From Simkaniaceae bacterium (lineage in GTDB: Bacteria; Chlamydiota; Chlamydiia; Chlamydiales; Simkaniaceae), in contig JBFWSA010000019.1 in the NCBI GenBank assembly GCA_050248615.1, positions 1-45,453 on the forward strand: a DNA stretch of 45,453 nt. The letters are read 5' to 3'. Position numbers and translations under genes: made by a program. Shown in pieces: positions 1-45,453 of this stretch (the first letter of the stretch is position 1; every line of letters begins with the position of its first letter). The notes under the pieces are model-generated. The model was not told the origin of the DNA, ran no database searches, and worked only from the letters and a program-made list of their open reading frames with translations.

Positions 1-348
1 TTCCATCACCTGGAAAGTTTGTGATCCCGTTAAAATGTATTGTCCATATTTGCGTCGGTTTTGATCCACTCGTATTTTGATATAGGGGAGAAGTTGAGGA
101 GCATATTGGATTTCATCAATAATGATAGGAGTTTGATAATGACTTAGGAAAAGTTCTGGGTCATTTTTTGCTAGCTCCTGTTTCTGAGGGTCATCTAGAT
201 TCACATAGGAGTAATCTTTTAAAGAGTGTTGGAGTAGGGTAGATTTACCTGCCTGTCTAGCCCCAGTAATAAGGACTACAGGAAAATGGGCCCGAGCTTC
301 TTGAAGCGCTTCCTCGATTTTTCTCTTATAATAGACTTTCTGTTCCAT
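1..348 (-). CDS. AAA+ ATPase (AAA_14/DUF4143-type), N-terminal part; runs off the window
   Basis: Not in the ORF track. Manual translation from ATG at 348 gives MEQKVYYKRKIEEALQEARAHFPVVLITGARQAGKSTLL...IIIDEIQYAPQLL...YILTGSQTFQVME, with Walker A (GARQAGKS), Walker B (IIIDEIQ) and the LTGS motif. Confidence 0.9.
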   Translation of the reverse strand, partial: MEQKVYYKRKIEEALQEARAHFPVVLITGARQAGKSTLLQHSLKDYSYVNLDDPQKQELAKNDPELFLSHYQTPIIIDEIQYAPQLLPYIKIRVDQNRRKYGQYILTGSQTFQVME

Positions 349-378
349 AACCTTAATTGTATCAAAGATTTAATTTTG

Positions 379-419
379 AAACAAGCAATTTGAAAGTCAG
401 ATTTTCAAATTGTTTGTTT
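379..419. promoter_or_regulatory. 17-bp inverted repeat with 7-nt spacer upstream of the AAA ATPase gene (operator or hairpin)
   Basis: AAACAAGCAATTTGAAA-GTCAGAT-TTTCAAATTGTTTGTTT; arms match 16/17. Function is not determinable from sequence. Confidence 0.5.
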
Positions 420-480
420 TCGATTTAAAGATTTAATGTTGAGTGAATTAAATCAATATTCGAACAGGGGAATAAAAAAA

Positions 481-576
481 GCCGGAGAGTGCTCCCAGCA
501 TAAAACGATATCCTGAAGGCTGCTACATTCCTGTCCTGACCTGGTTCGGATGGCCTTACTCTAAAAGTTCCCCGGC
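481..576 (-). ncRNA. ffs: Signal recognition particle 4.5S RNA
   Basis: The minus strand reads GCCGGGGAAC...CCAGGTCAGGACAGGAATGTAGCAGCC...CTCTCCGGC followed by a T-run. This has the SRP domain IV motif with a GGAA tetraloop and paired termini; length ~96 nt. Confidence 0.9.
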
Positions 577-590
577 AAATAATGATTTTA

Positions 591-3500
591 TCAAAGAGAG
601 GGGTTTTGGGCAAGATACCGTGCTGTATAAGAGGTGGGGTGCTTGGCCACGGCTTCGGGGGTGCCGGCTGTCACGAGGGTTCCTCCCTCTTCGCCGGCGT
701 CGGGGCCGAGGTCGATCAGATAATCGGCGTTGCGCATGATATCTAAGTTATGCTCGATGATCACAACGGTATTTCCTTTGTCGACGAGGGAGTGAAAGAT
801 GGGAAGGAGTTTAGCGATATCGTCTGCGTGAAGTCCAATGGTGGGTTCATCAAAAAGGTAAAGGGTTTTTCCCGTTCCCCGTTTGGCGAGTTCTCTTGAA
901 AGACGCATCCGTCCCGCTTCTCCCCCTGATAGGGATTGAATTTCTTGTCCAAGGGTTAAGTATCCCAGTCCTACTGAAATGAGGGTTTCTAAGGTTTTTT
1001 GCAATTTAGGAATAGGGGGGAGAAATGTGGTGGCTTCTTCAACGGTTAAGTGGAGGAGTTCTCCAAAATTTTTCCCTTTATACTTCACATTTAAGCTGAG
1101 GGGATTGAGGCGATTGCCTTTGCAGGCATCACAGGTCACTTTAAGGGAGGGAAGGAATTGTAAGCGGATAGTTTTAAAACCGAGTCCCCAACAAGAGCGA
1201 CACATTCCTTTGAGATGGTTATAGCTAAAATGTTTAGGCTTCAAACCGCGGGCTGCCGCTTCAGGAAGGGAAGCGAAAAAATGGCGTAGGGGAGCGTTGG
1301 CTTCACTATAGGTACTCACATCGGCACGGATGGTTTGTCCAATGGGGTTTTGGTCGATGGCGATGAGTTTATTAAAGGCAGAAAGACCCGAAAGGGTGGC
1401 CCCTTCGACTTGAGTAGTATCGCTCGTTGAACGGGTGGCTAAATGGGTTTGTACCCCTTTTTTCACGATGTCATGCATGAGTGTCGATTTTCCTGAACCT
1501 GAAACGCCTGTCACACACGTGAAAACGCCTAGGGGAATTTGAACGGAGAGGTTCTTGAGGTTGTGTTTAGTGGCATTTTCTATATTGAGGAAGGATTTGG
1601 CTTTCCTTCTTTTTTGGGGAAGAGGGAGGGTTTTCTTTTGACTGAGGTAGGCACCGGTCAGGGAGTTTTTGTTCTTTTTAATTTGCGCAAGGGTTCCTTG
1701 GGCGGTCATCTCTCCCCCTAAGCGTCCTGCGGCAGGGCCAAAGTCAAAGATGTGATCGGCAATTTCCAAGGTGAGGGGATCATGTTCAACCAGTAAGAGG
1801 GTATTTCCTAAATCTTTGAGTCGTATTAAGGCTTCGTTGAGGCGCTTGTTGTTGTGGGGGTGGAGTCCAATCGTGGGTTCATCAAGGACGTAGAGACACC
1901 CCGTGAGACCACTTCCCAGTTGACGGGCTAAGTGAATGCGTTGGGTTTCGCCTCCGCTGAGTGTGGGAGCACTACGGGAAAGGGCTAAATAATCGAGTCC
2001 AATGTGGCAGAGAAAAGAGAGGCGATTTTTGAGTTGGTCCAGAATGTCCTGTAGTTCTTTGGAGCCTGGAATTTGTGTGATGAAATCTAACGCTTCTTTT
2101 AGAGGGAGGTCGCACAATTTCCCGATCGTCATCTCTCCGATGCGCACATGGCGTGCTAGAGGGTTTAAGCGCTCTCCTGCACAAGCGCGGCAAGGCGTTT
2201 GCTCTAAGAGGGGGAGAATCGATTCTTTTAAGGAGCGCACTCCCGCCTTTCCTATTTTGGCAAAGGTGGCATTGATCCCCACCCATTTGAGTTCCATTCC
2301 GTCGTAATTGAAGTAATGGGGAGAGCCATTCAGAAGGATTTGGAGTTGTTTAATGGGGAGTTTGTAGAGGGCGCTATCGGGATCGATGGCTTCTTCTTTC
2401 AAAAAGGCTAAGAAAACATCTTCCGCAAGATCTGTTGCCTCTTCTTTCCATAGCTTCATCATGAGATTGTAAGGGGAAAGGGACATGATTTTGTCGTGAT
2501 GCAAAATATTGGCTCCCCATTCGAAACCAAGTCCTAAGCAATCGGGGCACATCCCTTCGTCTGCATTGAATGAGAAGGTGTGTGGGGTGAGGGGGGGATA
2601 GGTTTTTCCGGTGCTCGGAACGGCAAAGGCTAAGTTATAGAGGGTATCTTTTTCATCTGTTGCAATGGTAAAGGGTTCTTTGGTGAGGCGTGTCGCTTGT
2701 TCAATGGCTTCAAAGAGGCGTTTTTCAATACCAGGGCGAATCGCAATGCGGTCGACAACGAGAAAGAGGGTATTTTTCCGATTGGGTTGATAGGGAATCT
2801 CTTCATCAAGTTTGTAATACTCTCCGTTAAGGCGGATACGTAAGAAACCTTGTTGCGTAAGATTTTCCTGAATTTGTTCTAGCGTTTCTTGGCGACTCAC
2901 CTGGATGGGGGAGAGGATGTGGAGGCGTGTATTTTCAGGAAGTGCCATCAGATGATCGACAACGTATTCTTTGCTGATCGCTTCAATCTTTTCACCGGTC
3001 TCGGGGCAGTAGGCAGTTCCCTTGTGGGCATAAAGGAGGCGCAGAAAGTCATAGACTTCTGTCATCGTTCCAATCGTGGAGCGGGGGTTTCCTGCATGGT
3101 GTTTTTGTTCAATGGCAATCGAAGGGGAGAGTCCCTCAATTTCTTCTACCTTGGGTTTGGGCATTTGTTTCACAAATTGACGCGCATAAGAGGAGAGGGA
3201 TTCAATGTAGCGTCTTTGCCCTTCGGCATAAATCGTTTCAAAAGCAAAAGAGCTTTTTCCCGATCCAGAAGGGCCTGTGCACACAGAAATTTTTCCACGC
3301 GGAATTTCTAGACTGAGGTTTTTTAAGTTATTCTGATTGCATCCATAGGCTTGGATAGAGCTTAGGGGCTTTGTTGAGGAAGGGAGATGTTTACGGGGCT
3401 CTTTCTTTTTTGCGTTTAAGGCTACACCTGTCGGGGTCGAACGTTTGGCTAGGGATTCTGGAGTTCCACAATCGAGGATTTCTCCTCCCCCTTTTCCCCC

Positions 3501-6218
3501 TTCAGGCCCTAAGTCAATGATCCAGTCGGTGGTTTTGACAAGGTCCATATTGTGTTCGATCACAAGGACAGTATTTCCCGCGTCCACTAGGTGTTGCAGA
3601 ATCGCAATCAACTTGCGAATATCATGGAAGTGAAGTCCGGTAGTGGGTTCATCGAGAATATAGAGGGTTTTTCCTGTTGCAGGACGGATCATTTCGCGTG
3701 CGAGCTTAATACGCTGAGCTTCTCCTCCTGACAGAGTGGTGGAAGATTGTCCAAGGGTAATATAGCCCAAGCCAACTTCCTTCAGGAGGGATAGCTTGCG
3801 CTCGATTTGGGGAATATTTTCAAAGAAAAGGAGCCCTTTTTCAACAGTCATTTCTAAGACATCGTGAATGCTCTTTTGTTTATAGAGGATAGAAAGGGTT
3901 TTGGGGTCAAAGCGTTTTCCTTCGCAAAGGGGGCAGGTGATCCAAGCGTCTTCTAAGAAATCCATATCTAAACGGATCATTCCCATCCCGCGACATTCGG
4001 TGCACGATCCCTCTTGGACATTAAAGCTAAAGCGTCCCGGTTTAAACCCTGCCGCTTGACTTTCGGGGAGTTTGGTAAAGAGATCGCGGATATCGTCAAA
4101 GACCTTAATATAGGTACTGGGGTTAGAGCGGGGGGTTCTCCCAATAGGAGTTTGATCGATTGCAATCACTTTATCTAGGTGCTCAATTCCCGTGATTTTT
4201 TTGTATTTCCCTACCTTGTGTTCCGCGCGGTGGAGGTGGTTGGCTAAAGCGGGATGGAGAATATCGGTAATTAAGGAAGATTTTCCTGAACCCGAGACAC
4301 CGGTGACTGCGACGAATAATTCTAAGGGGATATCCACTGTCACCTGTTTCAAATTGTGATGCTCAGCACCTACAATGGTGAGTTTCTTTGCTGTTGGTTT
4401 ACGCCGCTTTTTCGGAATAGGAATCGTTTTCTTCCCCCCTAAGTAATCGCCTGTTAGGGAGCGGGGAGCCTGAATCAAATCGGCAATTTTACCTTGAGCA
4501 ACGATTTCTCCTCCGAGAGATCCCGCTTCAGGACCAATATCGACGATGTGATCGGCAGCCTCCATCGTCTCTTCATCATGCTCTACAACGATAATGGTAT
4601 TCCCCCGGTCACGGAGAGACTCTAAAGTAGCGATGAGTTTGGTATTATCGCGGGGATGAAGGCCGATAGAGGGTTCATCTAAAATGTAGGTCGTTCCCAC
4701 AAGTCCACATCCAATTTGGGAAGCGAGGCGAACGCGTTGCGCTTCTCCTCCCGAAAGGGTGGGGGCTGTCCGTTCGAGCGCAAGGTAATAGAGTCCCACA
4801 CTCAGGAGGAAGGAGAGGCGCTTTTTGATTTCCAAAATTAAATCGTGGGCGATCCTTTCTTCAAAAGGGGTGAGGCGGAGTGTTTCCAAAAAACAGTGGA
4901 CCTCTTCGATCGTCATTTGTGTGAGCTCATGAATCTTTTTCCCTCCCAGTTTAGTCGCTGCGGGGTAGGGTTTGATGCGCGCTCCCTTGCATTCGGGGCA
5001 AGTCGTTTCATGCATGAGCGTTCCCATTTTATTGCGATAGACGTCACTTTTGGCTTCTGAAAACCGCTTTTTTGCTTCGTAAAGGATCCCTCGCCACTGG
5101 ATATACTCGGTCCAAACCGTTTTTTTCTCAGGATGGACAAAGCGCATCTTCGTCCACTTTTTTTGATTTCCATACAGGAAGATCTTTTGGGCACTGGAAG
5201 AGAGTTTTTCCCAAGGGGTATGAACGCTGAATTTATAGAGGGTCGCTAAGTTGTTATAGACATTGCCCCATTTCACGGTTTGGTAGGAGCTAGCAATTGC
5301 GCAACAATCTTCAGCAATACTCAAGTGGGGATCGATAATTTTTTCTAAGTCAAAATCTTGGATGATGCCAAGCCCTTCACAAGTCGGGCACATCCCTGAG
5401 GGGTGGTTAAAAGAAAAATCTTGGGGTTCGAGAGGGGAGTAAGAGATTTCCGATTTTTTTGCGAAGGCATGTTCTGAAAAAAGGGTTTCTTGTTTGTCAG
5501 AAAGGTTGAGGATGCTCATCACCCCTTGACCGAGTTCGAGGGCACGCTCAACGGCTTCTGCGACTCTTTTCCCTTCCCCTTTTTTTAAAAGGATACGATC
5601 GATCACTAAATCGATGTCATGAGCCGTTTTTTTATCCACCTCTAGGGGCTGTTCTAAATCGACAATTTCTCCATCGAGGCGAATCCGCATAAATCCTTTA
5701 CGCATCAGTTCTTCGAAAAGATCTTTAAATTCCCCCTTTTTTCCTTTGATATGGGGGGACAGAATGATGAGCTGGGATTTTTCGGGGAAGTTTTCAATTG
5801 TCGCAATGATGCGCTCAGCACTTTGGGGCTCTACTTTTTCTCCACTTACAGGGCAGTGAGGGGTTCCCACACGCGCAAAAAGGACACGTAAGTAGTCGTA
5901 GATCCCTGTAATGGTGCCCACCGTCGAACGGGGATTACGCCCCGCTGTTTTTTGTTCAATCGCGATGGTCGGAGAGATCCCTTCGATCAGATCTGCTTCG
6001 GGCTTGGGCAAATTACCCATATAGCGACGGGCGTAGTTGGAGAGGGATTCAATGTAGCGCCGTTGCCCTTCAACATAAATCGTATCAAAGGCAAGAGAGG
6101 ACTTTCCCGATCCAGAGACTCCGGTGAAAACAATAAAAGTTCCCGGATCAAGCTTTAGGTTTATCCCTTTTAAATTATGAACGCGTACGTTCTTAAGAGA
6201 GATCGATTGCTTTTCCAT
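591..6218 (-). CDS. uvrA: Excinuclease ABC subunit A, double-length chlamydial type (two fused UvrA units)
   Basis: 1875 aa with four Walker A motifs (GxSGSGKS), four LSGGE signatures and zinc-finger CxxC motifs. Confidence 0.97.
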   Translation of the reverse strand: MEKQSISLKNVRVHNLKGINLKLDPGTFIVFTGVSGSGKSSLAFDTIYVEGQRRYIESLSNYARRYMGNLPKPEADLIEGISPTIAIEQKTAGRNPRSTVGTITGIYDYLRVLFARVGTPHCPVSGEKVEPQSAERIIATIENFPEKSQLIILSPHIKGKKGEFKDLFEELMRKGFMRIRLDGEIVDLEQPLEVDKKTAHDIDLVIDRILLKKGEGKRVAEAVERALELGQGVMSILNLSDKQETLFSEHAFAKKSEISYSPLEPQDFSFNHPSGMCPTCEGLGIIQDFDLEKIIDPHLSIAEDCCAIASSYQTVKWGNVYNNLATLYKFSVHTPWEKLSSSAQKIFLYGNQKKWTKMRFVHPEKKTVWTEYIQWRGILYEAKKRFSEAKSDVYRNKMGTLMHETTCPECKGARIKPYPAATKLGGKKIHELTQMTIEEVHCFLETLRLTPFEERIAHDLILEIKKRLSFLLSVGLYYLALERTAPTLSGGEAQRVRLASQIGCGLVGTTYILDEPSIGLHPRDNTKLIATLESLRDRGNTIIVVEHDEETMEAADHIVDIGPEAGSLGGEIVAQGKIADLIQAPRSLTGDYLGGKKTIPIPKKRRKPTAKKLTIVGAEHHNLKQVTVDIPLELFVAVTGVSGSGKSSLITDILHPALANHLHRAEHKVGKYKKITGIEHLDKVIAIDQTPIGRTPRSNPSTYIKVFDDIRDLFTKLPESQAAGFKPGRFSFNVQEGSCTECRGMGMIRLDMDFLEDAWITCPLCEGKRFDPKTLSILYKQKSIHDVLEMTVEKGLLFFENIPQIERKLSLLKEVGLGYITLGQSSTTLSGGEAQRIKLAREMIRPATGKTLYILDEPTTGLHFHDIRKLIAILQHLVDAGNTVLVIEHNMDLVKTTDWIIDLGPEGGKGGGEILDCGTPESLAKRSTPTGVALNAKKKEPRKHLPSSTKPLSSIQAYGCNQNNLKNLSLEIPRGKISVCTGPSGSGKSSFAFETIYAEGQRRYIESLSSYARQFVKQMPKPKVEEIEGLSPSIAIEQKHHAGNPRSTIGTMTEVYDFLRLLYAHKGTAYCPETGEKIEAISKEYVVDHLMALPENTRLHILSPIQVSRQETLEQIQENLTQQGFLRIRLNGEYYKLDEEIPYQPNRKNTLFLVVDRIAIRPGIEKRLFEAIEQATRLTKEPFTIATDEKDTLYNLAFAVPSTGKTYPPLTPHTFSFNADEGMCPDCLGLGFEWGANILHHDKIMSLSPYNLMMKLWKEEATDLAEDVFLAFLKEEAIDPDSALYKLPIKQLQILLNGSPHYFNYDGMELKWVGINATFAKIGKAGVRSLKESILPLLEQTPCRACAGERLNPLARHVRIGEMTIGKLCDLPLKEALDFITQIPGSKELQDILDQLKNRLSFLCHIGLDYLALSRSAPTLSGGETQRIHLARQLGSGLTGCLYVLDEPTIGLHPHNNKRLNEALIRLKDLGNTLLLVEHDPLTLEIADHIFDFGPAAGRLGGEMTAQGTLAQIKKNKNSLTGAYLSQKKTLPLPQKRRKAKSFLNIENATKHNLKNLSVQIPLGVFTCVTGVSGSGKSTLMHDIVKKGVQTHLATRSTSDTTQVEGATLSGLSAFNKLIAIDQNPIGQTIRADVSTYSEANAPLRHFFASLPEAAARGLKPKHFSYNHLKGMCRSCWGLGFKTIRLQFLPSLKVTCDACKGNRLNPLSLNVKYKGKNFGELLHLTVEEATTFLPPIPKLQKTLETLISVGLGYLTLGQEIQSLSGGEAGRMRLSRELAKRGTGKTLYLFDEPTIGLHADDIAKLLPIFHSLVDKGNTVVIIEHNLDIMRNADYLIDLGPDAGEEGGTLVTAGTPEAVAKHPTSYTARYLAQNPSL

Positions 6219-6262
6219 AGGAAAGAGTATAAATTAAAAGGGAATTCGGTATAAGGATTAAT

Positions 6263-8065
6263 ATGCGTACGAGAACAAAAATTATCTGTACTTTAGGTCC
6301 TGCGACGAAGAGTTATGAAAAAATTTTACAACTCATTGATGCGGGAATGAATGTGGCGCGTATTAATATGAGTCATGGAACCCATGAAGAGTATTTAGAG
6401 ACGATAGAACTTTTAAAAAAGGCGCGCGCGGAAAAGAAGGTCCCTTTAGCTATTATGCTCGATACCAAAGGTCCTGAAGTACGTGTGGGGCATTTAGATG
6501 AGGGGTTTATTGCTCTTGAGAAGGGGCAACATCTTAAAATTACAAAAAATCCTCAGAAAGGGGAAATTACCATTACCCCTTTTTCTGTTATCAAAGACAT
6601 TAATCACGGAGCGCAAGTTCTCTTTGATGATGGGTATATTACCTCAAAAGTGGTGGAGAAACATCCCGATTTTCTGGTGGTAGAGATCGAAAACCCCGGA
6701 GTCCTTAAGTGTCATAAAGGGGTTAATATTCCCCATGCAGACCTCGATCTTCCTGCAGTGACTGAGCAAGATGAAAGGGATATTGCTTTTGGGTGCAAAC
6801 ACGGGATGGATTTACTGGCCGCTTCCTTTATCCGGAGTGCGGAACATGTTTTAACGATCAAAGGGCTTTTGGCAGAACATGGGGGGAGCCATGTTTTGGT
6901 CATTTCGAAAATTGAAAATGCTTTAGGAGTCAAAAACTTTGATAGTATTTTGCAAGTCTCAGATGGAATCATGGTCGCGAGAGGGGATTTAGGGGTAGAG
7001 CTTCCAGTGACACACATCCCGAAGCTTCAAAAGGTGATGATTCGCAAATGTTATCAATCTTTTAAGCCCGTGGTGACAGCAACGCAAATGCTTGAGTCCA
7101 TGATTAACAGCCCCCGTCCCACCCGAGCTGAAGTCTCAGATGTTGCGAATGCGATCTATGATAGTACATCAGCTGTCATGCTCTCAGGAGAAACGGCAGT
7201 GGGTAAGTATCCTATAGAAACCGTTAGACTCATGAAGAGTACTATTCTTGAAGCTGAAAAGGATTTTCATTATGAAGACTTTTTCTATAATGACGCTGCA
7301 CGCCAAGTATTTAATGACATCTCCTCCTCTGTAGCATTAGCGGCGGTAAAAACTGCCTATAGTGCCCATGGAAAGGCTCTTGTTGCCCTTACAACGAGTG
7401 GATTTACAGCGCGCATCATGGCTCGATTCCGCCCCAGAATGCCCATTATTGCAGTGACTCCCAATGAAAACACTTACCACCAACTCGCTTTTATTTGGGG
7501 AACGGTTCCTGTTCATGCCAAAGTCGGGAATGTCAAAGAGGGAGTGCAACGCGCCAGTTGTTATATGCTCACCAACAAGTTAGTCCGATATGGAGATTTG
7601 ATGGTGATCACGTCGGGAACTCCTTTTGGGATTACCGGGACGACAAATGTGATGCTTGTTGATAATATTGGAGACGTTCTCGTCAGGGGGCTTCCAGGAA
7701 AAGGGAAAAAGGTTCATGGAAATGTGACCCTCCTTCTGACTGTTGACCCCCATACAAAACATGAGACACAAGGGAAGCTTGTTGCCTTATCCCACTGTGA
7801 TGAAGCATTTGAATCCCATTTGAGAGGTTCTTTGGGGATCATTCTCCAAAACCACCCAGATGACACCCATTCTGAAGAGCAAGCAAAAGAGATCGCTCAG
7901 CACTTACACATTCCCCTCCTTGTGCGTGCGGATGGGGCGTGCACCATTTTGAAAGAGGGGCAGATGGTCACACTTGATCCCATCAAAGGGCTGGTTTTTG
8001 AAGGGATTGTGGAATCTGAGGATGAAATGCTTCATCAAGTTTGTAAAATGAACCTATCCCACTAA
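6263..8065 (+). CDS. pyk: Pyruvate kinase with C-terminal PEP-utiliser (swivel)-like domain
   Basis: Motifs RTKIICTLGP, DTKGPEVR, DGIMVARGDLGVE, TATQMLESM and AVMLSGETA. The last five residues (MNLSH) and the stop are encoded by element A1. Confidence 0.97.
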   Translation: MRTRTKIICTLGPATKSYEKILQLIDAGMNVARINMSHGTHEEYLETIELLKKARAEKKVPLAIMLDTKGPEVRVGHLDEGFIALEKGQHLKITKNPQKGEITITPFSVIKDINHGAQVLFDDGYITSKVVEKHPDFLVVEIENPGVLKCHKGVNIPHADLDLPAVTEQDERDIAFGCKHGMDLLAASFIRSAEHVLTIKGLLAEHGGSHVLVISKIENALGVKNFDSILQVSDGIMVARGDLGVELPVTHIPKLQKVMIRKCYQSFKPVVTATQMLESMINSPRPTRAEVSDVANAIYDSTSAVMLSGETAVGKYPIETVRLMKSTILEAEKDFHYEDFFYNDAARQVFNDISSSVALAAVKTAYSAHGKALVALTTSGFTARIMARFRPRMPIIAVTPNENTYHQLAFIWGTVPVHAKVGNVKEGVQRASCYMLTNKLVRYGDLMVITSGTPFGITGTTNVMLVDNIGDVLVRGLPGKGKKVHGNVTLLLTVDPHTKHETQGKLVALSHCDEAFESHLRGSLGIILQNHPDDTHSEEQAKEIAQHLHIPLLVRADGACTILKEGQMVTLDPIKGLVFEGIVESEDEMLHQVCKMNLSH

Positions 8066-8380
8066 TCCATTTCCAGTATTTTTTGCCTTTTCTGCTGATT
8101 TTTCCCTTCATTTTGAGGCCTTGTCTATTTGACAATGTCCTCAAAATGAAGGAAAAAAATCTTCAAGAAAAACCTATAGCTAGATTTGTTTAAAATTGGG
8201 AAGATTTATCTGGATCTTTCCGTTGTCTTTCGACTTCTTAAAATCTCTCCTTGTCTGATGGACAATGTTTTCGATTTTAAGAAGCCAAAATCCATCAAAA
8301 ATCTCTCACCTAAATCCTCCCAATTTTAAACAAATCTAGCTATAAAAACCCCCTTAAATGGATTAGTGAGATAGGTTCAT
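8048..8380. mobile_element. Palindromic MITE-like element A1, interrupted by nested element D
   Basis: 25-bp TIR ATGAACCTATCCCACTAATCCATTT (24/25 match). Central hairpin TTCATTTTGAGG-CCTTGTC-TATTT-GACAATGT-CCTCAAAATGAA. Length is 165 bp after removing D. Near-identical to 24424-24568 in the opposite orientation. Confidence 0.9.
8175..8344. mobile_element. Palindromic MITE-like element D, nested inside A1
   Basis: Perfect 27-bp TIR TATAGCTAGATTTGTTTAAAATTGGGA. Central hairpin CTTCTTAAAATC..CCTTGTC-TGATG-GACAATGT..GATTTTAAGAAG. TA at both ends. Confidence 0.9.
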
Positions 8381-8467
8381 AAATCATAATAATTAAAATA
8401 ATTTTTATTTTTGTTTTTAATTACATAATAAATATAATGTCGCCATTAGTTAATTAAATGGTGTGTT

Positions 8468-9250
8468 ATGGCGTCAATTAAAGACTTTTCTTACCGCAAA
8501 GCAGATTTCTTTGGCCCTCAGGCTGATCAGCTTACAGATTTACTAGGGTCAGTACCCATTGAGCATTTCATTGCGGGGTGTGACGCCCCAAAAGTTCGAG
8601 CCATTAATGCTTTAGCCGAGGCGCGTGTCCTGTGTCAGGAGTGGCCTGAGTGGCAGCGAGAAGATGGTTCTCTTATCTATGATAAACTCCCCGAAAGTGT
8701 AAGAAAAATTTTTAAACCCTCTTATCTCGATGCCAAAGGGTATATAGATATTCAAGGGTTACAAATCTTCGAAAAATACACACTCGTTGGTTGCGCTCGA
8801 CACCAAAAAATAGCAAGTCATCTCGAATCGCCCTGGGATCGTCAAGATGTAGAGGAAATGGTGGCCTGTCCTTCCCTTGCGATACGTTTGCAACAAGGGC
8901 CTGGTTTTGATCCTAGGGAGCATCAAGAAATCCTTCTAGAGGAGACTCCAACGCTTACCCTAAAACGGGAAGGGATCCTAGTTCCTTTATATCGCAGTTT
9001 AAGTGACCTTATTGAGGGGAGATCTAAAGATGCTCAGGCAAATGGGGAAATAGCCCGTTTCCAAAAGATTTGGGATTATGCGATTGCCCAACCCCAACTC
9101 GACGTTCCCAAACAAGAGGAAGGCTCTCCTTCATATCTCATGCCTACTGTTATCGGGTTGTCTTTATTAGGCCTGATCACTCTAGCCGGACGAAACATAC
9201 ACTTACGGTTCTCTACCATCGTCTCGAAATGTTTGCCCACTTTCAAATAA
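8468..9250 (+). CDS. Hypothetical protein with C-terminal membrane anchor
   Basis: 260-aa ORF after an AT-rich promoter-like region (TATAAT near 8433). Hydrophobic segment YLMPTVIGLSLLGLITLAG near the C-terminus. No family recognised. Confidence 0.75.
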   Translation: MASIKDFSYRKADFFGPQADQLTDLLGSVPIEHFIAGCDAPKVRAINALAEARVLCQEWPEWQREDGSLIYDKLPESVRKIFKPSYLDAKGYIDIQGLQIFEKYTLVGCARHQKIASHLESPWDRQDVEEMVACPSLAIRLQQGPGFDPREHQEILLEETPTLTLKREGILVPLYRSLSDLIEGRSKDAQANGEIARFQKIWDYAIAQPQLDVPKQEEGSPSYLMPTVIGLSLLGLITLAGRNIHLRFSTIVSKCLPTFK

Positions 9251-9465
9251 AAAGGCTTTTGCAACGCGAATAACTTTTGGGCTAAGACTGATCCAGCTAT
9301 GGCCAGCCCCTACGACACAATGTTCATGAGGGGTATTTAAGAACGTTTCTTTGACGGCGACTTTTCCATCATTGCTCTCTTTAATAAAAGGGTTAAACCC
9401 TAGATTTCCTGCAATCACGAGAACCTTTTTGGTAGGGGGAAATGGTCCCAAGTGTTGGAAGTTGG

Positions 9466-9629
9466 TATACTCAAACAACTTCAAAAGTTGGATTTTCGGC
9501 TGCGCCAAAGCACCGTAATTTGCCGATCTTAAAAGACCTCATATTTCTAATATTAGGTCTTTTAAGATCGACGAATTCCGAAAGCTTTCGCGCTAGCCCA
9601 AAACCAACTTTTGAAATTGTTTGAGTATA
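9466..9629. mobile_element. Palindromic element B1 (ERIC-like termini)
   Basis: 26-bp TIR TATACTCAAACAAYTTCAAAAGTTGG (25/26). Central hairpin GATCTTAAAAGACCT..AGGTCTTTTAAGATC. 160 bp plus a duplicated TA. Confidence 0.92.
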
Positions 9630-9660
9630 AAATCCATGAGCTCAGCCCCCGCATAGTCTC

Positions 9661-9829
9661 CTAGTGCCTGATCGTAAAAGTCCTTGCAGTAATTTTTGCG
9701 TGAAAGACCCGCGATTGAACTCCCGAAAAGCGCACTGTATTGCATTAATACAGCGTGCTTTTCGGAAGCTCAAGCCCGGGAACTTTGACGCTAAAAATTC
9801 TATGAAGGACTTTTGCAATCAGGCACTAG
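9661..9829. mobile_element. Palindromic element C
   Basis: 25-bp TIR CTAGTGCCTGATYGYAAAAGTCCTT (23/25). Central hairpin CCGAAAAGCGCACTGTATT-GCATT-AATACAGCGTGCTTTTCGG. Net insertion of 165 bp at C-TA-G. Confidence 0.92.
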
Positions 9830-10183
9830 AATCCAACGAAAAAAAGGATAATTTTTCAGTTTTCTTGCAAAAATAGCCCCTTGATTCGGGGGAGCAATTA
9901 AGACTGCTTTTCCCCTTTTGGCTTCTTCAGGACAGTCAGGATGATTGAGAGCTGCGCGCACAATGATCCCTCCGAGAGAATGAGTAATGAAATGGATCGG
10001 GAGTCCAGGGCGTCTTTCTGCAATAGCTTGGAGCATTTCGATGAGATCTTCGGCATGCTCTTCGATCCTCTTTTCTCGACTCGGATATCCCCAATTCACC
10101 ACTTCCCATCCGCAGGTTTCAAACGCCTTTTCAATCCGAGACATGTTTCGATGAGTACGCAAGAAGCCGTGAACACAGACAAG

Positions 10184-10347
10184 TATACTCAAACCATTTC
10201 AAAAGTTGGTTTTGGGCTAGCGCGAAAGCTTTCGGAATTCGTCGATCTTAAATGACCTCATATTTCTAATATTAGGTCATTTAAGATCGGCAAATTACGG
10301 TGCTTTGGCGCAACCGAAAATCCAACTTTTGAAGTTGTTTGAGTATA
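10184..10347. mobile_element. Palindromic element B2 (inverted copy of B1)
   Basis: Its reverse complement matches B1 apart from a few substitutions and a flipped central core. 160 bp plus a duplicated TA. Confidence 0.92.
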
Positions 10348-10446
10348 ATTCTTGTCCGTTCACACTACTTGTTCCTAAAATCAAAAAAATGCAAATAAGT
10401 TTTATCAATTTCTGCATATCTGTTAGTGTAGCAAAAAAGGTTTTTT

Positions 10447-12795
10447 ATGAGATTTGTTTCAAATTTAAAAGATTTAAGAATCGGTGATGTTCCTTTAGTG
10501 GGAGGAAAAAATGCTTCTTTGGGCGAAATGATCAGCGCTTTAGAAAAGAAGGGTATTCAGGTTCCCCCAGGGTTTGCGATCACAGCTGAAGGCTACCACT
10601 TTTTCATTCAAGAAAATGGGTTTCAAGAGAAGATTGAAGCGCTCCTTAATGAGTTGAAAAGGGATCCTCAAGCGATTCGTAAAGTGGGAAAAACTCTACG
10701 CAAACTCATCATGAAGGGAGTGATTCCTCCTGATCTCGAAAAAGAAATTGCAGAGGCCTATAGCGCTTTAGGGGAAGATGTTGATGTTGCTGTGAGAAGT
10801 AGTGCAACTGCAGAAGATCTTCCCGACGCAAGTTTTGCTGGGCAGCAAGAGACCTATCTCAATGTCTACGGAGAAAGAGATCTCCTTGTCGCCTGTGTCA
10901 AATGTTTTGCCTCTCTTTTTACCGATCGGGCGATTAGCTATCGAGAAGAGAAGGGGTTTAAACACGAAGAAGTAGCTCTTTCGATCGGCGTCCAAAAAAT
11001 GGTCCGGTCTGACTTGGCTTCCTCCGGGGTGTTATTTACGATTGATACCGAAACCGGTTTTGATCAAGTGATTGTGATCAATGCTACCTGGGGACTTGGA
11101 GAAAATATCGTTCAAGGGTTAGTCACCCCAGACGAACACCTCGTGTATAAGCCTCTCCTTCAGAAAGAGGGAGTTGTTCCCATCGTTGGCAAGAGTTTAG
11201 GGACCAAAGAACTTAAGATGGTTTATGGAAAAAGTGGCCTTTTCCCGACAAAAAATACAGAAACCACTCAAGAAGAAAGAGAGACCTTTTGTCTTTCTGA
11301 GGAAGAAGTCCTCACTTTGGCTAGGTGGGGAGTGATCATTGAAAATCACTACCAAAAACCGATGGATATCGAATGGGCCAAGGATGGAAAAACAGGAGAA
11401 CTTTTTATTGTTCAAGCGCGCCCAGAAACTGTCCAGTCGCAAAGAAAAAATGGGGATTTTCATACCTATACCCTGAAAGGAAAGGGAGAGGAACTGACCT
11501 ACGGACTGGCTATTGGAGAAGCGATTGTTTCTGGCAAGGTTCAAGTGATCAAAGAGGTGGATCAAATAGAAACCTTTGTAGAGGGTTCCATTTTAGTCAC
11601 CCCCATGACCGATCCCGATTGGGTTCCGATCATGAAGAGGGCCAAGGGAATCATCACTGATCAAGGGGGACGCACCTCACATGCTGCGATCGTCAGCCGG
11701 GAGTTAGGGGTGCCTGCAATAGTAGGAACAGGAAATGCTACAGAAGTTTTGGCTTCTGCCGATCTAATCACGATGTCCTGTGCTGAGGGAGATCGCGGGA
11801 TCATTTATAAGGGAGCGATCCCCTTTGAAGAGAAAGAGGTCCATGTGCAGGACCTCCCCAAAATAAAGACCCAGGTGATGTTAAATATCGCCAGTCCCCC
11901 TGCTGCTTTCCGGTGGTGGCGTCTTCCCTGCCAGGGGGTGGGGCTAGCACGGATGGAGTTTATCATCAGTGATATCATTAAAATCCATCCGATGGCCCTT
12001 GTCCATTTTGATCGAGTGGAAGATAAAAAAGCGCAGATGCAGATTTCACATCTCACGCGGGGGTATGATGACAAGAAAGAGTATTTTGTCGAATTACTTT
12101 CTCTGGGAATAGGAAAAATTGCCTGCGTGCAGTATCCCCATCCTGTGATTGTTCGGATGAGCGATTTTAAAACTAATGAATATGCGAATTTAATTGGGGG
12201 GCGCATCTTTGAGCCCAAAGAAGAAAATCCTATGCTAGGATTCCGTGGGGCCTCTCGGTACTATAATCCCAAATACCGGGAGGGATTTGACTTAGAATGT
12301 CAGGCCATTAAACGGGTACGGGAGACTATTGGTCTGAATAATGTCATTATTATGATCCCTTTTTGCAGAACCCTCGAGGAAGCAAAACAGGTCCTAAAGG
12401 TATTAGAAGAAAATGGTCTTAAGAGAGGAGAAATTGAAATCTATGTGATGGCTGAAGTTCCCTCCAATATCATTTTAGCCGCAGAGTTTGCAGCCCTTTT
12501 TGATGGGTTTTCTATTGGGTCGAATGATTTAACTCAGCTCATTTTGGGAGTCGATCGGGATTCCGCAGATCTTGCCCCTCTTTTTGATGAGCGCAATCCT
12601 GCGATCACCTCGCAAATTGAAAAACTGATTCAAATCGCTCATGAGAAAGGGTGCAAAGTGGGCATTTGCGGACAGGCCCCCAGCGATTATCCTGAATTTG
12701 CAGAGTTTCTCGTGAAATGTGGGATCGATTCCCTCTCACTAAACCCCGACAGCGTCATCCCCACCATTCAACTCCTTGGTAAACTGGAAAAGTGA
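10447..12795 (+). CDS. ppsA: Phosphoenolpyruvate synthase
   Basis: Motifs VGGKNASLGEM, VAVRSSATAEDLPDASFAGQQET, GGRTSHAAIVSRELG (phospho-His) and FSIGSNDLTQ. Confidence 0.97.
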   Translation: MRFVSNLKDLRIGDVPLVGGKNASLGEMISALEKKGIQVPPGFAITAEGYHFFIQENGFQEKIEALLNELKRDPQAIRKVGKTLRKLIMKGVIPPDLEKEIAEAYSALGEDVDVAVRSSATAEDLPDASFAGQQETYLNVYGERDLLVACVKCFASLFTDRAISYREEKGFKHEEVALSIGVQKMVRSDLASSGVLFTIDTETGFDQVIVINATWGLGENIVQGLVTPDEHLVYKPLLQKEGVVPIVGKSLGTKELKMVYGKSGLFPTKNTETTQEERETFCLSEEEVLTLARWGVIIENHYQKPMDIEWAKDGKTGELFIVQARPETVQSQRKNGDFHTYTLKGKGEELTYGLAIGEAIVSGKVQVIKEVDQIETFVEGSILVTPMTDPDWVPIMKRAKGIITDQGGRTSHAAIVSRELGVPAIVGTGNATEVLASADLITMSCAEGDRGIIYKGAIPFEEKEVHVQDLPKIKTQVMLNIASPPAAFRWWRLPCQGVGLARMEFIISDIIKIHPMALVHFDRVEDKKAQMQISHLTRGYDDKKEYFVELLSLGIGKIACVQYPHPVIVRMSDFKTNEYANLIGGRIFEPKEENPMLGFRGASRYYNPKYREGFDLECQAIKRVRETIGLNNVIIMIPFCRTLEEAKQVLKVLEENGLKRGEIEIYVMAEVPSNIILAAEFAALFDGFSIGSNDLTQLILGVDRDSADLAPLFDERNPAITSQIEKLIQIAHEKGCKVGICGQAPSDYPEFAEFLVKCGIDSLSLNPDSVIPTIQLLGKLEK

Positions 12796-13015
12796 TGACT
12801 ATTCAGCCCCTGTGTACTAGTGGTTTTATAGAATTTTCTAAAAAAGCAACCTTCTAAACATCTTAAAAACAGTTTGTTATGAAAATAATTACATATTAAC
12901 CATTGAATGGTTGATTTTCAACCACTATTAAAATTGTTTGCGTGTAAATGTTAATTTTACCTTTAAAAAAACTCTTTAAATAGATTAAAATGCTTCGCCT
13001 AATTGGAGGGTTTTT

Positions 13016-13906
13016 ATGTTACAATCAACAGCTCTAGATGGAGCGATAGCTCTTGCAGCATACTTTTTAAATGAAAGGTTTCAGCTGGTTCCCCAAAAAG
13101 CGTTTGCAGGTCAATTAATTGTTTCTGTGTCTTGTTCTTTATTCCGGGGAGTGGCTGAAAACTACTTTCCCTCACAAAACAATCCTATCCGTAGGGAATT
13201 CTATTATTTAGGAAGTGGTTTTCTATTGGGATTAGGGGGATATTTAGGGGGGATGCCAGGAAAAGTTAACTTTCTTTCTGTGGTTACTTTGCTAGGATTA
13301 CAAGGGGGAACGAGTTATTTTTTCGCAGGGAGATCTCTTGATAAACCCTCCAGCCAACTTTTAGGTAATAAAAACTGGATCGATTTAACATCTTCGGAAT
13401 TACAATCTGTCATAGACGATCTTCAAAAACAGTATGAAGTTTACGAAAATCAAGACAATCCTCCTAGCGGGTATGTGATTAACTTCTTCAAAAAGGGGAA
13501 TATTTTTTCTCTGACTCCTATGGGGAAGAGAAATAGAGGGGAGAGGTTATCGGGGACTCCTCAAGGACACCCAGTAAGGTGTGCTCTCTGTCAACTAGAT
13601 TCTGTAAGGATCAGCTCCCAACACCGCCTGGTTAAGTCTCTTTCCAATCGCCCCCTTCTCATCGACTATCCTCCAACCGTAAGTTGGTTTCAAATGTCTC
13701 CTGAAAACCAAGAGGCCTTATTAAGAGATGCCCAAAAAGTCTATGCAGAATTGAAAAGTATATTGAATGATGAAGCGATCTATTTAGAACTTCATTGTGG
13801 GAGTTCTGGAGGACAAACCCAGTGGCATACCCATTTACGTTTTGAAAGGGAGAGAGGTTCCTGGAGAAATGTTAATTGGATAGACCCATTGAAGCACACG
13901 CATTAG
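13016..13906 (+). CDS. Membrane-anchored hypothetical protein with C-terminal HIT-like domain
   Basis: GGAGG RBS. Hydrophobic, Gly-rich N-terminal ~100 aa. C-terminal CALC...HCGSSGGQTQWHTHLRF resembles the HIT fold motifs (CxxC...GQTVxHxHxH). Confidence 0.7.
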   Translation: MLQSTALDGAIALAAYFLNERFQLVPQKAFAGQLIVSVSCSLFRGVAENYFPSQNNPIRREFYYLGSGFLLGLGGYLGGMPGKVNFLSVVTLLGLQGGTSYFFAGRSLDKPSSQLLGNKNWIDLTSSELQSVIDDLQKQYEVYENQDNPPSGYVINFFKKGNIFSLTPMGKRNRGERLSGTPQGHPVRCALCQLDSVRISSQHRLVKSLSNRPLLIDYPPTVSWFQMSPENQEALLRDAQKVYAELKSILNDEAIYLELHCGSSGGQTQWHTHLRFERERGSWRNVNWIDPLKHTH

Positions 13907-13917
13907 ATCTTTCGGCT

Positions 13918-14601
13918 CTATTTTTGATAGATGGTATCAGCTAAGATAGAAAGGCCTGTGAGGGCAGCGGTTTCAGCGCGGAGGGTGTAGGGGGCAAGAC
14001 GGACTCCCGTACCTTTTTCTCTAAGCTCGAGGATTTCTTTTTCGGTAAACCCTTTTTCTGGACCAATCGCAAGGGCTCCAGGAAGCTTGCCCTTTTGGGA
14101 TAAAGGAGGGGCGTTTTCTGAGAGATCTCCAAAGAAGAGGGGGATATCGAGAGAGGGGAATCCCATTTCAAGGGTGGGAAGGTCTAAGCGTCCACACTGT
14201 TTCATAGAGGCGATCAGGATATGATTGAGGCGCTGCATTTGAGTTGGGGAGAGTTCTTTTTTTTCGCTATGGGCACTGGGATAGAGGTAAAAGGTGGAGA
14301 CGCCAAGCTCAGTTCCTTTTTGAATGATAAAGTCGAGAAGGGGAAGTTTAGGGAGGGCTTGAATGAGGATCATGGGGGGGAGAAGAGGCTCTTTGTGCTC
14401 TGTTTGGAGGATATCGATTTGCGCTTCCCACTTGCTGATGCTAAAGATTTTTCCTAGAGCAAGCTCCTTTTTTCCATTAACGAGTTCAAGGGTGTCCCCT
14501 GCTTTTTTTCGCATGACACGGTGAAGATGGTGCAACTCTTCTCCTTGAAGAGAGACACGGTCTTTTAAGGGAGCATCAATATAAAAACGATCATGGGGCA
14601 T
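13918..14601 (-). CDS. rsmE: 16S rRNA m3U1498 methyltransferase
   Basis: Motifs HHLHRVMR, QKGTELGV, ASMKQCGR, IGPEKGFT and LRAETAA. Confidence 0.93.
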   Translation of the reverse strand: MPHDRFYIDAPLKDRVSLQGEELHHLHRVMRKKAGDTLELVNGKKELALGKIFSISKWEAQIDILQTEHKEPLLPPMILIQALPKLPLLDFIIQKGTELGVSTFYLYPSAHSEKKELSPTQMQRLNHILIASMKQCGRLDLPTLEMGFPSLDIPLFFGDLSENAPPLSQKGKLPGALAIGPEKGFTEKEILELREKGTGVRLAPYTLRAETAALTGLSILADTIYQK

Positions 14602-15829
14602 TTTTGGACCATAGGGTGTTGGGGCGTGTAAGGGCCTTTTTTAAGATAAGTGGGAGTGTATCGTTGGGTGTGAGGTGTTCACGGGCCGCTTTTTTAAGGG
14701 CGGGGAGGTCGAGCACTTCGAAAGCGCTTTGCTTGAGAAAGTGTTTTTTGAGCTGAGGGGTATCAGAAAAGTTGAAGACCATTTTGAAGCGGTAGTCGGT
14801 GATAAAAAGGTCGCTTTCTTTTTCATAGGTATGTGTTTCGATATCCTCAAAAGGAAGGGTGACTCCTGGGGGGGCATATACGGTGATAAAAGCTTTAGGG
14901 TAGATTTCGCGGAATGTGGGGAGCAAAAAGAGGTGTTCTTTTTTTAGGATTAATAAGAGGGAGTCCCAACGGTAACGGTAGTAGACATTGAGAGGCGTTT
15001 CTTGTTTCCATCGGTTGTGCTGCCAGAGCCATTGGCCGGGAGTTTCGCGGACCTTTTCTTCTAAAATAAGGAGGGCTGCTTTCATCATCCGCTGAATTTC
15101 TTCTTCAAGAGGAGCCTCTACATGAGGCCAAATGGGATCAGAATAACGGATGAAATATTTCCCTTTTTCTCTTTTAATCGTAGCCACTATCAGGGGGCAT
15201 TTTGTTTTGTAGGAAAGAATCGCGGGGGCAGGGGTGGTCCAGGCTCGTCTTCCAAAAAACTCGAAGGCATAAGCACTTTCCGGCATCCCTTGGTCTCCTA
15301 AGATTCCAAAGAACTTTCCCTGTTTAAGGGCCCGTAATCCCTCCTTGAGAGCTTTTTTAGGGGGGACAATCGTTCCTCCAAATTTTTCACGGATGGAAAC
15401 GACCCAATCATAGAGGCGTTTATCTTTTATCGGTCGCCCAATAGCCACGCCGGGCATGCGACGGGTTCCTTCTAAGAAGAGGAGTTCCCAATTGGCTTGG
15501 TGGCCGCAAAAAAAGAGGATGCCTATCCCTTGATCGATGAGAGCTTTTGCTTGCTCAGGGTTTTCGCAGCAAAGGACTTTCTCAGGGTTTTTTAGGTGGG
15601 CGAATTTTGCGTATTCCAGGCAGGTGATCGCTAGGTTATGAAAGGAGGCTTTAGCGGTTTTTTTGATGTCGGGCATCTGCGCTAAGGAGAGGTTGGAGAG
15701 GGCGCGTTTTCGGTACTTTGTTAAGGTGTAATAGGCTAAAGTTCCCAGGCAGCGTCCGAAAAAATGGATGACACGAAAGGGGAGATAGGCAAAAGGGAAC
15801 GTGAGAATGCGGATTAATACGTAAGTCAT
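14591..15829 (-). CDS. htrB: Lipid A late acyltransferase (LpxL/HtrB family) with ~130-aa C-terminal extension
   Basis: Motifs GHQANWE, GILGDQ, FFGRRAWT and PGQWLWQHNRWK. Confidence 0.88.
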   Translation of the reverse strand: MTYVLIRILTFPFAYLPFRVIHFFGRCLGTLAYYTLTKYRKRALSNLSLAQMPDIKKTAKASFHNLAITCLEYAKFAHLKNPEKVLCCENPEQAKALIDQGIGILFFCGHQANWELLFLEGTRRMPGVAIGRPIKDKRLYDWVVSIREKFGGTIVPPKKALKEGLRALKQGKFFGILGDQGMPESAYAFEFFGRRAWTTPAPAILSYKTKCPLIVATIKREKGKYFIRYSDPIWPHVEAPLEEEIQRMMKAALLILEEKVRETPGQWLWQHNRWKQETPLNVYYRYRWDSLLLILKKEHLFLLPTFREIYPKAFITVYAPPGVTLPFEDIETHTYEKESDLFITDYRFKMVFNFSDTPQLKKHFLKQSAFEVLDLPALKKAAREHLTPNDTLPLILKKALTRPNTLWSKNAP

Positions 15830-17004
15830 CCGCTCCGCTCTAGGCTGATGTTGATCAGTGTTGAGAGTTGATGAGAAAAATCTAAGTGTTTGACGCTTTT
15901 GCGAATGGCTTGAGAGCGCATCCAGGTTTTGGGTTTGGAAAGGGCTAAAGAAAGGGTTTGTGCAAAAGATTCTCTACTCTTTAAATCGGGAATGACGGCT
16001 CCCATTTCCTCTTTTAGAATTTCATGTCCTCCATTAGATGTTGAAGAGATCACATAAAGACCCATCGCAAGGGCTTCTACGGTAACGTTAGCAAAGGGAT
16101 CATAGTAAGAGGGGATCACGAGGCTGTCGGCGATTTGATAGAATTGTCTGGTATCAGAGCGGGGACCAAAGAAACTTACCTGATCTCCCAATCCGAGGTT
16201 GGCTGCTTCGCGCATAAACTCTTGCATATTCCGCTCTTTCCCAATGACCGAAAGATGAAAGTCTTTGATCGGAAGGATACTTAACGCTTTTAACAAAGGA
16301 GAGAGTCCTTTACGCTGGTAGCCATTCCCGATGAAAAGAAAATGGAAATGGGAAGGATCGAGCCCGAGGGAGTAGCAAATGTTTTGTTTTTTTTCTAACC
16401 AGGAATCAAAATCTTTTTCCATTTCCTTCCATTCTACGCCATTGTGGATGACTTCAATCTTATCGGGATGGACGCGGTAGTGCTCTAAGATCTCCTCTTT
16501 GACTTTATGGGAATTGGTGAAGAGAACCCTGAGATGGGGACTTTCAAAGGCCTCTTTCTCAATTTTGAGGATGGTTTTATTTAAGGGATTGAGAGCAGCT
16601 TTAAGGGGGGAGTAGTTTTCTCGTGATTTGATATAAGCTGCATGGACCCCATTTCCTGCACGGATGTGTGTTTGGTTACGGGTACGGTCCATTCCAAAAA
16701 TGATAGACGCGGGGTGGCTCTCATTCCATTTTTTACAAAGATGATCAAATTCCTCCATTTTTCTAAAATTGAGCCATTTTTTTAGAGGGAGGGTGTGAAA
16801 GTGGATCAAAGGGTGGAATGCACTTTTCGTGAGGGTATCTGAGGTGATGATATTGACGTGGGCTCCCTTTCGAGTGAATCCTTCAGCAATTCGGTAGGCG
16901 TATTTTTCTAGTCCCCCGACGGACTTAAAGTGTCTTGTGAGAAGATTGACCTGAATAGAGGGTAGAGGGCATGAATTATGAGGGTGCATGGCTGGGGGGT
17001 TCAT
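15826..17004 (-). CDS. GT4 family glycosyltransferase (WaaG/RfaG-like); start codon uncertain
   Basis: Motifs GGLEKYA, VIHNGVE, FIGNGYQRKGL and PSYYDPFANVTVEALAMG. Confidence 0.88.
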   Translation of the reverse strand: MNPPAMHPHNSCPLPSIQVNLLTRHFKSVGGLEKYAYRIAEGFTRKGAHVNIITSDTLTKSAFHPLIHFHTLPLKKWLNFRKMEEFDHLCKKWNESHPASIIFGMDRTRNQTHIRAGNGVHAAYIKSRENYSPLKAALNPLNKTILKIEKEAFESPHLRVLFTNSHKVKEEILEHYRVHPDKIEVIHNGVEWKEMEKDFDSWLEKKQNICYSLGLDPSHFHFLFIGNGYQRKGLSPLLKALSILPIKDFHLSVIGKERNMQEFMREAANLGLGDQVSFFGPRSDTRQFYQIADSLVIPSYYDPFANVTVEALAMGLYVISSTSNGGHEILKEEMGAVIPDLKSRESFAQTLSLALSKPKTWMRSQAIRKSVKHLDFSHQLSTLINISLERSG

Positions 17005-18232
17005 TAATCAGAACGGAGTTTCCTTGGAGTTTGGGGCAAATTTCAAATTTCTCGGTTTCGCTTTTGTAGAGTTGAAAGCGGTTCATATAGTTTCGAAAGC
17101 GGTTACGAAGAATTTCCTCTCTCACTTGAGGTTGAAGATCTCGCAGTTCTTCATCTGAAACATCAGAGGTTAATAAGCGTACATACCGATCTTCTAATTC
17201 TCGTGGATTGATAAATTGTGTACTCCACTGCAGGCAACCCTCCTCATCGGGAGTGACGATGACAATCAGTTCGAACATATCTTTTACTAAATCTAGGAAA
17301 AGGGCACTCACCCCTTTGACATAAAGAGATTCTGTCACCATTTTAATTCCATTCCGGTTTTCGATGAGATGGCTCGGAACAAGAGTGATTTTTGTCGGGC
17401 TCATGGTTGCTGTTTTCCCAGGAGGAAAGTAGAGAGAAACGGGAACAGGGCTATCCAGCTTAAGGAGCTCATAGCGGAGGAAATCAATCCGGAGGTATTT
17501 GGCATCGGGATCATTGATCTCTATCGGAGTGGAAGAGAGAAGAGGGAGAGAGATCTGTTTCCAAGGATTCGGGACAAAGAAACTGACGACATCGGAGTGT
17601 TTTTGCGTATTTGTTGCCCGTAAGTCATCAAGCTGGGCTTTGGTAATATCATTGAGATTAAAGGTTAGTTTTAGGCCCCGAGCTTTCCAGTTTTTTACCA
17701 CATCTTCAGGTCCACTTACTGTAATATAGAGTTGGTAGGGCCAGATATCAATGAATTGATACCCTTTGGGAGCTTCTCCAATCGGTTGGGTAATGATAAT
17801 AGGAATTTTTTCGGTGACAAGCTTGGTCAGTTTAATGATGAAATTTTGCTGAGAGACCCGGCTGATTCCTTGAGAAATATTGAGATCTAGGGTGTCAGAA
17901 CGGATATTTTTACGATTGATCGAAGCTATCCACTCTCCTTCCCTTCCTGAAGCATCAAATACGACATAAATATCATTGGAATTAAGATCATCTAAGATGT
18001 TTTTATTTCCCGTAATCGTGAGATTGACGCGTCTGCTTAAAATCCCGTTAGGTTGGATCCCTTCGATCGTTTTTCCAGGAGGGATATTTTCAATTTTTAC
18101 AGGAACATTACTGATAGTTTTTGTTGTAGTCAGCGATTTATTCACCACAAGCCAGATAATGATTGCTAAAATGATCGATAGACACTTGCGGGGCCAGTTA
18201 TTGATGAAGAGGGTTTTTAAGAGGGTTTTCAT
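16976..18232 (-). CDS. ybbR: YbbR/CdaR-family diadenylate cyclase regulator
   Basis: N-terminal NNWPRKCLSIILAIIIWLVV anchor. ATG at 18232 overlaps the dacA stop (ATGA). Confidence 0.85.
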   Translation of the reverse strand: MKTLLKTLFINNWPRKCLSIILAIIIWLVVNKSLTTTKTISNVPVKIENIPPGKTIEGIQPNGILSRRVNLTITGNKNILDDLNSNDIYVVFDASGREGEWIASINRKNIRSDTLDLNISQGISRVSQQNFIIKLTKLVTEKIPIIITQPIGEAPKGYQFIDIWPYQLYITVSGPEDVVKNWKARGLKLTFNLNDITKAQLDDLRATNTQKHSDVVSFFVPNPWKQISLPLLSSTPIEINDPDAKYLRIDFLRYELLKLDSPVPVSLYFPPGKTATMSPTKITLVPSHLIENRNGIKMVTESLYVKGVSALFLDLVKDMFELIVIVTPDEEGCLQWSTQFINPRELEDRYVRLLTSDVSDEELRDLQPQVREEILRNRFRNYMNRFQLYKSETEKFEICPKLQGNSVLINEPPSHAPS

Positions 18233-19026
18233 TTTCTTAACCACTCCCGCAATCTAAATCGACTTTGCAATGTTTTCTTGAGGGGGGGATTGAAAACACT
18301 ACGGATGATCCCTTTAAAGCGATCGATTTTGATCCCCCGTGTCATGATGCCATCCCGTGCGATCGAGACCTTTCCCGTTTCTTCGGAAACAACGATGAGA
18401 AGGGCATCTGTTAATTGGCTCACCCCTAAGGCTGCACGGTGGCGGGTTCCCATGGATTTAGCCACCTGTGAAGTGTCTTCTGCGAGCGGGAGAATAACTG
18501 AAGCTGCCACAATCGTTAGATTGCGGATGATAACAGCTCCGTCGTGGAGGGGAGTGGTTGTCGCAAAGATTGACTCTAAAAGCTCAGAAGAGAAGTTTGC
18601 GTTAAGCATGTAAGCCTTGAGGGCAAATTCATCGAGAGAATCTTCATTTTCAAGAGCAATGAGAGCCCCAATTTTTTTATCAGCTAGGCGGTAAGTAGAG
18701 GTCGCCAATTGGTCCAGAAATTTGTCAAATTCAGTGATTTCTTTATAACGTTTTCCTTTAAGGCTCAGTTTGGATAAGGCAACACGTAATTCAGGTTGGA
18801 AAATAATCAGGACAGCAATGACAGCTACACTGGAAACTTCTAGCATCAATTTGTGAAGGACGGGGAGGCTAAACCAAGAAGAAGCGGCAAAGATCAAGAG
18901 AAAGGCAAGAAGACCTAAAATTAAATCCATCGAACGGGTGTTCCAAAAGAAGGAAAGGAGGTAATTGATCATGATGGCAATGATCACAATTTCAATGATT
19001 GGACTGATCGTATAGTAAAAGGTCAT
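18229..19026 (-). CDS. dacA: Diadenylate cyclase (c-di-AMP synthase); probable start MTFYY at 19026
   Basis: Three N-terminal TM helices, plus FQPELR, PLHDGAVII and GTRHRAALG motifs. Confidence 0.93.
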   Translation of the reverse strand: MTFYYTISPIIEIVIIAIMINYLLSFFWNTRSMDLILGLLAFLLIFAASSWFSLPVLHKLMLEVSSVAVIAVLIIFQPELRVALSKLSLKGKRYKEITEFDKFLDQLATSTYRLADKKIGALIALENEDSLDEFALKAYMLNANFSSELLESIFATTTPLHDGAVIIRNLTIVAASVILPLAEDTSQVAKSMGTRHRAALGVSQLTDALLIVVSEETGKVSIARDGIMTRGIKIDRFKGIIRSVFNPPLKKTLQSRFRLREWLRK

Positions 19027-19185
19027 GAGTCTATTCCAACATTCCGGTGCCTTAATGCTTTTTTGAGAAAAGAAAGCCATTTGACTCATTGTAGTCATTC
19101 CTTGACTTGCTTGCAAGGTGAAGATGCATTGACAAATAAAATTTAAAAGTAATAGGTTGTTTGGGAAACATGGCAGGAGTGTGAC

Positions 19186-20559
19186 ATGGAAGTCATTACA
19201 TTATCGCGTATCCAGTTTGCATTAACTGCTGGATTTCACTATCTCTATCCTCCCCTTAGTATTGGGCTGAGTTTGATGATTGTTATTATGGAGGGGATCT
19301 ATCTCAAAACAAAGAACCCCCTTTATCGGACAATGACGATGTTTTGGACGAGAATTTTTGCCCTGAGCTTTGCCATGGGTGTTGCCACGGGGCTTGTGCA
19401 GCTATTTGCTTTTGGAAACAATTGGTCGGAATACTCCCGCTTTGTAGGGGATGTTTTCGGAAGTGCTTTAGCAGCTGAAGGGGTGTTTGCTTTTTTCTTA
19501 GAAGCAGGATTTATTGGACTCATGCTGTTTGGGTGGAATCGGGTGAAACCAGGGATTCACTATGTGGCATCGATCTGTGTGGCTTTTGGCGCCCATTTCA
19601 GCGCCACTTGGATTGTGGCAGCGAATTCATGGATGCAAACGCCTACAGGGTATGAAATTGTGGGTACGGGAGGGGAAGCCCATGCGATCATTACGAGTTT
19701 TTGGGGGATGATCTTTAACCCTTCCTTTTTAGACCGTTTGACCCATGTTTTGATCGGGTGTTGGCTGACAGGAGCCTTTATGGTGATTAGCGTATGCGCC
19801 TACTACTTTCTGAAAAAAAAGCATTTGGATTTTGCTAGGATAGGGATGAAGCTGGGGATTACGATTGCCTTTGTGATGGCTATTTTGCAGCTTTTTTCAG
19901 CCGATAGTTCTGCAAGGTTAGTTGCAAAATACCAGCCTGCTAAACTAGCAGCTATGGAAGGGATCTATCAAACACAATCCCATGCCCCCATGAGTCTGAT
20001 CGGATGGCCTGATAGCGAGACGGAGGAGGTTCATGCGATTCAAATTCCAGGATTACTCAGTTTCTTGATCGGTCGAAGTGTAGCCCAGCCTGTGGTAGGG
20101 CTCGATCAGTTTCCTAAGAGTGACTGGCCGAATGTTCCCGCAGTTTTTCAGTTTTATCATGTCATGATCTACATGTGGTGTGGGATGTTTTTAGGAGCTA
20201 TTTTGGGCTTTATCTTGTGGAAACGAAAAGCCTTAGAAAAAGGGAAATGGATCCACCGCTATCTAGTTCTCTGTGTGGCTTTTCCATTCATTGCGAATGA
20301 GGTGGGTTGGTTTACAGCCGAAATGGGAAGACAGCCTTGGATTGTTTATAATGTCCTGAGAACGTCGCAAGGGGCCTCTCCTTCCGTTGTAGCTAGCCAG
20401 GTGATTGGCTCCCTGATCATGTTTTCCGTGATCTATATTTTCCTTTTTTCCCTTTTCATTTTTCTTTTAAACCGGAAAATCAAGGCGGGTCCCGAAGAAG
20501 AGAAAAAAGGGAGCGCTGCTTTATACCGCGACCCCTACTCATCCCCATCAGGAGTATAA
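19186..20559 (+). CDS. cydA: Cytochrome bd ubiquinol oxidase subunit I
   Basis: Motifs LSRIQFALTAGFHYLY, ANSWMQTP, QPAKLAAMEG and EMGRQPW. Confidence 0.97.
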   Translation: MEVITLSRIQFALTAGFHYLYPPLSIGLSLMIVIMEGIYLKTKNPLYRTMTMFWTRIFALSFAMGVATGLVQLFAFGNNWSEYSRFVGDVFGSALAAEGVFAFFLEAGFIGLMLFGWNRVKPGIHYVASICVAFGAHFSATWIVAANSWMQTPTGYEIVGTGGEAHAIITSFWGMIFNPSFLDRLTHVLIGCWLTGAFMVISVCAYYFLKKKHLDFARIGMKLGITIAFVMAILQLFSADSSARLVAKYQPAKLAAMEGIYQTQSHAPMSLIGWPDSETEEVHAIQIPGLLSFLIGRSVAQPVVGLDQFPKSDWPNVPAVFQFYHVMIYMWCGMFLGAILGFILWKRKALEKGKWIHRYLVLCVAFPFIANEVGWFTAEMGRQPWIVYNVLRTSQGASPSVVASQVIGSLIMFSVIYIFLFSLFIFLLNRKIKAGPEEEKKGSAALYRDPYSSPSGV

Positions 20560-20562
20560 TTT

Positions 20563-21594
20563 ATGGACCAATTACAGGTGTTTCATATTATTTGGTATCT
20601 CGTCATTGGGGCGAGTGTTATTTTCTACACGGTTTTAGATGGATTTGACTTGGGAGTGGGGTGTTTGCATCTCTTCACGCGTAAGGATACGGAAAGACGA
20701 GTGATGCTCAATGCCATTGGGCCTGTGTGGGATGGAAATGAAGTGTGGCTGATCATTATTTTTGGGGGGCTATTCGTAGGTTTCCCTAGCATTTATGCGA
20801 CCATTTGTTCAGCCTTTTATACCCTCATCATGATTTTAATCGCAGGGCTCATGATTCGGGCGGTTGCGATAGAGTTCCGTTCTAAACAGGAATCTCCCCA
20901 TTGGCGCCGTCTTTGGGACTGTCTATTTAGCGTTTCTTCCTATATTATTGCTTTTTCTATTGGGGTCATTATGGGAAATCTGATTACGGGGATTCCCTTG
21001 AATGCTGAAGGAAACTTTGTGGGGACATTTTGGGATTTCTTCACTCCCTATACCTTTTTAGTCGGAGTGATGGGGGTGGCTGTTTTTACCATGCATGGAG
21101 CGATCTATATGCTGATGAAAACAGAAGGGGAGCTCCATGAGCGTATCCGCAGGTGGGTCAATCCTTCTATTATGGTTTTTATCATCCTCTATCTTTTAAC
21201 GACTTTTGCTACCCTGCTTTATATGCCCCATATGACAGGAGCCATGCGGAATGTACCGTGGCTCTTTTTAGTTGCTCTTGTTTCCATGCTGATGATTGCC
21301 AATGTTCCCTTTTGTGTAAATAGGGGGTATGATGGATGGGCCTTTATCTCTTCTTCCCTCAGTATCGCCCTCCTTTTTGTCCTTTTTGGAATAGGAACCT
21401 ATCCTAATATGGTACGCTCGAGTTTAGACCCCATCAACTGTAGCTTAGATCTCTTTAGTGCAGCAGCCAGTCTCCCTACGATGAAGGTCATACTCATTGT
21501 TGCCCTCATTGGAGTTCCTTTAGTGCTAGCGTATGGGTGGTGGATCTATCACATCTTCCGGGGGAAGGTCAGCATCGATGATATGAGTTATTAA
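20563..21594 (+). CDS. cydB: Cytochrome bd ubiquinol oxidase subunit II
   Basis: Motifs LDGFDLGVG and IGPVWDGNEVWL; directly follows cydA. Confidence 0.97.
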   Translation: MDQLQVFHIIWYLVIGASVIFYTVLDGFDLGVGCLHLFTRKDTERRVMLNAIGPVWDGNEVWLIIIFGGLFVGFPSIYATICSAFYTLIMILIAGLMIRAVAIEFRSKQESPHWRRLWDCLFSVSSYIIAFSIGVIMGNLITGIPLNAEGNFVGTFWDFFTPYTFLVGVMGVAVFTMHGAIYMLMKTEGELHERIRRWVNPSIMVFIILYLLTTFATLLYMPHMTGAMRNVPWLFLVALVSMLMIANVPFCVNRGYDGWAFISSSLSIALLFVLFGIGTYPNMVRSSLDPINCSLDLFSAAASLPTMKVILIVALIGVPLVLAYGWWIYHIFRGKVSIDDMSY

Positions 21595-21733
21595 CCTGAG
21601 TTTTGGGTTTTCTGTTAGATTTTTGTTTGTTTTCACGCAGGAAAGGGCCAAAGAGCCCTTTTCAAGTGAAAATAAGCAAAAAGAAAGAGAAAACCCCCTG
21701 AGAATCAATAAGAAAAACCCAAAACTCAGGTTA
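21592..21733. mobile_element. Palindromic element E, overlapping the cydB stop codon
   Basis: Perfect 20-bp TIR TAACCTGAGTTTTGGGTTTT. Internal hairpin TTTTCACGCAGGAAAGGGC-CAAAGA-GCCCTTTTCAAGTGAAAA. GTTATTAA occurs at both junctions. Confidence 0.85.
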
Positions 21734-21739
21734 TTAATG

Positions 21740-21766
21740 AAAAAGGCAGGATTGCTCCTGCCTTTT
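21740..21766. terminator. Bidirectional intrinsic terminator between cydB and the porin array
   Basis: AAAAGGCAGGA-TTGC-TCCTGCCTTTT, lying between convergent genes. Confidence 0.75.
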
Positions 21767-21791
21767 GAGTATAAAACGGATTTCTCCTGTT

Positions 21792-22973
21792 TTAGAAATC
21801 GAGTCTGGCTTCTCCAGTAATCCCGTAAAACATCAGATCTTCAGACTGCTTTTCAAAGCGTTGATTAAGAAGGATGTTTGCAAAGGCTTGACCACCACCG
21901 GCTCCAAGATTAAACTCTTCTGGAAGATTGAATTGGTTAATTCTCCAGTAGTACTGAACTTCATAACCGAGCTTCAACCCCACATTGAATTTATTGTTAT
22001 TAATGCGGCGATCCCAACCCAGACCTAGGAACATCTGCGCAAAGGGCACATACCGATGGAATTTATCGGTGAGTTTATAAATTCTTTGATTATCAGTGAG
22101 AAAATTAATCCCTTGAAAGAAGGGAAGAAATTCTCTGTGTAGAGATTTAAAGCTACCATAGAGAATGGAGGCTGCAACATCCCCAAAGATGTGAAATCCA
22201 TACCCTAAAGCCCATTTGCTATCGAGACCTGCTCGAGGACCAATTCCCCAGAAAGTCATCCGGTTTTTCGCTTTAAAGTCTAGCCCACCTAGAATACTAA
22301 AGTTTGTAGGATACCCTGATAGAGTATAAGTCGTGTTTTGAGTGAGGTCAATCCACGCTGACTTAACATCAAAGTGAGGGCGAAGAGAGACTTTGCTACT
22401 GATCGCATAGCTTCTTCCCAGCTCCAATTCCACGTTATTATAGTCCACATTCATATGGGACTTAGCGTGAGATGCTGGAAGGGAAATAAAGGTTCCTAGA
22501 GAAAGTAACATGCTAGGAGCGGCTTTAAAGGAGGAGTCGCTATCCTCAGTTTGGTACCACGTATAGTGGGCATAAAGATCCCAACAATCATGAGGTAATT
22601 TATAACCAAGGCCTACTTTTACCCCCATATCCCAGTCAAAATCGACCTCTTTAACATCTCCATCAATGGGGAATGTAGGGGTGTTTTGGTTAAGGCCTGG
22701 AGCTCCCCAGCTCTGAATACTATAAGCATATTCAGTTCCACCGAGTTTGGCGTGCCAGTACGTTAAATCAAAAGTCACAAACCAATTTCCTGGAACATCC
22801 GGATTGGCTGTGACAAAGCCCGCACCCAAAGTTCCCTGAGGGTTACGTGCAGAGACCTCTTGCATCTCTTTTTCCAAAATATCTAGTCTATCATCTAGAC
22901 CAGCATAAGCGAGTGATGATAAAACCGTAGAAAAAGCGATCGCAGAGGAAAGCTTTGTAAGGTGACGTTTCAT
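21792..22973 (-). CDS. MOMP-like outer membrane porin 1 (Legionella OMP/Lpg1974-like)
   Basis: Start moved to MKRHLTKLSS (GGAG RBS, matches the paralogues). Signal peptide, beta-barrel pattern, GPRAGLD, GYEVQYYW and a terminal Phe. Confidence 0.88.
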   Translation of the reverse strand: MKRHLTKLSSAIAFSTVLSSLAYAGLDDRLDILEKEMQEVSARNPQGTLGAGFVTANPDVPGNWFVTFDLTYWHAKLGGTEYAYSIQSWGAPGLNQNTPTFPIDGDVKEVDFDWDMGVKVGLGYKLPHDCWDLYAHYTWYQTEDSDSSFKAAPSMLLSLGTFISLPASHAKSHMNVDYNNVELELGRSYAISSKVSLRPHFDVKSAWIDLTQNTTYTLSGYPTNFSILGGLDFKAKNRMTFWGIGPRAGLDSKWALGYGFHIFGDVAASILYGSFKSLHREFLPFFQGINFLTDNQRIYKLTDKFHRYVPFAQMFLGLGWDRRINNNKFNVGLKLGYEVQYYWRINQFNLPEEFNLGAGGGQAFANILLNQRFEKQSEDLMFYGITGEARLDF

Positions 22974-23015
22974 TTTGAGACTCCCTAAATAATACATAAT
23001 CTACCCTTAAAATCC

Positions 23016-23044
23016 TCTATATGATATAACAGGACTTTTTGCAA
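23016..23044 (-). promoter_or_regulatory. Sigma66/70-type promoter of porin 1
   Basis: TTGCAA-N17-TATAGA; the same hexamers and spacing recur at 26953-26981. Confidence 0.65.
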
Positions 23045-23063
23045 TTTATTATTATTATTTTCT

Positions 23064-23094
23064 AAAAAGAAAGCAGGAGAGCATCCTGCTTTCT
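23064..23094 (-). terminator. Intrinsic terminator after porin 2
   Basis: Minus strand AGAAAGCAGGA-TGCTC-TCCTGCTTTCT followed by a T-run. Confidence 0.75.
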
Positions 23095-23106
23095 AGGGTA
23101 AATTGT

Positions 23107-24288
23107 CTAAAAATCGACGCGAGCTTCTCCTGTAATTCCATAGAACATGAGGTCCTCAGACACCTTTTCAAAGCGTTGTTGACGGACAACGTTGATTAAT
23201 TCTTTGCCAAAAGCATTGCCTTGATTGTATTCTCCAGGAAGATTAAATTGATTAATTCTCCAGTAATACTGAACTTCGTAACCGAGTTTCAAGCCTAGAT
23301 TGAACTTATTGTTATTGATGCGACGATCCCAGCCAAGACCTAAGAACATCTGCGCGAAGGGGATATACCGATGGAACTTATCGCTGATTTTATAAATTCT
23401 TTGGCTATCTGTATGGAAGCTAATTGTCGCAAACAGAGGGACAAATTCTCTGTGGAGAGACTTAAAGTTTCCGTAAAGAATAGAGGCTGCTACATCTCCA
23501 AAGAGATGAAATCCATATCCTAAGGCCCATTTGCTATCGAGACCTGCTCGAGGACCAATTCCCCAGAAGGTCATCCGATTTTTTGTTTTGAAATCTCCCC
23601 CCCCTAGATTGTCGAAATTTGTAGGATATCCTGATATAGTATAAGTCGTATTTTGTGAGAGGTCAATCCAGGCTGACTTTACATCAAAGTGAGGGCGCAG
23701 GGAAACCTTACTACTAATCGCATAACTTCTGGCGAGTTCTAATTCGACATTATTATAGTCGACATTCATATGGGATTTCACATGAGATGCTGGAAAGGAA
23801 ACAATCGATTTTAGAGAAAGCAACATACTGGGGGCTGCTTTGAAAGAGGAGGCACTATCCTCGGTTTGATACCAGGTATAGTGTGCATAGACATCCCAAT
23901 TGTCATGGGGTGTTTTATAGCCAAGACCCACTTTTACCCCCATATCCCAGTCAAAATCGACCGCTTTGACATCCCCATCGATAGGGAATCTAGGGGCGCT
24001 TTGTTGAATACCTGGGGGGCCCCAGCTTTGAATGCTATAAGCATATTCCGTACCACCGAGTTTGGCATGCCAGTACGTTAAATCAAAAGTCATAAACCAG
24101 TTTCCTGGAACATCCGGATTGGCTGTGACAAAGCCCGCACCCAAAGTACCCTGAGGGTTACGTGCGGAGATCTCTTGCATCTCCTTTTCTAAAGTATCTA
24201 ACCGGTCATCTAGACCCGCATAAGCGAGTGAAGATACAACCGTAGAAAAAGCAATCGCAGACGAAAGCTTTATAAGGTTATAATTCAT
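23107..24288 (-). CDS. MOMP-like outer membrane porin 2
   Basis: Close paralogue of porin 1, with long identical DNA blocks and a terminal Phe. Confidence 0.88.
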   Translation of the reverse strand: MNYNLIKLSSAIAFSTVVSSLAYAGLDDRLDTLEKEMQEISARNPQGTLGAGFVTANPDVPGNWFMTFDLTYWHAKLGGTEYAYSIQSWGPPGIQQSAPRFPIDGDVKAVDFDWDMGVKVGLGYKTPHDNWDVYAHYTWYQTEDSASSFKAAPSMLLSLKSIVSFPASHVKSHMNVDYNNVELELARSYAISSKVSLRPHFDVKSAWIDLSQNTTYTISGYPTNFDNLGGGDFKTKNRMTFWGIGPRAGLDSKWALGYGFHLFGDVAASILYGNFKSLHREFVPLFATISFHTDSQRIYKISDKFHRYIPFAQMFLGLGWDRRINNNKFNLGLKLGYEVQYYWRINQFNLPGEYNQGNAFGKELINVVRQQRFEKVSEDLMFYGITGEARVDF

Positions 24289-24423
24289 TTTGAGACTCCA
24301 TAAATAGTATATAATCTATCCATGATTCAATATTTATTATATAAAAAATATTTTTTCAATTTGTTTTATTAAAAGAAATTTTTTCAATTAATTTAGAGTT
24401 TTATTTGAATATCGATTCGCGTT

Positions 24424-24568
24424 ATGAATCTATCCCACTAATCCATTTAAGGGGATTGTTTTCCTTCATTTTGAGGACATTGTCCAAGAAACAAGGCGTC
24501 AAAATGAAGGGAAAAATCAGTAGAAAAGGCAAAAAAATACTGGAAATGGATGAGTGGGATAGGTTCAT
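24424..24568. mobile_element. Palindromic element A2, immediately after the porin 3 stop codon
   Basis: TIR ATGAAYCTATCCCACTMATCCATTT. Reverse-orientation copy of A1 without the nested insert; 145 bp. Confidence 0.9.
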
Positions 24569-25732
24569 CTAGAAATCGAGGCGAATTTCCCCTGTGATTC
24601 CGTAAAACATGAGGTCTTCTGTTTGTTTTTCGAATTGGATACGCCCCCCTTGGTCCACAGTGGAGACATTTCCAATGATGAGATCTTCGGGTTGGTGGAT
24701 TTGATTCACTCTCCAATAGTATTGAACTTCGTACCCTGCTTTGATTCCGAGGTGTTGTTTAGAATTGTTGATATACTGCTGGTAGCCAAGACCCAGGAAC
24801 ATTTGACCAAAAGGGACGAAGCGGTGAAATTGGCTGCGCACTTTAAAAGCGCGACCATTCGGAAATTGATCGGGGTTTAAACTAGGAGGGATGAAATCTC
24901 GCTGCAGGCTTGAGAACTTTCCATAAAGAATAGAGGCTGCAAAGTCGGCAAAGACATGAAATCCATACCCTAGGTACCATTTGCTGTCGATGCCTGTTCT
25001 AGGTCCTAATCCCCAGAAATTGATCCGTCCTTTTGTTTTGTAATCGAGTCCCCCCAGCCCATCAAAAAAGGTGTTAATACCCGATGCTGTGTAAACCACA
25101 TCTTGATCGATGTCGATCCAAGCCGATTTCACGTCAAAATGGGGGCGGAAAGAGAGCTTACTGCTGACAAAATAGCTACGCGCGAGCTCTAATTCGACAT
25201 TATTATAGCTCACTTCAATCGTCGATTTTGCTTTTGAAGCGGTCACAGGAAGGATAAAGGTTAAAGAGATCAGTCCACTCGGAGCCGCTTTGAAGGAAGA
25301 GCTTGTGTCATCTGTTTCATAATAGGTATAGCGTGCATAGAGGTCCCATTTATCATATGGGGTTTTGTAGCCAAGTCCTGCTTTTACTCCGATATCCCAA
25401 CCGAAGTCATGTTCTTTAACATCTCCATCTATGGGGAAAGCAGGCATTCCTTGGGTGTTGTTAAAACCGTTGAAGCTGTAAGCATATTCTGTTCCTCCCA
25501 TTTTGGTATGCCAGTAGGTGAGATCAAAAGTGACAAACCAGTTCCCTGCTTTTACCTCTGGACGTGCGGTATAAAAGCTGGCACCTAACGTCTGTTGAGG
25601 GTTACGGGCTGAAATTTCCTGCATCTCTTTTTCTAAGACTTCTAGGCGATCTTCTAGATCGGCATAAATAGCTGTCGATAAGCTGAGGGAAAGAGCTAAG
25701 CAAGAAGAGAGCTTTAGAACGTTTTTTTTCAT
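24569..25732 (-). CDS. MOMP-like outer membrane porin 3
   Basis: Paralogue with EKEMQEISARNPQ, GGTEYAYS and EDLMFYGITGEIRLDF. Confidence 0.88.
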   Translation of the reverse strand: MKKNVLKLSSCLALSLSLSTAIYADLEDRLEVLEKEMQEISARNPQQTLGASFYTARPEVKAGNWFVTFDLTYWHTKMGGTEYAYSFNGFNNTQGMPAFPIDGDVKEHDFGWDIGVKAGLGYKTPYDKWDLYARYTYYETDDTSSSFKAAPSGLISLTFILPVTASKAKSTIEVSYNNVELELARSYFVSSKLSFRPHFDVKSAWIDIDQDVVYTASGINTFFDGLGGLDYKTKGRINFWGLGPRTGIDSKWYLGYGFHVFADFAASILYGKFSSLQRDFIPPSLNPDQFPNGRAFKVRSQFHRFVPFGQMFLGLGYQQYINNSKQHLGIKAGYEVQYYWRVNQIHQPEDLIIGNVSTVDQGGRIQFEKQTEDLMFYGITGEIRLDF

Positions 25733-25758
25733 CTTTTGAGACTCCTGAAAATATTTGG

Positions 25759-26907
25759 CTAGAAATCTAGTCTGATTTCACCCGTAATTCCGTAGAACAT
25801 CAGATCTTCCGCCTGTTTCTGGAACTTAAAACCAATGCTTCCATTTTGACTCGAATCTAATAGGAAGTCTTCTGGCTGGTGAATTTGGTTCACTCTCCAG
25901 TAGTATTGAACCTCATACCCTAGTTTTAAGCCGAGATGTTGTTTCTCATCATTAATATACCGTTCCCAGCCAAGGCCTAAGAACATCTGCACAAAGGGAA
26001 CAAAGCGATGAAACTTATCTCGGACTTTGTAGGCGACTCCATCAGGAATGATGGCTGGAGCTGTATGGGGGGGGAAGATATTCTTTTGAATCGTGTTGAA
26101 GTAGCCATAAAGAACCGATGCGGCAACATCTCCAAAAATATGGAAGTCATATCCTAAATACCACTTGGTATCAAACCCTGCACGGGGGCCCAAGCCCCAA
26201 AATTTCAAATGTTCTTTGGCTTTGATATCGAGTCCTGCAAACGCAGCGCCGGGGCTTGCTACCCCTGAAGCGGTATAGACAACGTTTGTATTGATATCAA
26301 TCCATGCAGCTTTCATGTCGATATGGGGACGAAAAGAGAGCCTTCTACTGATGAAGTAGCTTCGACCCAGTTCTAGCTCTACATTATTATAATCGATGTT
26401 GATGTGAGATTTTGCAACGTTACTGGTCAGTCTAAAGTAAAGGTTTAAAGAGATGAGAGTGCTAGGGGCCGCTTTATGGGAACTGGCGCTGTTTTCTGTT
26501 TCATACCAGGTATAGCGGGCGTAGAGATCCCATTTATCATGCGGAGTTTTATAACCCAGACCTGCCTTCAAACCGATATCCCAGCTAAAACTATTATCTT
26601 TCGTATCCCCATCTAGAGGAAGTCCTGTATTCGTTCCTCCATTTTGAACGCTATAAGCATATTCAGTCCCCCCCATCTTTGCATGCCAATAGGTCAGATC
26701 AAACGTTGCAAACCAACGCGTTCCGTCTACTTCAGGTCGCGCAGTTGTAAAACTGGCTCCAAGTGTATCTTGTGGATTTCGCGCTGAGATCTCTTGCATT
26801 TGTTTTTCTAAATGATCGATGCGGTCTTCATATCCTGCCTGGATAGAACCGATTGCAATCGTAGAAAAAGCTGAGAGAGAGATCAGCTTAAAAAGAGAGC
26901 TTTTCAT
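25759..26907 (-). CDS. MOMP-like outer membrane porin 4
   Basis: Same motifs as the other porins. Lies 26 bp from porin 3, so likely co-transcribed. Confidence 0.88.
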   Translation of the reverse strand: MKSSLFKLISLSAFSTIAIGSIQAGYEDRIDHLEKQMQEISARNPQDTLGASFTTARPEVDGTRWFATFDLTYWHAKMGGTEYAYSVQNGGTNTGLPLDGDTKDNSFSWDIGLKAGLGYKTPHDKWDLYARYTWYETENSASSHKAAPSTLISLNLYFRLTSNVAKSHINIDYNNVELELGRSYFISRRLSFRPHIDMKAAWIDINTNVVYTASGVASPGAAFAGLDIKAKEHLKFWGLGPRAGFDTKWYLGYDFHIFGDVAASVLYGYFNTIQKNIFPPHTAPAIIPDGVAYKVRDKFHRFVPFVQMFLGLGWERYINDEKQHLGLKLGYEVQYYWRVNQIHQPEDFLLDSSQNGSIGFKFQKQAEDLMFYGITGEIRLDF

Positions 26908-26952
26908 TCTGTTGAGACTCCATAAATAGTAAATAATCTACCCTTAAGGATT

Positions 26953-26981
26953 TCTATAAGGAAAAAAAAGACTTTTTGCAA
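26953..26981 (-). promoter_or_regulatory. Sigma66/70-type promoter of porins 4-3
   Basis: TTGCAA-N17-TATAGA, followed by the conserved leader TAAGGGTAGATTAT...GGAGTCTCAA. Confidence 0.65.
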
Positions 26982-27068
26982 CGAATAGTATTATTTTTTT
27001 TTAAGAAGATACGATTGATTTTGTAAAATAAGACTTCAAATTAAAGAAAATAAAGAAGTTATAGTGCT

Positions 27069-27236
27069 ATGAACCTATCCCGAATTAAAGGATTTATTTG
27101 ATTTCTTGGATTTTTGAGAAGATGTCCTTTTTCTATTTTGAGGACATTGTCCAAGAGACAAGGACTCAACATAGAGGAAGGACAGACCTCGAAAAGACTG
27201 AAATAAAAAAATGATTTTAATTCGGGATAGGTTCAT
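27069..27236. mobile_element. Palindromic element A3 (A-type ends, divergent arms), supplying the nadK stop codon
   Basis: Perfect 21-bp TIR ATGAACCTATCCCGAATTAAA. Core TTGAGGACATTGTC-CAAGA-GACAAGGACTCAA is shared with A1/A2. 168 bp. Confidence 0.88.
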
Positions 27237-28072
27237 CTAAGCTTTCCAGCCCAGTTCAGTTTTTTTCTTAGAGTAGAAAAATAGTCTATTCGGTTTAGAT
27301 TGACGAGCTTGAAAGTTTTGGCACTTTTTCTAATTTCAACGGCATCTCCTGTTTTCATTTCGAAGTGCTCAAATCCATCAGCAACAAACTCAACCGGATT
27401 ATGGTGGCTCACATATTCGATGCGAATGTTTCGATTGGGAGTGATCACGATGGGGCGGTTTGAAATTGTGTGAGGGCAGATGGGAGTTAAAACAAGGGCA
27501 TCAATTTCAGGGCTTAAAATCGGTCCTCCCGCTGCCAGAGAGTAGGCAGTGGAACCGTTGGGGGTTGCTAAAATCACACCATCGGCTTCAAAAGTATTGA
27601 GAGGGAGATCATCGATAGAGATGGCAATTTCCACTAAACTGGGATTGCGTGCACGATGTAAAACGCAATCATTAATCGCAAAAAAAGTCTCTCCACGACT
27701 CGATTTCCCTTCAATGATCATCCGATTTTGGATGGTGAAAGCTCCATTTAAGAGATCTTCCAAACCGGGGATAATTTCAGAGATTTGCACATCGGCCATA
27801 AAACCTAAGTGTCCCAAGTTGATTCCCAATATGGCTGCATCTAAATGGGAATAATGGTGAGCGATGCGGAGGATCGATCCATCTCCTCCCATGGTGATCA
27901 GAAACTGGATCTCTTCCGGTTTGACCGAAGAAAGGGATGGCATATCGAGTTGACTTGCTTTATCATCTTCAACAACGACCGTCGCTTTTCCCTTAGAGAG
28001 AAAGTCAATGACTTTTCGCGCTAACCGTTTAGATTCCTCTTCTTGAACTTTGGGAAAAAGGGCGATGATCAT
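27233..28072 (-). CDS. nadK: NAD kinase
   Basis: Motifs [16 protein letters not shown] and [20 protein letters not shown]. Confidence 0.96.
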
Positions 28073-29958
28073 AAGGCGAGTTCGGGTTTAGGCATTTTTT
28101 CAAGAACTTGTTTAGCAATTGCTTCAGGGGTGATGCCAAATTTCTCTAGAAGGTGGCGATGGCTCCCATGTTCGATGAATGTGTCTGGGATGCCGATATT
28201 CACCACTTTTAAATGGGAAAGTCCCTTTTGCATGATGAAATGGTTAATAATCGATCCTAAGCCCCCTTGTAGAGCATGTTCTTCAATAGTAACGATGAGA
28301 TGAGACTCCTGGAATTTTTCCAAAAGAAGGGCTTCATCGAGAGGTTTGATAAAAACAGGGTCGATCACACAGGCTTCGACTCCTTCTTCTAAAAGAAGGG
28401 TGCGTGTATCACAGGCGATTTTATCCATATGCCCTAGAGCAATGAGGGTGACATCTTTTCCTTCAGCTAAGACTTCCCCCTTTCCAAGAGGGCGCTTTTC
28501 TAAGGGGAGGTTCTCTTCAGTCGTCGAAAGATTGGGGTAACGTATGGCTGTAGGGCAGTTCCAGTCGAAAGCGCTTTCAAGAAGCTCCTTGAGTACATGT
28601 CCATTTCGAGGTTGCGTAATCACCATATTGGGCATGCAGTTCAGAAAGGCAATATCATAAAGCCCTTGAGCTGTCACTCCATCCCCCGTAGCTAACCCTG
28701 CTCGGTCGATGGCGATTACAATGGGGGAGCGTTGGACGCAGACATCATGGTAAATGTTATCAAAGGCGCGCTGCAGAAAAGAAGAGTAGACACAAGCAAC
28801 GACTTTGAGTTTTCCTCCATGCCCCATGCCCCCTGCATAAGCCAGGGAGTGACCTTCAGCAATGCCGACATCAATGCACCGATCAGGATAACGTTTCATG
28901 AATCCATCTAGGCAAGAGCCCACAGGCATTGCAGGAGTAATCGTAACTAAGTGGGGATCTTCTTCAGCCATTTTTAAGAGGTGTTTTCCAAAAACCTTGG
29001 GGAAAGTCGGGTGGTTAGATTTGGGAGGATGAAACTCTCCTGTGATCCGGTTGAAAGGTTTGGCTCCATGATAGGGGGTCGGATTATTAATCGCATTTTT
29101 CATCCCTTGACCTTTCACCGTCAAAACATGAACTAAGGTGGGATGATCGACCTCTTTAAGCGCTTCAAAAGTGTCGATGATTTTTTTAATATCGTGCCCA
29201 TCAATGGGTCCTACATAGGAAAGGCCAAACTGCTCAAAGAAGGGAGCAGTGCTCACGAGATTTTTTAGGGATTCTTTCATTTTATTCCCTTGCTTGGCGA
29301 GGGTTTCTCCATAGCCAGGGATTTTTGAAACGATTTCCGTTAATTCTTCGTAGATATTATTGGCTACAGGGCTGTTAAAAAAGCGACTTAAGATCCCTGT
29401 GATGGCCCCGACATTTTTTGAAATCGACATCGCATTGTCATTGAGAACAACTAAAAATTTTTTCAGTTTTCGAGGGATATTGTTCATCGCTTCGAGAGTG
29501 AGACCGCAGGTGAGAGCTGCATCTCCTAGAATCGGGATAATGGTTTCGTTTTGCTTCCGGATATCTCGATTTTTAGCCATTCCCAAAGCGAGAGAAAGGG
29601 CATTACCAGCATGTCCCGAATAAAAAAGGTCATGAATGGACTCAGGAGGGTAGGTAAAACCGCAGATACCATCCGTTTGACGGAGGGTGGGAAATCGGGG
29701 ATTGCGTCCTGTTAAAAGTTTATGGACGTAGGACTGATGTCCCACATCAAAGATCAGTTTATCTTGAGGGGAGTTAAATACCCGGTGCAAGGCGATGGTG
29801 AGTTCTACAATCCCCAGGTTTGAAGAGAGATGACCTCCCGTGATGGAGAGGACATCCATAATCCTTACCCGGATTTCTTGGGCTAAACGTTTCAACTCTT
29901 CAGTAGAAAGCTCCTGAAGCTGTTGGGGGTGGGATAGAGTTTCAAGTATGGAGTTCAC
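28069..29958 (-). CDS. dxs: 1-deoxy-D-xylulose-5-phosphate synthase
   Basis: Motifs [34 protein letters not shown] and DVGIAEGH. Confidence 0.97.
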
Positions 29959-30238
29959 TCCCTAGCACCTTCTCTGTATCGGGGGCGAAAGACTTCACTT
30001 CGGGCTTGCCTTCCTCATTTAAGACAAGTTCGCCACTTCTGTTTTTGATGAGAGTTTGAATTTTTTGCTCAGCTCGGGAGAGTTTGGATCCGCAAAGGGT
30101 AATCAAATGATCTGCTTCTTCATAAAGCTCTAGGGATTTTTCGAGAGGAGTTTCTCCATTACTTAGCTCATTTAAAATAGCTTCTAAGCGGACATAAGCC
30201 TCTTCAAAAGAAAAGTTTTTATCAGGTGTTTCCATCAT
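29942..30238 (-). CDS. xseB: Exodeoxyribonuclease VII small subunit
   Basis: [16 protein letters not shown]...[10 protein letters not shown]; downstream of xseA. Confidence 0.93.
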
Positions 30239-31706
30239 CTCTAGAGACCTCCTCGATACGTGTCAACGCGCTCCCATCATGAAATCGAAGAGAAATTCTC
30301 ATCCCTTCTTTTAGAGCGCGAGTTCCGAGCATAACCGAATGATCTTTTTCCGCAAAGGGAATGCAGTATCCTTTTTGGAGAATATTTTCCGGATTCACAG
30401 CTTTTAAATGCTCCATTAAGTGATGAAGCTCTCTCTTTTTTTTCTCATGGAGTTTGCGTGTCATTTGAAGGATTAGCCCTTTTAAATCTCGAGAGTAAAA
30501 ACGCCCTTTCTTTTTTTCTACCAAATTTTTTTGAGCCGTATCTAAAGTCGCTGTGAGCATCTGAATTTTTCCTTTAAAGCCCTTTAAGGAGTAATCCATA
30601 GACTCTTTCAAAGAGCGGCCATAGGATCTTAATTCTGTTTTGATCTGCTCGAGTTGCGTGGCAGGTTGAAGTCCCTGAAGCTGTTTTTTAAGCCCAGCTA
30701 AGTGAAGCTCTTGCGTTCCTACACGCTCTTTCATACACCGATCCAAATCTTCAGAAAGATCATCCATTTTTTGGAAATGCTCTGCTAAAAGAGTATAAGG
30801 TGAGGCAAAAAGGGGATGACGCGTGATCCCCTCTAGAAGCGCTTGAGAGTGTTTAAAGGTCTGCCTAAGGCACTGCTCTATCCGTCTCTCAGCTTGGAGC
30901 AAAAAGTCCCTTTGCGTCGAGAGTTCACGGACAGAAATCTCAGCTGCTGCAGAAGGAGTGGGGGCGCGCACGTCTGCAACACAATCGGCAAGGGTCACAT
31001 CTGTTTCATGTCCAACAGCAGAAACGATCGGAATGTTTGACCGAAAAATGGCTTCAGCCACCACACGCTCATTAAAAGGCCAGAGATCTTCTAAGCTCCC
31101 TCCTCCTCTTCCCACAATCAAAATATCGGCTAACGCATGGGTATTAAAAGCTTCAATGGCCGCTGCAATCTCTTCTGCTGCTCCTTGACCTTGGACCCGA
31201 ACGGGATTGAGGATCAAGTGAAATTGGGGAAAGCGCCTTTTCAGGACGTGAATAATATCTTGAATCACAGACCCACTAGGGCTGGTAACCACTCCAATTG
31301 TTTTCGGGTATTTGGGTAGCGTTTTTTTTAGCTCGGGATTTAGCCATCCCTTTATTTTCAGCTCTTCTTTTAAAGCGTGGAGTTTGAGTAAGAGTTCTCC
31401 CACTCCTGCATGTTTGAGTTCTCGAACAATAATTTGATAACTCCCTCGGGGAGCATAGAGATTGAGCTCTCCCTGTACAATCACTTGGTCTCCTGCTTTC
31501 GGCATCTGAGCAAGTTGACGTGCATTGCCTTTAAAAAGGACAGCAGAAATTTGAGCTTCCTGATCTTTTAAACTAAAGTAAAGATGACCCGATGCCTGGT
31601 AGCGCAAGTTGGTCACCTCTCCTTTAACTTGGAGATGAGAAAACGGGGGCTCAAGCGTCTTTTTGATCGCTTGGGTAAGTTCTGTTACAGTAAAAATTGT
31701 CATCAA
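30222..31706 (-). CDS. xseA: Exodeoxyribonuclease VII large subunit
   Basis: Motifs SGHLYFSLKD, GRGGGSLEDLWPFN, SAVGHETD and RAPTPSAAAE. Confidence 0.96.
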   Translation of the reverse strand: MMTIFTVTELTQAIKKTLEPPFSHLQVKGEVTNLRYQASGHLYFSLKDQEAQISAVLFKGNARQLAQMPKAGDQVIVQGELNLYAPRGSYQIIVRELKHAGVGELLLKLHALKEELKIKGWLNPELKKTLPKYPKTIGVVTSPSGSVIQDIIHVLKRRFPQFHLILNPVRVQGQGAAEEIAAAIEAFNTHALADILIVGRGGGSLEDLWPFNERVVAEAIFRSNIPIVSAVGHETDVTLADCVADVRAPTPSAAAEISVRELSTQRDFLLQAERRIEQCLRQTFKHSQALLEGITRHPLFASPYTLLAEHFQKMDDLSEDLDRCMKERVGTQELHLAGLKKQLQGLQPATQLEQIKTELRSYGRSLKESMDYSLKGFKGKIQMLTATLDTAQKNLVEKKKGRFYSRDLKGLILQMTRKLHEKKKRELHHLMEHLKAVNPENILQKGYCIPFAEKDHSVMLGTRALKEGMRISLRFHDGSALTRIEEVSRDDGNT

Positions 31707-31782
31707 ACCAAAATTTTATGCGAAATAGGGATCAAAATTCAAGCTGGATAGATAAGAAAAAAAATGTTATGCTCATGCGGAT

Positions 31783-32559
31783 ATGAATAAGACAAAAAGG
31801 TTAACTTACATCTTGGGAAACTGGAAGATGCATATGGGTGCAAGGGAAACCGAGCTGTTTGTGCAAACCCTTCTTCCGGAGCTCACTGAGACCTCCTGTA
31901 TTGTGGGACTCGCTCCTCCGTTTACCTCTATAGAAATAGCTGCCAAATCGGCTGCAGGAAGCCTTTTGCGCATTGGGGCGCAGAACATGAGCGAATATCC
32001 TAGGGGAGCTTATACGGGAGAAATCTCTTCTGTGATGCTCAAAGAAGCGGGGGCTCAGTTTGTATTGCTAGGTCACTCCGAGCGTCGCTTGCATTTTCAT
32101 GAAGATGACTCAATGATTCACCGTAAGGTAAAATGGGCCCTTGAAGAGAGGCTTATGCCCGTTCTCTGCATTGGAGAAACGCAAGAAGAGCGCGATAAAG
32201 AAATGACAGAAAAAGTGCTCACACGTCAATTAGGAGAAGCGCTGCGGGGTTTTTCTGAGAAGGAGCTATTGAAAATCCTCATTGCCTATGAGCCTGTTTG
32301 GGCCATCGGCACCGGAAAGACCGCCACCCCTGAGATGGCTCAAGAAACCCACCACCTATGTCGCACCTATCTCTCCCATCATTGGAAGGGGGAAGTAGCC
32401 CAAAAAATTCCCATTCTTTATGGAGGATCGGTGAAGCCTGATAATACAGCAGCTTTGATGAAGCAGCCAGATATTGATGGGGCTTTAGTTGGAGGAGCTT
32501 CCTTAGACGTAGCCTCCTTTACCCAAATTATTAAAAATGCACAGGAACATCTAAAATGA
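31783..32559 (+). CDS. tpiA: Triosephosphate isomerase
   Basis: Motifs GNWKM, GHSERR, AYEPVWAIGTG and YGGSVKP. Confidence 0.98.
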   Translation: MNKTKRLTYILGNWKMHMGARETELFVQTLLPELTETSCIVGLAPPFTSIEIAAKSAAGSLLRIGAQNMSEYPRGAYTGEISSVMLKEAGAQFVLLGHSERRLHFHEDDSMIHRKVKWALEERLMPVLCIGETQEERDKEMTEKVLTRQLGEALRGFSEKELLKILIAYEPVWAIGTGKTATPEMAQETHHLCRTYLSHHWKGEVAQKIPILYGGSVKPDNTAALMKQPDIDGALVGGASLDVASFTQIIKNAQEHLK

Positions 32560-32849
32560 CCGCATTCTTTTATATATTTCTCTTTTTGTTTTTAGGGCTT
32601 TGCGCTCTCCTTTGTTTTGTGATCTTGATTCAAGAAAGCAAAAGCTTGGGATTAGGAGCCTCTTTTGGAGGAGATGCTGGAGACTCTCTATTTGGGACCT
32701 CGACAGCTGCTGTTTTGAAAAAATTCACTGCTTACCTTGCAGGAATTTTCCTGGTTGTGTGTTTGATTCTTTCTCTTTGGTCTTCAGCAATGGGTCGAAC
32801 CAAAACAGGCATTCCTTCCGTCAATATTGAGGAGGTCAGTGGCGGCTAA
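32556..32849 (+). CDS. secG: Preprotein translocase subunit SecG
   Basis: Two TM segments with ILIQESKSLGLGASFGG..SLFG; follows tpiA. Confidence 0.9.
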   Translation: MTAFFYIFLFLFLGLCALLCFVILIQESKSLGLGASFGGDAGDSLFGTSTAAVLKKFTAYLAGIFLVVCLILSLWSSAMGRTKTGIPSVNIEEVSGG

Positions 32850-33388
32850 TGATTAAAGGACTGATCTACTATGGCCACCCGGGTCTCAGAAAAAAATGTG
32901 TTGAGGTTGAATCAATTACCGATGCTATCCGTCAACTAGCTCAAGACCTGATTGAATCGGTTTTAGATCAGGATGGAGCAGGCCTTGCTGCCCCCCAAAT
33001 CGGCTACTATGTCCGCATGTTTGTCACAAGATACGATAATGGGATGGATGGGGAAGGCTGGCCGATTTTTTGCCCCCCTAAAATCTATATCAATCCTAAA
33101 CTGTCCAAGCCTTCCAACGAGATCATTACCCATGGAGAGGGGTGTCTTTCCATCCCGGGGATCTATGAAAAAGTGGGTCGCCCAGCTTCCATCCATGTAG
33201 AGGCGATGGATTTAGATGGAAATATTTTTACAGAAGAGTCGACTGGGTGGCGAGCTCGGAACATCATGCATGAGAATGACCACCTCAATGGGGTTCTTTT
33301 CATCGACCGGATTCACCCCAATCGCCGGAAAAAGATCGAATCCCATCTCCAAGCCCTCAAAAAAAAATATAACACTCCTCACGATTAA
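32849..33388 (+). CDS. def: Peptide deformylase
   Basis: Motifs GAGLAAPQIG, EGCLSIP and HENDHLNG. Confidence 0.97.
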   Translation: MIKGLIYYGHPGLRKKCVEVESITDAIRQLAQDLIESVLDQDGAGLAAPQIGYYVRMFVTRYDNGMDGEGWPIFCPPKIYINPKLSKPSNEIITHGEGCLSIPGIYEKVGRPASIHVEAMDLDGNIFTEESTGWRARNIMHENDHLNGVLFIDRIHPNRRKKIESHLQALKKKYNTPHD

Positions 33389-33528
33389 TACTTTGAAGAA
33401 GTGAGTCCTAGGAGGAAAGTTCAAGGCCCTGATGCAGGCAACCCTGCTAAGGGTTGTCGAAGCAAGGCAACATGGAAATTTCCCCTAGGAACAAATTAAG
33501 CAACAAATTTTAATGCGTTAGCCCTGTT
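33370..33528. mobile_element. Degenerate palindromic element F, overlapping the 3' end of def
   Basis: Nested pairings AACACTCCTCACGATTAATACTTTG / CAAATTTTAATGCGTTAGCCCTGTT (imperfect), TCCTAGGAGGAAAGTTC / GAAATTTCCCCTAGGA, and core GCAACCCT-GCTA-AGGGTTGT. About 159 bp; boundaries approximate. Confidence 0.6.
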
Positions 33529-33615
33529 TTTTGAATAGATTTCCTAGTATTTATTCTTTAGATTCGCTAAACTGTCCCCCAGACTATTGAAGTAAGAAAC
33601 TTTGGGGATATATTT

Positions 33616-34107
33616 ATGGGTATACTTTGTTTACCTTGTAAAGCCATTTGTAATGGCTTAAGTTCAGGAATTTGGGCCTGGGGAATGGGCGTGACGGGGA
33701 TTGCAGAAAGTGTTGCCAAAACAACAGCGCCGCTCTTTCAAGAAGCCTTCTATTATGGAGCTCTTAATGGAGCTATCAGCACGATTGTAGATACTGTTTC
33801 AAATAATATTAAAGAAAGAGTCATTGCTCATGACAATATCGTAGCAGATAATGCTTGGGATTTAACGAAAACCCTCTTGCTCATTGTCTCAAGATACGGA
33901 ACGGCTTATCTTTGCAACCAAACCCTGGGAACAAAAATTACGAATAGCTATGTCCATATCGGAACAGCGATCAAGTCAGGATTCGCACTTTGTGGTACAG
34001 CTTGGGCTGTTGCTGCTGGAACAACGCCGAGAATTCAACAGGAACATGCAAGACAGCAGCTCGAACAGTTATTTGGTCGCGGTGGTGGTCAAAATCTATT
34101 TGACTAA
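33616..34107 (+). CDS. Small hydrophobic protein, tandem family member 1
   Basis: 163 aa; nearly identical to 34264-34755. Confidence 0.85.
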   Translation: MGILCLPCKAICNGLSSGIWAWGMGVTGIAESVAKTTAPLFQEAFYYGALNGAISTIVDTVSNNIKERVIAHDNIVADNAWDLTKTLLLIVSRYGTAYLCNQTLGTKITNSYVHIGTAIKSGFALCGTAWAVAAGTTPRIQQEHARQQLEQLFGRGGGQNLFD

Positions 34108-34127
34108 GCCTTGGGTTCTTTAAGGAA

Positions 34128-34162
34128 ATCAAGAGAGGAGTCCCCCTCTCTTGATCTTTTTT
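34128..34162 (+). terminator. Intrinsic terminator
   Basis: ATCAAGAGAGG / CCTCTCTTGAT stem followed by CTTTTTT. Confidence 0.75.
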
Positions 34163-34263
34163 CTCCCTGTGAATAATTTCTTTACAACTTAAGAGTTGTA
34201 TTTTTTCTTTAGATTTTCCAAAATATTACCTTATGTTTTTCTAAAAAATTTATGGAGGAAAAA

Positions 34264-34755
34264 ATGGGTATACTTTGCTTACCTTGTAAAGCCATTTGTA
34301 ATGGCTTAAGTTCAGGAATTTGGGCCTGGGGAATGGGCGTGACGGGGATTGCGGAAAGTGTTGCCAAAACAACAGCGCCGCTCTTTCAAGAAGCTTTCTA
34401 TTATGGAGCTCTTAATGGAGCTATCAGCACGATTGTAGATACTGTTTCAGATAATATTAAAGAAAGAGTCATTGCTCATGACAATATCGTAGCAGATAAT
34501 GTTTGGGATTTAACGAAAACCCTCTTGCTCATTGTCTCAAGATACGGAACGGCTTATCTTTGCAACCAAACCCTGGGAACAAAAATTACGAATAGCTATG
34601 TCCATATCGGAACAGCGATCAAGTCAGGATTCGCACTTTGTGGTACAGCTTGGGCTGTTGCTGCTGGAACAACGCCTAGAATTCAACAGGAGCGTGCCAG
34701 AGAACAGCTCCGTAGGATTTTGGGTAATGGCGGTGGTGAAGATTTTTTTGACTAA
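34264..34755 (+). CDS. Small hydrophobic protein, tandem family member 2
   Basis: GGAGG RBS at 34254 places the start at 34264, giving 163 aa like member 1. Confidence 0.85.
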   Translation: MGILCLPCKAICNGLSSGIWAWGMGVTGIAESVAKTTAPLFQEAFYYGALNGAISTIVDTVSDNIKERVIAHDNIVADNVWDLTKTLLLIVSRYGTAYLCNQTLGTKITNSYVHIGTAIKSGFALCGTAWAVAAGTTPRIQQERAREQLRRILGNGGGEDFFD

Positions 34756-34774
34756 GCCTTTGATTCCGTTGCTT

Positions 34775-34811
34775 TTCTACTCAAACAGCTTTTGAAGTTG
34801 TTTGAGTAGAA
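34775..34811. repeat. Collapsed remnant of a B-type element (termini only)
   Basis: TTCTACTCAAACAGCTT-TTG-AAGTTGTTTGAGTAGAA. The right part is identical to the B2 right terminus (CTTTTGAAGTTGTTTGAGTA). Confidence 0.75.
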
Positions 34812-34941
34812 CTTAATAAAGTCAACTTCTCTCTTGCATACATTGCTATCCATACAAATCTTTCATTCAATCCTTAAAATTTTAAACTGAATCGACTATA
34901 GGATGAACTTATATTTTTAACAAAAAATTTATGGAGGAAAA

Positions 34942-35137
34942 ATGGGGATGTTTTGTTTACCTTGTAATGCTCTTTTTCAAGGGGTAGGTTCGGGGATTTG
35001 GGCTTGGACAATGGGATACTACGGGTGCTGCGGCAAAAACGTGGAAAACAACGGCACCGCTGTTTCAAGAAGCCTTTCAACCATTTGAAGCTATTGCAAA
35101 AGTCATTCTATTCATCTCAATGAAAGCGTTTTTGTAA
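34942..35137 (+). pseudogene. Frameshifted, truncated third member of the tandem family
   Basis: Same leader as member 2 (AAAAAATTTATGGAGGAAAAATGGG). Reads MGMFCLPCNALFQGVGSGIWAWTMG, then a +1 frameshift, then TTGAAAKTWKTTAPLFQEAF, after which homology ends. Confidence 0.8.
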
Positions 35138-35350
35138 TGGTCTCAATTTGCCAAATTATGGTTAACACTAGTTATTGTTTAGGAGTTTAAATCATTAATT
35201 TTAAAAATTATTTATTATATATTTATTTCGATATAAAGATCTATTCTTAATCGGATTGTGTTAATAATAATTTTAATTTTTTTTCTCTTTGCATAAATTG
35301 AAGTTTAGTCTATGATTTCCACCGAAAAATAGCAATTAGGATAGGAAATC

Positions 35351-35788
35351 ATGGCAATCATTTCGCAGGTTTTACCTTGTTTGTGGGGAGGCTTTGTCGG
35401 TGGAATTTACAATACCATCGGAGGGGTCGCTCAAGATGTTTCTGCTATTGCAGTGCCTACGTTTAAACAAGGTTTTGCTTTGGGTGCAATGGCGGGGATG
35501 ATGAGTAAGATCGTCTATACACGCACAGAACAAATTAAGCATACCCATAAAGAGAAGATTAACGATGATCCCTTGATTTTGGCGGCTTCTCATGTAGCAG
35601 CCTACGGATTGATGGTCATGAGTTGGCATGTGGCTCGTTACATGGCAAATGAGTATTTGGATTTTCAAATCTCTAAGCGCACAGCGGTTGTAATGACGAT
35701 AGCTCAGGTTGTGATGGGAATTCCTGCTGTGGCCCTTTGGACATTGACGTCCCTACCTAATGAACGTGATCCCCACGATATGTGGTGA
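35351..35788 (+). CDS. Small hydrophobic protein, divergent family member 4
   Basis: LPC..GGIY..GVAQDVSAIAVPTFKQGFALGAMAGMMSKIV aligns by eye with members 1-2. Upstream TTGCAT-N16-TATGAT. Confidence 0.75.
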   Translation: MAIISQVLPCLWGGFVGGIYNTIGGVAQDVSAIAVPTFKQGFALGAMAGMMSKIVYTRTEQIKHTHKEKINDDPLILAASHVAAYGLMVMSWHVARYMANEYLDFQISKRTAVVMTIAQVVMGIPAVALWTLTSLPNERDPHDMW

Positions 35789-35813
35789 CCCCTTAATATG
35801 GAGATTTAATAAA

Positions 35814-36317
35814 ATGGCTTTTTTAATGTCTGCAGTTCCTCATGGCTATGGATCAGGAATGCTAGCGAGTTTTATGCGTGGGGGTTTAGGTCAGGTCGCT
35901 CTAAAAGGAGCTGTTGCTCCCACATTTGGTTCTGCGTTTATTTACGGAGCCTCCTGTTGCCTAGCTGGCCGCGCTATTGAGTATATCGGGAAAGAAGTGT
36001 GTGATCGCTATCAGCTAGGGGAAAAAGAAACCCTTATTTTGACTGTAGGTGTTATCGCCCTGAAAATGCTATCAGCTTATCAAGTGAGCGAACGGCTGGG
36101 GCCTGTCTTTGATATTGAAGTGCCGACGAATTATATCCATTTTGAAAATGCTCTTTATCTTGCCTCTATTCTCGAAGTGGATTTTGATATGACGGTAAAT
36201 CGGGTGAATAACCGCATATGGACAAGTGCTGCTGATAACCGTCTCCATACGCAGGCTTATGCTTTTATCCAAGTCATCCAGGAACACTTAGGCCCTCTTA
36301 TGCGTGGAGAGCTTTAA
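35814..36317 (+). CDS. Small hydrophobic protein, divergent family member 5
   Basis: Start at MAFLM after a GGAG RBS. APTFGSAFIYGA corresponds to APLFQEAFYYGA, and PTNYIHFE to TNSYVHIG. Confidence 0.7.
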   Translation: MAFLMSAVPHGYGSGMLASFMRGGLGQVALKGAVAPTFGSAFIYGASCCLAGRAIEYIGKEVCDRYQLGEKETLILTVGVIALKMLSAYQVSERLGPVFDIEVPTNYIHFENALYLASILEVDFDMTVNRVNNRIWTSAADNRLHTQAYAFIQVIQEHLGPLMRGEL

Positions 36318-36318
36318 T

Positions 36319-38406
36319 CTACTTCTTCACTAAGGACATGCCAAAGGCAAACCGGTCGTTTTTCTTCTTAGGGGCTGGTGAGTGCACAAACGTGATTCTT
36401 AGCTTCCAGCTCGTACTGATCATCGTGATTAAATCCACCTTTGCTTCGTTGTAATTAGGCTCTCCTCCCCGTCCCCATCCAATATGAGACTCTAACCTAG
36501 CGATCCATTGGGGAGCTAGCTTGATTTGCAAGCGCGACAGGAGGGTGTTGCGCCCATCTGAAAGAGGGGAGTGGAGGAGCTCGGGGATCGGACGTGTCAC
36601 TTCCATGATAAAATTGTCAGGATCATCTTTTCTCCAGTCAAAACGGCTACGGTGGCGAAACTCTGACTTGAAAGCAAAGTTCTCATTGATTGTCCAGGCC
36701 AGGGCGATATTCGCATAATCGAGCACTTGCTCTTCGATATTCCATCCTAAACGGCTACTGAGCTTCCAAGAGGGGAAGCTCCAAATCAGGTTTCCTTGCA
36801 ATTTCGGGACGACCTTCTGGAATGTCTCTGCCCCAAAAAAACTATAAGCATACAGATCAATGAGGATATTGGGCTCAAAGAGGGGGGAGTTTTTGGTATA
36901 AAAGAGGTTACGGATTCCTGTTTTCAAGAGATTGAGGCGGTTGAATCCATCTTGCAGGCTAAAGATATAGGGAGAGTCAGGAGAGGCTGTGGGGTAGGTG
37001 AGACCTTGATAAGCAGCGTAGGGTTGGAGAACATGGCGCATTTTGGGGTAATGGCGTTTAAGGGTGAGGTCTAAGAGGAGTTGGTAATTAACAACCGCTT
37101 GCCCTACGGGATGATCTTTTTGACTATCGCTATAAAAAATTCCCTCAAAGGCAATCAGAGGTGTTAAGGTGAACCCCTTACGGGTGAAGGGGCGGTAGAG
37201 TTCATTGTGAGTCGAAAAGCGCGAGCTTCCATAATCCGGGACACCGGGTTCAATGTCCTTGGCAGAAACATAGTCTAGATAAGCTACTTGGAGACGATTT
37301 TGTGTGATGATCCCAGAGTTTCCAATCTCAAAAGGTTTCGGGGTCCAAAAAGTTTCGGGCAATTCTTGCCGCATCCCTTGAAAAGAGTTGATCCGAAATT
37401 TCCCATTGATCCCCAAAATCATCCAATCCTGATAACTTCGCATCTCAACACGCGTTTGTTTTGCGGTATTGAGCTCAAACTCATCACTCGTAAAGTCGGT
37501 CTGCATGTTTTTATCGCTAAGCCAATCGTAGGTAGCAATGAGGTGAGAGGTTCCTTTTTCGTTATGGGCTTTATAAAGTCCTTGTAAGCGGTAGTGGGTT
37601 CGGGATTTATCGGAATTCGTGTCGCGATAAAAAGCATCATGATCGATATAACTGCGCGTTAAAAACTGTGTCCGTTTATTTAATGCGTGATAGTCGGACT
37701 CTAGCGCTGCTCCAGCCCCTTTGGAAGGGCGGACATTGAGACGGAAAAAGAGGTCTAATTTTTCCCAAGAATAGATCCGGTAGCGCATATCCAATTTGGG
37801 CCAGAGCCCCTTATCCCAATCTACGCTATAGCGAACGGGAGATTCCGTCAGTCCCTTAAGATTACTTTTAAAAGAGGGAAGCCAGAAAATGGGGGTATCC
37901 ATAAAACGGAACGTCACATTTTTTGCAGCCAGTAAATTGCGCTTGGTGATTTCTACCTCACGGGAATGGATTTTCCAATCAGCTTTTTGACTCTCGCTTG
38001 TTGTGATGAAAGCGTTATAGAGATAAAAGCTCCGGTCAGAATTGAGACGGATTTTTTCCCCACCTAAAAACCAGAGGTCAATGGCTGTCACCCCATTATA
38101 AACAATTCCTGTCTTAGTAATGAAGTCATATTCTAACCGCCTTCCCACATAGGTGCGCCCCCCATTATCTAACATGAGATCTCCTTCAGCAATCACCCGG
38201 TGGATGGTTTCTCCCTTTTCTACTTTATTAATATAGACAATGTGATGGGCTTGGATCCGAAGTTCAGGGGAAGTGATGACTCCTCCTTGATTTGTAGAGA
38301 TCACTCCATCTCGATATTCGGGATCTTTTAAATTCACAGTAAATGGCTGCTGCGCTCCCCAAAGAGGAAAGGACAAAAGGAATAAAAATAGGGGTAAGAG
38401 GCGCAT
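36319..38406 (-). CDS. Outer-membrane LptD/OstA-like protein
   Basis: Signal peptide; N-terminal jellyroll-like region (GRRLEYDF..TG, NAFITT, WKIHSREV, PIFWLP); beta-strand-rich C-terminal part. Confidence 0.7.
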   Translation of the reverse strand: MRLLPLFLFLLSFPLWGAQQPFTVNLKDPEYRDGVISTNQGGVITSPELRIQAHHIVYINKVEKGETIHRVIAEGDLMLDNGGRTYVGRRLEYDFITKTGIVYNGVTAIDLWFLGGEKIRLNSDRSFYLYNAFITTSESQKADWKIHSREVEITKRNLLAAKNVTFRFMDTPIFWLPSFKSNLKGLTESPVRYSVDWDKGLWPKLDMRYRIYSWEKLDLFFRLNVRPSKGAGAALESDYHALNKRTQFLTRSYIDHDAFYRDTNSDKSRTHYRLQGLYKAHNEKGTSHLIATYDWLSDKNMQTDFTSDEFELNTAKQTRVEMRSYQDWMILGINGKFRINSFQGMRQELPETFWTPKPFEIGNSGIITQNRLQVAYLDYVSAKDIEPGVPDYGSSRFSTHNELYRPFTRKGFTLTPLIAFEGIFYSDSQKDHPVGQAVVNYQLLLDLTLKRHYPKMRHVLQPYAAYQGLTYPTASPDSPYIFSLQDGFNRLNLLKTGIRNLFYTKNSPLFEPNILIDLYAYSFFGAETFQKVVPKLQGNLIWSFPSWKLSSRLGWNIEEQVLDYANIALAWTINENFAFKSEFRHRSRFDWRKDDPDNFIMEVTRPIPELLHSPLSDGRNTLLSRLQIKLAPQWIARLESHIGWGRGGEPNYNEAKVDLITMISTSWKLRITFVHSPAPKKKNDRFAFGMSLVKK

Positions 38407-38448
38407 CGTATTATTTTGTGCTCATTTTCACAGCGAAGAGTATACCTT

Positions 38449-38612
38449 ATACCATTTCTGAAAAATAAAGTCATATTTGACTATGTCGGCTTAGCAACAA
38501 ATTTTTATTCTTCGCTTGCGCCTTGCCGCTGGGCAATAGTCGCTCACTCCAGACATAAAAATTTATGCTGCCTTCTTGTCAAATTCATGATTTTATTTTT
38601 CAGAAATGGTAT
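38449..38612. mobile_element. Palindromic element G, abutting the stop codon of the HEAT-repeat gene
   Basis: Perfect 21-bp TIR ATACCATTTCTGAAAAATAAA, inner arms AAATTTTTAT / ATAAAAATTT, and core GCGCCTTGCC-GCTG-GGCAATAGTCGC. Confidence 0.88.
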
Positions 38613-40291
38613 TATTGGATCGCCTTGAGCAAGAGTCCAGCAAGCGCATAGCGATTTTTAGGGTTTCCCGAACGGAGCGAGGTGAGTAAAATGTCGATTC
38701 CGTGGAAATCATGACTTTCCGCTAAACTTTCAAAAGCTTCGATTAAGAGGCGCGATGTTTCTTCGGGTGTGAGTTGAAAGGAAGAAGGATTGGCTTCTTT
38801 ACGATCGGTCCAAGAGAGCATCGCGCGGAAGCGAATCAACTCGTGATCTTTTCGCGATTCAATCCACTGATAAAGGGTCTCTTTATGAGGGCCTTCGACA
38901 TGCATCCGGTAAAGGGCCAAATGACAATAGGTACGAATAAAAGGTGCTCCTGCATGACGGGATTCTTCTTGAAGGAGAGCGATCGCTTCTGGAGTGTTTA
39001 CATTCTCCAGTAAACGGACTAAAAAGGGAATCAGATCGTTTTGCTTATTGAGAAAAATGGCGCGTGCAATACTTAAAAAATCTTCTTCCGGAAGCTCTAA
39101 AGCATCCTGCAAAATTTGTTCACGGAGCGCCAGAGTGATAGAGGGAATATCTTGCTGTGTTTTTTTTGCATATTGGGTGCAAGAGGGAATCACTTTCCAC
39201 GCCATGAGAGTATGGCCTAACGAATAGATAGGTTGAAATCCCAAGTCCTTTTCATCTTTAATGAGCATTTGCAACAGGGTGGGAACGCACCGAGGGTCAC
39301 GTTTTTTCAGGAGAACCAAAGCACTGTTTGCCCGGATATGAAAGTTGTAATCTTTTAGGAGGGAAAGGAGGAGGGGTTCTGTGTTGGGCATCTGAATCAG
39401 CAGGGGAATCGCTAAAGGGTTTTTCTGGAGGGCACTCTCCATAATGGGTTCGCGGTAGCTATGGTCTCCTAAGAGGGTCAACGAGCGGCACGCGGCTAAT
39501 TTTACATTCACGTAGGGGGACTCAGAAAGCTTTTTTAGAAGGGGAATGGAGTGAGAATCTTTTAGGTACCCCAAAGCTGCAGCACAGGTTTCTTGTTCTG
39601 CTTGATCAGAATGGGTCGCTCCTGCCCGAATGTCATTTAAAAAATCATCACGCCCAAATTTGGCTGCTGCCAAGATGGCTGCTAAACGTACATTTAGGTG
39701 GCGATCGCCAATCATCCTTTTTAAGATTCCCATCGCATCCGAAGTGCCAATCATCCCAAAGAGTTCAGGGAAATAGACATGAAAGAAAGGGGGGAGTTTT
39801 TGCATGAGAGAGTCGATCATTCCCGTTACGGGCTCCGATTTTCGCATGGCTAGAGCATAAGCCGCCTCTAAACGGATCATCAGAAAGGGGGAGCTAAAAG
39901 CTTTAAAAAGGAGTTGTTCGACTTGGTCATCTTGAACGTAGCTCAAAAACTGGATTGTAGCCATTTGAAGGAGGGGATTTTGGCTCGACATTCCCATATC
40001 ATAAATATCCATTCCTTCTAAGGACCCTGCCATCCCTAGTCCATACATGCTGAGGAGTTGGCTCTCCTCATCATTGCTATAGGCCCCTTGGTTAATCAGG
40101 ATATATCCCATCTGCTCCAAAACGGTGAAGTCATGCTTTCCTGTTTGCTTCACGTAATCTTGATAGAGTTGGATCCCTCGCTCTGCTTCCCCGGCTTGCA
40201 TCAAATAGAGGACTTGGTTTTTGGAGATGGGGGGCTCACTTCCCCAAAGGGAGAAGATCGCAAGAAAAGTTAAGAGGAGATAGCGTCCCAT
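38612..40291 (-). CDS. Exported HEAT-repeat protein (conserved chlamydial)
   Basis: Signal peptide and repeated helical motifs (IRLEAAYALA, VRLAAILAAA, VKLAACRSL, IRANSALVL). Confidence 0.85.
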   Translation of the reverse strand: MGRYLLLTFLAIFSLWGSEPPISKNQVLYLMQAGEAERGIQLYQDYVKQTGKHDFTVLEQMGYILINQGAYSNDEESQLLSMYGLGMAGSLEGMDIYDMGMSSQNPLLQMATIQFLSYVQDDQVEQLLFKAFSSPFLMIRLEAAYALAMRKSEPVTGMIDSLMQKLPPFFHVYFPELFGMIGTSDAMGILKRMIGDRHLNVRLAAILAAAKFGRDDFLNDIRAGATHSDQAEQETCAAALGYLKDSHSIPLLKKLSESPYVNVKLAACRSLTLLGDHSYREPIMESALQKNPLAIPLLIQMPNTEPLLLSLLKDYNFHIRANSALVLLKKRDPRCVPTLLQMLIKDEKDLGFQPIYSLGHTLMAWKVIPSCTQYAKKTQQDIPSITLALREQILQDALELPEEDFLSIARAIFLNKQNDLIPFLVRLLENVNTPEAIALLQEESRHAGAPFIRTYCHLALYRMHVEGPHKETLYQWIESRKDHELIRFRAMLSWTDRKEANPSSFQLTPEETSRLLIEAFESLAESHDFHGIDILLTSLRSGNPKNRYALAGLLLKAIQ

Positions 40292-40854
40292 AAATCGATT
40301 CCTACCTGCTTTAAGAGAGCGTTTAATGTGTTCACCGGTAACCCTACCACATTATAGAAACATCCTTCAATCCGTTTTACAAGCAAACTCCCTCTTTCTT
40401 GAATGCCATAGCTTCCCGCTTTATCTTGGCCATGTGCTCCCTTGATGTAAGTTTCAATCTGCCGATCGGAAAGTTCGTTGAAGGTCACTAGGGTCGTGTC
40501 CGCACCGCTATAGACCTTTTCCCCCTTGCGGACAGAGACTCCCGAAACGACTAAATGCGATTTGCCAGAGAGTTTTTTAAGAGTTTTGCGTGCTTCCTCA
40601 TCCGTTGAGGGTTTGAGGAGAATCTCCTTTTCAAAGACCACCACTGTATCCGCTGTGATGACAACATCGGTTGGAAACGCTTTTAAAAGAGCTTCCCCCT
40701 TTTTTTCGGCAATTTCCTGTACATAGCGATTGACATCTCCTGTAAAGGAAACTTTTGATTCGTCAAAATCTGAGGAGGTGGCCACTAAAGGGATAGAGAA
40801 AAATTGAAGGATTTCTCTCCTTCTAGGGGACTGGGATCCTAGGATAACTCTCAT
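40270..40854 (-). CDS. maf: Maf-family nucleoside triphosphate pyrophosphatase
   Basis: Motifs ILGSQSPRRREIL, ITADTVV, DKAGSYGIQ and YNVVGLP. ATG at 40854. Confidence 0.95.
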   Translation of the reverse strand: MRVILGSQSPRRREILQFFSIPLVATSSDFDESKVSFTGDVNRYVQEIAEKKGEALLKAFPTDVVITADTVVVFEKEILLKPSTDEEARKTLKKLSGKSHLVVSGVSVRKGEKVYSGADTTLVTFNELSDRQIETYIKGAHGQDKAGSYGIQERGSLLVKRIEGCFYNVVGLPVNTLNALLKQVGIDLWDAISS

Positions 40855-41002
40855 TACTACTCTCAAATCATTTTTTCATTCAGAGAATGATTGTAAATTC
40901 GTCGATTTTTTGCTATCATTTTCGCCCGAATAGCTTCTTAATGGACAATTTTTTAATAACAGGGTCAAAAATTAGGGAGCGCATAAGAAGGAGTTTTTTG
41001 TT

Positions 41003-42661
41003 ATGGTGGTTTCCCCTATTGATCATAACCGCTCGCAAAGTGAAATGCTTGGAGGAAAGCAGTCTACTGTCCAACTGAGGCCTATGCAAAAAGGGATGGG
41101 GCAAGTTCCCGATCATTTACCCGCGCCCCCCGATAGCGCTTTTTTAGAAGGGGTATTTTCTGCTCTTTCGCATTGTTTGGTCACCCTTTACAATTGGATC
41201 ACCTATTTCATCCAACTCCCTTTTCAATGGTTATTTGGAAGAGAAGAGGTGCGAGAGGTTGCCGATCCTATAGGGAATAGACCTAACAAAGCTTCTGATG
41301 CAGCTTTAGAGGAAAATCCAGAATGGAAACATGCGGAGCTTTTAGCCTCCATGACAGAGGGAGATGTAAAAGCTCGGATCAGGATTTTATTGGAAGTGGC
41401 TGATAAAGCGGGCAATAAAGATCTTAAAGTCAAGCGAGCCGAAGCCTTTGCCATCATCCGCTTATTTAATGAAAAAGAACCAGACACTTTTAAAGCGATT
41501 ATCACCATCTATTGCGCTAAAACAAAGCAAGCGGTTCCAGAAGACCTAACCGAGCTGTTAGCAGGGGAATTTAAACTTGAGACCTTTTATGCAGCGATTG
41601 TAGAGTATCAGTTGCACGATACACTTGAAGAGATTCGAGCAGCTGATCCCCTCGATCAATATGATGTTCTTTTTAGAGCGATCCCTGAAGGGGCGGATCG
41701 AGAATTAGAGCCTGAGAAAAAAGAAATTCTCACAGCGGTCCGTATCCTCATGAAAGCCCTATCTAAAGGGCGTCAAAGCGCTATTGGATTTCATATGGCT
41801 GCAATCGATAGAAGTGAGCGCTACCAGGGCGCACTAGGCTTTAATGCAGCGTATGATCAAGCTTTTTCTATGGAAGATTACTTGAAAGGAAAGAAAGTGC
41901 ATCTGGGATTGATTCGTGAAGCCCTACCGCAAGTCTATTATGGAACCATTTACGCGACATTTGGTGCTGAGGATACACCGATCGCTACTAAGTTAGACCT
42001 ATTGCATCGGGGCGTAAGTCGGTTAGAGCCTGAGCTAATCTCTGGGATGCTAGAGGCTTTTAAAGAGAATAATGGAGAGGCTCATGCTATCCTGATCCAC
42101 GTTCTAGGTGGACAAGAGGTGACTAACAAAGAAGCTGTCCTCGCTGCGATTGAACCGACAAAACAAGAAATTGTGAGACGAGGTGAAGAAGCACTCCAAC
42201 AAGCGGCAAGAGTGACCCTCCTGTCTAATCTACGAGAGGGGAGTCGCCCTTATCAAGATCAGGTTGCTTTGTTAAAGGGATGTTATGAAAGAGGAGAGGA
42301 TCGAGAAGCCTTGAAAGCCTTTGCATCCGTGCCAGCCCAACGGGAAGCCTTTGCTACCCATATTGTAAAGGTCTTTAAGGACGAGGAACGCGCAGTCCTT
42401 TCAGCCCTTGCTAAAGAAGTTATCCCGTCGCATCCCGATCGAGCTGGTTTAGGAAGTCAATTGGGCATGTTATGGAGTTCGACAACAACTGCAGCTTGGA
42501 ACCAATCGGTTGCTTTTATCCCGGCTGATTCGGAGCGGACCCAGAGAGATAAAGCTGCCATCGAGGAGTACTTAAAATTAGAAGCTACGTATGAAACGCT
42601 CTCACGCGAGCACGTATTGATTGGACTCAGACCGAGTCCTGCGAAAAGACTCTTCTTTTAG
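41003..42661 (+). CDS. Hypothetical helical protein, candidate secreted effector
   Basis: 552 aa with an AGGAG RBS. Disordered Ser/Pro-rich N-terminus followed by an aromatic hydrophobic segment. Confidence 0.8.
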   Translation: MVVSPIDHNRSQSEMLGGKQSTVQLRPMQKGMGQVPDHLPAPPDSAFLEGVFSALSHCLVTLYNWITYFIQLPFQWLFGREEVREVADPIGNRPNKASDAALEENPEWKHAELLASMTEGDVKARIRILLEVADKAGNKDLKVKRAEAFAIIRLFNEKEPDTFKAIITIYCAKTKQAVPEDLTELLAGEFKLETFYAAIVEYQLHDTLEEIRAADPLDQYDVLFRAIPEGADRELEPEKKEILTAVRILMKALSKGRQSAIGFHMAAIDRSERYQGALGFNAAYDQAFSMEDYLKGKKVHLGLIREALPQVYYGTIYATFGAEDTPIATKLDLLHRGVSRLEPELISGMLEAFKENNGEAHAILIHVLGGQEVTNKEAVLAAIEPTKQEIVRRGEEALQQAARVTLLSNLREGSRPYQDQVALLKGCYERGEDREALKAFASVPAQREAFATHIVKVFKDEERAVLSALAKEVIPSHPDRAGLGSQLGMLWSSTTTAAWNQSVAFIPADSERTQRDKAAIEEYLKLEATYETLSREHVLIGLRPSPAKRLFF

Positions 42662-42738
42662 GATGTCCTTGAACTTAATGGAGCCTTAACGTTAAAATAT
42701 TTTTTTATACAAAAAATCCTTCGTATTAAAGGAGTACA

Positions 42739-44319
42739 ATGATGCCAACCCCCATCCCTTCTGAGCGCCTTCCTGAGGTGGCCCCTACAGTGACCCATCA
42801 ATCCCTATTAGAGCCCTCGCAGTTGCGCTCTCAAGCGGCCCCTCCAAGGGATAGCCTGGAGATGCATGATAGTGGCTTTTGCTCCTGGATTTCAGATGCC
42901 TTCTGGTATGTGATCGATTGTATCAATGTGGTTTATGACACGGTTGTTCTATTTTTTTGGAATGTCTTGGCGCGCATAGGGATCGTGAATCCTCCAGATG
43001 CCCCCAATCCTCAGCCCGTTATTGTCCCCTTTGTTGAGAGAGCAGCTTTAATCAAAGGAAAATTTGATGGGCTATCCCCTCTGGAGCAGGTGAGCACGCT
43101 TCGGGAGATTTCCTGCCGCTGGACTTATGAACAGGGAGAGCGTCAAGGGTTGATTCATGAACTTAAAGATAAACTTTCTGTAGAGCTGCGAGACGCTCTC
43201 ATTGATTTTGCAAAAGCAAAATGTTTTGTGGGGAGTGATATCACTCCGGAGAATGTTGCTGAATATCTTGTACGGATGAATCCCGAAAGTTACAACCTCT
43301 TCCTTAAAGGTGTCGATCTTTTTCCAGGATTTGCGCAATTTACTGTCGAAACTCTCGCCTTAGGATGGTATTTTGAAGATACGTTGAAAGGAGAGGGGAA
43401 ACCTGCGAGCCAAGAAGAAGCCCACTTGGTGGCACTCCATTGGATTGCAGAAGCTAGACCTCATCCTCGCTTTGAAAATGATCCCATTAATGAAGGGTGG
43501 GTGGATGCCCAATTTGGCGTGGCAAAGGGTAAACTCACTCCTGCTGATCGCACCCTCCTTTTAGAGGCCTATACGATCCACCAAAGGGTGGATTTTCAAC
43601 AGTTGATGGGAGCTCAAATTGCTGCGGATTACAAAAATGGGACGGTAAAAACTTTGCTTGCAAGAGTTCCTGGTTTTGATGCAGCGCGAAGGGAGGATGC
43701 AGATTATTTGCAGGGCGTTTATGAATCCTTGTCCCCGCTTCAAGTGGCAAAAATGAACGAAGATTTTTATGCACAAAATGTTCGCGTAAAAGATCAGTGG
43801 GATGGTCGTTTTGAAGCCTGGTTAAGAGATGTGAAGCGGAATGATCGAGTTTTTGGAGAAGTGCTAACTATTGCCTTTTCCCATGTTCCTAGCAAAGTGA
43901 AAGAGGTGTGTGAAGAGATGCTTGCGGATGACAATACGCATCGTGCGCAATTCATCGCTGCAAATCCTCAATGGTTCCGCAACTTCCTCGAGACCCTTGT
44001 CAGAGGAAAGATCGAAGCCGCCTTCCCAGCCAAACGGGATGAGGATAGCCCTGCACTCATTGAGCTGCGTCTACAAGAACTTTGGGAAGCTAAGCAGAAA
44101 GAAGAGAATTTTGATGGAGAGGCGACTAAAGAGGAACCCTTTAAGCAAGCGCTTATCCCCCAAGTGACCCGTGAAGTTGAAGCCAATCTCCGGCAAGAGA
44201 TCCGTGAAGGTTTGGAAAAAGCGGGATGGACTCTGGAGAATGGTGCTATTCTTGATCTTATCGATCGGGAAGAGGCGGCTACAATCAAAGCGGCGATTCG
44301 TGCCCATATGCCACGCTAA
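42739..44319 (+). CDS. Hypothetical helical protein, candidate secreted effector
   Basis: 526 aa with an AAGGAG RBS. Same N-terminal architecture as 41003-42661. Confidence 0.8.
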   Translation: MMPTPIPSERLPEVAPTVTHQSLLEPSQLRSQAAPPRDSLEMHDSGFCSWISDAFWYVIDCINVVYDTVVLFFWNVLARIGIVNPPDAPNPQPVIVPFVERAALIKGKFDGLSPLEQVSTLREISCRWTYEQGERQGLIHELKDKLSVELRDALIDFAKAKCFVGSDITPENVAEYLVRMNPESYNLFLKGVDLFPGFAQFTVETLALGWYFEDTLKGEGKPASQEEAHLVALHWIAEARPHPRFENDPINEGWVDAQFGVAKGKLTPADRTLLLEAYTIHQRVDFQQLMGAQIAADYKNGTVKTLLARVPGFDAARREDADYLQGVYESLSPLQVAKMNEDFYAQNVRVKDQWDGRFEAWLRDVKRNDRVFGEVLTIAFSHVPSKVKEVCEEMLADDNTHRAQFIAANPQWFRNFLETLVRGKIEAAFPAKRDEDSPALIELRLQELWEAKQKEENFDGEATKEEPFKQALIPQVTREVEANLRQEIREGLEKAGWTLENGAILDLIDREEAATIKAAIRAHMPR

Positions 44320-44344
44320 TGCCCCTAACTTCCTTAGAACATTT

Positions 44345-44372
44345 AAGACCCTTTAGAAAGGGTCTTTTTTTT
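44345..44372 (+). terminator. Intrinsic terminator
   Basis: AAGACCCTTT-AG-AAAGGGTCTT followed by a T-run. Confidence 0.8.
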
Positions 44373-44441
44373 GCTTTATAATTTCTTCATACTTATAATA
44401 TTTTTTTTTTACAATTTACAGCTGTCGTTAGGAGGCATACC

Positions 44442-45335
44442 ATGTCAGGATTAACACCGATTGTGAGGGGAGGAGGGGGAGATTATTCTCTTCCTGGTTC
44501 AGATTTAGAGAAAAGAGAGCGGCCAGAAGGGTACTCTCACCCTCCCTCTACAGGGCCCGATCTGTTGACATTTTTATGGCAAGGGCTCCAAGCCCTGATC
44601 GGAAAAGAACCTTCACTTGAGAAAGAGCGGGAACGTTTCGCTGAAAAATGGGGCTCTTTAGGTTTTATGGAGAAGTTAGAGGAGATTTTACGATTTAAAG
44701 AGGTGAACCTTCTGGATTGTCAAACAGCAACGGCTGTAGAATTTTTTACCCCTTTTCTGGACTCTCCTGAGATAGAGGTGGTTTTAGCAAGGGTGGGCAT
44801 CGATAGTACGACCCTCCTGGGAGCGATCCATCAACCCGATGAGTTTCAGTCCAAAGTGATATTAGGAAAATATAGAGACCACCTGGATACCTATCTGATA
44901 CATGTTACTAATGGGGCTTTGAAGATCGTGGCAAGGTCTGATGTTTCCCCCTATCGAAAAGTCGTGGAATTTTTGAGAATCGCTCAAACAGTCCCTCAAG
45001 CTGAAGATGGTTCTTTCACTGTGATGGAAGGAGTCAGGCGGTGTTATGCCGCTCTTCCGGAAGGAGACCGGAAAATATGGAGAGAGGTCTACCGGGCTCA
45101 AGGAACTGTAGGGGATGATGCGATGGTCGATTATGCGATCACTCACTCCATGGAGCATTATTTTTATATGCATATTTTAAGACCTTTATTGGAAAGTCAA
45201 GGGGAAGATCCCCAAGCCCCAGAAAAGGATTTGGCTTTCCTTCAAGCTCTACAGGAGGCTCAAGCAAGGTCTCAAGGGCGTGTTGCGGAAAGTATTATGG
45301 GGAGTATGCGCCAGCTGAGAGGGGGGCTATTATAG
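44442..45335 (+). CDS. Hypothetical protein, candidate effector; stop codon may be premature
   Basis: AGGAGG RBS; 297 aa. The same frame stays open after the TAG to the end of the window. Confidence 0.75.
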   Translation: MSGLTPIVRGGGGDYSLPGSDLEKRERPEGYSHPPSTGPDLLTFLWQGLQALIGKEPSLEKERERFAEKWGSLGFMEKLEEILRFKEVNLLDCQTATAVEFFTPFLDSPEIEVVLARVGIDSTTLLGAIHQPDEFQSKVILGKYRDHLDTYLIHVTNGALKIVARSDVSPYRKVVEFLRIAQTVPQAEDGSFTVMEGVRRCYAALPEGDRKIWREVYRAQGTVGDDAMVDYAITHSMEHYFYMHILRPLLESQGEDPQAPEKDLAFLQALQEAQARSQGRVAESIMGSMRQLRGGLL

Positions 45336-45453
45336 AGCATTGCTCAGACAGAAAAGGAGCTCTATCCTTCCCTTGCGGTTCCGTCCAAAGGGAGCTTTAT
45401 TTTGGATAATCCCCTCTCTGAGGTGGCTAAACAGGCGACAGATCACCTGGTAG

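Follow-up and report, generated by a model that had tools for sequence, protein, structure and literature searches.

A hydrolase gene interrupted by three hairpin elements in a Simkaniaceae bacterium is most likely a young MITE-inactivated pseudogene

ERIC (RU-1), YPAL (RU-2), Correia and RUP elements are short, non-coding MITEs with terminal inverted repeats that form stable stem-loops, duplicate a TA target and lie mostly between genes or at their 3′ ends (PMC2759123, PMC3184786). Inactivation of genes by MITEs is documented, and the long hairpins of Correia elements are described as being cut, not spliced (PMC10969869). Rickettsia palindromic elements (RPE) are ~150-bp palindromes found inside protein-coding genes (PMC10969869). 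Non-coding hairpin inserts within open reading frames with intact flanks are represented by the cassettes of T4 gene 60 and the byps of yeast mitochondria; bypassing requires matched take-off and landing codons together with a stop or hungry codon after the take-off site, the gap being ~50 nt in T4 (bioRxiv 10.1101/2022.08.31.505936). Mobile hairpin elements within genes also occur in IStrons and in the MITE-carrying group I intron of Thiomargarita dsrA, where the surrounding group I ribozyme makes the insertion harmless (PMC4853749).

Here, we analyze a hydrolase gene of a Simkaniaceae bacterium that harbors three hairpin elements, termed B1, B2 and C. It is located in a 45,453-nucleotide stretch (contig JBFWSA010000019.1), which we refer to as the window. 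Like ERIC, YPAL, Correia and RUP, the B and C families duplicate TA, can form hairpins and are mostly intergenic, and their length of 164-169 bp is close to the ~167 bp of YPAL. Compared by eye, the B terminus equals the first seven bases of the Salmonella RU-1 sequence given in PMC2759123. A blastn search with B1 gave no match in 5,426 genomes of ERIC-bearing E. coli at E values up to 10, so the 127-bp body of ERIC is not recognizable in it; by this comparison B is not an ERIC copy, only its terminus resembling ERIC/RU-1. The host is another difference, since it belongs to a chlamydial lineage and chlamydiae are absent from the MITE review. While RPE are in frame and translated in functional genes, B and C carry two to four in-frame stops and avoid conserved genes. 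The T4 gene 60 and byps inserts share with B and C the non-coding hairpin between intact coding flanks, but compared with T4 gene 60 the gaps are longer (162-165 nt), the codons are matched in only one of three cases and no adjacent stop is present. In contrast to the IStrons and the dsrA intron, B and C are single hairpins without an Rfam intron match. A chlamydial-symbiont paper from 2026 discusses IS-driven pseudogenes and, in the parts considered here, not such MITEs (PMC13229535). Outside subscription papers and bioRxiv supplements, we found no report of the B and C families in chlamydiae or of spliced bacterial MITEs.

Anatomy of the interrupted gene and its rejoined product

A preliminary description of the window had placed B2, C and B1 within one hydrolase gene, and the coordinates, element ends and junctions were all reproduced (Table 1). 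As claimed there, a 726-bp frame that encodes 241 amino acids and has no internal stop results when each element is deleted together with one TA (162, 165 and 162 bp). Precise removal presumably restores the frame because the insertion adds an element and a TA and destroys nothing. Misassembly was ruled out, as the same junctions are seen in contigs from independent runs.

Table 1. Features of the interrupted hydrolase locus, listed in the direction of hydrolase transcription with the divergent neighbor last
Feature	Position in the window	Strand	Remarks
Hydrolase segment 1	10348..10417	-	start codon to codon 24; hydrophobic N-terminus, likely signal peptide
B2, hairpin MITE	10184..10347	.	164 bp including both TA copies, net 162 bp; 4 in-frame stops (TAA, TGA, TAG, TGA)
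Hydrolase segment 2	9830..10183	-	HG and HSLGG motifs; Pfam Hydrolase_4, E 6e-9
C, hairpin MITE	9661..9829	.	169 bp, CTAG...CTAG, net 165 bp; 3 in-frame stops; TA duplicated inside the CTAG target
Hydrolase segment 3	9630..9660	-	31 bp between C and B1
B1, hairpin MITE	9466..9629	.	164 bp, net 162 bp; 2 in-frame stops; inverted relative to B2
Hydrolase segment 4	9203..9465	-	NDG and GH motifs, stop codon
PEP synthase/PPDK-family gene	10447..12795	+	divergent neighbor (context); also adjoins the intact G001 orthologue

With the elements in place, the gene contains nine in-frame stops, among which TAA, TAG and TGA are all represented; each element contributes to them on the coding strand, as had been stated. 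The first one, inside B2, ends translation after 40 amino acids. B1 and B2 are both bounded by TATA, 95% alike and oppositely oriented. Stops are present in 17 of the 18 frames of B1, B2 and C, which have terminal inverted repeats and contain no transposase. Each element had further been expected to fold into a hairpin that brings its flanks together. This is what the predicted RNA folds show for the isolated elements, which form full-length hairpins of -80 to -100 kcal/mol, but not for the whole message, in which B2 is predicted to pair with B1 over 156 bp instead of each element folding on itself. As inverted, near-identical copies 554 bp apart, B1 and B2 could also recombine and invert the enclosed segment, or mobilise it as a composite unit.

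The rejoined protein shows 65% identity over 230 amino acids to an uninterrupted orthologue in a genome of the same genus (G001). This alignment is gap-free at all three junctions, and the orthologue is syntenic, located beside ppsA like the interrupted gene. None of 105 full-length homologues carries an insert at any of the three sites. All 45 columns conserved in at least 90% of these homologues are kept in the rejoined protein, including HG, HSxGG, NDG, S93, D187 and H210, the latter three of which probably represent its catalytic Ser-Asp-His residues. Of the earlier claim of a signal peptide and an intact HG/HSLGG/NDG/GH set, the motifs indeed occupy conserved columns, whereas the signal peptide is a judgment by eye. 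A Pfam Hydrolase_4 match above the cut-off was obtained in the gene, and the homologues are labeled in their sources as chlamydial proteins, EstA-like alpha/beta hydrolases or “triacylglycerol esterase/lipase EstA”. By domain and Ser-Asp-His motifs, the product would be classed as an EstA-like, lipase-like alpha/beta-hydrolase. A PDB sequence search with the orthologue as query returned 0 matches.

The hydrolase gene was found in 10 of 60 relatives; it is an accessory gene of patchy distribution. No element-free allele of this species is present among the 120 protein homologues listed (best 75%) or in the JGI metagenomes (best 73%). Synonymous sites are saturated relative to the orthologues (pS 0.79), and dN/dS is uninformative for the terminal branch.

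Elsewhere in the window, four tandem paralogues of the Legionella_OMP family (21792-26907) contain a hairpin element in one of the gaps between them (24424-24568), and a 170-bp TA-bounded hairpin (8175-8344) is nested in a member of another hairpin family (8048-8382). Positions 591-6218 encode a doubled UvrA of 1875 amino acids, a chlamydial trait.

The B and C families and their distribution in the genome

Counting copies of 120 bp or longer, the genome (2.04 Mb in 69 contigs, 96% complete) contains 52 of B and 8 of C. When hairpins 110-199 bp long were searched for de novo, 177 were recovered, which fall into 18 families and 7 singletons. Although the size range covered was this wide, 150 of the 177 are 155-182 bp long, and families with the ends of different IS families (IS630, DDE_Tnp_1/IS5-like, IS982) share both this length and the foldback over the whole length. 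Two families other than B and C have ends in common with a DDE_Tnp_1 remnant and an IS982 remnant of this genome. Within the B family, 5-10 copies share changes in the central loop (positions 75-89) that look as if the loop had been inverted between its arms; paired changes on both arms are seen in several copies. A diverged B copy on another contig (C11:8230-8393) is open in one frame and lengthens the upstream ORF by ~55 codons, an RPE-like 3′ fusion.

Candidate parent elements were found in relatives. B occurs with up to 92% identity in a genome of another genus (G022); it was not found in the same-genus genome G001. G022 contains an uninterrupted IS630 transposase frame (NF033545, 219.8 bits at a cut-off of 100), flanked on both sides by TA-bounded ends. 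Compared with the B terminus, these ends are identical at 19 and 22 of 26 bases; a 19-base match was reached by 0.7% of 962 random 200-bp windows. A second IS630 element of 1.2 kb, present in several copies in G396, has CTAG at the start of its ends, which agree with C at 16 of 20 bases, and C-type ends are paired ~1.2 kb apart at no fewer than four places listed in that genome. Because their ends match these IS630 elements, we classify B and C as IS630-type MITEs, presumably moved by an IS630 transposase acting in trans. Duplication of a TA target is demonstrated for B1 by the empty-site joint described below (162 bp, TA on both sides, three runs); for B2 and C, the restored frame points to the same duplication.

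A transposase like that of G022 was not found in this 96%-complete genome, which has only a broken DDE_3 remnant; it also contains no Y1 transposase and a mere fragment of IS110. C-type ends are spaced ~167 bp apart in G201 and G330; in G347 they lie next to an IS630 fragment. The C family is thus also present in other chlamydial families. Partial B matches in 15 stretches of relatives are short hairpins or solo ends between which we saw no transposase. The 21-base B terminus has exact matches at 27 loci in many phyla, including Bacillota, Gammaproteobacteria and other MAGs. These loci are mostly intergenic and continue into unrelated sequence, possibly reflecting a wide superfamily that shares this end; by eye, we noticed no transposase next to them. 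A search of plasmids gave chance matches only.

In total, 259 element blocks were located in the genome, 141 with TA-type and 118 with non-TA ends. Precise removal restores an ORF at 8 of the 141 TA-type junctions, compared to 600 of 800 random TA sites (75%), which corresponds to a ~13-fold depletion of TA-type elements within genes. The eight restoring cases comprise two gene ends (by Pfam coverage), the three elements of the hydrolase gene and three genes without a name; one more such gene, at C6:47875, did not reach the restoring threshold and was added by eye. These four other interrupted genes were found in 0, 7, 2 and 3 of the 60 relatives, respectively, compared to 55 for RsfS as a control, and the case on contig C21 may be close to the gene end. 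Near PEPCK, nadD-like/rsfS, a Mur ligase, znuA and its ATPase, yebC, ispH and trkH, the elements are located at gene boundaries. The TA of a stop codon is used by 12 of the 141 elements, near the 7% share of such sites. Among the non-TA blocks, 16 of 118 have a resolvable duplication, one of which restores an unnamed ORF; the other 102 received a permissive screen by eye only, and coding-like flanks, mostly gene boundaries, were seen at 42 of all 259 blocks. One element lies in an IS30 transposase remnant and two in a transposase remnant on contig C22. Sixteen of the 259 blocks exceed 230 bp, as expected of nested or adjacent elements.

This avoidance of genes is the pattern of lethal or costly insertions that have been purged. 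The elements do not appear to be freely removable, because removable ones would be expected inside genes at roughly the frequency of their target sites. The preliminary description had suggested looking genome-wide for stop-bearing elements that also interrupt essential genes; no conserved gene was found cut in the middle of its coding sequence.

The net insertions of 162, 165 and 162 bp are all multiples of three, as had been pointed out, yet no significant enrichment of such lengths within genes accompanies them. Among B copies of 160-164 bp, 25 of 41 have a net length of 162 bp, the commonest one of the family, and divisibility by three is seen in 48 of 107 full-length TA-type elements. All seven mid-gene TA-type insertions of the genome are likewise multiples of three in net length. 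For B copies the proportion is 5/5 in genes (four of the aligned set and the one at C6:47875) versus 21/37 elsewhere (Fisher P = 0.14). Lengths that are multiples of three are the usual lengths of these families, and the in-gene excess is suggestive at most. Because of the in-frame stops inside the elements, a frame-preserving length is of no use to the ribosome.

Strain variants, age and repeated insertion

At least half of the sampled words are contained in 14 DNA runs, and the contigs of five of these (X1, X5, X9, X13 and X14) were compared. Contigs of X5, X9 and X13 lack precisely the 162 bp of B1 and have TA on either side of the joint, and the depth at this empty joint equals that of the flanking contig (37.6, 6.8 and 5.21, respectively). 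X1 shows no such joint; its contig enters B1 by 29 letters, just below the 31-letter rule. The contigs of X14 lie outside the B1 junction. At the contig level, at which rare variants are dropped, the B1 allele is all-or-none per run. In X1, X5, X9 and X13, a single contig extends from inside C through segment 2 into B2, which it enters by 30 letters in X9 and by 42-44 in the other three. Joints between B1 and B2 (e.g. 9489 to 10324) were disregarded, as they derive from shorter copies elsewhere.

The search for element-free alleles in DNA reads that had been proposed was thus successful for B1, in three of four runs, but among the joints listed (15 of 39 in one comparison and all 3 in another) none was empty of B2 or C. 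B1 therefore represents a difference between strains and was likely inserted last; alleles that lack it still carry two interruptions, C and B2. Strain SNPs within the segments, among the differences listed, are P122P, R36G and M38I; two of the three change the protein, and M38I affects a Met found in 94 of the 105 homologues, which favors a pseudogene, although on a tiny count.

The RNA runs X15-X17 yielded scattered contigs of low depth, none of which spans B2 or C. One contig of X16 contains the B1-empty junction, with 138 letters on one side and 20 loose letters that match 9630-9649 at 19 of 20 positions. We did not accept this single contig with its 20-letter short side as proof of splicing: the same allele is present in the DNA of a hot-spring run (X5), and because the RNA junction equals this DNA allele, no splicing is needed to explain it.

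Next to the intact segments, the elements themselves bear on the age of the insertions. In a simulation, the chance that none of the 45 conserved columns is damaged was 0.56, 0.31, 0.09 and 0.03 at neutral divergences of 0.5, 1, 2 and 3%, so the pristine segments fit a recent death of the gene (0.5-1% divergence) and not one as old as 3%. B1 and B2 show no private differences from the family consensus; B2 differs from it at eight positions, five of them in the central loop and common to 5-10 other copies. The C copy differs from its consensus at 8 of 169 positions, ~6 of which are private among the seven copies compared. If these changes had arisen in place at the rate of the gene, the intact segments would be unlikely; they may predate the insertion or reflect fast change of the hairpin.

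At the rates of non-coding DNA, the neutral mean of further hits in 726 bp is 0.25-0.47, and two further hits in a dead gene of this length have a chance of 3-8% per gene; cruder rates gave 0.7% and 8%. Because two further hits are improbable at neutral rates, some local insertion preference is possible.

Competing explanations and implications

The preliminary description offered two readings, a dispensable gene acting as a sink for MITEs and intron-like elements that are removed or bypassed. Our results support the former: the copy number of the families, their IS630-type ends, the polymorphism of B1, the avoidance of conserved genes and the patchy occurrence of the host gene all agree with it. 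We therefore consider it highly probable that the gene is a young pseudogene killed by MITEs, which were collected one after another with B1 likely last. An IS630 transposase supplied in trans would insert hairpin elements at TA sites. The first hit, by C or B2, would kill the gene and leave the 40-amino-acid fragment as its only product, and later hits would be tolerated because the dead 726 bp had become neutral DNA. No other decay is seen, presumably as too little time has passed.

The reading as intron-like elements found no support, as no conserved gene was found cut in mid-CDS, the adjacent stops and, except at C, the matched codons expected of bypassing are missing and the lengths are not significantly enriched in genes. 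In its general form, it holds that the hairpin MITEs of this lineage are taken out cleanly, either at the RNA level through cleavage and religation or at the DNA level in a subset of cells, and that interrupted genes are still expressed, among them the hydrolase with its undamaged catalytic set and its inserts that keep the frame, which we regard as quite unlikely. At the DNA level, such removal would amount to a reversible switch: precise excision, either catalyzed by an IS630 transposase or resulting from slippage between the TA copies that the hairpin assists, would cause phase variation, with the enzyme present in a minority of cells. The undamaged segments would suit such a switch, and the B1-empty allele is free of a footprint and indistinguishable from a precise excision product. 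Precise excision is moreover promoted by long inverted repeats, as in Tn10. But function would need two or three independent excisions, B1 is at the contig level either present or absent throughout a run, empty joints are lacking for B2 and C among those listed, and the empty allele is more simply read as one that B1 never entered. A DNA switch is thus very improbable.

Even less can be said for an enzyme made from interrupted DNA, either by cutting out the hairpins from the message and rejoining its ends or by ribosomes sliding over them. The isolated hairpins would bring the flanks together, the net lengths are multiples of three, an X16 RNA contig has the B1-empty junction, and the genome contains an RNase III gene and rtcB (C5:53984-55267, an open frame of 473 amino acids). 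However, the ends left by RNase III are not those joined by RtcB, the X16 junction equals the DNA allele of X5, and the elements are ~13-fold depleted in genes, with mid-gene copies found only in accessory ones. No Rfam family was matched by the elements at the gathering score, only generic miRNA-like hairpins, and no reverse transcriptase was found in the genome. Bypassing would encounter matched codons at C only (CTA/CTA), the pairs being TTA/ATA for B2 and TTT/TAT for B1, and in none of the three elements is the take-off codon followed by a stop. An alternative genetic code or readthrough was rejected, since TAA, TAG and TGA all occur in frame and no single recoding rescues it. We consider removal from the message or bypassing extremely improbable. 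A different objection to the pseudogene reading concerns its cause: the locus could be an insertion hot spot, or its loss could have been selected, instead of the gene being a passive sink. The three hits in 726 bp are more than the neutral mean of further hits would predict, and a repeatedly hit locus is known, hns in Acinetobacter (PMC10969869). Selected loss, however, accounts for no more than a lineage's first hit, accumulations of elements are also seen in other dead DNA such as the C22 remnant and the blocks longer than 230 bp, and so far one first insertion is shared everywhere. This possibility, which we rate as highly doubtful, would alter the cause and not the outcome, as the gene would still be dead.

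If the intron-like reading were true, the lineage would possess a tolerance system built from IS630 MITEs that looks protein-free, and bacteria a new way to neutralize transposon insertions. As it stands, the finding opens no new mechanism. It offers a clear view of how a host-associated chlamydial lineage loses a gene through serial, partly strain-specific insertions of MITEs, and it names candidate parent IS630 elements for both the B and the C family. The locus is useful for dating MITE bursts and for genome annotation, in which a gene like this one would be called as fragments.
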